From Gammaproteobacteria bacterium (GTDB lineage Bacteria; Pseudomonadota; Gammaproteobacteria; UBA4575): a stretch of DNA of 64,000 nt. The notes under the pieces were generated by a model, which was given only the letters and a program-made list of their open reading frames with translations, did no database searches and was not told where the DNA came from. Location of the stretch: NCBI GenBank assembly GCA_965222615.1, contig CBDCUI010000009.1, positions 448,001 to 512,000 on the forward strand. The letters run 5' to 3'. This document shows, one piece after another, positions 1-64,000 of this stretch. Positions within the stretch are counted from its first letter, which is position 1. Each line of letters begins with the position of its first letter. The translations under genes were made by a program, and so were the position numbers.

Positions 1-837
1 GTTAGTTTCAGTCGGATCGTATGTAGATACATTATTTGGACCAAGCTTATTAGCTTGTTGTAAAGCCTTTTCGGTAATATCCACTAGATCAAATCCAGTC
101 TTTACGCTGTCTAATACTGAAGATACTCCAGCACTAACCGTAATCTGTAGAGCAGTAGTATTTTCTTGGTCATGTTGTGGCAAGACATCTAATTTAGCAA
201 TTTCAGAACGTAAACGATCTGCAAGCACTTTAGCCATTTCCTCATCTGTCTGAGTTGTCCCCACAACTATTTTATGCTCATCAAATCTTGCAACAATATC
301 TGAAGAACGAACTGTATTAACGACATAGTCGCTCACTTTTCTTAACACAACCTCTGCAACCAACTTACCATGATTATCTTTAACACTACTATAATCATCT
401 ATATCAAATAATATTAATGACAAAGGTAGCTTGTAACGACGCGATCGTTGTGTTTCCTCGTCAATTCTGCGATCAAAATAACGACGATTATAGATATCCA
501 AAATTGGATCTATAATGCTAGCTTGATCCATCGCGATTGCTTCACGGATATCACGAGTCGTTTGGTAGGTAAGGAAACATAGCAGCAATACAAATGCTGC
601 AACTGCAAGACTAACAGCAGGAAATGTGATACTGGCCAATTCTACTTTTCCAGTCCACATCATGACTTGATAGACTGATAGCCCTACAATAAATCCAACT
701 ATAAAAAACGAAAGTATCTGCCAGTTATTCCTAACTTTTCCTAGTGGAAGTTTTTTAATTAAGTGCTGTATTGTAAACAACGAAGCAGCAAAGCAACTGA
801 TGCCACATAAAATTAAAATATTTGCTAATAAAAACAT
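1..837 (-). CDS. Membrane-anchored GGDEF-domain protein with degenerate active site (truncated by window start)
   Basis: Not in the ORF track; translated by hand from the ATG at 837 (GGAG RBS). Hydrophobic N-terminus, then IDPILDIYNRRYF...LSLIIFDIDDY...RSSDIVARFDEHKIVV. Confidence 0.85.
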   Translation of the reverse strand, partial: MFLLANILILCGISCFAASLFTIQHLIKKLPLGKVRNNWQILSFFIVGFIVGLSVYQVMMWTGKVELASITFPAVSLAVAAFVLLLCFLTYQTTRDIREAIAMDQASIIDPILDIYNRRYFDRRIDEETQRSRRYKLPLSLILFDIDDYSSVKDNHGKLVAEVVLRKVSDYVVNTVRSSDIVARFDEHKIVVGTTQTDEEMAKVLADRLRSEIAKLDVLPQHDQENTTALQITVSAGVSSVLDSVKTGFDLVDITEKALQQANKLGPNNVSTYDPTETN

Positions 838-884
838 GAATTGCTCCAATACTTGTCCTTAGTCAGGGAACCAAAACTAGTCAG

Positions 885-2138
885 CTACGGGGCGATCTCG
901 CTAATTAGGACATCTACCGTTTCAGACTGGTGAGTTGTAACCGGATGTATACTCCCAAATATGTCACCACTTTGCATAATTGCCTGGCCTGACTTAGAAA
1001 TTCTTGCTATTACTTCTACCTGATCCATGCTGGATAGGGTCATCGCTGGCATCATTGAAACAGAATCGTCTAGGGTAACTGTAGTGGGCACGTCTCCAGC
1101 GGTCATTTTCACTAGTGCTAAAGGCATTTTTGGACCGTTTATCGCCCGCGCATAAACAAAAAGTGTGTCGGATTTCAACACCTTACCCTTAAGCTCTTCA
1201 GCGAGCGAAACATTGACCGTAATGCTGGCTGTAGAATCAACCTCCTGCTGAGATTCAATCGGTTGACCAGCTTGAGGGGCAGAGCTGATTTCTATACCGG
1301 CTTTTTGTTTGGCATCATTCAAATAGACCAATAATGCAGATTTAACATCTTCCTGATCGGCTGGAACCAGCTGTAACAGCCTCTCCCAGTAGTTAACGGA
1401 ATTTTTATAATCCTGTAATTGAAATGCCGCAAAGCCCGCATACCACAGGGCTCGTTCATGTTTCGGGTCTATTTGTAGCGCCTTCTTAAATAGCTCTGAT
1501 GACGACTCATTAAACTTTTGTCCGGCAGCAAAACCTTGCGCTTCACCATATGAAACCAGTACGTTTGGATTTGAACCATTGGTTAATTCATTTGCTTTTG
1601 CATAAGCCTTTACTGCAGCATCGAAATTTTCCAATATAAGATAAGACCTTGCCAACATTAACCAACCATCAAGATTATCTGGATCTCTTTGTAACTTTTT
1701 TTCAAGACTTGCAATCGCATCTTCTACAGAAGACATTTTATTCTGTTGTTGGGCTTTTAATTGCTGTTCAAATTCTGGAGACAGTGATTGCAGACCACTA
1801 TTAATTTTCAAATAAACAAGCACAGCAACAATTGGCAGAATGAATATAATTGCAATCGGTAGGATTCTATTGCCCTTGCTGACTATAGGTTGTTTTTGGT
1901 CTTCAAGATCATCAATCAAAGTACGTTGCAGATCTGTCTTCGCGACTTGAAATTGTTCTTGATCAATTAGATCTTGTTCTAGATCCCGCTCCAGCTCTGT
2001 CAGTTTCTTTTCAAAAACTGCTCTATTGATTTTTTTTCTATCAATATCTGCCTGTGGTTCCCTAGCAAACAAGGATGGCAAAATAATGACTAATGCCACT
2101 ATTAACAATAATGCACAAATCAACCAAAAACTAATCAT
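885..2138 (-). CDS. ccmI: Cytochrome c biogenesis TPR protein CcmI/CycH
   Basis: N-terminal TM helices, TPRs (DGWLMLARSY), C-terminal 'ARISKSG' domain; last gene of the ccm operon. Start chosen at MISFW (2138). Confidence 0.9.
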   Translation of the reverse strand: MISFWLICALLLIVALVIILPSLFAREPQADIDRKKINRAVFEKKLTELERDLEQDLIDQEQFQVAKTDLQRTLIDDLEDQKQPIVSKGNRILPIAIIFILPIVAVLVYLKINSGLQSLSPEFEQQLKAQQQNKMSSVEDAIASLEKKLQRDPDNLDGWLMLARSYLILENFDAAVKAYAKANELTNGSNPNVLVSYGEAQGFAAGQKFNESSSELFKKALQIDPKHERALWYAGFAAFQLQDYKNSVNYWERLLQLVPADQEDVKSALLVYLNDAKQKAGIEISSAPQAGQPIESQQEVDSTASITVNVSLAEELKGKVLKSDTLFVYARAINGPKMPLALVKMTAGDVPTTVTLDDSVSMMPAMTLSSMDQVEVIARISKSGQAIMQSGDIFGSIHPVTTHQSETVDVLISEIAP

Positions 2139-2604
2139 CAGAATTGCTATCCTGATTAAGTGCAGATTCAAACTTTGCTTGTTCCTCAGAAGTTAACTGA
2201 GTATGTGGTTGCACTTTTTGTTTTTTTATCATCAAAATGAGGAAACCTAGTACACACACTAGAATTATGAATGGGCCAAACCATAGTAAATACGTTTTTG
2301 GCTTAACCAAAGGCTTATACAATACAAAATCACCATAACGATTCGCCATAAAATCAATAATATCTCTATCCGTTGCACCTGCTTCCAGCATTTTTTTTAC
2401 TTCTGCACGTAAGTCTTTAGCTAAATCTGCATCAGATTCTGCAATCGTTTGATTCTGGCAAACTAAACAACGCAACTCATTTAATAAGGCGTGGTAACGC
2501 TCCTCATGCTTTGGCGAAATAGTCGCAGGTTCTGCAGCTATACAAACAGCAAAAAAACAAAGTAGACAGGCTAATAAAATATTGTAGTAATTATGAAGTT
2601 TCAT
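2131..2604 (-). CDS. ccmH: Cytochrome c biogenesis protein CcmH
   Basis: LRCLVCQNQTIAES motif and RYGDFVLYKP; likely start MKLHN at 2604. Confidence 0.95.
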   Translation of the reverse strand: MKLHNYYNILLACLLCFFAVCIAAEPATISPKHEERYHALLNELRCLVCQNQTIAESDADLAKDLRAEVKKMLEAGATDRDIIDFMANRYGDFVLYKPLVKPKTYLLWFGPFIILVCVLGFLILMIKKQKVQPHTQLTSEEQAKFESALNQDSNSDD

Positions 2605-3124
2605 CTTGCAACTGCCGAACCATTGGCAATATGGTTTTTTCCACATCATCGTAAGTCAACGGACCAATGTGCTTATGACGGATAATGCCTTTCTTATCGA
2701 TTAAAAAAGTTTCTGGTGCACCATATACACCCCACTCGATACCAACTCGGCCAGATTCATCAAAGGCATTGGCAACGAATGGATTGCCATGATCTTTCAA
2801 ATATTGATTTGCTTCGACCAAAGTATCTTTATAGTTTAAGCCATAAATTGGTACTATTTTTCTACCGGCAAGATCATTCAATACTGGATGTTCTTGACGA
2901 CACGCATAACACCACGTTGCCCAAACATTTAGCAGCGAAACCTTGCCAAGAAATTCTTTGTCTGTGAACGTATTAGTGCCTTTCAATGTAGGCAAAGAAA
3001 ACTCTGGCACTGATTTGCCGATGAGAGGAGATGGAACTTCCGAAGGGTCTTTATACAATCCAATATATAAAAAACCTACTAATACAAAAAAAAGTATTAT
3101 TGGAAATAAATATTTAAGCATCAA
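2591..3124 (-). CDS. ccmG: Thiol:disulfide interchange protein CcmG/DsbE
   Basis: NVWATWCYAC thioredoxin motif; GVYGAPETF. Confidence 0.95.
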   Translation of the reverse strand: MMLKYLFPIILFFVLVGFLYIGLYKDPSEVPSPLIGKSVPEFSLPTLKGTNTFTDKEFLGKVSLLNVWATWCYACRQEHPVLNDLAGRKIVPIYGLNYKDTLVEANQYLKDHGNPFVANAFDESGRVGIEWGVYGAPETFLIDKKGIIRHKHIGPLTYDDVEKTILPMVRQLQDETS

Positions 3125-3126
3125 TC

Positions 3127-5118
3127 TTATGCAGCAGCTGTTTGTTGTTGGGCAAGATCTACAGCTTTTTTCTCGCGTTTTATTTTCAATCTGTAACGTC
3201 TATCCAAAGCTGCCAACAAACCACCAAGCGCCATTAACGTAGCTCCTAACCATATCCATTGGATAAATGGTTTATAGTAAAGTCGCATGCCCCATCCATT
3301 CGCGTCTATCTGTTCACCCAAAGCCACATATACATCTCGTAAAAATCCGCTATCGATACCCGCTTCTGTCATGGGATTTTGTTGAACTAGGTAGGTACGT
3401 TTTTCAGGCAATAAGATTGCCACTAGTTTGTCGTTTTTATACACTTTCACTGTTGCTTGCTTAGAGGAATAGTTCGGTCCTTTAACATCTTTTACACCAT
3501 CAAATTCAAAAATATAATCAGACATCTCCACCTTTTGCCCTGTTTGCATCGGTAATTCTTTTTCCTGTTGAAAGGCACTTACAAAAGTTACTCCAAATAC
3601 AAATACACCGATTCCGAAATGGGCGATACACATACCATAAGTGGCTCGCGGAATTTTTTTGAGATGTTGCAGTACATTTGCACTTGCTTCCGAACGAAAA
3701 ACATTTTTAAAAAGATAATAGACCGATGCTGCAATGGACCAACCTCCTAAGCTAATTCCCAATACAACTAATATAGAAGTTTTTCCGGCAATAACAAAAG
3801 GCAGTACAGCACCCACGATTAGACCAATTATTGCAATCTTAATTAGCTTTCTAAATACTTCTTTCATAGTTGCTTTTTTCCAACGCATAAATGGGCCAAC
3901 TCCAACCACTAACACAAGCGGCAACATTAATGGCACAAATACTGCGTTAAAATAAGGAGGCCCTACTGAAATTTTCCCGGCATTAAGTGCATCTAAGAAC
4001 AATGGATACAAAGTACCAACTAGAATTGTTAACATTGCAACTAGCAATAACACGTTATTGATTAACAAAGCGGTTTCGCGCGAAAACAATTCAAATTGAC
4101 CAATTGATTTTATATGTGGCGCACGTAGTGCATAAAGCAGTAAAGAACCACCAATTACTATGACTAAAAACAGTAAAATATAAACGCCACGCGCAGGATC
4201 CGTTGCAAATGCGTGTACAGATACCAAAACTCCAGAACGCACTAGAAAAGTACCGAGCAAGCTTAAGGAAAAGGCAAAGATAGACAGGAGTACTGTCCAA
4301 CTTTTAAAGCTAGATCTTTTTTCCGTTACCGCTAATGAATGGATAAGTGCAGTGCCCACTAGCCAGGGCATAAACGATGCATTTTCGACAGGATCCCAAA
4401 ACCACCAACCCCCCCAACCTAATTCGTGATAAGCCCACCAACTACCCAAAGTAATTCCGATAGTTAGAAACACCCAAGCAAAAGTGGCCCAAGGTCGTGA
4501 CCATCGCGCCCAAGCTGAATCTAATTTACCCCCCAGTAATGCAGCGATGGCGAAAGCAAAAGCAACAGAAAAACCAACATATCCCATATATAACATGGGC
4601 GGATGAATCACCAAACCCGGATCTTGCAGTAAGGGATTGAGATCGCGTCCCTCTACAGGCATAGGAAATACGCGTTCAAATGGATTTGAGGTAAGCAACA
4701 TGAATAGTAAAAAGCCAACGCTTACAAACCCCATTACACCTAATACTCGTGCAACCATGTCATTCGGTAAGCTTTTGCTAAATACAGTCACTGCAAAAGT
4801 CCACGCGCCTAACATTAACACCCATAGTAATAATGATCCCTCATGCGCCCCCCAAACCGCAGAAATCTTATAGTGCAGAGGTAACGCAGTATTGGAATTA
4901 TTGGCTACATATAAAACTGAAAAATCGTTATTGATAAATGCATAGGTCAAGCATACGTACGCAATAATTAAAAACAGAAATTGTCCACGTGCAGCAGGTT
5001 TTGCCACGGCCATCCACTGACTCGTGTAGGTTTGCGCACCCAGTAATGGCACAATGGTTTGTACCAGCGCTATGCACAGGGCAACGATCAAAGCAAAATG
5101 ACCAACTTCAGGAATCAT
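3127..5118 (-). CDS. ccmF: Heme lyase CcmF
   Basis: WGGWWFWDPVEN (WWD domain), HPPMLY and SVHAFA motifs. Confidence 0.98.
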   Translation of the reverse strand: MIPEVGHFALIVALCIALVQTIVPLLGAQTYTSQWMAVAKPAARGQFLFLIIAYVCLTYAFINNDFSVLYVANNSNTALPLHYKISAVWGAHEGSLLLWVLMLGAWTFAVTVFSKSLPNDMVARVLGVMGFVSVGFLLFMLLTSNPFERVFPMPVEGRDLNPLLQDPGLVIHPPMLYMGYVGFSVAFAFAIAALLGGKLDSAWARWSRPWATFAWVFLTIGITLGSWWAYHELGWGGWWFWDPVENASFMPWLVGTALIHSLAVTEKRSSFKSWTVLLSIFAFSLSLLGTFLVRSGVLVSVHAFATDPARGVYILLFLVIVIGGSLLLYALRAPHIKSIGQFELFSRETALLINNVLLLVAMLTILVGTLYPLFLDALNAGKISVGPPYFNAVFVPLMLPLVLVVGVGPFMRWKKATMKEVFRKLIKIAIIGLIVGAVLPFVIAGKTSILVVLGISLGGWSIAASVYYLFKNVFRSEASANVLQHLKKIPRATYGMCIAHFGIGVFVFGVTFVSAFQQEKELPMQTGQKVEMSDYIFEFDGVKDVKGPNYSSKQATVKVYKNDKLVAILLPEKRTYLVQQNPMTEAGIDSGFLRDVYVALGEQIDANGWGMRLYYKPFIQWIWLGATLMALGGLLAALDRRYRLKIKREKKAVDLAQQQTAAA

Positions 5119-5123
5119 GAGGA

Positions 5124-5585
5124 TTAGTATTTGCCTTTAGGAATATTTTCCGGATGAGAAGCTCCAGATTTTTTCAGCGCTGCAGCCACTTCAGGTGGCA
5201 TATAATTTTCATCGTGTTTAGCTAATACTTCTTGCGCAACAAACAAACCGTTTTCATTGAGTTTACCTTGTGCGACAATTCCTTGACCTTCGCGAAATAA
5301 ATCTGGCAAAAGCCCAGTATAGGTAACTGTTACCGTATCGGTTGTATCGGTAAGATCAAATTTTGTAGTAAGACCATCATTTCCTTTAACCACACTACCC
5401 TCAACAACCAAGCCACCAATTCTAAATAGTTTGTCTTTAGGCACTTCACCTTTAGTTATTTCTGATGGTGTATGAAATAACATCATATTTTGACGCATGG
5501 CATACAAACCCAGTGCCGCAGCACTACTGAAACCAAGTAGCAATATCACTACAAATATTAATCGCTGTTTTCTTTTAGCACGCAT
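5124..5585 (-). CDS. ccmE: Heme chaperone CcmE
   Basis: LPDLFREGQG and LAKHDENY motifs. Confidence 0.98.
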   Translation of the reverse strand: MRAKRKQRLIFVVILLLGFSSAAALGLYAMRQNMMLFHTPSEITKGEVPKDKLFRIGGLVVEGSVVKGNDGLTTKFDLTDTTDTVTVTYTGLLPDLFREGQGIVAQGKLNENGLFVAQEVLAKHDENYMPPEVAAALKKSGASHPENIPKGKY

Positions 5586-5586
5586 A

Positions 5587-5736
5587 TTACTCTTCTAAAC
5601 TTTCTTCAATTTCTCTAAAAATCTTTTTTTTACGTGTGTTAGCAAACACTATACTGGCGATTAGCGCTAACGCAGTAATGCCATACGAACCCCATACGAA
5701 AAACGCCTTACCACCCATGTAAAAAAATTCTTGCAT
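5587..5736 (-). CDS. ccmD: Heme exporter protein CcmD (49 aa)
   Basis: Hand translation gives MQEFFYMGGKAFFVWGSYGITALALIASIVFANTRKKKIFREIEESLEE; lies between ccmC and ccmE. Confidence 0.92.
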   Translation of the reverse strand: MQEFFYMGGKAFFVWGSYGITALALIASIVFANTRKKKIFREIEESLEE

Positions 5737-5738
5737 TA

Positions 5739-6476
5739 TTAGCTAGCCGTTATAAGTTTTTTCACCCAGTTAGTTGATCGTTCACGCGACAAAATTTCAT
5801 TGCGCACTCTTATAAATAAAAGCCAAACAAAATAAACTTTAAAGGCAATGGCCATAATCAATAATGGATACAACATACTTGGATGCATGGAAGGTGTTTT
5901 AGAAATTAATTCCATATTGGGCTGGTGCAAAGAATTCCACCACGTGACAGAATAGTGAATGATTGGAATATTAATAACTCCTACAATAGCCAAAACACTA
6001 GCTGCTTTGGCCGCCACCCGATGATCTTCAATGGCAGACTGGATTGCAATAACCCCTAAGTATAAAAATAATAATATTAACTCTGAAGTCAAACGTGCAT
6101 CCCATTTCCAATATGTACCCCAAGTAGGTTTACCCCACAACATACCGGTGATAAGGGCTAACGCAGTAAAAACCGCTCCAATCACGGCACACTCCGACAC
6201 TACAATTTCAGAAATTTTTGTCTTCCATACCAATGCAATAAAACCCGCAACAGCCATTACTACATAAACAAACATCGACATCCAGGCCGCAGGTACATGG
6301 ATAAATATAATGCGATAAGATTCACCCTGCTGATAATCTGTAGGTGCTACTACCAAGCCCCAGTACAAACCGATGGCCATTAAAATAATGGTAAGACCCG
6401 CAAGCCACGGTAGCCACTTTCCAGACCATTCGTAGTAATACTTAGGCGAAGACAATTTATGCAGAAATTTCCACAT
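5739..6476 (-). CDS. ccmC: Heme exporter protein CcmC
   Basis: HVPAAW, WGKPTWGTYWKWDARLT and WWNSLHQ motifs. Confidence 0.97.
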   Translation of the reverse strand: MWKFLHKLSSPKYYYEWSGKWLPWLAGLTIILMAIGLYWGLVVAPTDYQQGESYRIIFIHVPAAWMSMFVYVVMAVAGFIALVWKTKISEIVVSECAVIGAVFTALALITGMLWGKPTWGTYWKWDARLTSELILLFLYLGVIAIQSAIEDHRVAAKAASVLAIVGVINIPIIHYSVTWWNSLHQPNMELISKTPSMHPSMLYPLLIMAIAFKVYFVWLLFIRVRNEILSRERSTNWVKKLITAS

Positions 6477-6478
6477 GC

Positions 6479-7147
6479 TTAACTCATACTAATTTTCAAT
6501 GAGGCACTTATCGCTAAGGGTGCAAGAATAAGTGCCAGTATTAATCCTGCCCCTAACATGGCTAATTGTCCTGAAACAGCCAATCCATCAATAGCTGAGC
6601 CCACTGCGCTCGATGCAAAAATTAGAACCGGAATATAGAGAGGCAATACAAGCAAACCCAATAGTACACCACCGCCACGCAAACCAGTGGTTAGCGCTAC
6701 GCCAATCGCACCGATTAAGCTGAGAATCGGTGTGCCCAGTAATACTGTGATAAATAATGTGGGTATGGCTTGCTTAGGTATATATAAGAGTAGAGCCATC
6801 AAGGGGACAATAATCAGCATTGGCAAACCAGTGATAAGCCAGTGTGCAATCACTTTTCCTAAGATTAACAAGGTTGGTGGGTGTTGACTTAGAAATAACT
6901 GTTCAATGCTGCCATCATCAAAATCTTGGCGAAAAATACTTTCCATCGATATCAATGCAGCTAGCAAAGCTGCAACCCATACTACCCCTGGCGCTAGCTT
7001 ACTTAGAAAATCTACATCTGGGCTTACACCTAGTGGAAATAATGTCACTACAATTACATAAAATAATATTGGATTCATCAATTCTGCACGTCGCCGAAAA
7101 GCGACAAGTAAATCACGCTGTATAACTGTCAATAGTGCACTTAACAT
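6479..7147 (-). CDS. ccmB: Heme exporter permease CcmB
   Basis: DFDDGSIEQL, KVIAHW and LPLYIPVLIF motifs. Confidence 0.97.
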   Translation of the reverse strand: MLSALLTVIQRDLLVAFRRRAELMNPILFYVIVVTLFPLGVSPDVDFLSKLAPGVVWVAALLAALISMESIFRQDFDDGSIEQLFLSQHPPTLLILGKVIAHWLITGLPMLIIVPLMALLLYIPKQAIPTLFITVLLGTPILSLIGAIGVALTTGLRGGGVLLGLLVLPLYIPVLIFASSAVGSAIDGLAVSGQLAMLGAGLILALILAPLAISASLKISMS

Positions 7148-7149
7148 AT

Positions 7150-7782
7150 CTAGGAAAGATTTAACCGCTTAATAGTATGTTCTGGTATTTTTAATTCTCG
7201 ATGTGTAGTTACAATCAACATACCCTTGTTGTCTAAATGTTTTTTTAAAACTGTCTCAAATTCTGTGACAAATTCTTTATCTAATGCTGTAAGTGGTTCA
7301 TCTAAAATCCAAATCATTCTGTCTTCTAACTGTAATCTAGCCAATGCAACTCGGCGTTTTTGACCGGCAGAAAGTTTACGAGTTAACACATTGCGTTGCT
7401 TAAACAAACCTACTGAACGAATAATTTCTTTAATGTCTGACTCGCTTCTTTTCGTGCCAACCATACGTTGTGCAAACAAAAGATTTTCTAATACCGTTAA
7501 ATCGAGTTTTACACCTGAGGCATGGCCAATATAAGAAATCTGCTGTTGATAATCCTCATGTTTGTCGATAGCTTCATCACACCAGCTTATTTGTCCTTCC
7601 ACAGGTTGATTGAAGCCGCATAGAATCCTCAACAAACTAGTTTTGCCACTGCCATTACTGCCTTCAACGATCAGCGCCTCGCCTGACTCAATTGTGAAAT
7701 TGAGATTAGAGAATAGTTCAGCACTGCCTCTCTTGCAGCTAAGGCCATGTGCCTCAAGTATGCCTACCTCCTGTGTGTGCAT
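7150..7782 (-). CDS. ccmA: Heme exporter ATPase CcmA
   Basis: Walker A GSNGSGKT, LSAGQKRRVALARL, WILDEP. Confidence 0.97.
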   Translation of the reverse strand: MHTQEVGILEAHGLSCKRGSAELFSNLNFTIESGEALIVEGSNGSGKTSLLRILCGFNQPVEGQISWCDEAIDKHEDYQQQISYIGHASGVKLDLTVLENLLFAQRMVGTKRSESDIKEIIRSVGLFKQRNVLTRKLSAGQKRRVALARLQLEDRMIWILDEPLTALDKEFVTEFETVLKKHLDNKGMLIVTTHRELKIPEHTIKRLNLS

Positions 7783-7910
7783 GGTATTTGATCAAATTCA
7801 GAAACAATTAAGTTATGTCGTGTAACTCATTAATTACACTAGAATCTTAACACGCGGTGGTGTTGAATCGATGAATGAATCGTCCACCCCGATGACGGAA
7901 TTGCTGACTT

Positions 7911-7929
7911 AATGAGAACGATTCTCAGT
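7911..7929. promoter_or_regulatory. Fur-box-like 7-1-7 palindrome in the ccmA/mfd divergent region
   Basis: AATGAGAACGATTCTCAGT (TGAGAAC-G-ATTCTCA) resembles the Fur core TGATAAT-N-ATTATCA. Confidence 0.5.
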
Positions 7930-8072
7930 GTTTGCTGGGCACAAAACCTGCCGCAGGGATCTGCTGGGATTATGCGCTATATAGCCTTGCGGCTCTATAT
8001 CTGTATTTATATTGCACAATACGTAGAATGGCGTGCCTTTGACTTTACTTCGATGTAGATGACAATTTCTGT

Positions 8073-11000
8073 ATGAACATTTTCAATCCGCCTCTTCCTA
8101 ATCAAGGTCACAAGCATATAACCTGGGGCAGAACCTATGGCTGTAGCAAAGGCCTAGTATTGGCTCAGGCCATTGAGCAATCCAACGGGTTAACCCTCAT
8201 CGTCACCCCAGATATTCAATCGGCACAGTTACTTCAAAGCGAGTTGGATTTTTTTTGTGACCCGGACACAAAAATCTATGTATTTCCTGATTCGGAAACG
8301 CTTCCTTATGACGTGTTCTCACCACATGAAGACATTATCTCAGATCGTGTACTTACTTTGTGCTCCTTGCCTAAGATAAAACAAGGCGCGCTCATCATTT
8401 CTGCAAGTACTATTCTTACACGACTAGCGCCCAAATCGTTTGTACTCGGACAGACACTAAATTTAGCTGTCAATGAGCAGATTGACTTGGAAACTTTTAA
8501 ACAGACACTTATAAAAGCAGGTTACCAATACGTATCACAAGTAATCTCACACGGCGAGTTTGCAGTCAGAGGATCCATCATTGATTTATACCCTATGGGT
8601 TGTAAATCACCCTACCGAATTGATTTACTCGATGATGAAATTGAAACAATTCGTATATTTAATCCAGAGACCCAAGTTTCTTCTGATAAAGTCGATAAAT
8701 TGCAAATTCTCCCTGCTAGAGAATTTCCAACAGACGATGCTTCCATTAAACGTTTCAGACAAAATTATAGAGTTCAGTTTGAAGGTGATCCTAACAAAAG
8801 TGTTATCTATCGAGACGTAAGTAATAATAATTTACCTTCTGGCATTGAATATTATTTGCCGTTGTTTTGTGAAGAAACCAGTACATTCTTTGACTATATA
8901 CCTGAAAATTGTCAACTTGTTTTGATTGAAAACACAATCGAGATTGCCGAAGAATTTGAGAATGATATTTTTTCTCGTTATGAACAAAGGAAATATGACC
9001 TTGAACGTCCACCGCTACACCCTAAACAGCTATGGATCTCTACAGAATATTTTGAAAAAAATATATATAAATACAACACGATTCGCTTACAGCAATACGA
9101 ATTAGAACAACTACATCGTGACCAATATAATTTTGATACACATGCATTACCGAATGTCGCAATCAATACCCACATTAAGGAGCCAGCCAGCGAATTAAAG
9201 CGTTTCATTGAAACTAAAAATTACAAAATCCTTTTCATCTCTGAATCCCCTGGAAGAAGAGAGTACTTATTGGATGTATTAAAAGGCTTTGCATTGCACC
9301 CTACTACCGTAGACAACTGGCATGAATTTCTGAAATTAGAAACCAAAATTGCAATTACAATTGGCCCACTTGAGGAAGGTCTTGTGTTAGAACAAGACAA
9401 CATTGCCATTATTACCGAAAACAATTTATTTGGTGCACGCGCAAAACAAAAACGACAACGCAGGCGACAAATCCGTGACGCTGAAGCGCTCATTAAAAAC
9501 TTATCGGATCTAAGTGAAGGCTCCCCAGTTGTACATGAAGATCATGGAGTGGGTCGCTATAAAGGATTGAAGACCCTTACTTTGAGTGGGACTGAAACAG
9601 AATTCCTTACTTTAGAATATACTGATGGCGATATACTCTATGTGCCAGTTTCCTCCTTACATTTAATCAGCCGCTACACAGGCGCTTCTGAGGAAAACGC
9701 CCCCTTACATCGATTAGGAGGAGAGGCTTGGAAAAATATTAAACGTCGCGCAGCCGAACGAGCACGCGATGTTGCCGCAGAACTCTTAGATATTTATTCA
9801 CGCCGTGAGGCGAAACAAGGCTATCAATATGAAGTTGATCATATTGAATTAAATTCATTTTGCACCACATTCCCATATGAAGAAACTCCAGATCAACAAA
9901 AAGCCATTGATGATGTTACGGTAGACATGCAATCAACACGACCAATGGATCGGGTAGTATGTGGTGATGTTGGTTTTGGTAAAACAGAGGTGGCCATGCG
10001 AGCTGCATTTATTGCGGCCTCATCTGGAAAACAAGTTGCCGTGCTAGTTCCAACTACATTACTTGCCTCACAACATTTTCAAAGTTTTAGTGATCGGTTT
10101 GCGGATTGGCCCCTGCGCATTGAACATATTTCACGTTTTATTTCTGCAAAAAACCAAAAAATTATTCTGTCTGGCTTAGAGCAAGGAACAGTCGATATAA
10201 TTATCGGTACACACAAACTTCTAAGTTCTGATATAAAATTCAAAAATCTTGGTTTAATCGTTGTTGATGAAGAACAACGATTTGGGGTGCGCCAAAAAGA
10301 AGTGTTAAAAAAAATGCGCACTGAAGTTGATGTACTAACATTAACAGCCACACCAATCCCGAGAACTTTAAATATGTCACTAAGTGGATTAAGAGATCTG
10401 TCCATAATCGCAACTCCACCTAATCACCGTCATGCCATAAAAACTTTTGTAAGCACATGGAATGACCACATGATTCAAGAAGCATGCTTGCGTGAACTAA
10501 AGCGGGGCGGGCAAGTTTTTTTCTTACACAATGAAGTTAAAACTATTGAAAAGACTGCCAAAGAAATACAACAATTACTTCCAGATACCACAATAAAAAT
10601 TGCACACGGGCAAATGCCTGAACGAGATTTAGAACAAGTAATGTTAGATTTTTATCACCAGCGTTTTAGCATTTTAGTTTGTACGACTATTATTGAAAAC
10701 GGTATAGACATACCTTCTGCCAATACCATCATTATCAATCGTGCAGACAAGCTTGGTCTGTCTCAACTACATCAAATACGCGGACGAGTTGGACGGTCGC
10801 ACCACCGAGCTTATGCATATTTAATTGCACCACCGCGTGCAGTAATTACTGCCGATGCTGCAAAACGCCTAGAGGCAATTGAGTCATTGGAAGATCTAGG
10901 AGTGGGATTCACACTGGCCACACATGATTTAGAAATACGTGGCGCGGGAGAACTACTCGGTGCCGAACAAAGTGGTCAAATTCAGGAGATAGGATTTACT

Positions 11001-11528
11001 CTTTATAATGAACTTTTGGCACGTGCAGTCGCTGCACTGAAGGCTGGGGATATACCTGAACTTGATCAACCTTTTGAGCAAGGCATTGAGGTGGATTTAG
11101 GTATGCCAGCCCTGCTCCCTGAAGACTATGTGCCTGATGTGCATACTCGATTGGTGTTATACAAGCGCATTGCTAGTGCCAAGGCACAGGATGATCTAGA
11201 TGACCTTGAAGTTGAACTGATTGATCGTTTTGGCTTATTGCCTGAATACGCCAAAAACTTATTTCACGTCACTCGACTCAAGCTTATCGCAACAAATTTT
11301 GGAGTTATTCGCATTGAAGTAGGTCATGAAATAATACGTCTACGCTTTGCTAAAACACCTAATATAGATGTAAACAAATTATTATTTCTCATTCAAAATG
11401 ATCCGGAAATGTATAAACTGGATGGATCTGAGAAATTGACTATTTATACCGAAACAAACAATATTCAGGAACGTTTTGATACTATAGTAGGTCTATTAAA
11501 CAATCTACAATTAAAACAAGCTGCTTAA
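8073..11528 (+). CDS. mfd: Transcription-repair coupling factor
   Basis: UvrB-like N-terminus, CarD-like domain (VVHEDHGVGRY), GDVGFGKT, DEEQRFG, C-terminal TRCF domain. Confidence 0.99.
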   Translation: MNIFNPPLPNQGHKHITWGRTYGCSKGLVLAQAIEQSNGLTLIVTPDIQSAQLLQSELDFFCDPDTKIYVFPDSETLPYDVFSPHEDIISDRVLTLCSLPKIKQGALIISASTILTRLAPKSFVLGQTLNLAVNEQIDLETFKQTLIKAGYQYVSQVISHGEFAVRGSIIDLYPMGCKSPYRIDLLDDEIETIRIFNPETQVSSDKVDKLQILPAREFPTDDASIKRFRQNYRVQFEGDPNKSVIYRDVSNNNLPSGIEYYLPLFCEETSTFFDYIPENCQLVLIENTIEIAEEFENDIFSRYEQRKYDLERPPLHPKQLWISTEYFEKNIYKYNTIRLQQYELEQLHRDQYNFDTHALPNVAINTHIKEPASELKRFIETKNYKILFISESPGRREYLLDVLKGFALHPTTVDNWHEFLKLETKIAITIGPLEEGLVLEQDNIAIITENNLFGARAKQKRQRRRQIRDAEALIKNLSDLSEGSPVVHEDHGVGRYKGLKTLTLSGTETEFLTLEYTDGDILYVPVSSLHLISRYTGASEENAPLHRLGGEAWKNIKRRAAERARDVAAELLDIYSRREAKQGYQYEVDHIELNSFCTTFPYEETPDQQKAIDDVTVDMQSTRPMDRVVCGDVGFGKTEVAMRAAFIAASSGKQVAVLVPTTLLASQHFQSFSDRFADWPLRIEHISRFISAKNQKIILSGLEQGTVDIIIGTHKLLSSDIKFKNLGLIVVDEEQRFGVRQKEVLKKMRTEVDVLTLTATPIPRTLNMSLSGLRDLSIIATPPNHRHAIKTFVSTWNDHMIQEACLRELKRGGQVFFLHNEVKTIEKTAKEIQQLLPDTTIKIAHGQMPERDLEQVMLDFYHQRFSILVCTTIIENGIDIPSANTIIINRADKLGLSQLHQIRGRVGRSHHRAYAYLIAPPRAVITADAAKRLEAIESLEDLGVGFTLATHDLEIRGAGELLGAEQSGQIQEIGFTLYNELLARAVAALKAGDIPELDQPFEQGIEVDLGMPALLPEDYVPDVHTRLVLYKRIASAKAQDDLDDLEVELIDRFGLLPEYAKNLFHVTRLKLIATNFGVIRIEVGHEIIRLRFAKTPNIDVNKLLFLIQNDPEMYKLDGSEKLTIYTETNNIQERFDTIVGLLNNLQLKQAA

Positions 11529-11537
11529 TTTCAGTAT

Positions 11538-12215
11538 ATGAATTTCAAAATAAAATTATACGTTCTGGTACTTATACTAAATGCCTGTCCAGTGGCTCTT
11601 GCCAAGGACTATATTGTAGAAATGATTTTTTTTGCTGACACCAGTAATTCAGCAGCAAGCTCTTTACATATTTCAACACAACCTGTTGTTCCAAATTTAC
11701 AAGGCTCATTAATTTTAAATGACAATGCTGTCTCTCATGGTTTTATCCCCTACCCAAACGAAGCGTTAACCTTAACGAATCAAGCTGCGGCCCTCAAAAA
11801 AACAGGCCGCTATAGAATATTAAAACATATTGCTTGGTTACAACCTGGCCTTGCGCGTGAAGAAGCTATCCCGGTTCGCATACATGCCGGTAAAAACTAT
11901 CGTAACGAATTCCGTGAGCGGTCATTTGCTCAGGCAGATTTTAGTGACCGAAAACTTCCTAAAAATCATCCGGTTAATGAGCTCGACGGCACGGTAAAAG
12001 TGGTGCTAGGCCGCTACTTACATGTGTATACGGATTTAGCCTATCGCAGGCCATTTTCGATAAATTCTTTTGCTGAGGGTAATGCACTTGGCCGTGACCG
12101 AGTATTGGCTGACTTTGCAGTTAAAACGCATCGCAAAATGCGCAGCAAACAACTCCATTACCTTGATCACCCATTGCTGGGAATATTGGTAGAAATCCGA
12201 CCCGCCGACTCCTAA
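11538..12215 (+). CDS. CsiV-family periplasmic peptidoglycan-binding protein
   Basis: Signal peptide, Y-x-VEMIFF, C-terminal RKMRSKQLHYLDHPLLGILVEI; downstream of mfd as is usual for this family. Confidence 0.8.
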   Translation: MNFKIKLYVLVLILNACPVALAKDYIVEMIFFADTSNSAASSLHISTQPVVPNLQGSLILNDNAVSHGFIPYPNEALTLTNQAAALKKTGRYRILKHIAWLQPGLAREEAIPVRIHAGKNYRNEFRERSFAQADFSDRKLPKNHPVNELDGTVKVVLGRYLHVYTDLAYRRPFSINSFAEGNALGRDRVLADFAVKTHRKMRSKQLHYLDHPLLGILVEIRPADS

Positions 12216-12379
12216 TCATCAACACCTTTGTCCTTGAAAAGTAGCTTTGCAGTCACTTGTAGTAGTTACAAAAGAACCTTTGGTAAGATATTCATAACCT
12301 TATATATTTGACTTCGCTTTCCATCGAGTTTTGCTGCGATACATTACGCCCAACTGTAAATTTATATGGGCACCAGCAA

Positions 12380-12934
12380 ATGGAAAACGAGCTAGCTAAT
12401 CCTTATTTACCCCCAAAAAGCGCTGTACAAACCGAAGCATCCACTTCATCAGAAGCCTATTTTTTTGCCGTATCACCTATCAAATTAACTTTAATGTCAT
12501 TTTGTACATTTGGTCTTTATGAACTATTCTGGTTTTATAAAAATTGGGTAATTATCAGAGAAAGAACAGGGAAAAATCTTCTTGCATTTGTAAGAGCATT
12601 CTTTGCACCCATCTGGGCCTATAGTTGCTTTAAACACATCAAAACTTCTGCCATTAATCACAATCTCGAGGCTTCAATTTCCATCGGTTTATTAGCTGTA
12701 GCCTATTTCATACTATCTGTATTATGGCAGCTGCCTGACCCATATTGGCTAGTCTCATGCTTTACTTTCACCTGCTTACTGCCCGCAAATGATCTAGCCA
12801 TTAAGCTAAATGCTCAACTGACTCCAGAATTTAATAACAATAAGTTCTCGGCATGGAATTGGGTCGCGCTAGTGCTAGGCGGATCGTTTTTTATCTTAGC
12901 GATAATTGGAACATTTATGCCGGCAGAATATTAG
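12380..12934 (+). CDS. Hypothetical membrane protein (DUF4234-like)
   Basis: NPYLPP N-terminus, TFGLYELFWFYKNW motif, several TM segments. Confidence 0.6.
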   Translation: MENELANPYLPPKSAVQTEASTSSEAYFFAVSPIKLTLMSFCTFGLYELFWFYKNWVIIRERTGKNLLAFVRAFFAPIWAYSCFKHIKTSAINHNLEASISIGLLAVAYFILSVLWQLPDPYWLVSCFTFTCLLPANDLAIKLNAQLTPEFNNNKFSAWNWVALVLGGSFFILAIIGTFMPAEY

Positions 12935-12963
12935 GCCTAGTCGCACTATTCAACTGCAGTGGA

Positions 12964-13710
12964 TCAATTAGTTGCCAAGCTAATACAAGCTAACAATAAT
13001 TTGTGTACCGAGCCCATACCTTTTTGTACACATTGTTGAATTTCACCTATTGAAATTTCTTCTTTACTCTTTCCTGCAGCCCAATTTACACACAATGCAC
13101 AGCATGCATAACAAAGCCCAAGTTCTTTAGCTAAAGCGGCCTCAGGCATTCCCGTCATTCCCACAATGTCACAGCCATCTTTTTCCATGCGTATAATTTC
13201 TGCGGCCGTTTCTAAACGTGGTCCTTGCATCGCTCCATAAGTAGCACCTGCAAATACATCTAAGTCAATATCATTAGCGGCTTGCAACAACATTTCCCTT
13301 AACTCATTACAATAAGGGTTAGTAAAATCGATATGACTTACAGATTGTAAGTCATCTTCAAAAAATGTGTGCTTACGTGAGTGAGTGTAGTCAATAATTT
13401 GATCAGGGATGATAATTTTCTTGGGGGGAATATCTAAGTGGATTCCACCTACTGCAGCAACTGCAATTACATGTGTAATTCCAATACTGTGTAAGCCCCA
13501 TATATTGGCACGATAATTTATCTTATGAGGAGGTATCGCATGTGTGGCCCCATGTCTTGGTAAAAAAATAATTTCATGACCAGCTAACTCGCCAAAGATA
13601 AACTCTCCACTTGCTGGTCCGTACGGTGTATCGATGTTTTTTTTAGACGTTATTTGTAAATCGTCGATTGAGGTGAGCCCTGTTCCTCCGATAATTGCAA
13701 TCCGCTTCAT
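12964..13710 (-). CDS. mtiP: S-methyl-5'-thioinosine/thioadenosine phosphorylase
   Basis: IIGGTG, RHG..H..PPH.INYRAN, GPRLET, GMTGMPEA; VNWAAG has the Asn typical of 6-oxopurine specificity. Confidence 0.85.
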   Translation of the reverse strand: MKRIAIIGGTGLTSIDDLQITSKKNIDTPYGPASGEFIFGELAGHEIIFLPRHGATHAIPPHKINYRANIWGLHSIGITHVIAVAAVGGIHLDIPPKKIIIPDQIIDYTHSRKHTFFEDDLQSVSHIDFTNPYCNELREMLLQAANDIDLDVFAGATYGAMQGPRLETAAEIIRMEKDGCDIVGMTGMPEAALAKELGLCYACCALCVNWAAGKSKEEISIGEIQQCVQKGMGSVHKLLLACISLATN

Positions 13711-13720
13711 ACTCTTTTCT

Positions 13721-13855
13721 TAGGGAGACTCTGATTTATTAATGAAATGACTGAGATTAGGCAAAAAATAACGAGAAAGCGGAGTGTATATGCTAATACA
13801 TGAGCATTTCGAGATATTTTTTAACGCCATATCAGAATAAATCAGGGTTTCCCTA
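13721..13855. repeat. RPE-like palindromic element, copy 1
   Basis: Terminal IR TAGGGARACYCTGATTT; core GCGGAGTGTATATG-N3-ATACATGAGCA; the right IR contains the hpt TAG stop. Confidence 0.8.
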
Positions 13856-14410
13856 GTTTTCGTTTACGGCATAGACATCAGTCAGATTCCGCCAATACCC
13901 TTTATAGTCCATCCCCCAACCAAATACATACCGATCTATTACCTCAAGCCCAACAATGTCTGGGTCGTTATCAGTGTGTTTTTTTGCCAGAATTTTTTTT
14001 AATAATACTACTGACGACACTTTTCTAGCACCTTTAGCATCGCAATAGGCAATCAGTTCTTGCATGGTATAACCTTCGTCAAAAATATCGTCTATCAAAA
14101 AAACCAAGCGATCTTTCAGACTAATATCTGGTTCTTTATGCCAGTGGATACTACCACCTTGAGTTTGATCTCGATATCGATCTACATGTACATAATCTAA
14201 TTCAATAGGTGATTGAATACGCTTCATAAGCTCAGATGTAAATAAAAGACCACCCTTCATCACACATAAAAATACCGGCACTTCATTTTCAAATAAATTT
14301 TTTAATTTTGCAGCAACTTGGTCAATTGCTACCTCCATTTCTTTTTTTGAAATTAGAACATCGGCATTTTCCTTCGTTTCCAATGCATCTTTTGATATTG
14401 AATCATCCAT
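13853..14410 (-). CDS. hpt: Hypoxanthine-guanine phosphoribosyltransferase
   Basis: PRPP-binding motif LIDDIFDEGYT; YVFGWGMDYKGYWRNL. Confidence 0.9.
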   Translation of the reverse strand: MDDSISKDALETKENADVLISKKEMEVAIDQVAAKLKNLFENEVPVFLCVMKGGLLFTSELMKRIQSPIELDYVHVDRYRDQTQGGSIHWHKEPDISLKDRLVFLIDDIFDEGYTMQELIAYCDAKGARKVSSVVLLKKILAKKHTDNDPDIVGLEVIDRYVFGWGMDYKGYWRNLTDVYAVNEN

Positions 14411-14419
14411 GGAATTAAA

Positions 14420-15538
14420 TTATGCGCTTTGCGCAGAAATTACATCTGCAGCAGCTTTGTCAGCATGTAGTACCTGTGTGGGAAAGGCAATTTCGGCATT
14501 ATGTTTTTCAATTATTTCAGAAATTTTTAATAGCACATCATGCTTCACTTCATGATATTTAATCCAGTTTGTGGTCTTAGTGAAGGTATAGACAAAGAAA
14601 TCTACTGAAGACTCACTGAACTGATTAAAATTAACAATCATAGTTTGATTTTTATCTATTTCTTCATGCTCCATTAACATTTGTTTCACGTCTTCAACAA
14701 TTGTGTTCATCACCTTAATATCGTCATAGCGTATGCCGATAGTTTCATAAATACGTCTGTGAGACATACGTGAAGGATTCTCAACAATGATATTCATAAA
14801 AATAGAATTTGGCACATAGATTGGACGCTTACTAAAAGTTCGTATTCTTGTCTGACGCCAACCGATTTCTTCAACTGTGCCTTCTAATTCCTTATCAGGA
14901 GAGCGTATCCAATCCCCTACTCGAAAAGGGCGATCGAGGTAAATCATTAAGCCACCAAAAAAATTTGACAACAAGTCTTTTGCGGCAAAACCTACTGCAA
15001 TACCGCCTATTCCACCAAAAGCCAACACACCGGAAATACTAAATCCAAGTGTTTGCAACATCACCAAACCCGCAGTGATAAAAACAGATGCGCGTACGAG
15101 TTTTGTCAAGGCATGTGTTGTGGTTAAATCAACAGACTCACCTTTCTGATAGCATCTTTTAATAAAAGCTTTTTCAAATTCTTTAACAAACCGAATTAAA
15201 AACCAGGCTAAGATTGCAATGATGGCAACTTCCCTAATCGGTTCTACTGCCTGAAAGATTTCTGCATCAGTCCTGCTTGCAACGATATCAGCTGCAAATA
15301 AAATACCAATAATCCAAATTAAAATTCTTAACGGTTTTTCAACCGTATTTACAAAGGCATCATCCCAAGGGTTTTCTGATTGTGCTACCTTCTTGCTGAG
15401 CTTTCGCAAAAAAATTCTAACAACAAAATTAAAACATAAAACAGCTAAAACGATGACAAACACTTGCACAACCCATGGGCCAAGATAATCTGACATAGTT
15501 AAATTATTAAAGAAGTTCGATAAGTCTATTTTTTCCAT
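14420..15538 (-). CDS. MscS-family mechanosensitive channel
   Basis: GIAVGFAAKD, RPFRVGDWI, GTVEEIGWR, IAFPT motifs. Confidence 0.95.
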   Translation of the reverse strand: MEKIDLSNFFNNLTMSDYLGPWVVQVFVIVLAVLCFNFVVRIFLRKLSKKVAQSENPWDDAFVNTVEKPLRILIWIIGILFAADIVASRTDAEIFQAVEPIREVAIIAILAWFLIRFVKEFEKAFIKRCYQKGESVDLTTTHALTKLVRASVFITAGLVMLQTLGFSISGVLAFGGIGGIAVGFAAKDLLSNFFGGLMIYLDRPFRVGDWIRSPDKELEGTVEEIGWRQTRIRTFSKRPIYVPNSIFMNIIVENPSRMSHRRIYETIGIRYDDIKVMNTIVEDVKQMLMEHEEIDKNQTMIVNFNQFSESSVDFFVYTFTKTTNWIKYHEVKHDVLLKISEIIEKHNAEIAFPTQVLHADKAAADVISAQSA

Positions 15539-15567
15539 TATTAAACTTTAGTTTTCTACGATGAGTT

Positions 15568-16617
15568 CTAAATTGTGAGTTCACCATATGGTGAATCTTG
15601 ATATGATTCAACTTGTGCTACAGCATACTTCCATTCATTTGTATCACGCAAAATCTGATAAGAAGGTGGATCTTTGCCTCCATGCATTCGAGTTAAACGA
15701 ATTTGTGATGCTGGATTGTTATAGTTTTCTAGTCTCTCTGCAACTTCACAAGACTGATCACTAGCATTACAAATTAACACCATATCGCAACCTGCACGTA
15801 AAGCTTTTTCAGCACGTTGTAAATATTCAGAATCACATTCAGCTGCTTTCATACTAAGATCATCACTGAAAATGACACCTTTAAAATCTAACTGTTGGCG
15901 CAAAACAATATCCAACCATTTTTTTGAATAAGTCGCTACTTCACTATCTACTTTTTCGTAAACGACATGGGCACTCATAATTCCTGCCAGGCCATGATCA
16001 ATCATGCGTTGAAACGGCACCAAATCGTCCATCAAAATATCTTGGAAATCACGACTATCGGTAGGTAAATCGATGTGTGAATCTGCAATCACTGCACCAT
16101 GGCCAGGAAAATGTTTACCTACTGCCTGCATACCTGCTTTTCGCATTCCATGTATATAACGTAATGCCAGTGTAGATACGACATCGGGATCTTTATGAAA
16201 GGCACGATCTCCAATGACCTTACTCACTCCATGATCGAGATCGAGTATTGGTGCAAAACTGAAATCAACACCAATTGACCGCAATTCAGCTGCCATCAAC
16301 CAGCCAGTTACTTCCGCTAATTCACATGCCCGTGAGGCATCCGCCTCATATTCCTTGCCCAACAAACTAAGCGCTGGCAATTGTGTAAAGCCATCACGCA
16401 AACGTTGTACTCGCCCGCCTTCTTGGTCGATGGCCACCAGCAGTCTCGGATGACGGATTGCGTGAATCTCATCAATAAGATCTATTAGATTTTCAACTGA
16501 AGTAAAATTACGACTAAATAGGATGACGCCTCCTACCTGAGGTGATTCCAAAAGCTTGCGTTCTCGTGCAGAAATGCTATCTGCACAAAGATCTACCATG
16601 AGTGGACCAAGTGACAT
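15568..16617 (-). CDS. nagZ: Beta-N-acetylhexosaminidase (GH3)
   Basis: DQEGGRVQR, KHFPGHG..ADSH, SDDLSM. Confidence 0.97.
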   Translation of the reverse strand: MSLGPLMVDLCADSISARERKLLESPQVGGVILFSRNFTSVENLIDLIDEIHAIRHPRLLVAIDQEGGRVQRLRDGFTQLPALSLLGKEYEADASRACELAEVTGWLMAAELRSIGVDFSFAPILDLDHGVSKVIGDRAFHKDPDVVSTLALRYIHGMRKAGMQAVGKHFPGHGAVIADSHIDLPTDSRDFQDILMDDLVPFQRMIDHGLAGIMSAHVVYEKVDSEVATYSKKWLDIVLRQQLDFKGVIFSDDLSMKAAECDSEYLQRAEKALRAGCDMVLICNASDQSCEVAERLENYNNPASQIRLTRMHGGKDPPSYQILRDTNEWKYAVAQVESYQDSPYGELTI

Positions 16618-16707
16618 TGAGTGAATTATTCGCTAAACCGCGCTGAAATTGAAGTTAGGTTTCTCCACTTGATTAAGAAAGTGGGTCATTCCAACAGATT
16701 ACCTAGA

Positions 16708-16740
16708 CAAAAAAAGGCCGCCAATCTAGGCGGCCGAATC
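16708..16740 (-). terminator. Intrinsic terminator with the same stem as the sRNA-like repeat
   Basis: On the minus strand GATTC-GGCCGCC-N6-GGCGGCC-T7. Confidence 0.75.
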
Positions 16741-16803
16741 TAAAACAGGCTGCTTATGAGATCAATCAAGCCTCATTATGTAGCTTACTAAACCAAAATA
16801 TTA

Positions 16804-17376
16804 TCAATTCAACCTATGAGTATTTGCCTTCTCTTCCGTTGTTAGATGACAGATCTTATCAGTGATAACAAAGTGATTAGCCTCGTCGGATGAATTTAAA
16901 TTTGATTTAAAATTCTTACTCAATTTTTTAATTTGGTTAGTCGTAAGCATCAATTTCAAAAGCGGCAAAATCGTATTTACTTCTGTATCCATATGTTCCC
17001 TTTGTCGTTGAATACATGTATCTAATTGTTCTTCAAATATTTTTTTCTCGAAAACAGTATCACCCATTGCGGCTTTGACATATTCACGTAGAGATTTTGC
17101 CAATGCTTTGAGCTCGGTGTTTTCTGCACGGTATTGATTTATTAGGCTATTAAAGCCATAAAAATTGTATTTTTCAGTTGATTCACGAAATATTGCATTT
17201 TCTTTCGGAATCAAGAAAGAGTCTGGATATGCTTCGATAAAATTTACCGCATCCAGTAATGCAAGATAATCAACATCCTCACCGTTATGAAGTAATTCCA
17301 ATTGATCTGAAAGAAAATCTAATACTTTACCTACCTTTTCACGTCCATTTTTTATGTAATCTATGATGTTTTCCAT
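16804..17376 (-). CDS. Hemerythrin-like protein with degenerate His ligands
   Basis: DY...YPD.F..PKE..IF and QREHMDTE..ILP patterns of hemerythrin/HHE proteins. Confidence 0.6.
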   Translation of the reverse strand: MENIIDYIKNGREKVGKVLDFLSDQLELLHNGEDVDYLALLDAVNFIEAYPDSFLIPKENAIFRESTEKYNFYGFNSLINQYRAENTELKALAKSLREYVKAAMGDTVFEKKIFEEQLDTCIQRQREHMDTEVNTILPLLKLMLTTNQIKKLSKNFKSNLNSSDEANHFVITDKICHLTTEEKANTHRLN

Positions 17377-17757
17377 AACAAATTCCCCTTTTTAAAATCC
17401 CTTAATCAAAATAAATAGTATTATTAACAACGAGTTATGTAATTAATTGATTAATCATGTTTTTGGCAATATTAATAAAATATTTGGATATGAGGATAAA
17501 TACATGACAAAACGTAATGCTTTTGGGATATATGGAGCCACTTATTTGAGCCACAGACATGTCAGTCGAGATGGCAGTCAAATGACCTACTCGAGTCAGA
17601 AATGATTCAATTAGTGTATCTACAATACAGTCTGCGCTAAGACCCTACTCCGAAAGGACCAATAACCTCGAGTAAATTACTTGCTAAATGACACCGAAGT
17701 TGGACTACTTTCCTTGCCGATTCAACCGGTCATTTGAAATAAGACAAAAGAATTAAA

Positions 17758-18330
17758 TTAAATTTCTTTTTTTGCATTGTCTACTATTTTTATCGCAATT
17801 TTTTTAGCTTTTATTGCAGCTTTGTAATCACCGGTTACATGTGCGACAGCAATTGCACCTTCTTGTAATAAATTTATCTCTTCGGCCACACGCAAAGAAT
17901 CTTTTAAATTTGCTGCCCTGGCCAACTCTTCGAAGTAAGCCAACATTAATCTCTTATGTAATTTAGCTTCTTGAAAAACTGGATTTTTTTTATCACTGTA
18001 TTCACCAGCTGCGCTCACGAATGGGCAACCATAAAAAGACTTATTTATGAACCAAGTTTCTAAGTAATCAAATGTAGCCAATAGTTTTCGTGTAGGTTCT
18101 TTTGCTTTTTTTTCAACATAGTGCTGCATTCGTTCTCGATATTCTTTATCAATGCGCTTTAATACTGTGATGATGAGTTCTTCTTTGGTTTCAAAATGAC
18201 GATACAAAGTGGTTTTTGCAATACCTGCTTCTGCAATAACTTTATCCACACCAGCTGCATGATAACCATAGCGATTAAATAACTTAGTCGCTACCTTGAT
18301 TAATTGTTCTCGTTTCTCTGCACGTTTCAT
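17758..18330 (-). CDS. TetR/AcrR family regulator
   Basis: N-terminal HTH (AGIAKTTLYRHFETKEEL); GCPF motif. Confidence 0.93.
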   Translation of the reverse strand: MKRAEKREQLIKVATKLFNRYGYHAAGVDKVIAEAGIAKTTLYRHFETKEELIITVLKRIDKEYRERMQHYVEKKAKEPTRKLLATFDYLETWFINKSFYGCPFVSAAGEYSDKKNPVFQEAKLHKRLMLAYFEELARAANLKDSLRVAEEINLLQEGAIAVAHVTGDYKAAIKAKKIAIKIVDNAKKEI

Positions 18331-18462
18331 TATCAGCTTATTAAGTAAACATACCGGTTAGTATTATTTAGATGTAGGAAGACAACAAAATATTTTTAAA
18401 ATTTTTCATCTATTAATCTATAACATATTGTTTAATAAGTAAATATAGATATTAATCAAATC

Positions 18463-18515
18463 TTGACAAACGATACAGATCTGTCTACAGTGTGCGATAT
18501 AAGATACAGATCTGT
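18463..18515 (+). promoter_or_regulatory. Sigma70 promoter of the cytochrome P460 gene with tandem palindromic operators
   Basis: TTGACA-N17-TACAGT; GATACAGATCTGT occurs in the spacer and again just downstream of the -10. Confidence 0.7.
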
Positions 18516-18603
18516 AGCGTTTATTTGCGACACTACTTAAATGCTTTATCTCAGCGATTTAGGACTAACTAACAAATATATATACATATTGAGGAGAGTA
18601 CCC

Positions 18604-19209
18604 ATGAGATCACATATCAAATCTATGAGCATATTTCTTATGTTGTTGTCATTTTTATTCATCGGTAGCGTTATTGTCTATTCTAATACCGCTTTTTCTA
18701 ACACAACCCCTTCATGGGGACCCAAATGGAATGCTAAAGGTGAACTAGTATTACCGAGTAATTATCACACTTGGGTATTTCTAGGCTCTCCCTTAACACC
18801 ACATGCATTAAACGACGGCAAAGCTGGATTTCCTGAATACCATAATGTTTATATTCAACCTGAAGCCTTCGAAATCTATCGAAAAACCGGTGACTTTCCA
18901 GAGGGCACAATTCTTTTAAAAGAACTACAACTCACTATGCCTGGCACTTATGACGATGGTTCTCGCATGGAAGCATCCGGACGTGGCTTTTTCCCAGCAC
19001 AGTTAAATGGCATAGATATTTCAGTTAAAGATAGTGTGCGTTTTAAAGATACCAATGGTTGGGGCTTTTTTAACTTTGGTCATCATGCTCCACCATATGC
19101 AAAAACATCAGCTGCATTGCCTAAAGACGCCTGCGCAGCTTGCCATATAGCAAATGCTGATGGCATGGTATTTATCAAATTTTATACACCAATTTTAAAC
19201 GCAAAATAG
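18604..19209 (+). CDS. cytL: Cytochrome P460 family protein
   Basis: GELVLP..Y..WV, NVYI.P, FPEGTILLKE (cross-link Lys position), VKDS.RF, C-terminal CAACH; RBS GAGGAG before ATG 18604. Confidence 0.88.
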   Translation: MRSHIKSMSIFLMLLSFLFIGSVIVYSNTAFSNTTPSWGPKWNAKGELVLPSNYHTWVFLGSPLTPHALNDGKAGFPEYHNVYIQPEAFEIYRKTGDFPEGTILLKELQLTMPGTYDDGSRMEASGRGFFPAQLNGIDISVKDSVRFKDTNGWGFFNFGHHAPPYAKTSAALPKDACAACHIANADGMVFIKFYTPILNAK

Positions 19210-19376
19210 AACTTGTTCCCCAGCCTGAAAGCCTGCGCCCTTCCTCCCCATTTTTATGCAGGCTTTCTTCTTTGCAATGAGAAATATTATGAATTCACCA
19301 ATCGATGGCGAAAATCGATGGGGTCAAACTGATCATACCCTGGTTTGGTGGAGTCCAAGAAAGAGGATGGTTTAGT

Positions 19377-20240
19377 TTAACTGCTTGCATGTTGTCGTTC
19401 AAATTGTACAGGTGTTAAGTAATTCAAGTAACTGTGTCTACGCTGTCGATTGTAAAAAATCTCTATATATTCAAAGATACTGCGTTTAGCTTGTTCGCGT
19501 GTTTTATACTGACAATGATGAGTCAGCTCTGTCTTTAGTGTATGAAAGAAACTCTCCATCGCTGCATTATCTAAACAATTGCCTTTACGGCTCATACTAC
19601 AAGTCATGCGATGGTCTTTCAGTAGTTGATGATATTCAGAGGTGCGATATTCCATGCCTTGATCCGAGTGAATCAGTAAGTCTCGTTTGCGTGAGCGTTG
19701 ACTTAAAGCCATCCTAAGCGCATCCAACGTTAAGTGTTTATTACGTTTGTCTGACATCGACCAACCAATGATTTTTCTAGAAAATAAATCCATAATCACT
19801 GCGACATATAACCAACCGGCCCGAGTGGGCACATAGGTGTAATCGGATACCCAGCGTTGATTCGTGTGTTGCGCAGAGAAGTCACGTTGCAATTGATTGG
19901 TTTCTATATGTTCAAACGTCTTACCTCGCTTGCTTCGCTCCCATAAACATTTCATGCGCGTCTTTAACCCGGCTTGCTTCATCAAGCGTGCCACACGATG
20001 TTTGCCACATGGAACACCTGAGGCGTTCAGCTCAGCATGAATTCTAGGATAACCGTATGTCTGTCTTGAAGATTGATGAATATCGATAATCAGCTTCAGC
20101 AATTGTCGATTGGCTTTAGTACGCGCACTCATCGGCCGATCTCGCCATGCATAGTAACCACTCTCAGAGACTTGCAGTGCACGACATATCCAAGCAATTG
20201 GATAATCATGGCGATGCTGATGAACCCACTCAAACTTCAT
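19377..20240 (-). CDS. IS3 transposase OrfB (DDE/rve)
   Basis: WVSDYTY, HSDQG, SRKGNCLDNAAMESFF. Confidence 0.97.
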   Translation of the reverse strand: MKFEWVHQHRHDYPIAWICRALQVSESGYYAWRDRPMSARTKANRQLLKLIIDIHQSSRQTYGYPRIHAELNASGVPCGKHRVARLMKQAGLKTRMKCLWERSKRGKTFEHIETNQLQRDFSAQHTNQRWVSDYTYVPTRAGWLYVAVIMDLFSRKIIGWSMSDKRNKHLTLDALRMALSQRSRKRDLLIHSDQGMEYRTSEYHQLLKDHRMTCSMSRKGNCLDNAAMESFFHTLKTELTHHCQYKTREQAKRSIFEYIEIFYNRQRRHSYLNYLTPVQFERQHASS

Positions 20241-20533
20241 TCCGATAGCTTGGTGAAGTGGTGGGTCGCTTTTTTTAAAATCTCATTCTCTGCACGCAAA
20301 CGTTCGTTCTCTTTACGCAGTTTCGTTAATTGCGCAGCTTCACCACTTTGTTGACCTTTACCAGGAAAGGAATCTTCGCCTTTAATGGCCAATTGCTCTT
20401 TCCATTTGTATATTTGATTGACGCGAATACCAAGTTCACGCGCCACTTGAGTGACTGATTGGTCACTTTCTTCCGCTAATCGAATCGCTTCTAACTTAAA
20501 TTCTTTTGTGTATTGACGATATTGTCGTGGCAT
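20237..20533 (-). CDS. IS3 transposase OrfA (HTH); -1 frameshift fusion with OrfB
   Basis: YTKEFKLEAI..ILKKA; A7G slippery site at about 20269-20276; ATGA overlap with orfB. Confidence 0.95.
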   Translation of the reverse strand: MPRQYRQYTKEFKLEAIRLAEESDQSVTQVARELGIRVNQIYKWKEQLAIKGEDSFPGKGQQSGEAAQLTKLRKENERLRAENEILKKATHHFTKLSE

Positions 20534-20751
20534 TGAGTTCTCCTTATCAGGGTAGTTTAACCCCTTTCAAGAACTCCATTAAACCGGGGGAAGATCAAAC
20601 ACTATTGATTAGTCCAGCTACAATATCGTTTGCACCAAGATCAACCGTATGCAAATCAAATAAGTTGATTGTTTGCGATTGCTAGTTAGAAGTGAAGCTC
20701 AAGGTGATTTTTGCCTGATTCATGTCTATTGGCGGGCTAATAGACATCAAG

Positions 20752-20825
20752 CAAAAAAAAGGCCGCCAAAATGAGGCGGCCGAATCCAGGAGGAGTCGAG
20801 AATAACAACATGTCAAATAGAGGAT
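20752..20825 (-). repeat. Displaced 3' copy of the candidate sRNA (att-like direct repeat)
   Basis: Identical to 24091-24163 except in the terminator loop. Confidence 0.9.
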
Positions 20826-20995
20826 TATTCGCACCACGTTTTTAGGTTAATTTATGTACACCTGATTGTAATGAAATCAACAATTTAGTTACCTAGGTTT
20901 ACCTCTATTTACCCCTATTATTGCGACTGTTTGCGGCACGACTGCGGCAATTTTGAATTGAGCGGTAAACAAATTTACATTAAATTGTATGCAAA

Positions 20996-21631
20996 CTAGC
21001 CACTTTTTAGTAATTCTCGACAATCCTTATTATGTTTTTTTATCCCTAGTCGTTTACCAAGTCTATTAAAAAACACATTTTTACCAACAACATACATATC
21101 TAACAATTGCTCTGCACAACTCGCATGTTCACAAGACTTTAACAGACCATTATGTATTAAAGGTTTTTGCATGTTGATAGTTTGTTTTGGGATCAATCTA
21201 TTACCTGTTTTCATAAAGACTTCATCATGATTTACCATTTCTTCAACCATTTCAAAAATACCTCCATAAGTAGTTTTGAAAAGAGTTAAATGTGCGCTAA
21301 GTTGATCATCTACAGGCATAATTTTTGACATTGATGCTTCAAATAATGGCGAGAGTTTATGTCTTGCTCTCTTCAATCGATCAGTGACATGTGATGGGTG
21401 CTGTTCTTCACCTAAATTTTCACGTTCTATATGTTCTAAAATTGCATCTTTCATTGCAATCACTGAAGTCAAATCTGCTATTAACAACATAGCCGCTGAC
21501 CTTTCTTCACGACGTCGAGCATCATAAGCAACCAGTAATGCAGCGAAAAGACCAATTAAGCCGCCAAGCATTGCACCAATTAGCGTCTGCCAAGTGTAAA
21601 GGAAACCTATAACATTATTTAAAATTTCCAC
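20996..21631 (-). CDS. Hypothetical protein with N-terminal TM helix
   Basis: 211-aa ORF; WQTLIGAMLGG TM segment; no family recognised. Confidence 0.6.
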   Translation of the reverse strand: MEILNNVIGFLYTWQTLIGAMLGGLIGLFAALLVAYDARRREERSAAMLLIADLTSVIAMKDAILEHIERENLGEEQHPSHVTDRLKRARHKLSPLFEASMSKIMPVDDQLSAHLTLFKTTYGGIFEMVEEMVNHDEVFMKTGNRLIPKQTINMQKPLIHNGLLKSCEHASCAEQLLDMYVVGKNVFFNRLGKRLGIKKHNKDCRELLKSG

Positions 21632-21703
21632 TTTGCTAAGTATGAGCCCCCAATGCTTTTTGGAGTTATGTAAAAGATTACTTTATGAATTAACTTTTAT
21701 ATT

Positions 21704-22036
21704 TTATTCTGAATTGCCTTCAACAATTTTTATAGATTTCGCCTCTACTAACAACTTCCTTATTTCTTCCGTAGAGTAGCCTTTAGCATGAATATAATTA
21801 TTATCATTCATACAAATAATAATCTCTCTAGATGTTTTTGCATTAATCCATGTTTTTATTACGTTCGCTAACTGAGTCCATGGCATCGCATTAGATATTC
21901 CTTCAATCACTTCAACGATAATCCCAGAATCTTCAGGCTCATGCGCCCTTGTCATATGCATCGTGCACTTAATATCCGCATCACTCAACGCAGCAGTGAA
22001 TGATTTGAAGCTAGCTTTATTTAATATTGCTTTCAA
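21704..22036 (-). CDS. Small protein resembling effector-associated constant component EACC1
   Basis: PW..LA.VIK.W...K.SR.I.I...G.S.EEI..LL pattern, from recollection only. Confidence 0.45.
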   Translation of the reverse strand: MKAILNKASFKSFTAALSDADIKCTMHMTRAHEPEDSGIIVEVIEGISNAMPWTQLANVIKTWINAKTSREIIICMNDNNYIHAKGYSTEEIRKLLVEAKSIKIVEGNSE

Positions 22037-22911
22037 AATAGTTTATAAATTAGATCATATAGCAATACAAAAAATGGAGAACCAAGAAATGCGCATACAG
22101 CTGCCCTAATTTTAAAACTTCTTGCTCCTTCAAACTCAACTACTGGGAATAACCATCTAGTAATAGCAAAAAATATACGAAAAAAAAGCAAAGATAGTAA
22201 AACAAAATAAATTAAAATCGCCCCTAATAGAGCAACATGAATATTTTCAAATTTATCTTGCAAGAAAAAACTTATGCGATATGCAGCCCAAAGAGATAAT
22301 GGCATTGCAAAAAACCAATTATAAATATTGAAGGTAAATACGTTATGCAGCCAAGCCCTAATTGTTTTCTTGCTTTTGAAAAATCTTTCAACAGTCTCGG
22401 ATACACCAGAAACCCAAGTTGTGTTTGGACCAGATACTTCTAAATAACTATTATTTGGTGTGGGTTTCTCCCAAGGGTTATATTCGTTAAATCCAGGTGG
22501 CTCGGCAAAATCTAAGTTAAGCAAAAACCTATTTGGAAGCGCAACGTTAACACCTTTGAGCCCAGCTGCACTATTGAATGAAATAGATGTAATTTTTTCA
22601 GGAAGACTATCTTTGGATAATACATCTATACTACTACTTACTATTTGTTCGCCATTACTACCAATAATAACTATAGTTAAACCACCAATTCTTCTTGCTT
22701 CTTCTTTAAGGTTTTCTATGTGAACTGGATCTTCTCCTTGCCGAGGTTGAACTGTGTCCAAGTATGCTTCTAATGCCTCAGATGTATTTCTATTTAAATC
22801 AACATATAGTTTTCTTAATTCTTCAATATTCAATTTGCATGGATGTAATTTATCATTACGATATGAACCACGATAATCAATTGACGGTAATGGTTGAACA
22901 TTAGTGTTCAT
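22033..22911 (-). CDS. Hypothetical protein, soluble N-domain plus about three C-terminal TM helices
   Basis: 292-aa ORF coupled to both neighbours by ATGA overlaps. Confidence 0.65.
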   Translation of the reverse strand: MNTNVQPLPSIDYRGSYRNDKLHPCKLNIEELRKLYVDLNRNTSEALEAYLDTVQPRQGEDPVHIENLKEEARRIGGLTIVIIGSNGEQIVSSSIDVLSKDSLPEKITSISFNSAAGLKGVNVALPNRFLLNLDFAEPPGFNEYNPWEKPTPNNSYLEVSGPNTTWVSGVSETVERFFKSKKTIRAWLHNVFTFNIYNWFFAMPLSLWAAYRISFFLQDKFENIHVALLGAILIYFVLLSLLFFRIFFAITRWLFPVVEFEGARSFKIRAAVCAFLGSPFFVLLYDLIYKLF

Positions 22912-23117
22912 TCTATTAAACCTTTAAATGGTAATTGCGCTGATCGTTGCGCTGCTTTCAATCTTTTAATTCTAATGTTAGCTTCATTAAGCTGACCTCT
23001 AATCTTTGGCATCTCATATAGATAGTAATTATGGTATGCCTCAAGGTAGCGTTGTTTCATACGCTCGCATTGTTCCAACTTTTGTTCGCACTCAGTTCTT
23101 TTGGGGTCGTATGTCAT
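22908..23117 (-). CDS. Small coiled-coil hypothetical protein
   Basis: 69-aa ORF overlapping the start of the next gene. Confidence 0.45.
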   Translation of the reverse strand: MTYDPKRTECEQKLEQCERMKQRYLEAYHNYYLYEMPKIRGQLNEANIRIKRLKAAQRSAQLPFKGLIE

Positions 23118-23166
23118 ATTAATTACGTTTTATTTATTGAACTCAAATACTTAACTTATATTATAT

Positions 23167-23571
23167 TTATTTACATGTGGTTGTATTACCAATAGTGGTA
23201 CACGTAACAGATTGTGGCGGTGCATAAATAGAATTCCAGAGTGCAGTTTTTTGTAATTGTGCTACTTCCCTTGAGCTCTGCATATTTTTAAGCTCAACAT
23301 ACAATTGTGACATGAGTAAACGTGCTTCTTGTTCAGTACGCGTACCAGCGCTGACTTGAGTGGCCAAATAGTCTGCCGTATTTAAATAAAGTTCAACCAA
23401 GTCTCTTTGATTTCCTTTGCTACGTGGATCAGCACTTGATTTCTCTCTCCAGCATTTAACCTCAGCTTCAAATGAATTGTGTAATTCTGCACATTGATCT
23501 TGATAATCAAGCATAGTCCCACATCCTGCTATACACATTACAGTAAGTATTGTTAAAAATTTGTAACTCAT
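23167..23571 (-). CDS. Putative lipoprotein
   Basis: Signal peptide with lipobox IAGC; GGAGG RBS before MSYKF. Confidence 0.7.
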   Translation of the reverse strand: MSYKFLTILTVMCIAGCGTMLDYQDQCAELHNSFEAEVKCWREKSSADPRSKGNQRDLVELYLNTADYLATQVSAGTRTEQEARLLMSQLYVELKNMQSSREVAQLQKTALWNSIYAPPQSVTCTTIGNTTTCK

Positions 23572-23603
23572 ACTTGCCTCCTTCGTCTCAAACATGTAAG
23601 TGT

Positions 23604-23967
23604 TTACATTTCTTTAACCAACTCAATCCAATCATCATTTGCTGGTTGCATCATATAATCAATCTCATCTCGATCATCTGACTCAAACCAATTATTGAAT
23701 TCTTCTTTATCTAAAATTACCGGCATTCGATGATGTATTTTTGACATCTTTTTATTTGGTGCTGTAGTTAAGATGCTCATAAGCATTTCCCCATCTGCGT
23801 TTATTTCGTAGAGTCCCCCAAAAGCAAAGCCGTCATCAAAAGCAGGACCAATTCTGTACCTATCTCGCTTACCCTTTGGTCGGTTTTCATCCCACTCAAA
23901 GAAAGCACTTGCTGGCACAATACACCTTCGTTCACGTAAAGCTTTTGACCAAGCTCTCTTTTCTCAC
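23604..23967 (-). pseudogene. 5'-truncated SOS response-associated peptidase (SRAP/YedK)
   Basis: RRCIVPASAFFEW and IHHRMPVIL present; in-frame TGA just upstream; N-terminal catalytic MCGR is missing. Confidence 0.85.
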
Positions 23968-24090
23968 GCATCGCTTCCCATGCTTTAAATAATCGCTATA
24001 AGCATTGTTTTAGCGAAACTTAAACTGGTTAAAAACTAACCTCGAATATTTTGAAATTTAGAAGGTAGTTAAATTGGCGCTATTAAAAGC

Positions 24091-24187
24091 CAAAAAAAAG
24101 GCCGCCAACACAGGCGGCCGAATCCAGGAGGAGTCGAGAATAACAACATGTCAAATAGAGGATATTTGTATCATGTTGAGAGGCTCA
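24091..24187 (-). ncRNA. Candidate sigma54-dependent small RNA (~95 nt)
   Basis: -24/-12 promoter upstream, 5' hairpin with AUCCUCU loop, single-stranded CUCCUCCU, GC-rich terminator plus U8. Confidence 0.6.
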
Positions 24188-24197
24188 CTCTATTTAA

Positions 24198-24214
24198 AGC
24201 ACATTTAATGCCAA
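24198..24214 (-). promoter_or_regulatory. Sigma54 (-24/-12) promoter
   Basis: Minus strand TTGGCATTAAATGTGCT has GG-N10-GC spacing; near-IHF site at about 24233-24245; GACAATTT at 24272, 24291 and 24312. Confidence 0.6.
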
Positions 24215-24564
24215 ATAAACAAAATTAAAGGAATTCAACAACTTAATTGATTTTATCAGCTACTGTGCATAGACAATTTAGATAAATTTCGACAATTTTT
24301 GGCACATTTGTGACAATTTGTTGTAGTTAAGTTATCCAAATAGCTTAATTCACTAGAGTTTTTCCTAATTTCAGTTTTAATACCTAGAAAAGAATTGATC
24401 AAAAATTGATCGATATAAGGCATTTTCTTTGTCTGCACCGCAAACTGGCACCATTTCTATTTATACTGGTTCATTGACCTCAAGCTTCTACCTTGCGTAC
24501 ATGACCTACCAGAGACGAGAGTCATCATGTTCGAAAAATTAGAAACTATAAAAATAAACTAATA

Positions 24565-25665
24565 ATGATCGAATCTGTATACCAATCACTTATAGACAGC
24601 AAGAACCTGGTAGAAGACCCTAATCAACGAAAAGTCATTCAAGCATTACAAACACTGCATGATGAACTAAGCACTGATAATCCCGATGACTCCACCATAA
24701 TTGATCGCTTTACGACATTCCTATCGCGAAAATCTAATACCCGAAGTGTTAAAGGACTTTATATCTGGGGAGGCGTGGGACGAGGAAAAACATTTTTGAT
24801 GGATATGTTTTTCTCTAACTTACATTTCCAGGACAAACTTCGCCTGCATTTTCATCGTTTTATGGATCAAGCACATCAAATGCTAAAAAATTATCATGAT
24901 GAGCCAGATCCACTAAAACTTGTAGCTAAAGAGTTTTCTGACAAAGCAAAAGTGTTATGTTTTGACGAATTTTTTGTAAACGACATTGGTGACGCCATGA
25001 TTTTGGCAGGCCTGCTTGATGGTTTATTTGAAAACAATGTAGCGTTAATCGCGACTTCTAATGTTGAGCCTGAATTACTTTATAAAGATGGCTTACAACG
25101 TGAACGATTTTTACCAACGATTAAATTATTACAAGAGCACACGAATGTTATTCATCTAGATGGTGAAATTGATCACCGTTTTGAGTTTTTACAAACCAAT
25201 GATGTGTATAACTCACCCATTGACGACTCTTCACACAACTGGCTCGTACATAATTATTTGAATCTTGCAAATGAACGAGTTGAATCCTCTTGGGAGAAAA
25301 TAAAAATTAATGATCGAGAAATACAAACTTTGCAGCACACAGATACCGTAGCCTGGTTCGACTTTAAGGAAATTTGTGATGGTCCACGCTCTGTGGCTGA
25401 CTATATTGCCATAGCCAAACAATTCAATACCGTTTTAATTTCACATGTGCCTATATTTGATGGAAAAGACGACCAGGCTAGAAGATTTATTAATATGGTG
25501 GATGAGCTCTATGACCGAAATGTAAAACTCATTTTGTCAGCCGAAGCTTCTCCAGATAAACTATATACTGGCTCACGCTTAAAAGATGAATTTGCTCGAA
25601 CTACGAGCCGATTGACAGAAATGCAATCGCATGAATATTTAGAAAAACAACATCGGCCAAATTAA
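24565..25665 (+). CDS. zapE: Cell division ATPase ZapE (AFG1 family)
   Basis: GGVGRGKT, HFHRFM, CFDEF, ARRFINMVDELYD, RTTSRLTEMQS. Confidence 0.95.
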   Translation: MIESVYQSLIDSKNLVEDPNQRKVIQALQTLHDELSTDNPDDSTIIDRFTTFLSRKSNTRSVKGLYIWGGVGRGKTFLMDMFFSNLHFQDKLRLHFHRFMDQAHQMLKNYHDEPDPLKLVAKEFSDKAKVLCFDEFFVNDIGDAMILAGLLDGLFENNVALIATSNVEPELLYKDGLQRERFLPTIKLLQEHTNVIHLDGEIDHRFEFLQTNDVYNSPIDDSSHNWLVHNYLNLANERVESSWEKIKINDREIQTLQHTDTVAWFDFKEICDGPRSVADYIAIAKQFNTVLISHVPIFDGKDDQARRFINMVDELYDRNVKLILSAEASPDKLYTGSRLKDEFARTTSRLTEMQSHEYLEKQHRPN

Positions 25666-25701
25666 AATATAAAAAAATTCTAATCTTAAAAGGAGTAAAA
25701 A

Positions 25702-26673
25702 ATGAAATCAGCAAAACGGGTGGCCATTACCGGAGCCGCAGGAAATATAGGCTATGCAGCTGCATTTAGAGTTGCTGCAGGTAATATGCTGGGTACAGAT
25801 CAACCCGTAATTTTACAACTCATCGAGATTCCACCTGTGCTAGATGCTTTAAAAGGGGTAGAAATGGAATTACGAGATTGCGCATTTCCTTTATTAGAAG
25901 ACATCATTTGTACGGCTGATGCAAATGAAGGATTTGGTGATGTGGATTATGTTTTATCCATTGGCTCTAAACCCAGAACAAAGGGTATGGAACGTGCTGA
26001 TTTATTAAGCGAAAACGGAAAGATTTTTGGACCTCAAGGTAAAGCAATTAGCGATAACGCATCTAAAGATGTAAAAGTTTTAGTCGTGGGCAATCCTGCT
26101 AACACTAATGCATTAATCGCATGTAATAATGCAGCTGATTTAGATCCATCACAATTTACCTCCATGATGCGTCTCGATCACAACCGCGCTATCAGTCAAC
26201 TTGCTTCCAAGACTGGTGCACCGGTAACTCAAATTAAACAAATGGTAGTCTGGGGAAATCATTCACTCACTCAATATCCTGATATCAGTCACTGCACGGT
26301 AGACGGTAAAGATGCCAAATCTTTAGTAGATGACGATTGGTATAAAAATGAGTTCATGCCAAAAGTGCAAAAACGTGGTGCTGAGATTATTAATGCACGC
26401 GGTGCATCGTCTGCGGCTTCTGCAGCCTCTGCTGCAATTGATCACATGCGTGATTGGGTACAAGGCACAAATGACTGGGTCAGCATGGGAATGATTTCCA
26501 AAGGTGATTACGGAATTACTGAAGGGCTAATGTATTCCTTTCCTGTGCTATGCAAAAACGGCAACTTTGAAGTCGTGCAAGGATTAGAACAAGACGATTT
26601 CAGTATAGAGATGATGAAGGCAACAGAGAAGGAATTACTCGAAGAACGCGATGCAGTAAAAGACTTACTTTAA
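25702..26673 (+). CDS. mdh: Malate dehydrogenase (type 2)
   Basis: [41 protein letters not shown]. Confidence 0.98.
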
Positions 26674-26692
26674 TTACAAGATATAAGCTAAA

Positions 26693-26983
26693 TTATGCTG
26701 CAAGTGCTTTCAAAACATTTTTATGATCTTTATCTATTACGCGCAGGTAATTAGTCGCAGCAGCATCTGGGCTTCGTTTCCCTTGCTCCCATCCTTTAAC
26801 AGTATCAAGCTTTAACTAAAATTCACGAGCAAACTTTGCTTGTGACATTTTCAATTTTAAACGAATTGCTTTTATATCTGCGGGTGACAACACAAGATAT
26901 TCAGTAGCTGACGCCTCACCTTTTGCATAGCGTACGGCTTTACCTAAATTTGATTCAAGTTCATTAAAAAGTTTGTCGTTCAT
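26693..26983 (-). pseudogene. XRE-HTH antitoxin (HigA-2/NadS-like) with internal amber stop
   Basis: MNDKLFNELE...DIKAIRLKLKMSQAKFAREF*LKLDTVKGWEQGKRSPD; TAG at 26816-26818. Confidence 0.8.
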
Positions 26984-27022
26984 TAATTAGACCTGTTAGA
27001 CCTGTTTTTTTCATTACTTAAC

Positions 27023-27400
27023 TCACACTGCTAAGTCGTATGGTTGTAGCAAAACATCTGCAGGTAAACCAAACTTATTTAACTTTTGCAGACCCTCTAA
27101 TGGTATTCTACGTTTACGATTCCGATATTCCCACACTCTGTTATACTCACAACCCAATATATCTTCGAGCTTCTTTAACGTAAGAATGCCGTTATCTATG
27201 AGATGTTCAATCAAATCTATTGCATCTACAGCTTCAATTTTGTGATGTTTATCTTCGTATTCAGCAATTTGTAATGCCAATACATCAAGCAAAGTAGCCT
27301 CTACGGTTCCCTCTTCTGCATCAATAACTTTATCCAACAATGAAGTTGCATATTCATAATCAGCTTCGTTCTTAATTGGCCTTAAAACATTTAGATCCAT
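27023..27400 (-). CDS. higA: HigA-like antitoxin (HTH)
   Basis: PIKNEADYE..., LIxEYE-like segment, C-terminal HTH; downstream of the toxin. Confidence 0.85.
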   Translation of the reverse strand: MDLNVLRPIKNEADYEYATSLLDKVIDAEEGTVEATLLDVLALQIAEYEDKHHKIEAVDAIDLIEHLIDNGILTLKKLEDILGCEYNRVWEYRNRKRRIPLEGLQKLNKFGLPADVLLQPYDLAV

Positions 27401-27403
27401 AAC

Positions 27404-27700
27404 TTATACCTTACTTGCATCACTTAATCGATCATATTGTTTATGGGTACCGATAAATCTTATATAGACTCTATATTTCTCAAAATCAATTTTCACAATT
27501 AGCCTGTATTTATTTCCACCTATATCAAAACAATATCTATCATTTCCAAGTATGCTCATGGATGGGTATATTGCCTTCACTTCATTTGGATTATTCCAGC
27601 TTGAAGTGTCTGCAAATGTGTACCAAACCCTTAGAGGCTTCTCAGCATCTGGGTAAATTTCCCAAAAGTCACTTAAACGCTTTCTAGATATCACCCACAT
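27404..27700 (-). CDS. higB: HigB mRNA interferase toxin
   Basis: MWVISRKRL..FW..YPDAE..L..W, FDIGGNKYRLIV, RFIGTHKQYDR. Confidence 0.92.
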   Translation of the reverse strand: MWVISRKRLSDFWEIYPDAEKPLRVWYTFADTSSWNNPNEVKAIYPSMSILGNDRYCFDIGGNKYRLIVKIDFEKYRVYIRFIGTHKQYDRLSDASKV

Positions 27701-27711
27701 GTGCTGATGTA

Positions 27712-27740
27712 ATAATATTCCCATTTTGGGAATATGTCAA
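27712..27740 (-). promoter_or_regulatory. higBA promoter with palindromic operator
   Basis: TTGACA-N17-TATTAT; inverted repeat ATATTCCCA-AAA-TGGGAATAT across the spacer. Confidence 0.75.
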
Positions 27741-27819
27741 TGTATGCAACATAACCCATTGATTTTAATTATAATAAATAGTGAAATTAGCTAAATTTGT
27801 ATTTTTAGCAGCGCAAATT

Positions 27820-28017
27820 GTCAGCATGAGAATGATTTCTAAAGGTGATTACGGGATCACTGAAGGGTTAATGTATTCATTCCCTGTGATCTGCAAAAAC
27901 GGCAACTATGAAGTCGTGCAAGGATTAGAACAAGACGATTTCAACATAGAGATGATGATGAAAACAACCGAAAAAGAATTACTCGAAGAGCGCGATGCTG
28001 TAAAAGATTTGCTCTAA
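27820..28017 (+). pseudogene. Duplicated 3' end of mdh
   Basis: Diverged copy of 26479-26673 ([11 protein letters not shown]...DAVKDLL) with one extra Met codon. Confidence 0.92.
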
Positions 28018-28081
28018 CGGGTAGTGATAAGGGACGCTGAGTGTTGTTGTGTGGAGCGTTCAGTTGAGTGATTTTTTAGGC
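28012..28081 (-). repeat. Degenerate integron attC site
   Basis: Minus strand GCCTAAA-AAATCA-CTCAAC...CTTAT..GTTAGAG; homologous to 28773-28841. Confidence 0.6.
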
Positions 28082-28103
28082 AGTTTACCAACTTACTTAT
28101 CAT

Positions 28104-28766
28104 TTAGGTCATTACCATAATGTTCCAAATTGAATGAGCCATTATTAGTGGCCACAATTTTTTCCATTTCCAGTACACAAAAGCAAACAAGATCCCCATC
28201 GGTAGAATATGTACAGTAATTTCTGGGCCTTGGTACGTGTGATATAGCAACCTTACTAATACGCTAGCCCCAATAGCGAACATCATTCCATGATGTTTCG
28301 TTAACACAGTTATTAAATACGCTGAAACAATAAATTCTTCGAATGTAGAATTAATCACTATCATTGCAAGCGTGAATGTCAATGTGGCTTCATGATAATA
28401 ATCTGAATGCACATAAAATTTGCTAATTTTTAAGATTTCTTCAAGAACAGGAGCAACAATCATGTAAACGGTGTAATCAACAAAGAAGAGCAGAAAACCT
28501 GCACCAGTCAGTATCCAAGTGATTTCCCAGCCAAAATCATAAAGTTGATATCCTCTAACTTTTAAAAACCATCCAACAAAACAAAGAGCACATATCTCAT
28601 AAATAATTAAAAACAAAGCATCAGAATTTGTAAAAGTGTATGTTGCGGTTGCTGGGATATCCAGGACTAAAGAGTACGATGTATAAATAAAGTATCCTAA
28701 GGAAATTATCACTAGTACTACTGGTTCCCAATGAGATGGAATTCTTTGTATTAGTGAGCAGATCAT
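28104..28766 (-). CDS. CPBP/CAAX (Abi) family intramembrane protease, gene-cassette-like
   Basis: FEEF, LYHTYQG, LWPLIMAH motifs; flanked by attC sites. Confidence 0.88.
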   Translation of the reverse strand: MICSLIQRIPSHWEPVVLVIISLGYFIYTSYSLVLDIPATATYTFTNSDALFLIIYEICALCFVGWFLKVRGYQLYDFGWEITWILTGAGFLLFFVDYTVYMIVAPVLEEILKISKFYVHSDYYHEATLTFTLAMIVINSTFEEFIVSAYLITVLTKHHGMMFAIGASVLVRLLYHTYQGPEITVHILPMGILFAFVYWKWKKLWPLIMAHSIWNIMVMT

Positions 28767-28772
28767 TCTGTT

Positions 28773-28841
28773 TTCTAACGGTTGAGCTAAAAGGCGCTGA
28801 GCACTACTGCGCGAAGCGCCCAGTTGAGTGAGATGTTATGC
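28773..28841 (-). repeat. Integron attC site (69 bp)
   Basis: Minus strand GCATAAC-ATCTCA-CTCAAC...GCGC/GCGC stem...TTTAG-CTCAACC-GTTAGAA, with aadA-type box spacing; the upstream reading frame stops in the R'' TAA. Confidence 0.78.
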
Positions 28842-28999
28842 ACTAACATAATACTGATTCTCTCGCTTATTTAGATGGAAAATAAGAGATGAGCTGATTA
28901 AGAAGGCAATTCCTAAGACCAAGCCATACACATTAAAAATACCCAGAAAATAGAACACGATGCTACCCAGCTCCTAATAGTTATTAGCAGCTATATAAC

Positions 29000-29023
29000 A
29001 AAAAAGGGCCTATTAAGGCCCTT
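29000..29023 (-). terminator. Intrinsic terminator
   Basis: AAGGGCC-N6-GGCCCTT followed by a T-run on the minus strand. Confidence 0.65.
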
Positions 29024-29048
29024 ATTAACAACAGAATTTTATAGCTAG

Positions 29049-29272
29049 AGATATTTTGTGCTAACGAGGCCTGAGAGTTTTCGAAAGCGCAGTGTACAAA
29101 CTAGTACGTGAGCATTTCGAAAACTCGAAAACAAAGTTGACACAAAAACTATATATTTACAAATAAAGATTTTTCGTGATAACGAAGCCTGAGACTTTTT
29201 GAAGGCGCAGTGTACAAACTAGTACATGAGCATTTCGAAAAGTCGAAAACAAAGTTAGCACGAAATAGATCT
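29049..29272. repeat. Two tandem RPE-like palindromic elements (29049-29154, 29167-29272)
   Basis: Each has the core GCGCAGTGTACAAACTAGTACRTGAGCA inside a long hairpin; the second ends 1 bp from the hydrolase stop codon. Confidence 0.85.
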
Positions 29273-29273
29273 G

Positions 29274-30131
29274 CTATAAGTTGACTCCCGCCCATTCTGT
29301 TACAAAGTCGTTGATGCATCTTGCAACCTCATCCGGACGATCTTCCTGTACCCAGTGTCCGGCACGTTCTAAGTATTGCACGCGGGTTGGACCAGAAATT
29401 CTTTCCTTTAGCTTTTCAGCTGCCGTGCATGACATAAAGTTATCTGCCACACCCCACATCACCATGGTAGGGCAAGTAATTTTACTATGATCCACATCGG
29501 TATCTGAATTTTGTGGGTCCGCTGCGATACGAATTAAGGACTTAAATCCAGTCATACCCGGGCCCCGACCCCAAAACTGCAAATAATTTTGTTTGCAGTT
29601 TTTATCGGTAAACGGTGACCCGTCATAACTACCCATGCGCATTAAGGCTGGAAATCCTGCAACGGCCTGTCCTAGTGCCATCTCTAACACTTCATCTGGC
29701 GCACCATCTAAACCTGCCAAGGCCTCTACTTCACACACCGGCCATTGATCAAAGCAAACTGGATTAATTAACACTAGTCGAGAAATATAGTCGCAATATT
29801 TAGTTGCAAATACTTGCGCGACACCGCCACCATGATCGTGAGCAACTAGTATGACTTTGCCTTTTAAGCCAAGGCCTTCAATAACGCCTTTCACTGCCTC
29901 TGCTTGATTCATAAACGAGTGCTTAAATTGATCTAATGGCATGTCGGACTGCCCATAACCCACCATATCCATGGCAAGGGTTCGATATTGTGGAAGCATA
30001 GCCTGTACATGTCTCCATAATCTCGCATTCGTAGGAATTCCATGCACCATCAGCAACGTGGTATCTCCGCTACCACTTTCTTCTATATTTATATTGATTT
30101 TCAATCCATCTACTGTTACTTCTTGTTTCAT
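29274..30131 (-). CDS. Alpha/beta hydrolase, epoxide hydrolase/dehalogenase type
   Basis: HGIP oxyanion motif, GYGQSD, Asp nucleophile in AHDHGG, C-terminal AGHWVQED. Confidence 0.88.
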   Translation of the reverse strand: MKQEVTVDGLKININIEESGSGDTTLLMVHGIPTNARLWRHVQAMLPQYRTLAMDMVGYGQSDMPLDQFKHSFMNQAEAVKGVIEGLGLKGKVILVAHDHGGGVAQVFATKYCDYISRLVLINPVCFDQWPVCEVEALAGLDGAPDEVLEMALGQAVAGFPALMRMGSYDGSPFTDKNCKQNYLQFWGRGPGMTGFKSLIRIAADPQNSDTDVDHSKITCPTMVMWGVADNFMSCTAAEKLKERISGPTRVQYLERAGHWVQEDRPDEVARCINDFVTEWAGVNL

Positions 30132-30160
30132 AACTCCTCCTTTTTTTATTTTAATAAATA

Positions 30161-30754
30161 CTATTGAGCATGTTGCTCTAATGTTTTAATGATTGTTTTA
30201 GTATAAGCTCTTAAAAATTCAACCGAATCTGCTGACTTGCTCATAACACACATACCTTGTGCACTACCAGTTAAAAACTTAGCAAGATCGCGCAAATCAG
30301 AATTGTTTGATAGTTTTGACTCCTTTTTAGCACGTGATAATGCATTATAAAAAGTTTGCTCCATTTTCTTAAAATAAAAAGAAACCTTTTCTGAAACTTT
30401 TTTATTTTTAGGAACAAGCTCAATTTGTGAATTCATCATAAGACATGTGAAATCACCTTTTGAATCGATCAAAAATTTTTCTAGCGATTCGAAATAATCT
30501 CGAATTCCTTGAAGTCCATTTTTGTGATCATCAATTTTCTTCATACGCTGTAAAAAAACTTCGTCACGATATTTATCCAATGCTTTTAGATATAAGCCTT
30601 GTTTACCTCCAAAAGTCTCATACAAATTAAATCTGTTAATACCTGCCTCATTAATAAGATCTTCGACAGAAGTCTTTTTATAGCCTCGCTGCCAAAACAA
30701 ATGCATTGCTCGGTCAATAATTTCTTCATAATCGATTTGAGGTCTGCGCGGCAT
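30161..30754 (-). CDS. TetR/AcrR family regulator
   Basis: MPRRPQID..AMHLFWQRGY..TS; NLYETFGGKQGL. Confidence 0.93.
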   Translation of the reverse strand: MPRRPQIDYEEIIDRAMHLFWQRGYKKTSVEDLINEAGINRFNLYETFGGKQGLYLKALDKYRDEVFLQRMKKIDDHKNGLQGIRDYFESLEKFLIDSKGDFTCLMMNSQIELVPKNKKVSEKVSFYFKKMEQTFYNALSRAKKESKLSNNSDLRDLAKFLTGSAQGMCVMSKSADSVEFLRAYTKTIIKTLEQHAQ

Positions 30755-30766
30755 TATTATAGTTAT

Positions 30767-30811
30767 TTCTGAATGATTGTTCAGAATAAATCGTTATAAG
30801 TTTACTGTCAA
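30767..30811 (-). promoter_or_regulatory. Sigma70 promoter with TetR operator
   Basis: TTGACA-N17-TATTCT; palindrome TTCTGAA-N6-TTCAGAA over the -10/+1 region. Confidence 0.7.
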
Positions 30812-30916
30812 TTAAGCACAAATATTGATCAAAAAGAATAGATATAAAAATAAGATTCCAACTTCTGGAATCAATAATTTGTTAGCTTTTAAGCCTTTAA
30901 TTAGATTTTGTAGAAT

Positions 30917-30951
30917 AAAAAAAAGCAGATGAGCTTTCACTCATCTGCTTT
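30917..30951 (-). terminator. Intrinsic terminator of the Rrf2 gene
   Basis: AAAGCAGATGAG-N6-CTCATCTGCTTT with an A8 run on the plus strand. Confidence 0.8.
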
Positions 30952-30972
30952 CTAATGTTTGCGGAAAAAACT

Positions 30973-31446
30973 TTATGCAGCGGTCCGTTTAGGGAACATG
31001 TGATCACGATTGGTGCCATTAGCACGCTGCCTTAACGCTTGATACTCAGGTTTTTCAGTAAACTCACCGAGACTCACGCTACTCAGGTATTTATATATCT
31101 TATCGCTAAGCTCATCCCAAATGATATGGGTAACACAGCGGTCATCATATTGCATAGCGAGTTCAGAATGTTCGGGCTGTGGTTGAACAGTTTCATCAAT
31201 TGCACTGATCACCTGAGCGATAGAAATCTCATGCGGTGAGCGGGATAAACGATAACCTCCACCTGGTCCACGAACTCCTACTACCAATCCACCTTTACGC
31301 AGCTTGGCAAATAATTGTTCTAAATATGACAGTGAAATCCCCTGACACTGGGAAATATCTGCCAATGTTACAGGTTTGTATTTGTCATTAATTGCAAGAT
31401 CCATCATTGCGGTAATTGCATGACGAGCTTTTGTCGATAGTTTCAT
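30973..31446 (-). CDS. Rrf2 family regulator, IscR-like
   Basis: ISLSYLEQLFAKLRK..LV..VRGPGGGY; lacks two of the three IscR Cys ligands. Confidence 0.9.
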   Translation of the reverse strand: MKLSTKARHAITAMMDLAINDKYKPVTLADISQCQGISLSYLEQLFAKLRKGGLVVGVRGPGGGYRLSRSPHEISIAQVISAIDETVQPQPEHSELAMQYDDRCVTHIIWDELSDKIYKYLSSVSLGEFTEKPEYQALRQRANGTNRDHMFPKRTAA

Positions 31447-31621
31447 AATTTTTCACCTTCTACCTTGAATGGCAAAATTCCGTATGGCCAACCATAAACC
31501 ATGTAATATGATGGTTATTTTAACATCAACTAGATAATTGAAAATGTCGACTGAGCCAAATTATAGGAATATTTATTATTCTTATTTATCAACAAGTTAC
31601 AATATATAGATAACTTGATCA

Positions 31622-32167
31622 CTAAGCAATAGTACTGGAACTGGCAGTACCCTGCAATGGTATTTCCACATTTTCGGTAAGTAGATGATTTCGCCTAGAT
31701 TTGTTCTTAACATGGAAGGAATGGCCTTGTCGGTCACAGTACGACAACCACTTATACAGGAATCGATTCATGCGCCAGCGCTTTAACAAGGTCGGATCTA
31801 TTTTATAGTTAAATGCAGCAAAATTAGGGTTTTGACGTCGATAAGACTGGCTCATTACTTCTGCTTGAAGCGCGTCGTAATAGATCCTTAGCTTTAAGTC
31901 TGGATACGCTAAAAATCCAACCTCTGCATTGGAAAAATAATAGGTCATTGCTATGGTGGTGGTATATTTTGTTTCTTCCAGCACTTGAAGATACAGATCC
32001 ATGCCTGTAGAAATTCGTGATACCGCCACACGTGGCATTGCATTTTTTGTGCCACATAATTTGCGTAAACGAATATAATTTGCCTCATACATTTCCATCA
32101 AGCCCGCAAAACTATTAGGCAATGGTGGCGCCAATACGCATCTTTTATGATGAAGTGTATCTTTCAT
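31622..32167 (-). CDS. DUF1249 (YqiB-like) protein
   Basis: LME.YE.NY.RL, P.L..RIY.DA..AEV, W.MN.FL.KWL.YC..QGH. Confidence 0.8.
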   Translation of the reverse strand: MKDTLHHKRCVLAPPLPNSFAGLMEMYEANYIRLRKLCGTKNAMPRVAVSRISTGMDLYLQVLEETKYTTTIAMTYYFSNAEVGFLAYPDLKLRIYYDALQAEVMSQSYRRQNPNFAAFNYKIDPTLLKRWRMNRFLYKWLSYCDRQGHSFHVKNKSRRNHLLTENVEIPLQGTASSSTIA

Positions 32168-32294
32168 TGTCTATATATTCATAAACACTTTTCAATTCGT
32201 AAATACTTCTATTATTTAACTAGTGATACTACCGATATAAATTTATTGTTTTGAAGTCTCTCACAAACTTTTACATCTGTGAAATTGGTTTTAC

Positions 32295-32780
32295 TTATCG
32301 CAAAGTATTAATAGACCGAAGGTATAATCGCAGTGTATAGAATTGTTCTTGACTAAGCGTATCTTTTGCTATAATAGTTTTATATTTACAAGAATTTGCA
32401 CAAAATAAAATTGTTGCAAAATAATTCAAAAACCAGCCTGCATTGTCTATGCGGGCTTTATGTGTTGTTCCATCTTTAACTTCAATTTCGCATGTCTTTA
32501 ACGCATTCATTGTTGCTGTAATTTTTATAATAGATTTTTTATTATGAAAAAAAACATACTGTCTTATCATGATTATTGCGCTAACCAATACTAAAATAAC
32601 CATGATTATTTTTATTGGAAATGTGATCGCAATAAGCAAAATACTTACAATTGCTAACACGTGCAAAAATATAAAACAAACAAGCAAAGCCCGAGACGGC
32701 TTTAAAACAAGGTTGATATTAGGAGTAAATTCGTTCAACCACTTGATTAATATTTTCATCAGTAGATTTTTGTCTACCAA
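32295..32780 (-). CDS. YgfX-like membrane protein (start uncertain)
   Basis: Follows sdhE; L.PSR..., two TM helices, D.L....F..LR..LR C-terminus. Confidence 0.65.
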   Translation of the reverse strand: MVDKNLLMKILIKWLNEFTPNINLVLKPSRALLVCFIFLHVLAIVSILLIAITFPIKIIMVILVLVSAIIMIRQYVFFHNKKSIIKITATMNALKTCEIEVKDGTTHKARIDNAGWFLNYFATILFCANSCKYKTIIAKDTLSQEQFYTLRLYLRSINTLR

Positions 32781-32949
32781 CGAGAAGATCGTAAAGCTCT
32801 GGGTCTTGCATATCTAACATGCTTTCAAATGCATGCTGTAATGCGGGAGTTGAGTCTAAATAATATTCATCTAAAAACTTCTGCATCAAAACATCAAGCT
32901 CTTTTGTGCCACGACGGCAGCGCCAAGCGAGTTTATTCAGGTTCTCCAC
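32719..32949 (-). CDS. sdhE: Succinate dehydrogenase flavinylation factor
   Basis: WRCRRGTKELD and QDPELY motifs. Confidence 0.93.
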   Translation of the reverse strand: MENLNKLAWRCRRGTKELDVLMQKFLDEYYLDSTPALQHAFESMLDMQDPELYDLLVGRQKSTDENINQVVERIYS

Positions 32950-32968
32950 AAACCTATAATCCTCTTAA

Positions 32969-33751
32969 TTAATTTCTGCGTTTAGCTATTAGCTTTTTAA
33001 TTTCTGCTATTGCTTTCGCAGGATTTAAACTCTTGGGGCAGGTGTTAGTACAATTCATGATGGTATGACATCGGTATAGTTTAAATGGGTCTTCTAATTC
33101 ATCTAAACGTTCCCCAGTCGCTTCGTCACGACTATCGGCAATCCAACGATAGGCTTGTAATAATGCTGCTGGACCTAAATACCGATCACTATTCCACCAA
33201 TAACTTGGGCAACTTGTGGAACAGCAGGCACAAAGAATGCATTCCTCTAAACCTTCTAGCTTTTCGCGATCTTCTTTTGACTGTAAACGCTCTCGATCTG
33301 GTGGTGGAGGGCTCTCAGATTGCATCCATGGTTTAACTGATGCGTACTGCGCATAAAAATTAGTAAGATCAGGCACTAAGTCTTTTACAACGGACATGTG
33401 TGGTAATGGATAAATTTTTAAATCACCCTTGAAATCACTAATTGCTTTTGTACAAGCTAATGTATTGGAACCATTAATGTTCATGGAGCATGAACCACAA
33501 ATCCCTTCTCTACATGAACGACGGAAAGTTAAGGTCGGATCGATTTCATTTTTAATTTTAATCAATACATCCAGCACCATTGGACCACAATTATTTAAAT
33601 CCACTTCGTAAGTGTCAATACGAGGATTCTCGTCGCTATCCGGATCATAGCGATACACAATAATTTTCTTCATATTGCTACTACTAGTGGAATCTTTATA
33701 AGATTTACCAGGTTTAACAACTGAATTAGCTGGAAGTGTAAATTGCGCCAT
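32969..33751 (-). CDS. sdhB: Succinate dehydrogenase iron-sulfur subunit
   Basis: [38 protein letters not shown]. Confidence 0.98.
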
Positions 33752-33788
33752 ACCTTTGACTCTTTATTTAACTATTTACATTGAAGAC

Positions 33789-33911
33789 AAAGGAGCATTG
33801 ATTACATGCGAGATTAGGCAAAAGATTTTGAAAAAACGGAGTGTATATGAACATACATGAGTATTTTGAAAAATCTTTTAACGACATATCGTGTACAATC
33901 AATGTTCCTTT
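33789..33911. repeat. RPE-like palindromic element between sdhA and sdhB
   Basis: IR AAAGGARCATTGATT; core ACGGAGTGTATATG-N3-ATACATGAGTA. Confidence 0.8.
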
Positions 33912-33914
33912 AAT

Positions 33915-35705
33915 TTAATAAACTCGGGCTTTAGGTGGAATAACCTCTACATCATCCGATTGTGTGTACATATGTACAGGCCGGTAATCGATCGTTACCT
34001 CGCCATTTTCACTTACAGAAACTAAAGAATGTTTCATCCAATTTTCGTCATCACGATCCGGATAATCATCTCTAGCTTGCGCTCCACGACTTTCCTTGCG
34101 GTTCAATGCAGACTGTGCAGTAGCTAAAGCTTGTGGCATTAAATTAGTCAATTCTATAGTTTCAACCAAATCAGTATTCCAAATCATGGAGCGATCTGTC
34201 ACTTTTAAATCAGCCATTTGATCATTTAAAGCTCGAAGCTTTTCTAAACCTTTTTCAATGGACTCACCTGTTCGAAATACTGCTGCATGATTCTGCATGG
34301 TTTTTTGCATTTCCAAACGTAACTCTGCAGTTGAAATACTGCCATTGGCATGACGTAATTTATCAAATCGCTCCAACGCCTGATCTACAGCATCATTTTT
34401 TAATTCACTATGTGATTGCTTGGGCTTAACGATTTCTGCAGCACGCAGTGCAGCGGCCCTGCCGAATACAATTAAATCTAGTAACGAATTGGACCCAAGA
34501 CGGTTTGCACCATGTACTGAGACACAAGCCGCTTCCCCAATCGCCATTAAACCTGGAATAACGGTATCGGGATCACCATCTTTTAAGGTCACCACCTCTC
34601 CATGATAATTAGTAGGAATACCACCCATGTTGTAATGCACAGTTGGAATGACAGGGATGGGTTCTTTAGTAACGTCTACGCCGGCAAATATTTTTGCCGA
34701 CTCTGCAATCCCAGGAAGTTTTTCATTGATCAGATCTGCACCTAAATGTTCTAGGTGTAAATGAATATGGTCTTTTTCTTCACCAATACCACGGCCTTCA
34801 TTGATCTCAACCGTCATCGAGCGGCTCACCACATCACGTGAAGCAAGGTCTTTGGCATTTGGTGCGTAACGCTCCATAAAGCGTTCACCTTCCGAGTTTG
34901 TTAAGTAACCACCTTCTCCACGCACTCCTTCAGTAATCAAACAACCAGCACCATATATTCCAGTGGGATGAAACTGCACGAATTCCATATCTTGTAATGG
35001 CAATCCTGCGCGTAACACCATTGCATTACCGTCGCCTGTACAGGTATGTGCCGATGTGCATGAAAAATATGTACGGCCGTAACCTCCAGTTGCAAGCAAA
35101 ACCATATGCGCACGATAAATATGTAGTTCCCCTGTGGCTAAATCCCAAGCCATAACACCCTTACAGGTGCCGTCATCATCCATTAGCAAATCCGTTGCAA
35201 AATATTCGATGAAAAATTCTGCATTATGTTTTAAAGACTGTTGGTAAAGCGTATGTAGAATTGCATGCCCGGTACGATCGGCTGCAGCACAGGTGCGCTG
35301 GGCGATACCTTCGCCATAATGTGTAGTCATACCACCAAATGGTCGCTGATAGATGCGACCTTCTTCAGTACGCGAAAAAGGAACACCATAATGTTCTAAC
35401 TCGACCACTGCAGGAATTGCTTCACGGCACATATACTCAATCGCATCCTGATCACCAAGCCAGTCTGATCCTTTAACCGTGTCGTACATATGCCAACGCC
35501 AATCATCTTCACCCATATTTCCTAACGCAGCGCTCATGCCGCCCTGCGCGGCAACAGTATGACTACGTGTTGGAAAAACTTTTGTAATACATGCAGTGGA
35601 AAGCCCACTTACAGCCATGCCTAAGGTCGCACGTAAACCAGCACCTCCGGCTCCTACAACAACCACATCATAGGCATGCTCAATCGGTGTATATGCTTTA
35701 CTCAT
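33915..35705 (-). CDS. sdhA: Succinate dehydrogenase flavoprotein
   Basis: [33 protein letters not shown]. Confidence 0.99.
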
Positions 35706-35720
35706 AATTGTATTAGTGTT

Positions 35721-36092
35721 TTATAAAAAGATTTTCAGCAGTGCAACGATTCCGGTTACAGCTAAAAGAATGCAGAGAAAATTTATTAACACTAGTGTTG
35801 CTACTTTCAGCCAACCACCTACATAGTCTTCTACAATGACTTGTAGACCCAGTTGCGTGTGATAAAACGTAGCTGCAATGAATAATATTAATAAAACTAC
35901 AGTAACAGGAGACTGCAACCACTCTATTACGATTGTATAATTTGCTGAACCTAACATTGCAACTGAAAACACTAACCATATGGACAGCGGTACCAAGGCA
36001 ACTGCAGTTAGCCTCTGTAACCACCAATGACTCGCACCTTCCTTGGCTGAACCCAATCCTTTTGCTTCCGATAGCGGTGTTCGTAAAGACAT
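35721..36092 (-). CDS. sdhD: Succinate dehydrogenase membrane anchor
   Basis: GLGSAKEG..HWWLQR; H..LG..VIVEDY. Confidence 0.95.
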   Translation of the reverse strand: MSLRTPLSEAKGLGSAKEGASHWWLQRLTAVALVPLSIWLVFSVAMLGSANYTIVIEWLQSPVTVVLLILFIAATFYHTQLGLQVIVEDYVGGWLKVATLVLINFLCILLAVTGIVALLKIFL

Positions 36093-36101
36093 TCTTATCC
36101 C

Positions 36102-36494
36102 TTATACGTTAGAAGTTAGAAACGCAACAGCCCAAACTACAATAGTTATGACCACAGTTGCTAACAACACTAAAATTCCAGAATTTTTTGTAGTACTCTT
36201 TTCAAATCCATAACCTGCATCCCAAACCAAATGCCGAATGCCATTAAAAAGATGCAAAAAAAGTGCAATGGCCCATAAAAATAAAAATGCCTTACCAATT
36301 GTACTGGCAAGCAACGTGCGAACGGTTTCATAAGATTCTTGTCCTAATGCCAGAGCAACAAGAATAACAACCATCAAAACGGCACCAACCGCAAGCGCAA
36401 CACCCGTTATGCGGTGAAGAATTGAAATCGCCATAGCTAATGGCCATTTATAAACTTGCAAATGTGGTGATAATGGCCGAGACAAATTCGCCAT
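36102..36494 (-). CDS. sdhC: Succinate dehydrogenase cytochrome b556 subunit
   Basis: RPLSPHL.VY, SILHRITG, HLFNGIRHL.WD; GAGGAG RBS before ATG 36494. Confidence 0.95.
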   Translation of the reverse strand: MANLSRPLSPHLQVYKWPLAMAISILHRITGVALAVGAVLMVVILVALALGQESYETVRTLLASTIGKAFLFLWAIALFLHLFNGIRHLVWDAGYGFEKSTTKNSGILVLLATVVITIVVWAVAFLTSNV

Positions 36495-36741
36495 GTAACT
36501 CCTCATGAAGATGTACGTAGTCCGCCTCTTTGAGTATTTCCATTATTTCGAGGCGTTAAATGTTTTATTGTGCAACGAATACTAACCGATTGACCAGATA
36601 TATTGAACATATCTCTAAAGAAATGTGAGAAATTACAAGCGCTTAAGGAAATTTAATGTGCAGTTTTGTGTTAAATTGACGCTTAACCTTGAATTTTTAG
36701 TGCAATTAATAGAGGTTTGAACAAATTTTAATCAAACGACT

Positions 36742-37788
36742 ATGAATAGAGATTGGAACAAATTTTTGGCAGATCAAGGTGTCATCACCAAAGATGATCG
36801 AGTAGTCTCCATGGGTCATGCCGAACTTACATCTTGTGACTTGGAGAGCACTTGTCTTTGTGATCTTTCCGCACTGGGGGTGATACGTGCAAGTGGAGAA
36901 GATGCTCAAAGCTTTTTACATGGTCAATTTACCAATGACTTGAGTCTGGTCTCTCCTTCAATCAGTCAACTTAGCAGCTACTGCAATCCTAAAGGCAGAA
37001 TGTTATCCATATTTCGTATTTTTATGCGTGGGGATAACTATCACATGCTTTTACATCGTGATGTATTAGAGGCCACTCTAAAAAAACTTGTCATGTTTAA
37101 ACTTATGGCAAAAGTAGACTTAGAAGATATTTCAAATGATCTTGTAGTGATTGGCATTGCTGGTCCTAGCGCTGATTCGCTGTTAGCTGACACACAAATT
37201 TCAGTTCCTACTGAACTTAATCATTGTATTCAAGCAGAGGCTACTACAATTATTCGAATACCGAGTAAAAGCTCGAGAATATTGTTTATAACAAATGTTG
37301 ATCAAGCTATTTCTATTTGGAACCAGCTTTCTAGTAAGTGCCCAATCGCAAATAATAAACTCTGGGATTTACACGATATTGAAAGTGGCATTCCGCAAAT
37401 CACCACAAATACAATTGAAACATTTATCCCACAAATGACTAATTTAGAACTTATCGATGGCGTAAGTTTTAATAAAGGCTGTTATCCTGGACAAGAAATA
37501 GTTGCTCGAACTCATTATCTTGGTAAACCCAATCGACGTATGTTTAGAATTAATGTGTCTGATGAAAATGCTCCTGAACCTGGTGTTAACATCTATTCAC
37601 CAAAAAATGAAACCCAACCTGTAGGAAAAATAGTTACCGCACAAAAACTATCTGAAGGAATGTCTTCCGCATTGGTAGTAATGCGTACTGAAAACGCACA
37701 TGACAATGACTTACATGTGGCCTCAACAACTGGGCCAAGTATTTCAATACAGAGCCTACCCTATTCACTTGATACAAAATCTAATTAA
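36742..37788 (+). CDS. ygfZ: Folate-binding Fe-S/tRNA-modification protein
   Basis: FLHGQFTND; signature KGCYPGQE. Confidence 0.95.
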   Translation: MNRDWNKFLADQGVITKDDRVVSMGHAELTSCDLESTCLCDLSALGVIRASGEDAQSFLHGQFTNDLSLVSPSISQLSSYCNPKGRMLSIFRIFMRGDNYHMLLHRDVLEATLKKLVMFKLMAKVDLEDISNDLVVIGIAGPSADSLLADTQISVPTELNHCIQAEATTIIRIPSKSSRILFITNVDQAISIWNQLSSKCPIANNKLWDLHDIESGIPQITTNTIETFIPQMTNLELIDGVSFNKGCYPGQEIVARTHYLGKPNRRMFRINVSDENAPEPGVNIYSPKNETQPVGKIVTAQKLSEGMSSALVVMRTENAHDNDLHVASTTGPSISIQSLPYSLDTKSN

Positions 37789-37896
37789 ATGGTCAGATAC
37801 GGTGGAATAGCAATTGAGCATTATTTAAGAACTTTACATGACTTAATATTCTGACAACTAAAATCAACAACTGCTTAATAAAATAACGATAATTTT

Positions 37897-39156
37897 ATGC
37901 ATTTTAATTCTGTAACCTGTCCTCATTGCGGTTTGCTTTGTGATGATCTAAGTGTAGATGTCGATGAGCTTTCTATTCGTCTACTTGATAATGTTCCACC
38001 GTTATGTGCACAAGCCTTCCAAGATGCTTCATTTGAGAACACTGCTATTCCTTCACCTACAATAAATGGAACCAACACTACTTCTGAAAATGCATTACTT
38101 GCGGCAGTAGAGATACTACAGAAATCAAAACAAGCCCTTGTCAGTGGCTTGATAGGTGATGTACAAACTTGTAGAGAAGCAATTGCCTTAACTGAAAAAT
38201 TAGGTGGAGTTATCGATCATGCAAATGGCTCTAAAATGCGTGCAAGCAGTGCGATCATGCAGCGTTTTGGAGAAGTGAAGACAACATTGGCCGAAGTGCG
38301 AAATCGTGCAGATTGTGTTGTCATCATTGGGTCTAACGTGTTAGAAAACTTTCCACGCCTTTACGAGCGCATACTATCTCCTGAGAAATCCTTAGGGACA
38401 GATACGACAACAAATAAAAAAATCTTTGTGCTAGATACACTAAAAAACTATGAACCCAAGCAAAATAAATATAAAGAAATCAGTTACCTTAACCTTGATG
38501 TTCTATCTTTAGAAGAGTGTGTGTACTTATTGGCAGGAGTAGTGAACTCAAAAACTAAAGTTGTTAACGAAACCAATCAAGTTGCTCAAGAACTTCAAAA
38601 GCTTTATCAATTTATTTGCAAAAGTCAATACACTAGCTTGATTTGGAGCACAGCAGAGTTTCAAATCAAAACAGTTGAACAAACTATACAAGCAATCACT
38701 CAATTGATTAAAAAACTTATGTTAACTAAGCGTGTTGTTGGATTGTCTTTAAGTGGATCAAATGCGGAAATTACTGCTAACCAAGTAACTACCTGGCAAA
38801 CAGGCGTGCCACTACCAATCGCATTTATGAACGGTTCTCCTACCCATGATCCAAACTTGTATGACGGCATGAAGATGTTACAAAATCATGAGGCAGATTC
38901 ACTGGTTTGGATTGCAAGCTATAACTCCACCTACACACCACCTAAAACAGATATACCCACGATCGTGATTGGACATCCTAAGATGCAATGCGCATCAAAT
39001 GTAAACGTGTTTATTCCAATCGGAGTTCCCGGAATTGATCACTGCGGGCTCGCTTGTCGCACCGATAGTGTCGCCACTTTACCGCTAAAATCAATCCGCA
39101 CTAGTAATCTAGCTGCCGCGAGTGAAGTCATTAGACAACTTACCCAACTCATTTAA
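37897..39156 (+). CDS. fhcB: Formyltransferase/hydrolase complex subunit B (FwdB/FmdB homolog)
   Basis: CPHCGLLCDD, TTLAEVRNRAD, WQTG.P, PGIDH.G...RTD...LPL. Confidence 0.9.
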   Translation: MHFNSVTCPHCGLLCDDLSVDVDELSIRLLDNVPPLCAQAFQDASFENTAIPSPTINGTNTTSENALLAAVEILQKSKQALVSGLIGDVQTCREAIALTEKLGGVIDHANGSKMRASSAIMQRFGEVKTTLAEVRNRADCVVIIGSNVLENFPRLYERILSPEKSLGTDTTTNKKIFVLDTLKNYEPKQNKYKEISYLNLDVLSLEECVYLLAGVVNSKTKVVNETNQVAQELQKLYQFICKSQYTSLIWSTAEFQIKTVEQTIQAITQLIKKLMLTKRVVGLSLSGSNAEITANQVTTWQTGVPLPIAFMNGSPTHDPNLYDGMKMLQNHEADSLVWIASYNSTYTPPKTDIPTIVIGHPKMQCASNVNVFIPIGVPGIDHCGLACRTDSVATLPLKSIRTSNLAAASEVIRQLTQLI

Positions 39157-39162
39157 TTAAAA

Positions 39163-40821
39163 ATGATTACTAAGTTAACAGGAGGCACCTTATACGACCC
39201 AGCTCATAATATTGATGGGCAAGTAAAAGATATCTACATCGTTGATGACAAGATTAGTCAATCAGCACCAAATAATAAAAAAATTGATCAAGAAATTGAT
39301 ATCAGTGATTGCATTATCATGGCTGGAGCGATCGACATGCATACACATATTGGCGGTGGCAAGGTAAACATCGCGCGTACCATGATGTTGGATGACCACG
39401 AAAATAATCCAAGTTGTAAGTCTGATATTTATCGTGCAGGCAGCGGACACATAACACCTTCTACTTTCACAACCGGTTATCGCTATGCAGAAATGGGATA
39501 CACAGCATGCTTTGAGCCAGCTGTATTACCGGTTAATGCCAGGCAAGCGCATATGGAAATGGCTGACACGCCCATGATTGATAAAGGTGGATATGTTTTA
39601 TTAGGCAATGATGACTTTTTACTTAGAATGCTGAATGAAAGTGCCAGTCAAACTGCCATCAATGATTACGTAGCTTGGATATTGGATGCATCACAATGTC
39701 TTGGCATAAAAGTTGTCAATGCTGGTGGTATACATGCTTTTAAATATAATCAACGTCGCCTTGATGTAGATGAAACCAGTCCAAGTGGTGTTAGCCCTAG
39801 ACAAATTTTAACTGTGCTCAGCCAAGCCGTACATGAACTGGGGGTACCTCACCCTCTTCATGTACATTCAAGTAATCTTGGTGTGCCCGGAAATTTTGAA
39901 TCTACGCTTGCAACCATGTCTGCAGCTGACGGTCTGCCCATTCATCTAACCCATATTCAATTTCATAGTTATGGTATGGAAGGCGACCGAAAGTTCTCTT
40001 CTGCTGCTTGCGAAATTGCCGAAGCTATCAACAAACAAACCAATGTATCCGCTGATGTAGGTCAAATTATGTTTGGCCAAACTATCACGGCCTCGGGTGA
40101 TACTATGATGCAATATTTTGGACATGATCATGCTCATCCAAGAAAGTGGACAGTTATGGATATTGAGTGCGAGGCAGGTTGTGGTGTTATACCTTTTAAG
40201 TATAGTGATAAAAGTTTTGTCAATGCGTTGCAATGGGCAATTGGCCTTGAAATCTTTTTACAGGTAAATGACCCGTGGCGTATCTTTTTAACTACGGACC
40301 ATCCAAATGGCGCACCATTTACAAGTTATCCACATTTAATAAAGTTGTTGATGGATCGCTCTTTTAGAAATGATGTTTTCAGTATTATTCACCCTGAAGC
40401 GCAAAAGATGTCTAACTTGGCAACGATGCAACGCGAATATACATTATATGAAATCGCCATTATGACCCGTGCTGCGCCTGCAAAAATTTTGGGTTTGAAT
40501 GATCATGGACATTTAGGTGACAATGCCAAAGCAAATATTGCTATCTATCGAAAACAAAACGATATCGAACAAATGTTTGCCAACCCTATCATGGTATTTA
40601 AAAATGGAATACAGATCGTAAGAGATGGGGCAATAATAGAAACCGTACAAGGAATTACACATGTGGTAAAACCAGAATTTGACCACTCAATTGAAAAACC
40701 ATTAAAAAAATATTTTGATGATTTTCAAACAATCGCATTCGATAATTTTAAAATTTCTAATGATGAAATGTCAGAATGTATTGGTAGTGAACTTCAGATT
40801 CACCCTTGCAAATTAAACTAA
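39163..40821 (+). CDS. fhcA: Formyltransferase/hydrolase complex subunit A (amidohydrolase)
   Basis: DMHTHIGGGK, YRYAEMGYT, HLTHIQFHSYG, TTDHPNG. Confidence 0.95.
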   Translation: MITKLTGGTLYDPAHNIDGQVKDIYIVDDKISQSAPNNKKIDQEIDISDCIIMAGAIDMHTHIGGGKVNIARTMMLDDHENNPSCKSDIYRAGSGHITPSTFTTGYRYAEMGYTACFEPAVLPVNARQAHMEMADTPMIDKGGYVLLGNDDFLLRMLNESASQTAINDYVAWILDASQCLGIKVVNAGGIHAFKYNQRRLDVDETSPSGVSPRQILTVLSQAVHELGVPHPLHVHSSNLGVPGNFESTLATMSAADGLPIHLTHIQFHSYGMEGDRKFSSAACEIAEAINKQTNVSADVGQIMFGQTITASGDTMMQYFGHDHAHPRKWTVMDIECEAGCGVIPFKYSDKSFVNALQWAIGLEIFLQVNDPWRIFLTTDHPNGAPFTSYPHLIKLLMDRSFRNDVFSIIHPEAQKMSNLATMQREYTLYEIAIMTRAAPAKILGLNDHGHLGDNAKANIAIYRKQNDIEQMFANPIMVFKNGIQIVRDGAIIETVQGITHVVKPEFDHSIEKPLKKYFDDFQTIAFDNFKISNDEMSECIGSELQIHPCKLN

Positions 40822-40833
40822 CTCTAAATACAC

Positions 40834-41751
40834 ATGATTATTAATGGCGTTTTAATTGATGATACATTTGCTGAAGCATTTTCGATGCGTGCAACACGTA
40901 TCATTATTACCGCGATAAACTATAAATGGGCACGCCATGCCGCTGAGACCATGACAGGTTTTGCGACTTCTGTTATTGGTTGTGGAGTTGAAGCAGGAAT
41001 TGAAAAAGTAATTGGTAATCACGAAACTCCAGATGGAAGACCAGGCATTTCTGTTTTGGTCTTTGCCACGGATCGCAAAACACTAGAAAAGCAATTACAA
41101 GTACGTGTAGGACAATGTGTACTCACCTGCCCCACTACAGCTGTATTTGCCGGTATGGATGGAGAAGATCAAATATCTCTGGGCAAAAATTTGCGTTATT
41201 TTGGTGATGGTTATCAATCCTCTAAAATGATTGGCAGCAAGCGCTTTTGGCGTATACCTGTGATGGATGGTGAATTTTTATGTCAAGAATCAACTGGTTA
41301 TCAAAAAGCCATTGGTGGTGGAAATTTATTAGTACTGGCACGTCATATTTCACAGGCGTTACTTGCGTGTGAAGCTGCAATCGATGCCATAAGTGTTTTA
41401 CCAAACATTGTCTTACCGTTTCCAGGTGGTGGGGTGAGATCAGGCTCTAAGGTTGGTTCGAAATACAAAGAATTAAATGCCTCAACTAATCATCCGTTTT
41501 GCCCAACTTTAAAAGGTGAACCTGATAATGTACTTGATAAAAGCATTGAAGCCGCAATGGAGATTGTAATCGATGGCTTGACTAAAGAAGACGTAACTTT
41601 AGCCATGCACCGTGGTATCGAAGCCATTTGTGATTTAGGTAAAGCACAAGGCATTGAAAAAATTACCGGCGGTAATTATGGCGGCAAACTGGGACAACAT
41701 CACTTTCATTTACGAGAAATAATGAATGAGTCATACAACCGTTACTTATAA
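40834..41751 (+). CDS. fhcD: Formylmethanofuran:H4MPT N-formyltransferase
   Basis: IDDTFAEAF, TPDGRPG, RVGQCVLTCPT, RSGSKVGSKY, GNYGGKLG. Confidence 0.97.
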   Translation: MIINGVLIDDTFAEAFSMRATRIIITAINYKWARHAAETMTGFATSVIGCGVEAGIEKVIGNHETPDGRPGISVLVFATDRKTLEKQLQVRVGQCVLTCPTTAVFAGMDGEDQISLGKNLRYFGDGYQSSKMIGSKRFWRIPVMDGEFLCQESTGYQKAIGGGNLLVLARHISQALLACEAAIDAISVLPNIVLPFPGGGVRSGSKVGSKYKELNASTNHPFCPTLKGEPDNVLDKSIEAAMEIVIDGLTKEDVTLAMHRGIEAICDLGKAQGIEKITGGNYGGKLGQHHFHLREIMNESYNRYL

Positions 41752-42550
41752 AGGATCTGTTTCACAGCGTCTAGATATGCGCTGGTTGAGTGATTTAATT
41801 ACACAATCATTAACAAATGATCAAGCTCGTAATCTAGACATTACAGCCGGTAATGAACGAACTAACGTTGGCGAAATTTTTGATATAAGTGGTAACACTT
41901 CAAACAATGAATATGTGTTAGAGAATACTGCTCCAAATATGGACTATGTGGGGCATGCACTTAAAGCAAATACTAAATTATCCGTTAAAGGAGATTGTGG
42001 ACATTATGCAGGTGCGCAATTGGAAGGCGGTAATTTAAAAATAGAGGGTAATGCCCAAAATTTTGTTGGTAGCGGGATGCTGAATGGATTAGTAGAAGTT
42101 ACTGGTAATTGTGGTGATTACGTGGGTAGTGCTTCAAAAGGTGAAAATAAAGGTATGTCTGGCGGTATTATTCTTGTACATGGTAGTACTGGCGACTTTA
42201 CTGGAGATTTATTACGTCGCGGCACGATTATGGTCGTTGGTGATATTGGTGATCATTGTGCCAGCCGCATGATTGCCGGCACTATCACCAACTTAGGTAC
42301 AATTGGTAAACGAGTTGGCGTAGGCATGAAACGTGGAACCTTGTTGTTTCCTCACAAACCCGATGATATGGCTGCAGGCTTTCATGATTGCGGTCGCCAC
42401 AGTCTTGGTTATTTGACCCTACTGTTACACGAGTTACGTCGCCATAAAAGTAAATTCCAAATGCTGCACCCAATGCGAAGACGTGTACAACGATATATGG
42501 GGGATAAATCAGTCGGTGGACAAGGTGAATTACTAGTATGGATTGGATAA
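41726..42550 (+). CDS. fhcC: Formyltransferase/hydrolase complex subunit C (GXGXG beta-helix)
   Basis: Repeated G-x-x-M-x-x-G-x-I-x-V-x-G; ends GQGELL. Confidence 0.93.
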   Translation: MSHTTVTYKGSVSQRLDMRWLSDLITQSLTNDQARNLDITAGNERTNVGEIFDISGNTSNNEYVLENTAPNMDYVGHALKANTKLSVKGDCGHYAGAQLEGGNLKIEGNAQNFVGSGMLNGLVEVTGNCGDYVGSASKGENKGMSGGIILVHGSTGDFTGDLLRRGTIMVVGDIGDHCASRMIAGTITNLGTIGKRVGVGMKRGTLLFPHKPDDMAAGFHDCGRHSLGYLTLLLHELRRHKSKFQMLHPMRRRVQRYMGDKSVGGQGELLVWIG

Positions 42551-42568
42551 AGCTTAAATATTACAACT

Positions 42569-43402
42569 TTAAGCTCTACTTGTGAAAAACAACCATTCCA
42601 TAATTGATTCTCTAAATTCTCCAATTAAAGATTTTTTAGTTGCAAGGTCATAGTCATCAATCTCAGGATATCTATATGTTTTTGCTTTTTTAATATCATC
42701 TATCGATTCTACAACTTGACAATCATGCGTGGCTGAAAAGATATTGCATAAATAAGTAGAAATTTCGATGTCAAAACAGTCATGACTCTCTATCAAGAAA
42801 TCATGATGACGAAAACAATTCACAACTTCAGAGTCAAAAATTTTCTTTTCACAACCTTCACAATCACAAATTATTAATGCTTTTTTTATGATAGGTAAGT
42901 TTAAAAGGCTACTCTTGGTACAGGCACCTGCAATTGTAGTTATATTATCAATACCATTCAATTTAGCCATTTGATTACATAGTTTTATCGCATTTTCATC
43001 TATATCAAATGCGTATACTTTTACATCAGGAATTAGCAGGCTTAAACCAACCGCGTAATAACCTTCAGCACAGCCAATATCTATAACTTCTGTGTATTTA
43101 GTCTTACATATGTGTTTTATAACTTGATGCAACTCACGTTCATAACATCCTAGCAATTTTGGAAAAAGTGCACTGCCTTTAGATTTAACATCAGGATATT
43201 TCATCCCCTTAAAAGGACCATGTTTTACGTTCAGGGACGGAAAATACGCTTGAAGCGAATTATTTATATTTTTTCTTCGAATATAACGCTCTCTATCTTT
43301 ATCAAGGTATCTTGCCAAAGGCAAAACAAAGTGGTCAAGCAAAAACCATGTTACAGAATTTCTAGCAAATGGTCTTAGTATCTTTTTTACAAGCTTATTC
43401 AA
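42569..43402 (-). CDS. SAM-dependent methyltransferase-like protein
   Basis: GPFKGMKY, KLLG.YE.ELH, IDIGCAEGYYAVG, ICDCEG.E. Confidence 0.8.
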   Translation of the reverse strand: MNKLVKKILRPFARNSVTWFLLDHFVLPLARYLDKDRERYIRRKNINNSLQAYFPSLNVKHGPFKGMKYPDVKSKGSALFPKLLGCYERELHQVIKHICKTKYTEVIDIGCAEGYYAVGLSLLIPDVKVYAFDIDENAIKLCNQMAKLNGIDNITTIAGACTKSSLLNLPIIKKALIICDCEGCEKKIFDSEVVNCFRHHDFLIESHDCFDIEISTYLCNIFSATHDCQVVESIDDIKKAKTYRYPEIDDYDLATKKSLIGEFRESIMEWLFFTSRA

Positions 43403-43471
43403 AACTAGATTTTAAACATTCCTAATCCCTACCATTTTAAAACTAAAACCAAATAATTAAACTTTTTTATT

Positions 43472-43488
43472 CTTAAGCTATTTTTAAG
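43472..43488. promoter_or_regulatory. PmrA/QseB-type direct-repeat box
   Basis: CTTAAG-N5-TTTAAG in the divergent region upstream of the MBOAT gene. Confidence 0.4.
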
Positions 43489-43591
43489 CTAACTTTAGTA
43501 AAATCTTTACTCGATTTTGAATAAAAAGAACACCATAAGCGCGTTTTTTATCGCATCTTCTATATAGAAGATTTTCCAAAGCACTTACATT

Positions 43592-45127
43592 TTGCTATTC
43601 CCCTCGTTCATTTTTATATTTTTATTTTTGCCGATTTGTTTAATTGGCTACTATCTACTTGCCCATCTAAACAAATACTATTTTGCAATAACATGGTTAA
43701 TAATTTGTTCACTTATTTATTATGGATGGTGGAATCCTAAATATATAGTTCTGATTTTATTATCTACAATAATAAACTACTGTTTTGGTACTATTTTAGA
43801 CAGTGAAAAAAAATCCAAAATAATATTGGCAGTAGGCATTACTCTCAACTTAGCTGTACTAATTTATTACAAATATACAAATTTCATTGTCGAAAATATT
43901 AATTATGTTTTTGAAACATCGCATATCACAACAAACATAGTATTGCCTATTGCGATATCATTTTTTACTTTTCAACAAATCACCTATTTAGTAGATTCGT
44001 ATAAAAATCAAGTAAACGATAAAAGCTTTATAAGATACGTACTATTTGTAACATTTTTCCCACAACTCATTGCTGGACCTATTGTCCACCATAAAGAAAT
44101 GTTGCAACAATTTACTCGTAATCTCATATCTAATATAAATATTACAAACATAACAATCGGAATTGTCATTTTTACGATAGGTCTAAGTAAAAAGGTAATA
44201 TTTGCTGACCGATTTGCAGAATTTGCTAATCCTGTTTTTCTCGCAGCCCAAGATGGATTACCGCTTGACTTTTTTGCCGCATGGATTGGTGCTCTTTCGT
44301 ATACACTGCAACTGTATTTTGATTTCAGCGGTTATGCCGATATGGCTATTGGAATTGCATTAATGTTTGGCATAAAACTACCACTCAATTTTAACTCACC
44401 ATATAAGGCGTTAAGTATTATTGAGTTCTGGCGTCGCTGGCATATGACATTGTCACGATTTCTACGCGATTATCTTTATATACCTTTAGGTGGTAATCGG
44501 AAAGGTAAATTTAGACGTTATGTAAATCTACTGATTACTATGCTACTAGGAGGGATTTGGCATGGCGCAGGTTGGACATTCTTAGTTTGGGGCGCTCTAC
44601 ATGGTATATATTTATGTATCAATCATACTTGGCAAAAGATTGCGCCCTGCTTACCCATTTCAAAAATTCCTCAGTACGTTATGAAACCTATATATGGTTT
44701 CATCACATTTATGGCCATTGTATTAGGTTGGGTTATATTCAGAGCTGATTCATTGCCAACCGCAGGTGTTTTTTTTGATGGAATGTTAGGAACTAATGGC
44801 GTAGTTATACCAGCCAAATATCATACTCGAATGGGTGATCTTGCAAATTTATTTACTCAGCTGGGTATTCAATTTGAACATGGGAGCTTATTTAAAGGCA
44901 CGAAACAATTGCAGTTAATCTTTAGTGGATTGCTTATTGTCTGGATTTTACCGAATACTTATTCCTTATTACGAAATTATCAAATTACTACAACTGATCT
45001 AAAAATCACGCCCTCTAAACTCGCATTTTCTACTAATCTTTTTTGGTTAGTTTTCATTAGTATATTAGCTATCTACTCAATATTAGACATGGAAAAAATT
45101 AATGAATTCATCTATTTCCAATTCTAA
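43592..45127 (+). CDS. MBOAT O-acyltransferase (AlgI/PatA/DltB family)
   Basis: LPIAISFFTFQ, FFPQLIAGPI, YFDFSGY, FWRRWHMTLS, GIWHGAGW, ends EFIYFQF. Confidence 0.95.
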   Translation: MLFPSFIFIFLFLPICLIGYYLLAHLNKYYFAITWLIICSLIYYGWWNPKYIVLILLSTIINYCFGTILDSEKKSKIILAVGITLNLAVLIYYKYTNFIVENINYVFETSHITTNIVLPIAISFFTFQQITYLVDSYKNQVNDKSFIRYVLFVTFFPQLIAGPIVHHKEMLQQFTRNLISNINITNITIGIVIFTIGLSKKVIFADRFAEFANPVFLAAQDGLPLDFFAAWIGALSYTLQLYFDFSGYADMAIGIALMFGIKLPLNFNSPYKALSIIEFWRRWHMTLSRFLRDYLYIPLGGNRKGKFRRYVNLLITMLLGGIWHGAGWTFLVWGALHGIYLCINHTWQKIAPCLPISKIPQYVMKPIYGFITFMAIVLGWVIFRADSLPTAGVFFDGMLGTNGVVIPAKYHTRMGDLANLFTQLGIQFEHGSLFKGTKQLQLIFSGLLIVWILPNTYSLLRNYQITTTDLKITPSKLAFSTNLFWLVFISILAIYSILDMEKINEFIYFQF

Positions 45128-45141
45128 CTTATAAAACATAA

Positions 45142-46422
45142 ATGAATATAAATTCAAATGAAAAATTGTTCATCATGCTTTTCTTTTCCTTATTTTTAAC
45201 ATCGCTGATTACTGTTTTTGTAATAAATTACGCTATAGATCCTTATGCAATTTTTTCTCACCAAAATTCTGTAGATGGTGGCAAATGGAACCCACGTAAA
45301 CAAGTTCGCTTTGATCGTGTTTATTATGTTGCAAATAATAACTTCGATGGCCTAGTGTTAGGCAGCTCAAGGTCAGAATTAGGCATCGATATTAGACATT
45401 CTGCCTGGAATGGTTTAAATACTTTAAATATGGGAATGCCACTGATGTCACTTTTTGAAGAACATCGATTTATAATGCACGCAAATACAAATAATAGACT
45501 TAAACAAGTCTTAGTCGGATTAGATTTTTTTGCTTTTTCACCTATTCAAAATATACGCGACTCATTAACTGAATCAGCTTTATTGACTAACTCACATGGG
45601 GAAAAGAGAAATAAATTACTATCTAAGTTTACTTTTATTGTTAAATATTGCCTTTCTGGCGATATACTCGATAAGAGTATTAATAAATTAGTATTTATTT
45701 TAAATAAGAATAAAAATATTAAATTAGATCATACAAATTTAAATAACCAATCAAACAATGCTATCGATGTATTTGTAGATAGTGAAATTGGCTTTTTTGG
45801 AAATGATAGCTTATGGTTTCCCTTGCATGAGCACTGCTATGCTAAAAATCATCCATTAACTAATAAAACAGGTATAGATATTTTTGAAGATTTTATACAT
45901 TACATTCATAAAAATAAAATAAATACACATTTTTTCATATCACCGCTACATGTACGCATGTATATCGGGTTACAAGGAATTGGGCTATGGGACGAGTATG
46001 GGCAATGGAAAAAAGCCATGGTATACAGCAACGAAAAAATTGCAAAACTATATAATAGAGCCCCCATTCCTCTATGGGACTACTCAATTATCAATCAATA
46101 TAATACTGAACCAGTCCCTATAGAAACAGACTATAAAAATACTAAATTAAAGTGGTTTACTGATTCATCCCATTATAGCAAGTCTTATGGCAATATAATT
46201 CAAGACCAAATATTTAAATTACAAAATGAAGGTCCGGGAATATTGCTTACAAGCGATATTATTGATTCACATTTACAAAAAGAAAGATCAAAACTTTATA
46301 AGTTTATACAAGAGAATACGGAAATTGTTAGTGGTATTCGGAAATTTTTAGAAATTCAAAAAACATTAGATTTAGATAATAAATCTAATCGATTTACTAA
46401 TTCAAATCTTGAATGCATATAA
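45142..46422 (+). CDS. Periplasmic SGNH-like partner of the MBOAT (AlgJ/DltD-like)
   Basis: N-terminal TM followed by IDPY; LGSSR (catalytic Ser block); D-x-x-H in FTDSSHY. Confidence 0.65.
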   Translation: MNINSNEKLFIMLFFSLFLTSLITVFVINYAIDPYAIFSHQNSVDGGKWNPRKQVRFDRVYYVANNNFDGLVLGSSRSELGIDIRHSAWNGLNTLNMGMPLMSLFEEHRFIMHANTNNRLKQVLVGLDFFAFSPIQNIRDSLTESALLTNSHGEKRNKLLSKFTFIVKYCLSGDILDKSINKLVFILNKNKNIKLDHTNLNNQSNNAIDVFVDSEIGFFGNDSLWFPLHEHCYAKNHPLTNKTGIDIFEDFIHYIHKNKINTHFFISPLHVRMYIGLQGIGLWDEYGQWKKAMVYSNEKIAKLYNRAPIPLWDYSIINQYNTEPVPIETDYKNTKLKWFTDSSHYSKSYGNIIQDQIFKLQNEGPGILLTSDIIDSHLQKERSKLYKFIQENTEIVSGIRKFLEIQKTLDLDNKSNRFTNSNLECI

Positions 46423-46497
46423 ACTGTTTTTTATCATTTACAAAACACACCCAAAATATCAGTATTATTTAATGGGATTATTTCTTATACACTATTA

Positions 46498-47577
46498 TTA
46501 GTCAATTTGGCCATAATATGAATTATATAAACTGGTCATTGCATCATCTATTGTTTGCTGTAGATTATTTGGAAACTTTTTTAAATTAACCTTATTTAAT
46601 AGATTTTCAAATTCATACGGGTGGTTTTGTCTGAAACTAAGCAGAGATTTTCCTATCATTTCTTCTTTAATAGCGCTCCAATATGGATCTTTATAATTAT
46701 AACTCGCATATTTTAGCTCTTTATATAATCTACGCAGCGTTTTATCTAAAAATAATGCTTCAATTTTACACTTTAACCTAAAAACAGGCTCAGGTTTTGG
46801 TCTTGATATATTAAGTCTGTAATATTCGTTTATAGCCTCCTCATTTAAATAACGTCCCTTAAATTTTTCAAGCCATTTAATAATTATACTCCTATAAACA
46901 AATTTACGACGCCAATAATGGTGCACTATATCATTTTGATCTATAAGAGAAATATTTTTCCATTTAATTGCTATAGATAATGAAAATTCTTCAATTGCAA
47001 ACACTTCCCCTGAAGACTTATATACCTCATCGATAATTTCAATTGTATCTTTAAGCACTCCTTTATAATTTTTACTTAACCCTATTATTCCAGAATTTAA
47101 ATACTCATGCTTATCATTTATATGATATTTGTGAGAAAGGTACAAATTACACGACTCATATGCTTCTGTTTTGCAAACAACTCTCCAACTTAAAATTTTA
47201 TCTACTAGAATCACTTTATCATTTACAAGATCAAATAATAGGCTTGGACATTTCTTAAAAAAAGTGTCTGTATCGATTAATATATTTTTTTCATAACCAT
47301 TCAAAACAGACAACAATGCACACGGCTTGCAACGATGATTATAATTATCTGGTCCAACCCATTCTTTTATAATTTTTTCATCGATTACGACTATATTGAT
47401 TGGTAATTTAGAAAAGTGATTTGGAGTATCTGTTATAACAGTCATAACGAAATTATTTCGTTCTGTTCTGTATATGGCACTTAAGATGCTAAATGTTGCT
47501 TCTGATCTATATTCAATAGAACCACCATAAACTAACCAAACGAGTTGATTTGAAGGTTCAGAATTTTGCTTCAACAT
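46498..47577 (-). CDS. Glycosyltransferase-like protein (GT-A, DxD)
   Basis: LIDTDTFF, NSGIIG, HYW motifs; overlaps the end of the response regulator gene. Confidence 0.6.
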   Translation of the reverse strand: MLKQNSEPSNQLVWLVYGGSIEYRSEATFSILSAIYRTERNNFVMTVITDTPNHFSKLPINIVVIDEKIIKEWVGPDNYNHRCKPCALLSVLNGYEKNILIDTDTFFKKCPSLLFDLVNDKVILVDKILSWRVVCKTEAYESCNLYLSHKYHINDKHEYLNSGIIGLSKNYKGVLKDTIEIIDEVYKSSGEVFAIEEFSLSIAIKWKNISLIDQNDIVHHYWRRKFVYRSIIIKWLEKFKGRYLNEEAINEYYRLNISRPKPEPVFRLKCKIEALFLDKTLRRLYKELKYASYNYKDPYWSAIKEEMIGKSLLSFRQNHPYEFENLLNKVNLKKFPNNLQQTIDDAMTSLYNSYYGQID

Positions 47578-48229
47578 AGTAACCAAAACCACGTCTTGTT
47601 TTAATAGGAGGGTCTACGCCAAGCTGTTTTATTTTTTTTCTAAGATTACTGACAATTACTTCAACGACATTGCTACAAACATATGACTCTTCATCATAGA
47701 GTATTTCCTCTAATTGGTTTTTTGAGATAACACGCCCTCTAGATAAAATGATATATTCCATCACTTTGTATTCACTAGGTGTTAATTGAACATCGCATCC
47801 CATGCATTCTACTTTCTTAGTAGAAGTACATATTGTTACATTCCCTAGACTGATTTCCTTTTTTTCATCTAAAATTTTACGTTTAGCTAAAGTTTTTAAT
47901 CGAGCTATAAATTCATTAAACGTAAATGGAACAACAATATAATCATCAACCCCTGCCTCCAAGCATCTCACACGATCTTCGAGTTGGGCATCTGTTGATA
48001 GAATTAATATCTTTATGTTTTGATTTCGATGTCGAATTTTATGAAGAATACCAAAGTTACAATTTTTAAGTATGTTTACATCCGTAACAAGTATGTCGTA
48101 ATTATTAATTGCATCATATGAAATTACTTCATCTTTTTGATCTACTATATCTATACTAAACCCAAAATAACTCAAATTTTTTTGCAAAGGGTTAACAAAA
48201 GAAGAACTTTCGACAAGTAAAACCTTCAT
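47558..48229 (-). CDS. OmpR-family response regulator with atypical receiver
   Basis: REC plus winged helix (LTPSE, SNVVEV, KTRRGFGY); the conserved KPF Lys is replaced (VVPF). Confidence 0.88.
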   Translation of the reverse strand: MKVLLVESSSFVNPLQKNLSYFGFSIDIVDQKDEVISYDAINNYDILVTDVNILKNCNFGILHKIRHRNQNIKILILSTDAQLEDRVRCLEAGVDDYIVVPFTFNEFIARLKTLAKRKILDEKKEISLGNVTICTSTKKVECMGCDVQLTPSEYKVMEYIILSRGRVISKNQLEEILYDEESYVCSNVVEVIVSNLRKKIKQLGVDPPIKTRRGFGYYVEAKF

Positions 48230-48420
48230 CGGTTACTAGATATATTTACAAAGTTTTAATAATTTTGAATATTGAATGTATATAATAAAATGAGTTCCAT
48301 CATGAATAATTACCAAATGGTCATTTTAAGGTTAGGTAATAATATTTGATGAAGCTCTGAATATGTATTGCAATAAAAGGACGATAACTAGGTAAGATAA
48401 GCTGAAATAACTTATATAAG

Positions 48421-49509
48421 CTAAAATTCTATGGATAACTGTGCAGCAATTAAATCGCGGTCATCCAAATCTTCTGAATTAGCTTTTAAAATATAGTCAT
48501 CTTTATATTCTGCATGTAGATATTCTGCTGACACTGTTACGTTTTTTGAAAAACGCCAAGTTCCAGAAATTCCATATTGCCTTCTTGGTTGATCTGCAAA
48601 CTCATCGCTTTGTTCCATGCGAACTGCTAGTTGTGTGAAATATGTAGGAAAATATGCGAGTTCAAAATTATAGGCAAACGGTTTATCAGAATTTCTATCT
48701 AGCTCTGTAAATCCTCGGTTCGCCTGGACCAGCTCTGCTGTAAGTTCAAATTTATTAAACCCGGCAAGTATGTATGCATTCCATGCCGAAACTCGTTTTT
48801 CATAAACATCATTTTCATCCCCAAGAAAACGTTCATCACTTTCTGCAAGATCTGATAGATATCCAATTCCTAGTCTTAACGCTTCACTTTCAGAACTAAA
48901 ATTAATGCCTGCACCCCAATCATAGTCATTATTCCTATTTAATTTTTTTGCTTCACTCTTTAAAACGAATCCGGTTATTTCAAGCGATTCTGAAAACGAA
49001 TAATCTACAACAGCCGCATCTTTTCTAGCCTCTCCAAATTCAATAAGCGGCCCAGTTATAAAGTGACTATAATATTCACCAAAAGGCACTGTAAGTTTGC
49101 CCACTTCAATTTCAAAATTGTCAAATTCCATATTCAAGAATGCTTCATCAATTTTAGAATGATGATGATCCCCATTTTCTGTTTCAAAAACGACTTCAGC
49201 TGTAAGCCAATCAAAAATACTGGCATCTAAGCCTAACTGTATGGTCGAAACTAAACGTCTGTAATCCTTATCCTTTTCGTTACTGCTGAAATTATTCTCT
49301 ATAAATTCTTTTTCTAGCTCCAATAACCCTGAAACTTTCAACCAATCCGTTAGCTGCCTGCCGACACCTGCTTCACGCCTCTCTTCGGGATTACGATAAA
49401 TTCTTACTTCTTCTTGATAACTACCACTGTGTTTTTGGCCATTGGAATTATCAGTTTCAGCGACTGAAATAGCTGGAATTATGAACAAAATGAGTAATAT
49501 ATTTCTCAT
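48421..49509 (-). CDS. LbtU-like outer-membrane porin
   Basis: Signal peptide, SGLLELE, VPFGEYYSHFITGPL.EFGE, YLSDLAESD, C-terminal Phe. Confidence 0.7.
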   Translation of the reverse strand: MRNILLILFIIPAISVAETDNSNGQKHSGSYQEEVRIYRNPEERREAGVGRQLTDWLKVSGLLELEKEFIENNFSSNEKDKDYRRLVSTIQLGLDASIFDWLTAEVVFETENGDHHHSKIDEAFLNMEFDNFEIEVGKLTVPFGEYYSHFITGPLIEFGEARKDAAVVDYSFSESLEITGFVLKSEAKKLNRNNDYDWGAGINFSSESEALRLGIGYLSDLAESDERFLGDENDVYEKRVSAWNAYILAGFNKFELTAELVQANRGFTELDRNSDKPFAYNFELAYFPTYFTQLAVRMEQSDEFADQPRRQYGISGTWRFSKNVTVSAEYLHAEYKDDYILKANSEDLDDRDLIAAQLSIEF

Positions 49510-49732
49510 ATAATTTACTGCTTTAATTCGATTTAAAGAATCGAAGGCCATCATCTTTTCTCCAGATTATCATATGGTAATCTTCCATCTTAGGAATTGC
49601 ACTAAGGTTATCAGTATTTCAAAGATAGCTTTGTGAGACTCTTCTCTTGGTAAGGCTATGTATGTGTATGGCTTAAAGTAATGCTTTTTTACTATGACAT
49701 GCTGCAATATAAGCTGAAGGTTTTAATGTTTT

Positions 49733-50413
49733 ATGAAAATCTTACTAGTTGAGGATGACCAAGTAATCGCTAATTTCATTCAAAAAGGAATGAAAGAGGC
49801 AGGCTTTGCAATTGAACATATGCCAGATGGTCAAACTGGTTTAAGTGCTGCATTAAACCATGCATATGATCTAGCGATTATTGATTTAATGTTACCTAAA
49901 CTAGATGGCCTATCCATTATTGATCGACTTCGTGAAAAGAAAATAAATCTTCCCATCATTATATTAAGTGCAAAACGAACGGTTGATGATCGAATTGATG
50001 GCCTACAACATGGCAGTGATGATTATATTACTAAGCCGTTTTCTTTTAGCGAATTATTAGCGCGGGTAGAAGCATTATTACGAAGATCCAAAAATACTGT
50101 TGAACCAACAAGTTTAAGTATTAGTGATCTTTCACTAGATTTGTTAGCACGTACAGTAGTTAGAGATAATAAAAAAATTGACCTTCAGCCTAAAGAGTTT
50201 GCTTTGCTCGAATATCTAATTCGCAATTCAGGCCATGTCGTTTCAAAAACCATGATAATGGAGCGTGTGTGGAATTATGATTTTGATCCAGGCACAAATG
50301 TTGTTGAAGCTCGCATAAGTAAACTTAGAGAAAAAATAGATAAAGGATTTAAGTTTCCTTTAATTCATACGGTCAGAGGCTTGGGATATGTTCTCAAAGA
50401 AAGAGATGTTTAA
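49733..50413 (+). CDS. Heavy-metal-type response regulator (CzcR/CusR-like)
   Basis: VEDD, DLMLP.LDG, DDYITKPF, VWNYDFDPGTNVVEA. Confidence 0.92.
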   Translation: MKILLVEDDQVIANFIQKGMKEAGFAIEHMPDGQTGLSAALNHAYDLAIIDLMLPKLDGLSIIDRLREKKINLPIIILSAKRTVDDRIDGLQHGSDDYITKPFSFSELLARVEALLRRSKNTVEPTSLSISDLSLDLLARTVVRDNKKIDLQPKEFALLEYLIRNSGHVVSKTMIMERVWNYDFDPGTNVVEARISKLREKIDKGFKFPLIHTVRGLGYVLKERDV

Positions 50414-51806
50414 GCTGCCTAACACACTCTCATTTCGCCTAACACTCTGGTACGCATCAACCTTTATATTCATACTCCTAGTAGCGTTAGGAATTTTGTA
50501 TTTTATGATTAATACTACGCTTAACCATCGTATGGATGATGACCTTATCGAAGATGTTGAAGAATTTAGAACTCTTTATCAAAAAGGAGGTTACTCAGAA
50601 CTCCAACACGAGATAGAAAATGAAGCTTTAACTGATGACATGAGCGAAGAGTTCATTCGATTATTAGACTTAAAAGGAAATGAGTTATTTTCATCAGATT
50701 TATCACATTGGAGTGGGATGCACACAATTGAATCCACTCTTGAGCGTGCCATTGCATCTGACCCTGAACCGATCTTGGAAACAGTACAATTTCCTAACCA
50801 AGAAGCCAAAACGCGAATTGTTTATGGTCTCGTTACACCAGACATTATGCTACAGCTTGGCGAATCTCTTGAAGAAATAAATGAAATTATGGAGCTTTTA
50901 TCTCTAGTTTTTATACCATTATTTCTAATCGTAATACCAATAGCTACCTTTGCAGGTTGGAAAATTGCCAGGTATTCAACTAAGGGCATAGAAAAAGTTA
51001 GTTTTGCTGCAGCTGAATTACAAAAAGGAGATTTCGATTATCGTGTATCGATTCGTTCGCAAACAGATGAAATCCAGACTTTAGTCGATACGTTCAATAG
51101 TATGGCTGAGCGCATTCGTAACCTAATTACTGAAATGAGAGAGATGATTGATAATATCGCCCATGATCTTCGTAGCCCGCTAGGACGTATACGAGCATTC
51201 TCTGAAAGCGCTTTGTCCGGTTCAAACTCCGCTGAGGAATACAAATCTGCCGCCGCAAACACATTAGAAGAATGTGATCGTCTTATCCAAATGATAAACA
51301 CGACTCTCGATGTAGCCGAAGCCGATGCAGGTGTTGCAAACAATAAAAAAGAATGTATTGACCTTTCAAAAGTCGTTGAAGATGCTTGTGAACTTTTTGA
51401 ACCTGTTGCAGAAGAAAAAAATATAAAATTTTCATGGGAAATTATGCCTAGTCGCCAAATTTTAGGTAATAAACAAAATATTCAAAGAATGCTGTCTAAT
51501 CTATTGGATAATGCTATAAAATACACGCCACCAAATGGAACTGTTAATGTCAATTTGTCCAATAACGATAAAGAAGTTCAAATAATTATTAACGATTCTG
51601 GAATTGGTATACCAGAATCTGATCAGAGTAGAGTCTTTGAAAGATTCTTTCGCTGCGATAACAGTCGAACAAATAGTGGTTGCGGACTTGGTTTAAGTTT
51701 GGCACAAGCAATCGCAAAGGCTCACAATGGCAACATCGAACTATCCAGTACTCCTAATAAAGGTAGTATATTTACAGTTATTATTCCCAAAACATCAAGC
51801 TTGTAA
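50388..51806 (+). CDS. Sensor histidine kinase (2 TM, HAMP, HisKA, HATPase)
   Basis: IAHDLRSPL, NLLDNAIKY, DSGIGI, GLGLS. Confidence 0.95.
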   Translation: MFSKKEMFKLPNTLSFRLTLWYASTFIFILLVALGILYFMINTTLNHRMDDDLIEDVEEFRTLYQKGGYSELQHEIENEALTDDMSEEFIRLLDLKGNELFSSDLSHWSGMHTIESTLERAIASDPEPILETVQFPNQEAKTRIVYGLVTPDIMLQLGESLEEINEIMELLSLVFIPLFLIVIPIATFAGWKIARYSTKGIEKVSFAAAELQKGDFDYRVSIRSQTDEIQTLVDTFNSMAERIRNLITEMREMIDNIAHDLRSPLGRIRAFSESALSGSNSAEEYKSAAANTLEECDRLIQMINTTLDVAEADAGVANNKKECIDLSKVVEDACELFEPVAEEKNIKFSWEIMPSRQILGNKQNIQRMLSNLLDNAIKYTPPNGTVNVNLSNNDKEVQIIINDSGIGIPESDQSRVFERFFRCDNSRTNSGCGLGLSLAQAIAKAHNGNIELSSTPNKGSIFTVIIPKTSSL

Positions 51807-51824
51807 ATTGTACTAAACCTTAAA

Positions 51825-51840
51825 ATTACCAATTGGTAAT
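51825..51840. promoter_or_regulatory. ATTAC-N6-GTAAT box (CzcR-like); one of six copies
   Basis: Perfect ATTACCAATTGGTAAT; other copies at 48309, 49566, 52423, 52449 and 55424. Confidence 0.7.
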
Positions 51841-51938
51841 GTATGTATTAGTGTCTCGTTAACTTAGCGCTGTATCTTCATGTCTAAGTAAATAACTTTA
51901 CTTTTATAAGAAAATCTCAAGAGTAAATAAACTAAGTT

Positions 51939-52370
51939 ATGAAATTAAAGCTCGCAAAGAATAAATTCACATATATAGAAGAGCTTGTACTAGAGCAATT
52001 TATCATTCGCAACAGGAGACATTCAGATTTAATTAAAGCTCAAATCAATCATGCCAAAATCGAATCTAGATCAATTTCCAAAGTAGGATTTATAACAAAT
52101 TTTTCTATCCCAGCGCATATTCCTACCTTAAATAGCTTGAATGCAAACAAAGCATTAGAAGTCTATGCAGACCACCCAGATGCTCTGGCCGGCGCAGGCT
52201 TTTTTCTTTGGTTTGAAGATGGAAAACTCAGCACACTTGAAGGCTATGTATTTATAGGCGACTGGCCTATAAATGAACTAAAATTTAGGATTATCACAAA
52301 GTACGATTCTTTATGTGGAGATCTTGTGAATTCTAAACATTTTACCAATTCCACTAACTGCTTTATATAG
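51939..52370 (+). CDS. Hypothetical protein
   Basis: 143-aa ORF with GF.LW.EDG.L..LEGY....WP pattern; function unknown. Confidence 0.6.
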   Translation: MKLKLAKNKFTYIEELVLEQFIIRNRRHSDLIKAQINHAKIESRSISKVGFITNFSIPAHIPTLNSLNANKALEVYADHPDALAGAGFFLWFEDGKLSTLEGYVFIGDWPINELKFRIITKYDSLCGDLVNSKHFTNSTNCFI

Positions 52371-52545
52371 CATTACTAAAAATTACCCACCAAACTAGGT
52401 TTAAAACTATAAATACGCTTATATTACAATTTGGTAAAAATATAAAACATTACCAATTGATAATAAAACTATAAGTCTTAAGTAAGCTTGGTTGTGTAAG
52501 TTTCATTTGTGTAAAAACACATGAAATTTATGTTGGAGCATAGCC

Positions 52546-53568
52546 ATGAAATATTCTTACAAAAAGCTAAACAAAATAGCTCTTCTATTATTTTTATTTT
52601 TATTTACTACAAATGTATATGCGGGCCATGGTGAAAACAGTCCACGCATATGTACTAAAACTGCAAAATTTTTGAAATCTGCATGCGATCTTGAAGTAAA
52701 CAATTCCTATTTATCAGGTCTTGCTATTTGCTTGAATATAACTGACGAAGAACAGCGCGGTGATTGCTTCAAAGAGTCAAGAATAGCGCAACGTGAAGCA
52801 CGCAAAGAATGTCGCCAAGTTTTACGCGCGCGTAAAAGTTTGTGTAGGGATATCGGGCAGGACCCATATGATCCACCATTTGGTGAGGATTTTGCTGATA
52901 ACTTTGTAAATCCGCTTGAAATTGGCAAGACTATTTCTGCAAACCCATACTTTCCTCTTGTAACAGGAAACCAATGGGTATACGAAGGAACCAGTATCAA
53001 CGATGAGGGTGAAGAGGAAACAGAAACCATTACGGTAACAGTTACGGACAAAACTAAACTCATCGATGGAATAACTTGTGTTGTTGTTAATGACGTTGCA
53101 GTTGTTGATGGTGAAGTTGTCGAAAATACTGACGATTGGTATGCACAAGATATCGATGGAAATGTTTGGTACTGTGGTGAAATCGCAGAAAACTTTGAAA
53201 CATTTGACGGTGACGAACCTGCATTACCCGAACTTACAGATATTGATGGCTCCTGGAAGGCCGGCCGAGATGGTGCCAAAGCCGGCATTCTTTTGCCTTT
53301 TTTACCACAAGTTGGTGAAGTTATCCGTCAAGAAGTAGCATGGGGTGATGCTGAAGATGTCATAGAAATCCTTTCTTTAGATGGAACAGAGTCTTCGCCT
53401 GTTGCATCTTGTGATAGTAGTTGCTTGGTTACACGTGATTTCACACCTCTAGATTCTACTGCTAACGAAAGTAAGTTTTATGTTCCTGGTGTTGGGTTAA
53501 TTGTAGAAATAGATCTCAATACCGGTGAACGTAAAGTTGAACTCATAGAGTTTACTAACTCACAATAA
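52546..53568 (+). CDS. Secreted acidic protein of unknown function
   Basis: Signal peptide, Cys-containing helical N-domain, NPYFPL, DWYAQD.DGNVWY.GE, GSWKAG.DGAKAG. Confidence 0.8.
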   Translation: MKYSYKKLNKIALLLFLFLFTTNVYAGHGENSPRICTKTAKFLKSACDLEVNNSYLSGLAICLNITDEEQRGDCFKESRIAQREARKECRQVLRARKSLCRDIGQDPYDPPFGEDFADNFVNPLEIGKTISANPYFPLVTGNQWVYEGTSINDEGEEETETITVTVTDKTKLIDGITCVVVNDVAVVDGEVVENTDDWYAQDIDGNVWYCGEIAENFETFDGDEPALPELTDIDGSWKAGRDGAKAGILLPFLPQVGEVIRQEVAWGDAEDVIEILSLDGTESSPVASCDSSCLVTRDFTPLDSTANESKFYVPGVGLIVEIDLNTGERKVELIEFTNSQ

Positions 53569-53585
53569 TATTTACTACTTGAGCA

Positions 53586-53613
53586 TGGTAGTGGAGCTGT
53601 TACTCCACTACCA
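53586..53613. terminator. Stem-loop after the secreted-protein gene
   Basis: Perfect 11-bp stem TGGTAGTGGAG-N6-CTCCACTACCA without a U-tract. Confidence 0.5.
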
Positions 53614-53637
53614 ACCCTTAAGCTAAGTAATATCAAA

Positions 53638-54594
53638 ATGACTGGAAGCCATCAATTGGATCTTTCAGTAATAATACCCAGCTTTAACTATGCAGAGTTT
53701 ATTGAAACCGCAATTAATTCAGTCATTGATCAAGCCTATAATGCAAAAGAAATAATTGTAGTCGATGATGGCTCTACAGATAATACCAAAGAAATTATAA
53801 AACAATTACAAGATAAGTATTCCAAAAACAATATTAAATATTTTTTCCAAAATAATAAGGGTGTATCTGCAGCACGTAATTATGGTTACAAAAAATCAAA
53901 TAGTAAATATTTAATGTTCTTGGATGCAGATGATAAGTTGCTTCCAGATGCATTTGTGAAAATCTATTTGGGAATTAATACTAATAAAGAAGCAGATATG
54001 ATTTTTGGTGGCTATCGTGGAATAAATTATAGTGGAAAAATATACAAGCGATACCCATCAAAGTTAAGTATAAACAAGTTCGAAAATATAGACGACGTTC
54101 TTAATGGAAGGATGGCAGGTATTAGGCCAAGCTCAACCATATTAAAACGGTGTGTATTGGATAAATTAAATTTTCCAGAACAAGTGCATGTAGAAGAAGA
54201 TGCTTTATTTTTTGCACATGTATTTGCTAATTTCAAGTGCATCTCAATACCAGAAATTTTAGTGGAAATGCCGAGACATTTGGGAAGTCTACGTGAGAAC
54301 TATAAGCGTATCTTAGAATCTGGAACACATGGCATTGACGAGCTTTTCGATAAATTACCAAATAACGATACGGCTAAAATTATTAAACAACGTGTATATA
54401 TGAGGCGATATCTGAAAATTGCACGAAAAGCCTGCATTTCCCATGACTATAAAATTGCTACGCAAAACTATATACATGCATTTCAGCTAAACCCAAACTC
54501 TATCCTCAACACTAAGCATTTTCCTAGAATGATAAAAAGTATATTAATGAATTTCATAAAATTGCCCATAGTCACTGAAAGACAACATAACTAA
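53638..54594 (+). CDS. Glycosyltransferase family 2
   Basis: SVIIPSFN, VVDDGSTD, GVSAARN, FLDADD. Confidence 0.93.
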   Translation: MTGSHQLDLSVIIPSFNYAEFIETAINSVIDQAYNAKEIIVVDDGSTDNTKEIIKQLQDKYSKNNIKYFFQNNKGVSAARNYGYKKSNSKYLMFLDADDKLLPDAFVKIYLGINTNKEADMIFGGYRGINYSGKIYKRYPSKLSINKFENIDDVLNGRMAGIRPSSTILKRCVLDKLNFPEQVHVEEDALFFAHVFANFKCISIPEILVEMPRHLGSLRENYKRILESGTHGIDELFDKLPNNDTAKIIKQRVYMRRYLKIARKACISHDYKIATQNYIHAFQLNPNSILNTKHFPRMIKSILMNFIKLPIVTERQHN

Positions 54595-55313
54595 GGTTTA
54601 ACCATTACACAATCCATCTCAATGAGCTCTAATGAACTTTTATCACGATTCACTGGATACATTCCTGTAATTGAAAAGCCAGCATACTTACAAAACTTTA
54701 ATACCTCTTCATAAGATGGGACCTCATCATAAATAGGTTTCAAGGCGATTTCTGTTTGTATCATCTTGAATTCAGACAATACATCTTGAGCACCTTTTAA
54801 TATTTGTAGGTCATGGCCTTGTGTATCAATTTTTAATAAACAGGTGTGTATATCAACAGGAATAGACTTATTATAAATAAACTCATCTAACGTCTTCATT
54901 TCAACCCTCTCTGTTCTAACAATATCTGAATACTCACCACCGAATTGTTTACCATATTCATTGAATTCATATAATGAGGACATGTAATCGAGGTTAGAAA
55001 TAGAAAGTGTTATGGATTTAGACTTAGAGCCTAACGCACACTTATAACAATGCCAATTAGGATCTTTTTCACAGACACCAGATAATTTAGCAAAAGCCTG
55101 ACTCCCTGGTTCAATTGAATAAATTATTCCTTGATAACCATTTTTCCTTAACAACTGCGCAAACTGGCCTTTATTTGCACCGACATCAATTACCAAATCA
55201 ATCGCGTAATGTTGAATTACTTTACTGAGATGAGAACAAAGCGTGAGTTCGCAAATTTTAGGTCTTTCTAGTTCGTATCCAAACTTATTCGCAACTATTC
55301 GTGCAATATTCAT
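54591..55313 (-). CDS. FkbM family methyltransferase
   Basis: VIDVGANKGQF, IEP, LKIDTQGHD..ILKGA. Confidence 0.9.
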   Translation of the reverse strand: MNIARIVANKFGYELERPKICELTLCSHLSKVIQHYAIDLVIDVGANKGQFAQLLRKNGYQGIIYSIEPGSQAFAKLSGVCEKDPNWHCYKCALGSKSKSITLSISNLDYMSSLYEFNEYGKQFGGEYSDIVRTERVEMKTLDEFIYNKSIPVDIHTCLLKIDTQGHDLQILKGAQDVLSEFKMIQTEIALKPIYDEVPSYEEVLKFCKYAGFSITGMYPVNRDKSSLELIEMDCVMVKP

Positions 55314-55451
55314 ATAGACAATGAATACCAATAACAAATTTATTCATTAATAAATAAAACAGATAGAATGATGATACAGCTTTTTTGAATTGAAAAACTG
55401 ATCTTGAGCTGTAATTTCTGGAAATTACTAAATGGTAATGTTTATAACAAT

Positions 55452-55694
55452 TTATTTTATATGTTCAATTTTATTGTATAGAGAATTTAGCTCATCTTCT
55501 AGGGAACAATTGGGTCTTTGTGAACCTGCACGTTGGTACCAATAATCGGCATTGTTTAAATCGCCTTCGGCTCGATGAATATAAGCGTGTATTAAACAAG
55601 ACAACCCATCTGTATAAGGTTGAACCAGTTTATGGGCTGCTTCTAAGTGGCCATTTTTAGCTAAATTCAGTGCTTGGAAATAATCACAGGACAT
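55452..55694 (-). CDS. Conserved small hypothetical protein
   Basis: AH.LVQ, IHAYIHR.EGD..NA.YWY.RAG motif. Confidence 0.75.
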   Translation of the reverse strand: MSCDYFQALNLAKNGHLEAAHKLVQPYTDGLSCLIHAYIHRAEGDLNNADYWYQRAGSQRPNCSLEDELNSLYNKIEHIK

Positions 55695-55831
55695 TGTGGG
55701 TATTAGTTTCACTCCAATCTCATTGCTATCCACGGCCTAGCCATAATTTAAAATCCTTACCATCACCGACACTCTCGATTAACGTATGGCCCCATGAAAT
55801 ATTTCTTATTTTAGGTGACATTGCTTCACTA

Positions 55832-57403
55832 TTATTTTTCCTTATCACTCTTTACAAGATCAATATCTGAACCAGATATAGTATAACTTCCAGCTTCAGC
55901 ATACATATATGTTGGACGCATGTGGGGAAATAAAATGACATCGCGGATCGAGTGTGAATCGGTGAACAACATGACTAAACGATCAATTCCTATACCTTCA
56001 CCAGCAGTAGGAGGCAATCCATACTCTAATGCGCGAATGTAATCTTCGTCATAGTGCATAGCCTCATCATCGCCAGCCTCTTTCTCTGCAACTTGTGCTC
56101 TAAAACGCTCGGCTTGGTCTTCAGGGTCATTTAATTCAGAAAAACCATTGGCGATTTCACGTCCACCTACAAAAAATTCAAAACGATCGGTTACAAATGG
56201 GTCATCATCATTTTTACGTGCTAAAGGCGACACTTCAGTCGGATAGGCTGTAATAAATGTAGGATCTTTAAGTTTTTCTTCTACCGTTTTTTCAAAGATC
56301 TCTATTTGAATTTTCCCTAATCCATAATTACCTTTTATCGGTATACCAAGTTGCTCGGCCACTATTTTAGCTTTGTCAAGATTATTCAAATCTTCTTCTG
56401 ATAAATTTGAATTAAAATGTAAAATCGATTCTTTTACCGTCATACGTGCGAATGGTTTACTGAAATCATAACTTTCCTCACCATAAACAATAGCCGTCGT
56501 ACCTAATACTTCATTGCATATACCACGCATCATTTCCTCAGTGAGATCCATTAAATCGTGATAGTCAGCATAGGCTTGATAAAATTCCAACATGGTAAAT
56601 TCTGGATTATGTCGAGTAGATAAGCCTTCGTTACGAAAACTTCGATTGATTTCAAATACGCGTTCTACTCCACCCACAACCAATCGCTTTAAATACAACT
56701 CTGGCGCAATACGCATATATAAAGGCATATCTAATGCATTGTGATGGGTAATAAACGGTCGTGCCACAGCACCGCCCGGAATCACTTGCATCATAGGAGT
56801 TTCTACTTCTACAAATCTGCGTTCAGTTAAAAAATCACGCAAGTACTGAATGATTTTTGTACGCATTACAAAAACCTTGCGTGATTCTTCGCTCATTATT
56901 AAATCTACATAACGTTGACGATAACGTTTTTCCGTATCGGTCAAACCATGAAACTTTTCTGGCAAAGGCCGTAGTGATTTAGTGAGAAGAATTGCTACTT
57001 GCATCTTTATATATAAATCACCTTTACCGGATTTATGAATTGGACCCTGTATTCCAATGATGTCGCCAATATCCCAAGTATCAATTTCTTTGACGAGATC
57101 TTTATCTAGACCTTTGCGATCAATATAGGCTTGTATACGACCCGACATATCTTGCAAAACTAAAAATGGCCCACGCTTAGCCATAATTCGACCTGCAATA
57201 GCAGCTTTTTTATCAAGTTCGACTAACTCTTCTTTGGATTTTTCAGCATATTGATCTTGTAAATCTTGCGCATAACTATCACGTCGAAAAACATTTGGAA
57301 ATGCATTTCCTTTTGCACGCAAATCATTCAGTTTTGCACGACGTTGTGCAATGAGTTTATTTTCATCAGCAGTTTGATCTTTAGTTTGATTTTTTTCTGA
57401 CAT
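55832..57403 (-). CDS. lysS: Lysine--tRNA ligase (class II)
   Basis: [24 protein letters not shown]...HNPEF, GIGIDRL. Confidence 0.99.
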
Positions 57404-57415
57404 TTTTAAACTGAA

Positions 57416-57550
57416 TAAAAAAGCTCTGATTTATTAACGAAGTGGCTGCTATTAGGAAAAAAATATAGAGAAAGCGGAGTGTATATGAAGATACATGAGC
57501 ATTTCGATATATTTTTTAACAACATAGCAGATTAAATCAGAGCTTTTCTA
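57416..57550. repeat. RPE-like palindromic element between prfB and lysS
   Basis: IR TARAAAAGCTCTGATTT containing the prfB TAG; core GCGGAGTGTATATG-N3-ATACATGAGCA. Confidence 0.85.
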
Positions 57551-58643
57551 TAAACCTGACTTGAGACTAGCTTCTATAAATTTATCCAGATCACCGTCCA
57601 GTACGGCTTGCGTATTTCCCGTTTCCACCGAAGTGCGCAAATCTTTTATACGTGATTGATCCAAGACATAGGAACGAATCTGGCTGCCCCAGCCAATATC
57701 TGCTTTATTATCTTCTATTTCCTGTTGTTCTCCCTGCCTTTTTTGGATCTCCAGTTCATACAACTTTGCTTTCAATTGCTTCATTGCAACATCTTTATTC
57801 TTATGTTGCGAGCGATCATTTTGACATTGAGTCACAACACCTGTAGGCAAGTGAGTGATGCGTACTGCCGATTCTGTTTTATTAACGTGCTGCCCGCCTG
57901 CGCCACTGGCACGATACACATCGATACGCAAATCGGCAGGATTGATTTCAATATCGATATCATCGTCAATTTCAGGTGAAACAAACACCGCAGCGAATGA
58001 GGTATGTCTGCGATTCCCTGAATCGAATGGAGACTTGCGTACCAAACGATGTACTCCGGTTTCAGTCCTTAACCAGCCGAATGCATATTCTCCATCAAAT
58101 TTAATCGTAGCACTTTTAATACCGGCTACTTCACCGGGCGATACTTCTATTAATTCGGTTTTAAACCCTTTACGCTCGCCCCAGCGTAGATACATGCGCA
58201 ACAACATCTCGGCCCAATCCTGCGCCTCAGTACCGCCCGATCCAGACTGCACGTCTAAAAATGCATTATTAGGATCCATTTCGCCGGAAAACATTCGTCG
58301 AAACTCCAGAGCAGCCACTCTTTCTTCCAGCTCCGATAAATCTTTTTCAATGTCTTTTAATGTCGCCTGATCTCCCTCTTCCACGGCTAATGAAAGTAGA
58401 TCTTTGGAATCCGTTACACCACTCTCAACATCCTCGATGGTTTTTACAACTGCTTCCAGATTGGCGCGTTCTTTTCCTAGTTTTTGTGCAAGTTCTGGCT
58501 GATTCCAGATATCAGGATCCTCCAGCTCGCGACTAACTTCATCCAAACGTTCACGCTTGTTTTCGTAGTCAAAGGTACCCCCTTAAGCTGGCAGAACGGG
58601 ATTGCAAATCTTCAATTAAATTTTGTAAGGGGTTAATTTCCAT
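57548..58643 (-). CDS. prfB: Peptide chain release factor 2 (programmed +1 frameshift)
   Basis: ATG at 58643; AGGGGG TAC CTT TGA C at 58583-58568; SPF and GGQ motifs. Confidence 0.98.
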
Positions 58644-58773
58644 TTCTTTTACCTATATATACTTATGCCTAGCTTGTAGAATGTGCGCGTATAGTAAAGT
58701 ATTTTGAACCTTAGCCATAGATGCAAAATCATTTTTAAAGGTTGGATTTGCGCATCTGACTCAAATTCAACAT

Positions 58774-60534
58774 CTATAAGTCGGCTGGTTCTAAATGCTG
58801 CACAATAAGCTGCGGAGAACGCACTCCTCTAAATTCATTAATCACAAGTTGATATGCGATTCGAATTTGGCTGACATCTTCATTCCAATGATATTTCTCG
58901 ATGTTAAAGGCAATCGCATCAATTTGTCGTTTCCCTTCACTTGGCATCAAACTTAGCTTTAAATGGTGTTGGCCTACGATGCGATGCTCAATTACATTAA
59001 AAATGCCATCAAATATAGGCTCGGGAAAACCTTGCCCCCATGGACCGGCTTGAAATAACATTTCAGCAATATCTAATGACATCTCATGTTCGTTTAGCTC
59101 TCCATCTGACAACAAAATTGCTTCTAGCTGTTCTGGCGTAACTAATTCTTCAATAGTTTGATTAAATACCGTTGCAAAATTTTCAAACTGATTTTTAGCA
59201 ATACAAAGCCCGGCTGCCATGGCATGCCCACCAAATGTTTTAATCAAGCCTGGATTGCGTGTTGCGATTAAATCTAAGGCATCACGAATATGTAGCCCTG
59301 GAATTGAACGAGCGGAACCTTTGAGCTTAGTCTCATTAGTTTGCGCAAATACAACTGTGGGACGATGAAATTTTTCTTTAATCCGTGCTGCCACAATACC
59401 ACTCACACCTTGGTGCCAGTCAGGATCGTATAATGCGATTCCAAATTGATAGTTAGCTATACCTTCAAGATTTTTTGTTTTGAGTACGTGCATTGCTTGT
59501 TTCTGCATATCTCTTTCGATTTGTTTACGCTCTTCATTTAGATCATTTAATTGTCTAGCAATCGCTGTTGCTTTAGATTCATCATCGGTGAGTAGGCATT
59601 CAATTCCCAAAGACATGTCTTCCAAGCGACCTGCGGCATTTAAACGTGGTCCTACAACAAAGCCAAGGTCACTTGCACTAACTCGTAAAAGGTTTTTTCC
59701 TGCGACACTGAGTAAAGCACGAACTCCAGCACAACATTTGTTTGCACGTATGCGTCGCAAGCCTTGTTCCACCAAAATTCGATTGTTGTAATCAAGCTTA
59801 GCTACGTCTGCCACAGTGCCTACCGCCACAATGTCTAAAAATTGCGCAAGATTCGGTTCCGCTAATTGCTTCTTTTCAAACCAACCCTTTGTACGAAGTA
59901 AAGCCCGCAGGGCCGAAAGCACATAAAACACTACCCCTACTCCAGCCAGATGCTTGCTTGGAAATTCGTCATTACGCTGATTAGGATTGATAATGACATC
60001 GGCCTCAGGTAATTCCTCGCCTGGGATGTGATGATCGGTAATTAATACATCTATACCCTTAGCTTTGGCAGCGGCAACACCCTCTATGCTGGAAATACCA
60101 TTGTCTACCGTAATGATCAGCGCTGGATTAGACTGTGCTGCCACTTCCACAATTTCTGGTGTGAGGCCATAACCATATTCAAATCGGTTGGGCACAAGAT
60201 AAGCAATATTGGAATAGCCAAAGCTATTCAATGCACGTAAGAACAAGGCCGTGCTGGTAGCTCCATCGGCATCAAAATCTCCTACAATGAGAATTAGTTG
60301 TTCATTCTGCATACATTGGTATATCAGCTTCACCCCAGCATCTACATTGAGCAACTTGCCTGGTGGTAAGGCTTTTGAAAGCGAATGATTGATTTCTTCT
60401 TCACTATTAATTCCACGCTGTGCATAAATACGCTGCAATATAGGTGGCAGTTCATTGAACTGCTCACTAATGGCAGTATCAGGGCGGCGTTTAATTGTGG
60501 TTATTTGGAATGACAAATTAAAATATAATCGCAA
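58774..60534 (-). CDS. recJ: ssDNA exonuclease RecJ (start approximate)
   Basis: GDFDADGAT, TVDNG, TDHH, GPRLNAAGRL, GGHAMAAG. Confidence 0.97.
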   Translation of the reverse strand: MRLYFNLSFQITTIKRRPDTAISEQFNELPPILQRIYAQRGINSEEEINHSLSKALPPGKLLNVDAGVKLIYQCMQNEQLILIVGDFDADGATSTALFLRALNSFGYSNIAYLVPNRFEYGYGLTPEIVEVAAQSNPALIITVDNGISSIEGVAAAKAKGIDVLITDHHIPGEELPEADVIINPNQRNDEFPSKHLAGVGVVFYVLSALRALLRTKGWFEKKQLAEPNLAQFLDIVAVGTVADVAKLDYNNRILVEQGLRRIRANKCCAGVRALLSVAGKNLLRVSASDLGFVVGPRLNAAGRLEDMSLGIECLLTDDESKATAIARQLNDLNEERKQIERDMQKQAMHVLKTKNLEGIANYQFGIALYDPDWHQGVSGIVAARIKEKFHRPTVVFAQTNETKLKGSARSIPGLHIRDALDLIATRNPGLIKTFGGHAMAAGLCIAKNQFENFATVFNQTIEELVTPEQLEAILLSDGELNEHEMSLDIAEMLFQAGPWGQGFPEPIFDGIFNVIEHRIVGQHHLKLSLMPSEGKRQIDAIAFNIEKYHWNEDVSQIRIAYQLVINEFRGVRSPQLIVQHLEPADL

Positions 60535-60732
60535 ACAAAATATTCTTTCATTAAATATACTTTCTCTGGCATTCTAAACAAGATGTTGAGTCTTCAAGCA
60601 AACCTTAGAAACTAATTTAAGTGTATCTAAAATAATTAAGGATATTATGGCCTTATAGATGCTTTCTTAAGTTGTTACTTGGTTAATTATTTTCATTATT
60701 ATTGATATATAGAAATCTCTAAACTCAAAACC

Positions 60733-62148
60733 ATGGCTCAGCATATCCTTTTCTTAACCGGCAAACTGGCGGAAAAAAGTTTGCATCGCGTTTTGGAATC
60801 CATGCAGCCAACTGATTTTACCTATGAAGTTCGTCAGCTTGGTGTCAGTGTCGCGGCATTGATGACGACATCGTTGATCGAAAAGCGGCTTACTGATACT
60901 GGCAAAGCGCAAAAAATTATCATCCCAGGGCGTTGTCGGGGTGATATTGATGCCTTATCCAAATCACTGAATTTACCCGTTGAACGTGGCCCTGAAGAAT
61001 TAAAAGATCTGCCAGCCTATTTTGGACAAATTGATCGTAAAACCGACTTAAGTAAATATGCAGTACAGATATTTGCCGAGATTGTTGATGCGCCGAATAT
61101 GTCTGTTAATGAAATCATCAAACAAGCAGAAAAATACAAAGAAGATGGCGCAAATGTTATTGACTTAGGCTGTCTTCCCAGCACTGCCTTTCCCCATTTA
61201 ACTGAATCCGTTCAGGCACTCAAAGCTGAAGGTTATAAGGTAAGTGTAGATTCCCTCACGCCAAAGGATTTGGTTGCGGGCGGCAAAGCGGGGGCAGATT
61301 TTTTATTCAGTATTAGTGAAAAAACCCTTTGGATATTGGATGAAGTTGAAGCCACTCCTATTCTGATCGGGCATCCACCTTCTAATGCAAGCTCGCTCTA
61401 TCGTGCAATTGAACAATTATTAAAACAAAATCGAAGATTCATCGCCGATTCAATCTTAGATCCTATTCATTTTGGTTTCACGGAATCAATTGCGCGTTAT
61501 CGCAATTTACGCAGACGCTACCCTGAAATCGAAATGATTATGGGGATTGGTAATCTTACCGAGTTGACTCATGCAGACTCGGCCGGAACCAATGCCATAC
61601 TTCTAGGAATAGTTTCAGAATTAGAAATTCAGCATATATTGACTACCGAAGTGAGTGAACATTGTCGCTGCGCCGTGAAAGAGGCGGACTTGGCACGCCG
61701 TATTATGTATGCTGCAAGGATTGATAATATCCCCCCCAAAGGCTATGACAATGGCTTAATGGCACTACATGAACGCAAACCATTTCCCTATACACAAGAA
61801 GAAGTAAAAGAATTTGCAGCAGAAATCAAAGATCCAAATTTTCGTATTCAAGTCAGCGAGGATGGTATTCACACATATAATCGTGATGGATTGCATACTA
61901 CTACCGACCCTTATGATATTTATCCCAAATTAAACGTAGAAGATGATGGTGGACATGCTTTTTATTTAGGTATCGAACATGCTCGTGCTCAAATTGCCTG
62001 GCAGCTGGGTAAACGTTATGAACAAGATGAAGAATTAGATTGGGGGGTGGCGGTCAAAAAAGCTGAAGAGGATTTGAGTAAGCAAAAAGAAGCAGGCACC
62101 ACTCTACATACTCGAGAAGACCGAAAAAAGAAAATGAGAAAAAAATGA
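60733..62148 (+). CDS. Methylotroph Orf20-like dihydropteroate-synthase-related protein (H4MPT biosynthesis; DUF6513 + pterin-binding)
   Basis: LTGKLAE, VAALMT, IFAEIVDAP, GNLTELTHADS, HAFYLG.E.ARAQIA..LGKRY.QDE.L.WG; clustered with DUF447 and mfnB. Confidence 0.8.
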   Translation: MAQHILFLTGKLAEKSLHRVLESMQPTDFTYEVRQLGVSVAALMTTSLIEKRLTDTGKAQKIIIPGRCRGDIDALSKSLNLPVERGPEELKDLPAYFGQIDRKTDLSKYAVQIFAEIVDAPNMSVNEIIKQAEKYKEDGANVIDLGCLPSTAFPHLTESVQALKAEGYKVSVDSLTPKDLVAGGKAGADFLFSISEKTLWILDEVEATPILIGHPPSNASSLYRAIEQLLKQNRRFIADSILDPIHFGFTESIARYRNLRRRYPEIEMIMGIGNLTELTHADSAGTNAILLGIVSELEIQHILTTEVSEHCRCAVKEADLARRIMYAARIDNIPPKGYDNGLMALHERKPFPYTQEEVKEFAAEIKDPNFRIQVSEDGIHTYNRDGLHTTTDPYDIYPKLNVEDDGGHAFYLGIEHARAQIAWQLGKRYEQDEELDWGVAVKKAEEDLSKQKEAGTTLHTREDRKKKMRKK

Positions 62149-62151
62149 AGC

Positions 62152-62293
62152 TTGTACCTAAAAAAATAGCGTGTTTTCCTACAAGAGTAGGTGCGATGCT
62201 TTTAAGCAGCGGTGCTTATTTATATATAAATGAGCAACGGAAAAAGGTCCGCAACGCCCTATTGGAAGAAAACCCGCATTTTGGGAGGTGCAA
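62152..62293. repeat. Divergent RPE-like palindromic element
   Basis: Imperfect terminal IRs TTGYACCT..AAAAT.GCG.GTTTTC; core GCGGTGCTTATTT..ATAAATGAGCA. Confidence 0.55.
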
Positions 62294-62296
62294 ATA

Positions 62297-62875
62297 ATGC
62301 CGTTTATACGGGAATGTATCGTAACTACCATCCGTGATGACAAAAGCATCCATATCGCACCCATGGGCATCCATGAGGATGGCAAACAACTCATTATTTT
62401 GCCTTTCAAGCCCTCTGCGACCTTAGACAACTTGGAAAGAGATGGCACCGCGACACTCAACTATACGGATGATATCCGAGTGTATGCAGGCTGCATTACT
62501 GGCCGGCGTGACTGGCCTACCTGCCCCACTGAAGTTATTCAAGGTGCCCGTTTAAAAAACTGTTTAGCTCACATAGAGTTAGAAGTTATAGATAAAGTGG
62601 AAGATGAAGTACGCCCTAAATATATTTGTAAAACAGTACATGAAGTCACTCATCAGCCATTTCATGGTTATAATCGTGCTCAATTTGCGGTTCTTGAACT
62701 TGCAATTTTATCCAGTCGCTTACATATGTTACCGCAGGAAAAAATCCAGCATGAGATTGAATATTTAAGCATTGGCTATGAAAAAACCTCTGGACCCCGC
62801 GAACAAGAAGCCTGGAACTGGCTAATGGAGAAAATTGATACATTTATGCAAACACAACAGGAAAAACAAACATGA
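62297..62875 (+). CDS. DUF447 family protein (methylotroph Orf21-like)
   Basis: E.IVTT....HIAPMG, PF.PS.TL.NL, GYNRAQ.AVLE.AIL.SRL. Confidence 0.8.
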   Translation: MPFIRECIVTTIRDDKSIHIAPMGIHEDGKQLIILPFKPSATLDNLERDGTATLNYTDDIRVYAGCITGRRDWPTCPTEVIQGARLKNCLAHIELEVIDKVEDEVRPKYICKTVHEVTHQPFHGYNRAQFAVLELAILSSRLHMLPQEKIQHEIEYLSIGYEKTSGPREQEAWNWLMEKIDTFMQTQQEKQT

Positions 62876-63579
62876 CAGGAATGCTTGCAAGTGTACGCAA
62901 CCTTCAAGAAGCCAATATTGTTTATCAAGGTGGCGCAGATATTATTGATCTTAAAGAACCTATGCATGGCGCACTTGGAGCAGTGCCATTAAATGTACTC
63001 CATTACGTCGTTGATGAGCTTTGGGAAAAATGTGTGATTAGTGCCACAGTAGGTGATTTACCTGCAGACGCTGTAGCAATTGAAGAAAAAGTTATGCAAA
63101 CCGCAGAAACAGGAGTCGATTACGTAAAAGTTGGCATGTTCAGTGAGCGCCACATTGAAAATTGCTTGCCAAATTTAGTGCATTGCGCAAATCGGGGGAT
63201 TGCAATTATTGCCGTGTTTTTTGCTGATATGGACTTTGACATTGACCATGCTATTCACTTAGCTAAACAAGCGCATCTCAAGGGAGTGATGCTTGACACT
63301 GCTCACAAAAAATCTGGCAATTTGCTACAACATAAAAACATTTTGCAGCTTGAATATTTTGTAAATCGAGCAAAACAGAACGGCCTACTGACTGGGTTGG
63401 CCGGATCATTAACAATAGAAGATATATCCACTTTAATGAAAGCCATGCCAGATTACATTGGATTTCGAACAGCGCTCTGTGCAAGCAAAAAAAGAACCAA
63501 CCATCTGGATATCGAAGCAATTAAACAAGTGAGAAATAGCATCCCCTACCAAGAAGAAGTAATAATGAAACTTGCGTAA
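62872..63579 (+). CDS. mfnB: (5-formylfuran-3-yl)methyl phosphate synthase (methanofuran/methylofuran biosynthesis; Orf22)
   Basis: LASV, ADIIDLKEP..GALGA, SATVGD, DYVKVG, MLDTA.K, GLAGSL, GFR.ALC. Confidence 0.88.
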   Translation: MTGMLASVRNLQEANIVYQGGADIIDLKEPMHGALGAVPLNVLHYVVDELWEKCVISATVGDLPADAVAIEEKVMQTAETGVDYVKVGMFSERHIENCLPNLVHCANRGIAIIAVFFADMDFDIDHAIHLAKQAHLKGVMLDTAHKKSGNLLQHKNILQLEYFVNRAKQNGLLTGLAGSLTIEDISTLMKAMPDYIGFRTALCASKKRTNHLDIEAIKQVRNSIPYQEEVIMKLA

Positions 63580-63610
63580 CCGAACAAGCATCAGCTTCAT
63601 CGGTTTTTTT
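63578..63610 (+). terminator. Probable intrinsic terminator
   Basis: AACCGA...AAGC-ATCA-GCTT...TCGGTT followed by a T-run after mfnB. Confidence 0.5.
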
Positions 63611-63642
63611 CATTTTTGCTACATACACAAAATGGGGGCAGC

Positions 63643-64000
63643 ATGGCAGAAAATTTATATAACCCACCACGATCTGATGTATCTACGTTAACACAATCAG
63701 GAAATAAATTATCTCTCTTACAAATTTATTTTTCTCTTCAAGGACGTGTAAACCGAAAAACTTATTGGCTGCTTCTAATTCTGCCAATGTTTATGTTGGG
63801 TTTTATCTCGGCGATATTAGTGCCATATTTCCCTGACTATTATTGGATAGATTCATTAATTACATTGCTTGTCCTATGGCCTAACATTGCCGTACAAGTA
63901 AAAAGATGGCACGACCGGGATAAATCTGGATGGTGGGTTCTAATTGGGTTAATTCCAATCGTTGGATTCATTTGGGCTTTGATTGAAAATGGTTTCCTGG
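63643..64000 (+). CDS. DUF805 family membrane protein (truncated by window end)
   Basis: Hand translation gives F..QGRVNRKTYW...AVQVKRWHDRDKSGWW.LI..IP.VG. Confidence 0.85.
   Translation, partial: MAENLYNPPRSDVSTLTQSGNKLSLLQIYFSLQGRVNRKTYWLLLILPMFMLGFISAILVPYFPDYYWIDSLITLLVLWPNIAVQVKRWHDRDKSGWWVLIGLIPIVGFIWALIENGFL

Follow-up and report, generated by a model that had tools for sequence, protein, structure and literature searches.

The minus strand upstream of zapE in the window (the whole stretch of 64,000 nt that was analysed, and to which all coordinates refer) raises the question of whether a small RNA is encoded there, by which promoter it would be transcribed, and on what it would act. 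Judged by conservation, the locus is a gene for a predicted regulatory RNA of about 94 nt with a sigma-54 promoter, conserved in one little-studied group of marine-type gammaproteobacteria. In our best reading, to which we assign a probability of roughly 0.7, the product is an enhancer-dependent, sigma-54-transcribed and probably Hfq-type trans-acting sRNA that would block ribosome-binding sites. Few sigma-54-dependent sRNAs are known (Qrr, GlmY/GlmZ, CrcZ, NrsZ and Pxr, besides some that belong to flagellar cascades), and each of the known ones has revealed a regulatory circuit.

Structure and conservation of the RNA

The sRNA occupies positions 24093..24186 of the minus strand, with a predicted start at 24187/24186 and a 3' end in the U-tract 24099-24092. 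Hairpin 1 (24144..24178, minus strand) is built of an outer stem CAACAUG/CAUGUUG and an inner stem CAAAUA/UAUUUG, closed by a UCCUC loop at 24162-24158. It is followed by ACUCCUCCU. In the near-invariant core UUAUUCUCGACUCCUCCUGGAUUC (24120..24143, minus strand), which is the proposed seed, lies the anti-Shine-Dalgarno (anti-SD) motif CUCCUCC at 24133-24127. The unit ends with a Rho-independent terminator (24092..24119, minus strand) of the form GGCCGCC-UGUGUU-GGCGGCC followed by U8, with 7 GC pairs in the stem. A hairpin, a CU-rich stretch and a GGCCGCC/GGCGGCC terminator with U8 had been proposed in the original prediction, and all of them were recovered in place. The two anti-SD motifs of that prediction fared differently: CUCCUCC in the core is near-invariant, whereas the CCUC of the hairpin loop is absent from one of the two subtypes, so that the second motif, UCCUC, is lineage-specific.

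Conservation of the core is strict. The 24-nt segment GUUGUUAUUCUCGACUCCUCCUGG is near-invariant even where ZapE is only 46-49% identical, GTTGTTATTCTCGACTCCTCCTG is invariant or almost so across 27 aligned copies, and the same invariance is observed for the 5' GAGCCUC. The covariance model matches the sRNA at 24084-24186 with 125.4 bits. The predicted fold has a z-score of -5.47, and none of 200 shuffled sequences was equally stable. In partition-function folds, which are a thermodynamic prediction only, the seed region is mostly unpaired, or has UCCU in the loop of a weak hairpin.

Covariation was assessed in an alignment of 33 distinct rows fitted to the covariance model. Over all stems, 95.3% of cells pair, compared with 30-56% when partner columns are slid. 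Helix 1 is paired in 92.9% and helix 2 in 93.5% of cells, with 3 and 4 pairs, respectively, changed on both sides, while the terminator helix reaches 99.1% with 4 of its 7 pairs changed on both sides. The 11 double-changed pairs compare with 4.7 +/- 1.1 in shuffles, and the value of 11 was reached in none of 500 shuffles. The inner stem has been re-sequenced yet still pairs, as CAAUCA/UGAUUG in type B and as AAUUAAA/UUUAAUU in L038. An alignment of type A only, not fitted to the model, is 99.1% paired and contains 3 double-changed pairs; many helix-1 pairs never vary within this type. The examination of the zapE upstream region in relatives, suggested along with the original prediction as a check on conservation and covariation, was thus positive. 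Because the same spacer, promoter, core and covarying stems recur in relatives, chance is rejected as an explanation of the unit. It is this conservation that settles its reality, the statistics on the single sequence being mixed.

Within the poorly studied family that carries it, the sRNA was found in 12 of 24 genomes by BLAST and in 35 of 56 by the covariance model, accompanied by an unusually complete and conserved promoter architecture. All 28 distinct copies of the sigma-54 type occupy the spacer between zapE and nagZ, and the zapE gene lies upstream in divergent orientation at each of these loci. One contig labelled as metatranscriptomic WGA covers positions 24113-24190 and then continues into the promoter sequence of a relative; because it runs on into promoter sequence, it may be DNA and lends no expression support. 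No RNA sequencing runs are listed as carrying the sRNA sequence.

Proposed mode of action and relation to known RNA families

In the proposed mechanism, sigma-54 RNA polymerase would bind at TTGGCAT-N5-GTGCT, an architecture delineated by conservation, and transcribe the sRNA as an independent gene. Transcription would further require an enhancer-binding ATPase on two phased dyads ~120 nt upstream and an IHF-type bend in the DNA that separates these from the promoter. The RNA begins with a hairpin, continues with the invariant segment UUAUUCUCGACUCCUCCUGG, which is predicted to be largely accessible, and ends in a strong U-tailed terminator; its stems are established by covariation. Together with Hfq, its CU-rich stretch would pair with GGAG-type Shine-Dalgarno/start regions of several mRNAs and block the initiation of translation; in the subtype of the window, this effect may be reinforced by the additional UCCUC of the hairpin loop. 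Traits of Hfq-type sRNAs found here are the Rho-independent terminator with its U-tail, the predicted accessible seed, and hfq, which is present in the genome. That the core has stayed frozen from genus to genus suggests several important targets, and these would show what the bacteria couple to the signal of the activator.

Targets were searched for with start-codon-anchored RNAduplex, and 16,687 candidate starts were also ranked by a pairing score of the Smith-Waterman type. Candidates obtained in the start scans are cynS, urtA, an ABC substrate-binding protein, the hydrogenase small subunit and gltA, among which cynS is the best in the own genome (a duplex of 10+6 bp). As conserved mRNA targets, cynS and urtA both failed in comparative tests: the cynS site is not kept in the 9 other sRNA-bearing genomes compared with 16 sRNA-lacking ones, and the CAGGAGG of urtA is identical in 5 sRNA-bearing and 4 sRNA-lacking genomes. 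Pairing scores of the pilA, zapE, nagZ and mdh start regions were at background. A purC-like ORF, the top non-self match in an 8-mer-seeded RNAduplex search of the whole genome, was set aside, the match being antisense and inside the ORF.

The outcome of the cynS and urtA tests could also be accommodated by an RNA that is functional without pairing with mRNAs, for instance as a decoy of a protein or of a different RNA, with CCUCC being incidental or a mimic of the 16S 3' end. The length of the invariant segment, which at 24 nt exceeds most seeds, and the invariant 5' GAGCCUC, to which no role is assigned, fit such a function as well. We nevertheless consider it unlikely. Type A has a single GGA motif of the kind bound by CsrA/RsmA and the core of type B has none, and a hairpin, an accessible CU-rich stretch and a U-tailed terminator form, as a generalisation, the usual layout of Hfq-type base-pairing sRNAs.

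Distinctly improbable is a cis-acting role, in which the RNA would be a leader or attenuator of nagZ-mscS and the terminator a regulated stop, riboswitch-like or mediated by a protein, while the promoter would serve the operon downstream. This explanation draws on the position of nagZ, which at 23 of 28 loci follows downstream of the sRNA in the same orientation, at a distance of about 50-170 nt. However, the terminator arms vary (GGCCGCC, GGGCGCC, GGCCGUC, GGGCACUC) while the RNA upstream of them is fixed, and therefore no conserved antiterminator pairing is possible. In the window, sRNA, promoter and enhancer are intact despite 7.4 kb of unrelated DNA before nagZ, and in genomes G014 and G002 siblings and cargo genes are located between the RNA and nagZ. 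The stem itself, 7 GC pairs followed by U8, also argues against a regulated stop.

The trans-acting sRNA favoured here was compared with Rfam 15 (4227 models, including Qrr, GlmY, GlmZ, RyhB and mmgR), in which the gathering score is the threshold of membership. The ~94-nt RNA matched no described family: gathering mode gave no matches in the whole window, in agreement with the original view that the RNA could not be assigned to any family. In E-value mode, 16 sub-threshold matches were obtained, of which the best four score 20.8-28 bits against cut-offs of 37-55 and are all driven by the terminator and CUCCUCC. The best one, RF02278 (Betaproteobacteria_toxic_sRNA; 24093-24136, E 0.0012), reaches 28 bits with a gathering score of 50, and by the threshold of the family itself the sRNA is not a member. 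Features in common are CUCCUCC followed by GGAUUC, a GC-rich terminator with U-tail, the anti-SD logic, and sibling copies close together. In contrast, the 17-nt hairpin that the model places between CC and GG is reduced to a single base here, and the two also differ in their 5' hairpin, in the type of promoter and in host lineage. NgncR_162/163, sibling sRNAs of Neisseria, are assigned to the RF02278 kind.

Similarities to sigma-54-dependent sRNAs concern architecture. The Qrr sRNAs of Vibrio, dependent on LuxO and sigma-54, likewise combine a sigma-54 promoter and upstream activator dyads with a short Hfq-type sRNA in multiple siblings, but their conserved core is different, no Rfam match to them was obtained at E <= 10 over 23950-24450, and the LuxO-type box TTGCA-N3-TGCAA is absent from the sRNA enhancer. 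GlmY/GlmZ of enterobacteria, which involve GlrR, IHF and sigma-54, share the succession of several activator sites, an IHF site and a sigma-54 promoter driving a small RNA; they differ in that no Rfam match, no TGTC-N10-GACA sites and no relation to glmS were observed. In Campylobacter jejuni, an RpoN-dependent sRNA is reported to belong to a motility cascade (PMC11187230). It would be comparable as an output of an appendage cascade if the activator here is PilR or a flagellar bEBP, although organism and sequence are unrelated and the link to motility in our case consists of enhancer resemblance and co-occurrence only.

Promoter, upstream block and candidate activators

The predicted sigma-54 promoter TTGGCATTAAATGTGCT (24198..24214, minus strand) carries GG at -24/-25 (24212-11) and GC at -12/-13 (24200-199). 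In sigma-54 promoters, 10 bases separate the GG element from the GC element, in the consensus TGGCAC-N5-TTGCW, to which TGGCATTAAATGTGCT at 24213-24198 conforms. The GG-N10-GC spacing of the original prediction was thereby found at 24214-24198, and its elements are present in all 28 copies compared. In the distinct copies of the sigma-54 type, the pattern TGGC[AG]Y-N6-TGC was observed without exception (28/28), and conservation of the RNA sets in 11-14 nt past the -12 C, again in 28 of 28. The window on its own is weak evidence, given that TGGCAYN5KTGCW, matched once in it, has at least one match in 27 of 100 shuffles. The own genome contains a single rpoN gene (237 bits) and six strong bEBP genes (Sigma54_activat proteins), and rpoN was present in all 24 family genomes sampled.

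A sigma-70-type promoter TTGGCA-16-TAGAGT, with the upstream block serving zapE or an unrelated factor, is very unlikely. The region is AT-rich, and TTGGCA-N16-TAGAGT is listed by the promoter scan with 9/12 matches, but the scan returned 2 sites where 4.2 are expected by chance. The would-be -10 element is not kept in relatives, whereas TGC inside the would-be spacer is invariant in 28/28 copies; moreover, an IHF-like site and distant dyads suit enhancer-dependent promoters.

Upstream of the sigma-54 promoter, the IHF-like site TAAGTTGTTGAAT (24233..24245, minus strand) corresponds to the complement form YAANNNNTTGATW with one mismatch. It ends 19 nt upstream of the promoter TGGC. Of the 28 copies, 17 have the strict pattern YAA-N4-WTGAWW at precisely this distance of 19 nt, and the other 11 carry the site as a CTGAA variant TAAGTnnCTGAA. 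The near-IHF site of the original prediction is therefore retained, at 24245-24233 and at a fixed distance to the promoter in relatives.

Three minus-strand repeats had also been claimed. They were found as AAATTGTC over 24319-24272, and on the + strand GACAATTT starts at 24272, 24291 and 24312, which gives the spacing of 19 and 21 bp. The first two are conserved in relatives as one 30-bp block, whereas the third is not: the repeat at 24272..24279 (minus strand) is kept or nearly so in few relatives only, and its function is for this reason doubtful. The predicted upstream activator block AAATTGTCACAAATGTGCCAAAAATTGTCG (24290..24319, minus strand) hardly varies among 18 type-A copies, although the sequence on either side of it diverges. 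It consists of two 15-bp dyads TGNCN-N5-NGNCA with centres 21 bp apart, positioned ~105-135 nt upstream of the predicted sRNA start and conserved in relatives. The number of GACAATTT occurrences in the window is 9 (5.4 expected), and of the 834 AAWTTGYC sites that the 3.1-Mb genome contains, only those of the triple cluster form a run of three. When the own genome was scanned for the exact dyad TTGNCAC-N4-GTGNCAA, no second site was disclosed. Read from the sequence, activator-type dyads at about -100 to -150 with an IHF-like site between them and the promoter would suit a sigma-54 enhancer.

The activator is most likely a regulator of surface appendages, either PilR (lineage of the window) or a flagellar protein of the FleR/FleQ type (other lineage); this is the weakest step of our reading. 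The sRNA dyads share their geometry with the enhancers of pilA (TGACA-N5-TGTCA, 8 genomes) and flgB (TGCCG-N5-CGGCA, 6 genomes), and their half-sites are mixed. Compared with the pilA dyad, sRNA sites show 1-3 mismatches, with TGATA-N5-TGTCA in genus g7. Genome-wide, the perfect TGACA-N5-TGTCA dyad exists at 3 sites, two of which lie upstream of pilin promoters. Within the sRNA enhancer of the own genome, TGCCA-N5-TGTCG is the best dyad of the PilR type; it has 2 mismatches, and the genome contains 1171 such sites. Orthologues of PilR were detected in 27 and FliG in 22 of the 56 genomes, all of them sRNA-bearing. Eight sRNA-bearing genomes are without a PilR orthologue at E <= 1e-110, and in G006 PilR is present only as a PilR-PilC fusion ORF. 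In G014, which has an intact type-A enhancer, the bEBPs are NtrC, PilR and an NtrX-like protein only. In G015, for which markers indicate 100% completeness, NtrC is the sole bEBP, yet the promoter has been kept, as has most of the enhancer.

NtrC was taken into account as the one bEBP common to all nine sRNA-bearing genomes with listed bEBPs. The glnA enhancer contains GCAC-N7-GTGC boxes, no conserved one was found in the 28 sRNA upstream regions, and NtrC was rejected on account of this absence. Two further candidates, the bEBP b5, which is linked to hydrogenase, and the regulator 'bX', have distributions that rule them out.

A broader interpretation, which we put forward tentatively and regard as possible rather than probable, is that the RNA is the riboregulatory arm of a surface-appendage programme, activated by PilR in the lineage of the window and by a flagellar FleR/FleQ-type regulator in the sister lineage. 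The enhancer would have been rewired between paralogous activators, with the core remaining frozen. During the production of pili or flagella, the RNA would switch off a set of mRNAs at the level of translation, and its 3' module would be a landmark for recombination or insertion of accessory and defence cassettes, spawning promoter-swapped siblings. If PilR activation holds, this would be the first PilR-dependent sRNA; none was found in the literature at the level of titles and abstract openings. Two enhancer types drive the same RNA, and the locus offers a ready-made model of enhancer turnover.

Sibling copies, inserted DNA and coding potential

A sibling copy of the sRNA (20745..20849, minus strand) shares its hairpin architecture and has exactly its seed; the terminator of this copy is at 20781-20761. 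The copy shows 82% identity over the 3' 132 nt (BLAST) and scores 96 bits with the covariance model. Alignment with the siblings in G014 indicates that related upstream dyads and an IHF-like site are kept and that the -24/-12 elements are lost; the copy thus illustrates sRNA evolution through loss of the sigma-54 promoter. A sigma-70 promoter TTGATT-N18-CATAAA, read by hand at the sibling, was discarded after the promoter scan found none there. A remnant at 16700..16774 (minus strand, 27.5 bits) comprises only GAUUCGG and the terminator; a hemerythrin-like ORF lies upstream of it, and nagZ (15568-16617) follows closely downstream.

The sibling copy and the remnant flank inserted accessory DNA in the window, which includes an IS3 element at 19377-20533, and in G014 a candidate defence pair is present between sRNA copies. 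The sRNA locus appears to be an insertion hot spot, with cargo genes lodged between duplicated 3' ends of the RNA. No defence genes were found by PADLOC among the five unknown ORFs of the window. An integrase-borne island as the source of the copies was dismissed, there being no integrase between them.

Three copies or part-copies in the window, each ending a block of accessory genes, together with the IS3 element and the G014 defence pair, could suggest that the unit is no gene at all and represents a mobile-DNA repeat, an attachment-site duplication at an insertion hot spot. This is highly improbable, as the full unit is single-copy and occupies the same chromosomal site in most of the genomes that are free of insertions, its promoter and enhancer are conserved, its stems covary, and an integrase between copies is absent. 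Part-copies may mark insertion events, which is compatible with the sRNA being a gene.

Two AUGs within the RNA could open a small peptide, MIQISSI in the hairpin or MLLFSTPPGF... from CAUGUUG, but coding is extremely improbable, since neither AUG is preceded by an SD, the first is absent from type B and the second from L015, L033 and L048, the second frame crosses the terminator, whose sequence varies, and none of the three codon positions varies in the core, the third included. The ORF-free stretch of ~95 nt described in the original prediction corresponds to the ~94 nt of the sRNA, across which the only listed ORF, of 44 aa on the + strand (24074-24208), runs antisense to the RNA.

Elements of the sRNA locus in the window

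The predicted sRNA of ~ 94 nt (minus strand, 24186-24093), which carries a putative CU-rich anti-SD seed in its core, lies in the spacer between zapE and nagZ. Reading of the sequence recovered all components of the original prediction on the minus strand and in the order proposed: three repeats AAATTGTC starting at 24319, 24298 and 24279 (counted on the plus strand as GACAATTT at 24312, 24291 and 24272), an IHF-like site TAAGTTGTTGAAT (24245-24233), a sigma-54 promoter TTGGCATTAAATGTGCT (24214-24198) and, 3' of it, the RNA GAGCCUCUCAACAUGAUACAAAUAUCCUCUAUUUGACAUGUUGUUAUUCUCGACUCCUCCUGGAUUCGGCCGCCUGUGUUGGCGGCC followed by U8. The fold drawn there agrees with the computed one, which has an energy of -36.8 kcal/mol (z = -5.47), a stability equalled by 0 of 200 shuffles. 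The sRNA terminator is the sole one detected by a terminator scan in 23500-24700, and just one listed ORF overlaps the RNA (44 aa, plus strand, 24074-24208, antisense to it). ZapE is encoded divergently from the sRNA (24565-25665, plus strand), with malate dehydrogenase beyond. Downstream, only the C-terminal part of a SRAP (YedK-like) gene is left (23604-23971, minus strand), matching profile positions 102-204 of 214 and overlapped by a short ORF; it probably represents a pseudogene at the border of an inserted block.

On the window sequence alone, the case against chance is only moderate. The sigma-54 promoter pattern has one match in the window and at least one in 27 of 100 shuffles, and GACAATTT is present 9 times compared to 5.4 expected. 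The run of three repeats is unique among the 834 AAWTTGYC sites of the genome.

Conservation, promoter architecture and sibling copies

By BLAST with a 246-nt query, 12 of 24 genomes from the family were positive for the sRNA unit, and none of 16 other families of the class was. Searching for the core pattern in contigs of one genome per species returned 28 stretches, 27 of them in MAGs of uncultured Gammaproteobacteria, Thiotrichales or Pseudomonadota; the remaining one, in a Limivicinus MAG, sits within a coding region and was dismissed as a chance match. With identical cores dropped, the distinct set comprises 28 sigma-54-type copies and five siblings, i.e. additional sRNA copies without a sigma-54 promoter. 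The search for a covarying unit upstream of zapE in relatives, suggested in the original prediction, was positive. zapE is the upstream gene at 28/28 sigma-54-type loci, and the stems covary. Downstream, nagZ and then mscS follow at 23 of these loci, the exceptions being the window itself, G001, G014 and two loci that end early. The sequence GUUGUUAUUCUCGACUCCUCCUG is invariant or nearly so even in distant genera, in which ZapE identity decreases to 46-49%. A covariance model derived from 17 type-A copies (the subtype of the window) located the sRNA in 35 of 56 family genomes, including every sampled genome of genera g1, g2, g6, g7, g9 and g11 and 14/16 of g8; the same model detected none in g3 (0/13), g4, g5 and g10.

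A sigma-54 architecture of the sRNA gene is well supported by the comparison of copies. The pattern TGGC[AG]Y-N6-TGC is retained in all 28 sigma-54-type copies, and conservation of the RNA sets in 11-14 nt (in most cases 13) past the -12 C, at the expected start position. In 17/28 copies there is an IHF-like YAA-N4-WTGAWW whose end lies exactly 19 nt upstream of TGGC; the others have a CTGAA variant at this position. The rpoN gene is present in the window's own genome and in 24/24 sampled family genomes. A sigma-70 reading obtained in a promoter scan, TTGGCA-16-TAGAGT, is unlikely: TGC would fall into its spacer, and the would-be -10 is not conserved.

One sibling is located in the window at 20745-20849 (96 bits with the covariance model), with an identical seed, a compensated hairpin and a terminator, and a remnant at 16700-16774, adjoining nagZ, preserves only GAUUCGG and the terminator. 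Other siblings were found in G014 (two), G002 (one) and one MAG (one). Siblings have lost GG and GC but still carry the IHF-like site and a dyad block of a related kind; the promoter scan revealed no sigma-70 promoter at the window sibling either. The window spacer (16700-24090) contains 7.4 kb of accessory DNA, with part-copies of the sRNA 3' end at its boundaries. Between the copies are the SRAP fragment, five family-less ORFs, cytochrome P460, TetR and hemerythrin-like genes, and an IS3-family element (19377-20533, minus strand; one ORF each for HTH_Tnp_1 and rve) shortly downstream of the sibling. In G014 (L016, G014:C1:984730-987806), the PADLOC candidate defence pair PDC-M50A/B, with a ThsB-like TIR domain, lies between sRNA copies. 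The spacer between zapE/sRNA and nagZ is thus variable in content and may be an insertion hot spot exploiting the sRNA 3' module.

RNA structure and relation to known families

Comparison of sequences argues that the predicted sRNA represents a genuine family, conserved and so far undescribed, among sRNAs of a known kind. Type A copies have the inner stem CAAAUA/UAUUUG and the loop UCCUC, type B copies (g8 and g11) the inner stem CAAUCA/UGAUUG and an A/U loop, and an inner stem of a third kind occurs at locus L038. Of the two anti-SD motifs originally proposed, both are present in type A, but the first, in the hairpin loop, is absent from type B because of its A/U loop. In partition-function folds, UUAUUCU and UCCU of CUCCUCCUGG are unpaired, and the 5' GAG pairs with CUC.

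Within type A, the MAFFT alignment has 99.1% of its cells paired and both-sided changes in three pairs. An alignment of 33 distinct rows, which leans towards the model because it is fitted to it, is 95.3% paired compared to 30-56% with partners slid. It contains 11 both-sided pair changes, against 4.7 ± 1.1 in shuffles, a number reached by 0 of 500. Its terminator helix is 99.1% paired, with 4/7 pairs doubly changed, and covariation of the terminator is evident by eye in the MAFFT rows too.

The placement of the sRNA outside known families was borne out by an Rfam scan of the window, which gave no match at threshold. The nearest family is RF02278 (28 bits, with 50 required); its CUCCUCC, GGAUUC and terminator are also seen in the sRNA, although the middle hairpin of the model is missing. 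The sRNA resembles GlmY/GlmZ or Qrr in promoter layout and the tsRNA/NgncR kind in its seed, but belongs to none of these.

Candidate activator and predicted targets

Enhancers common to the copies are AAATTGTCACAAATGTGCCMAAAATTGTCG in type A and TTGGCAATAATTGCCG-N4-CGGCAA-N5-TTGCCACA in type B, both readable as phased TGNCN half-sites ~ 10.5 bp apart. The window's genome encodes six strong sigma-54 enhancer-binding activators (bEBPs): NtrC (above the NCBIfam cut-off), a PilR-like protein adjoining pilS and pilA, a FleQ-like and FleR-like pair within the flagellar cluster, one adjoining hydrogenase genes, and an NtrX-like protein. The glnA enhancer consists of two GCAC-N7-GTGC boxes, and zero such boxes were found in the sRNA upstream region.

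The activator is likely a bEBP of motility appendages, with PilR as the first candidate for the window lineage. Enhancers of pilA in 8 genomes spanning both subtypes are TGACA-N5-TGTCA. The window's genome contains only three perfect sites of this sequence, and two of these precede sigma-54 promoters of pilin genes. For flgB, the enhancers of 6 genomes read TGCCG-N5-CGGCA and then TTGCC. Type-A sRNA sites, TGATA-N5-TGTCA (g7) or TACAA-N5-TGTCA (window) and then TGCC[AC]-N5-TGTCG, are closest to the pilA kind, and type-B sites, TGGCA-N5-TGCCG and CGGCA-N6-TGCCA, are nearer to the flgB kind. G014, with NtrC, PilR and NtrX-like as its only bEBPs and without FliG, has an intact type-A enhancer with the middle half-site TGTCA. 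PilR orthologues are present in 27/56 genomes and FliG in 22/56, every one with the sRNA, a co-occurrence confounded by kinship; in g8 the same 7 genomes are positive for both. Against PilR, however, its orthologue (E <= 1e-110) is absent from 8 sRNA-bearing genomes, G006 has it only as a PilR(1-227)-PilC fusion ORF, and in G015 NtrC is the only bEBP. The enhancer is partly or wholly altered in three readable type-B genomes without PilR/FliG (L013, L038 and L015, tied to genomes through matching coordinates).

The fusion ORF in G006 (L071, G006:C1:900331-903618; ORF 385-2187, minus strand) encodes 600 aa, joining the PilR receiver and half of the AAA+ domain to a PilC-type T2SSF; the rest of pilR, pilA and neighbours were apparently removed by deletion. 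The pilA sigma-54 promoters of the family (L023, L063, L072-L077) read TGGCAY-N5-CTG(T/A)A, with no GC at -12, and a conserved pilA 5' leader hairpin, GGAGUCGUUAAAGACUC, is found in type-A genomes.

Since its layout matches that of base-pairing sRNAs whose seed is CU-rich, the most likely predicted action is that it would occlude the SD and start codon of mRNAs; an hfq gene is present in the window's genome. Among the best predicted true starts of this genome there are cynS, where GAGGAGUCGA plus GAAUAA would pair across the SD and AUG, and urtA, with CCAGGAGGA, further top starts being those of an ABC substrate-binding protein, the hydrogenase small subunit and gltA. Neither cynS nor urtA gained support as a target from comparison of genomes: the cynS pairing site is not kept in other sRNA-bearing genomes, and the SD context of urtA is alike with and without the sRNA. 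A conserved sigma-54-like promoter, TTGGCYCG-N5-TGCT, lies upstream of cynS at loci L089-L107 of the sRNA-lacking g3. In addition, two adjacent genes of the window's genome (G000:C7:109409 and 109915, minus strand; ORFs of 166 and 126 aa, the former judged Tpx-like by its N-terminus alone) each carry at the start codon 11 nt that are perfectly complementary to the U-rich part of the sRNA, with ~ 1.6 such complements expected genome-wide by a rough estimate.

Two other sigma-54 promoters were observed in this genome. TGGCATAACATTTGCT (G000:C8:179646, plus strand) is preceded by NtrC-like boxes and lacks an ORF of at least 60 aa in the 300 nt downstream; it could point to a further sRNA or an extended leader. 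The other, TGGCATAGCCCTTGCT (G000:C7:569400-569790, outside the window), is divergent from glnA and preceded by pilA-like dyads, TGCCG-AAATT-TGTCA and GGACA-AAATT-GGTCC; this unit, in which a hydrophobic 42-aa ORF with a strong SD lies downstream, may belong to the same regulon as the sRNA.
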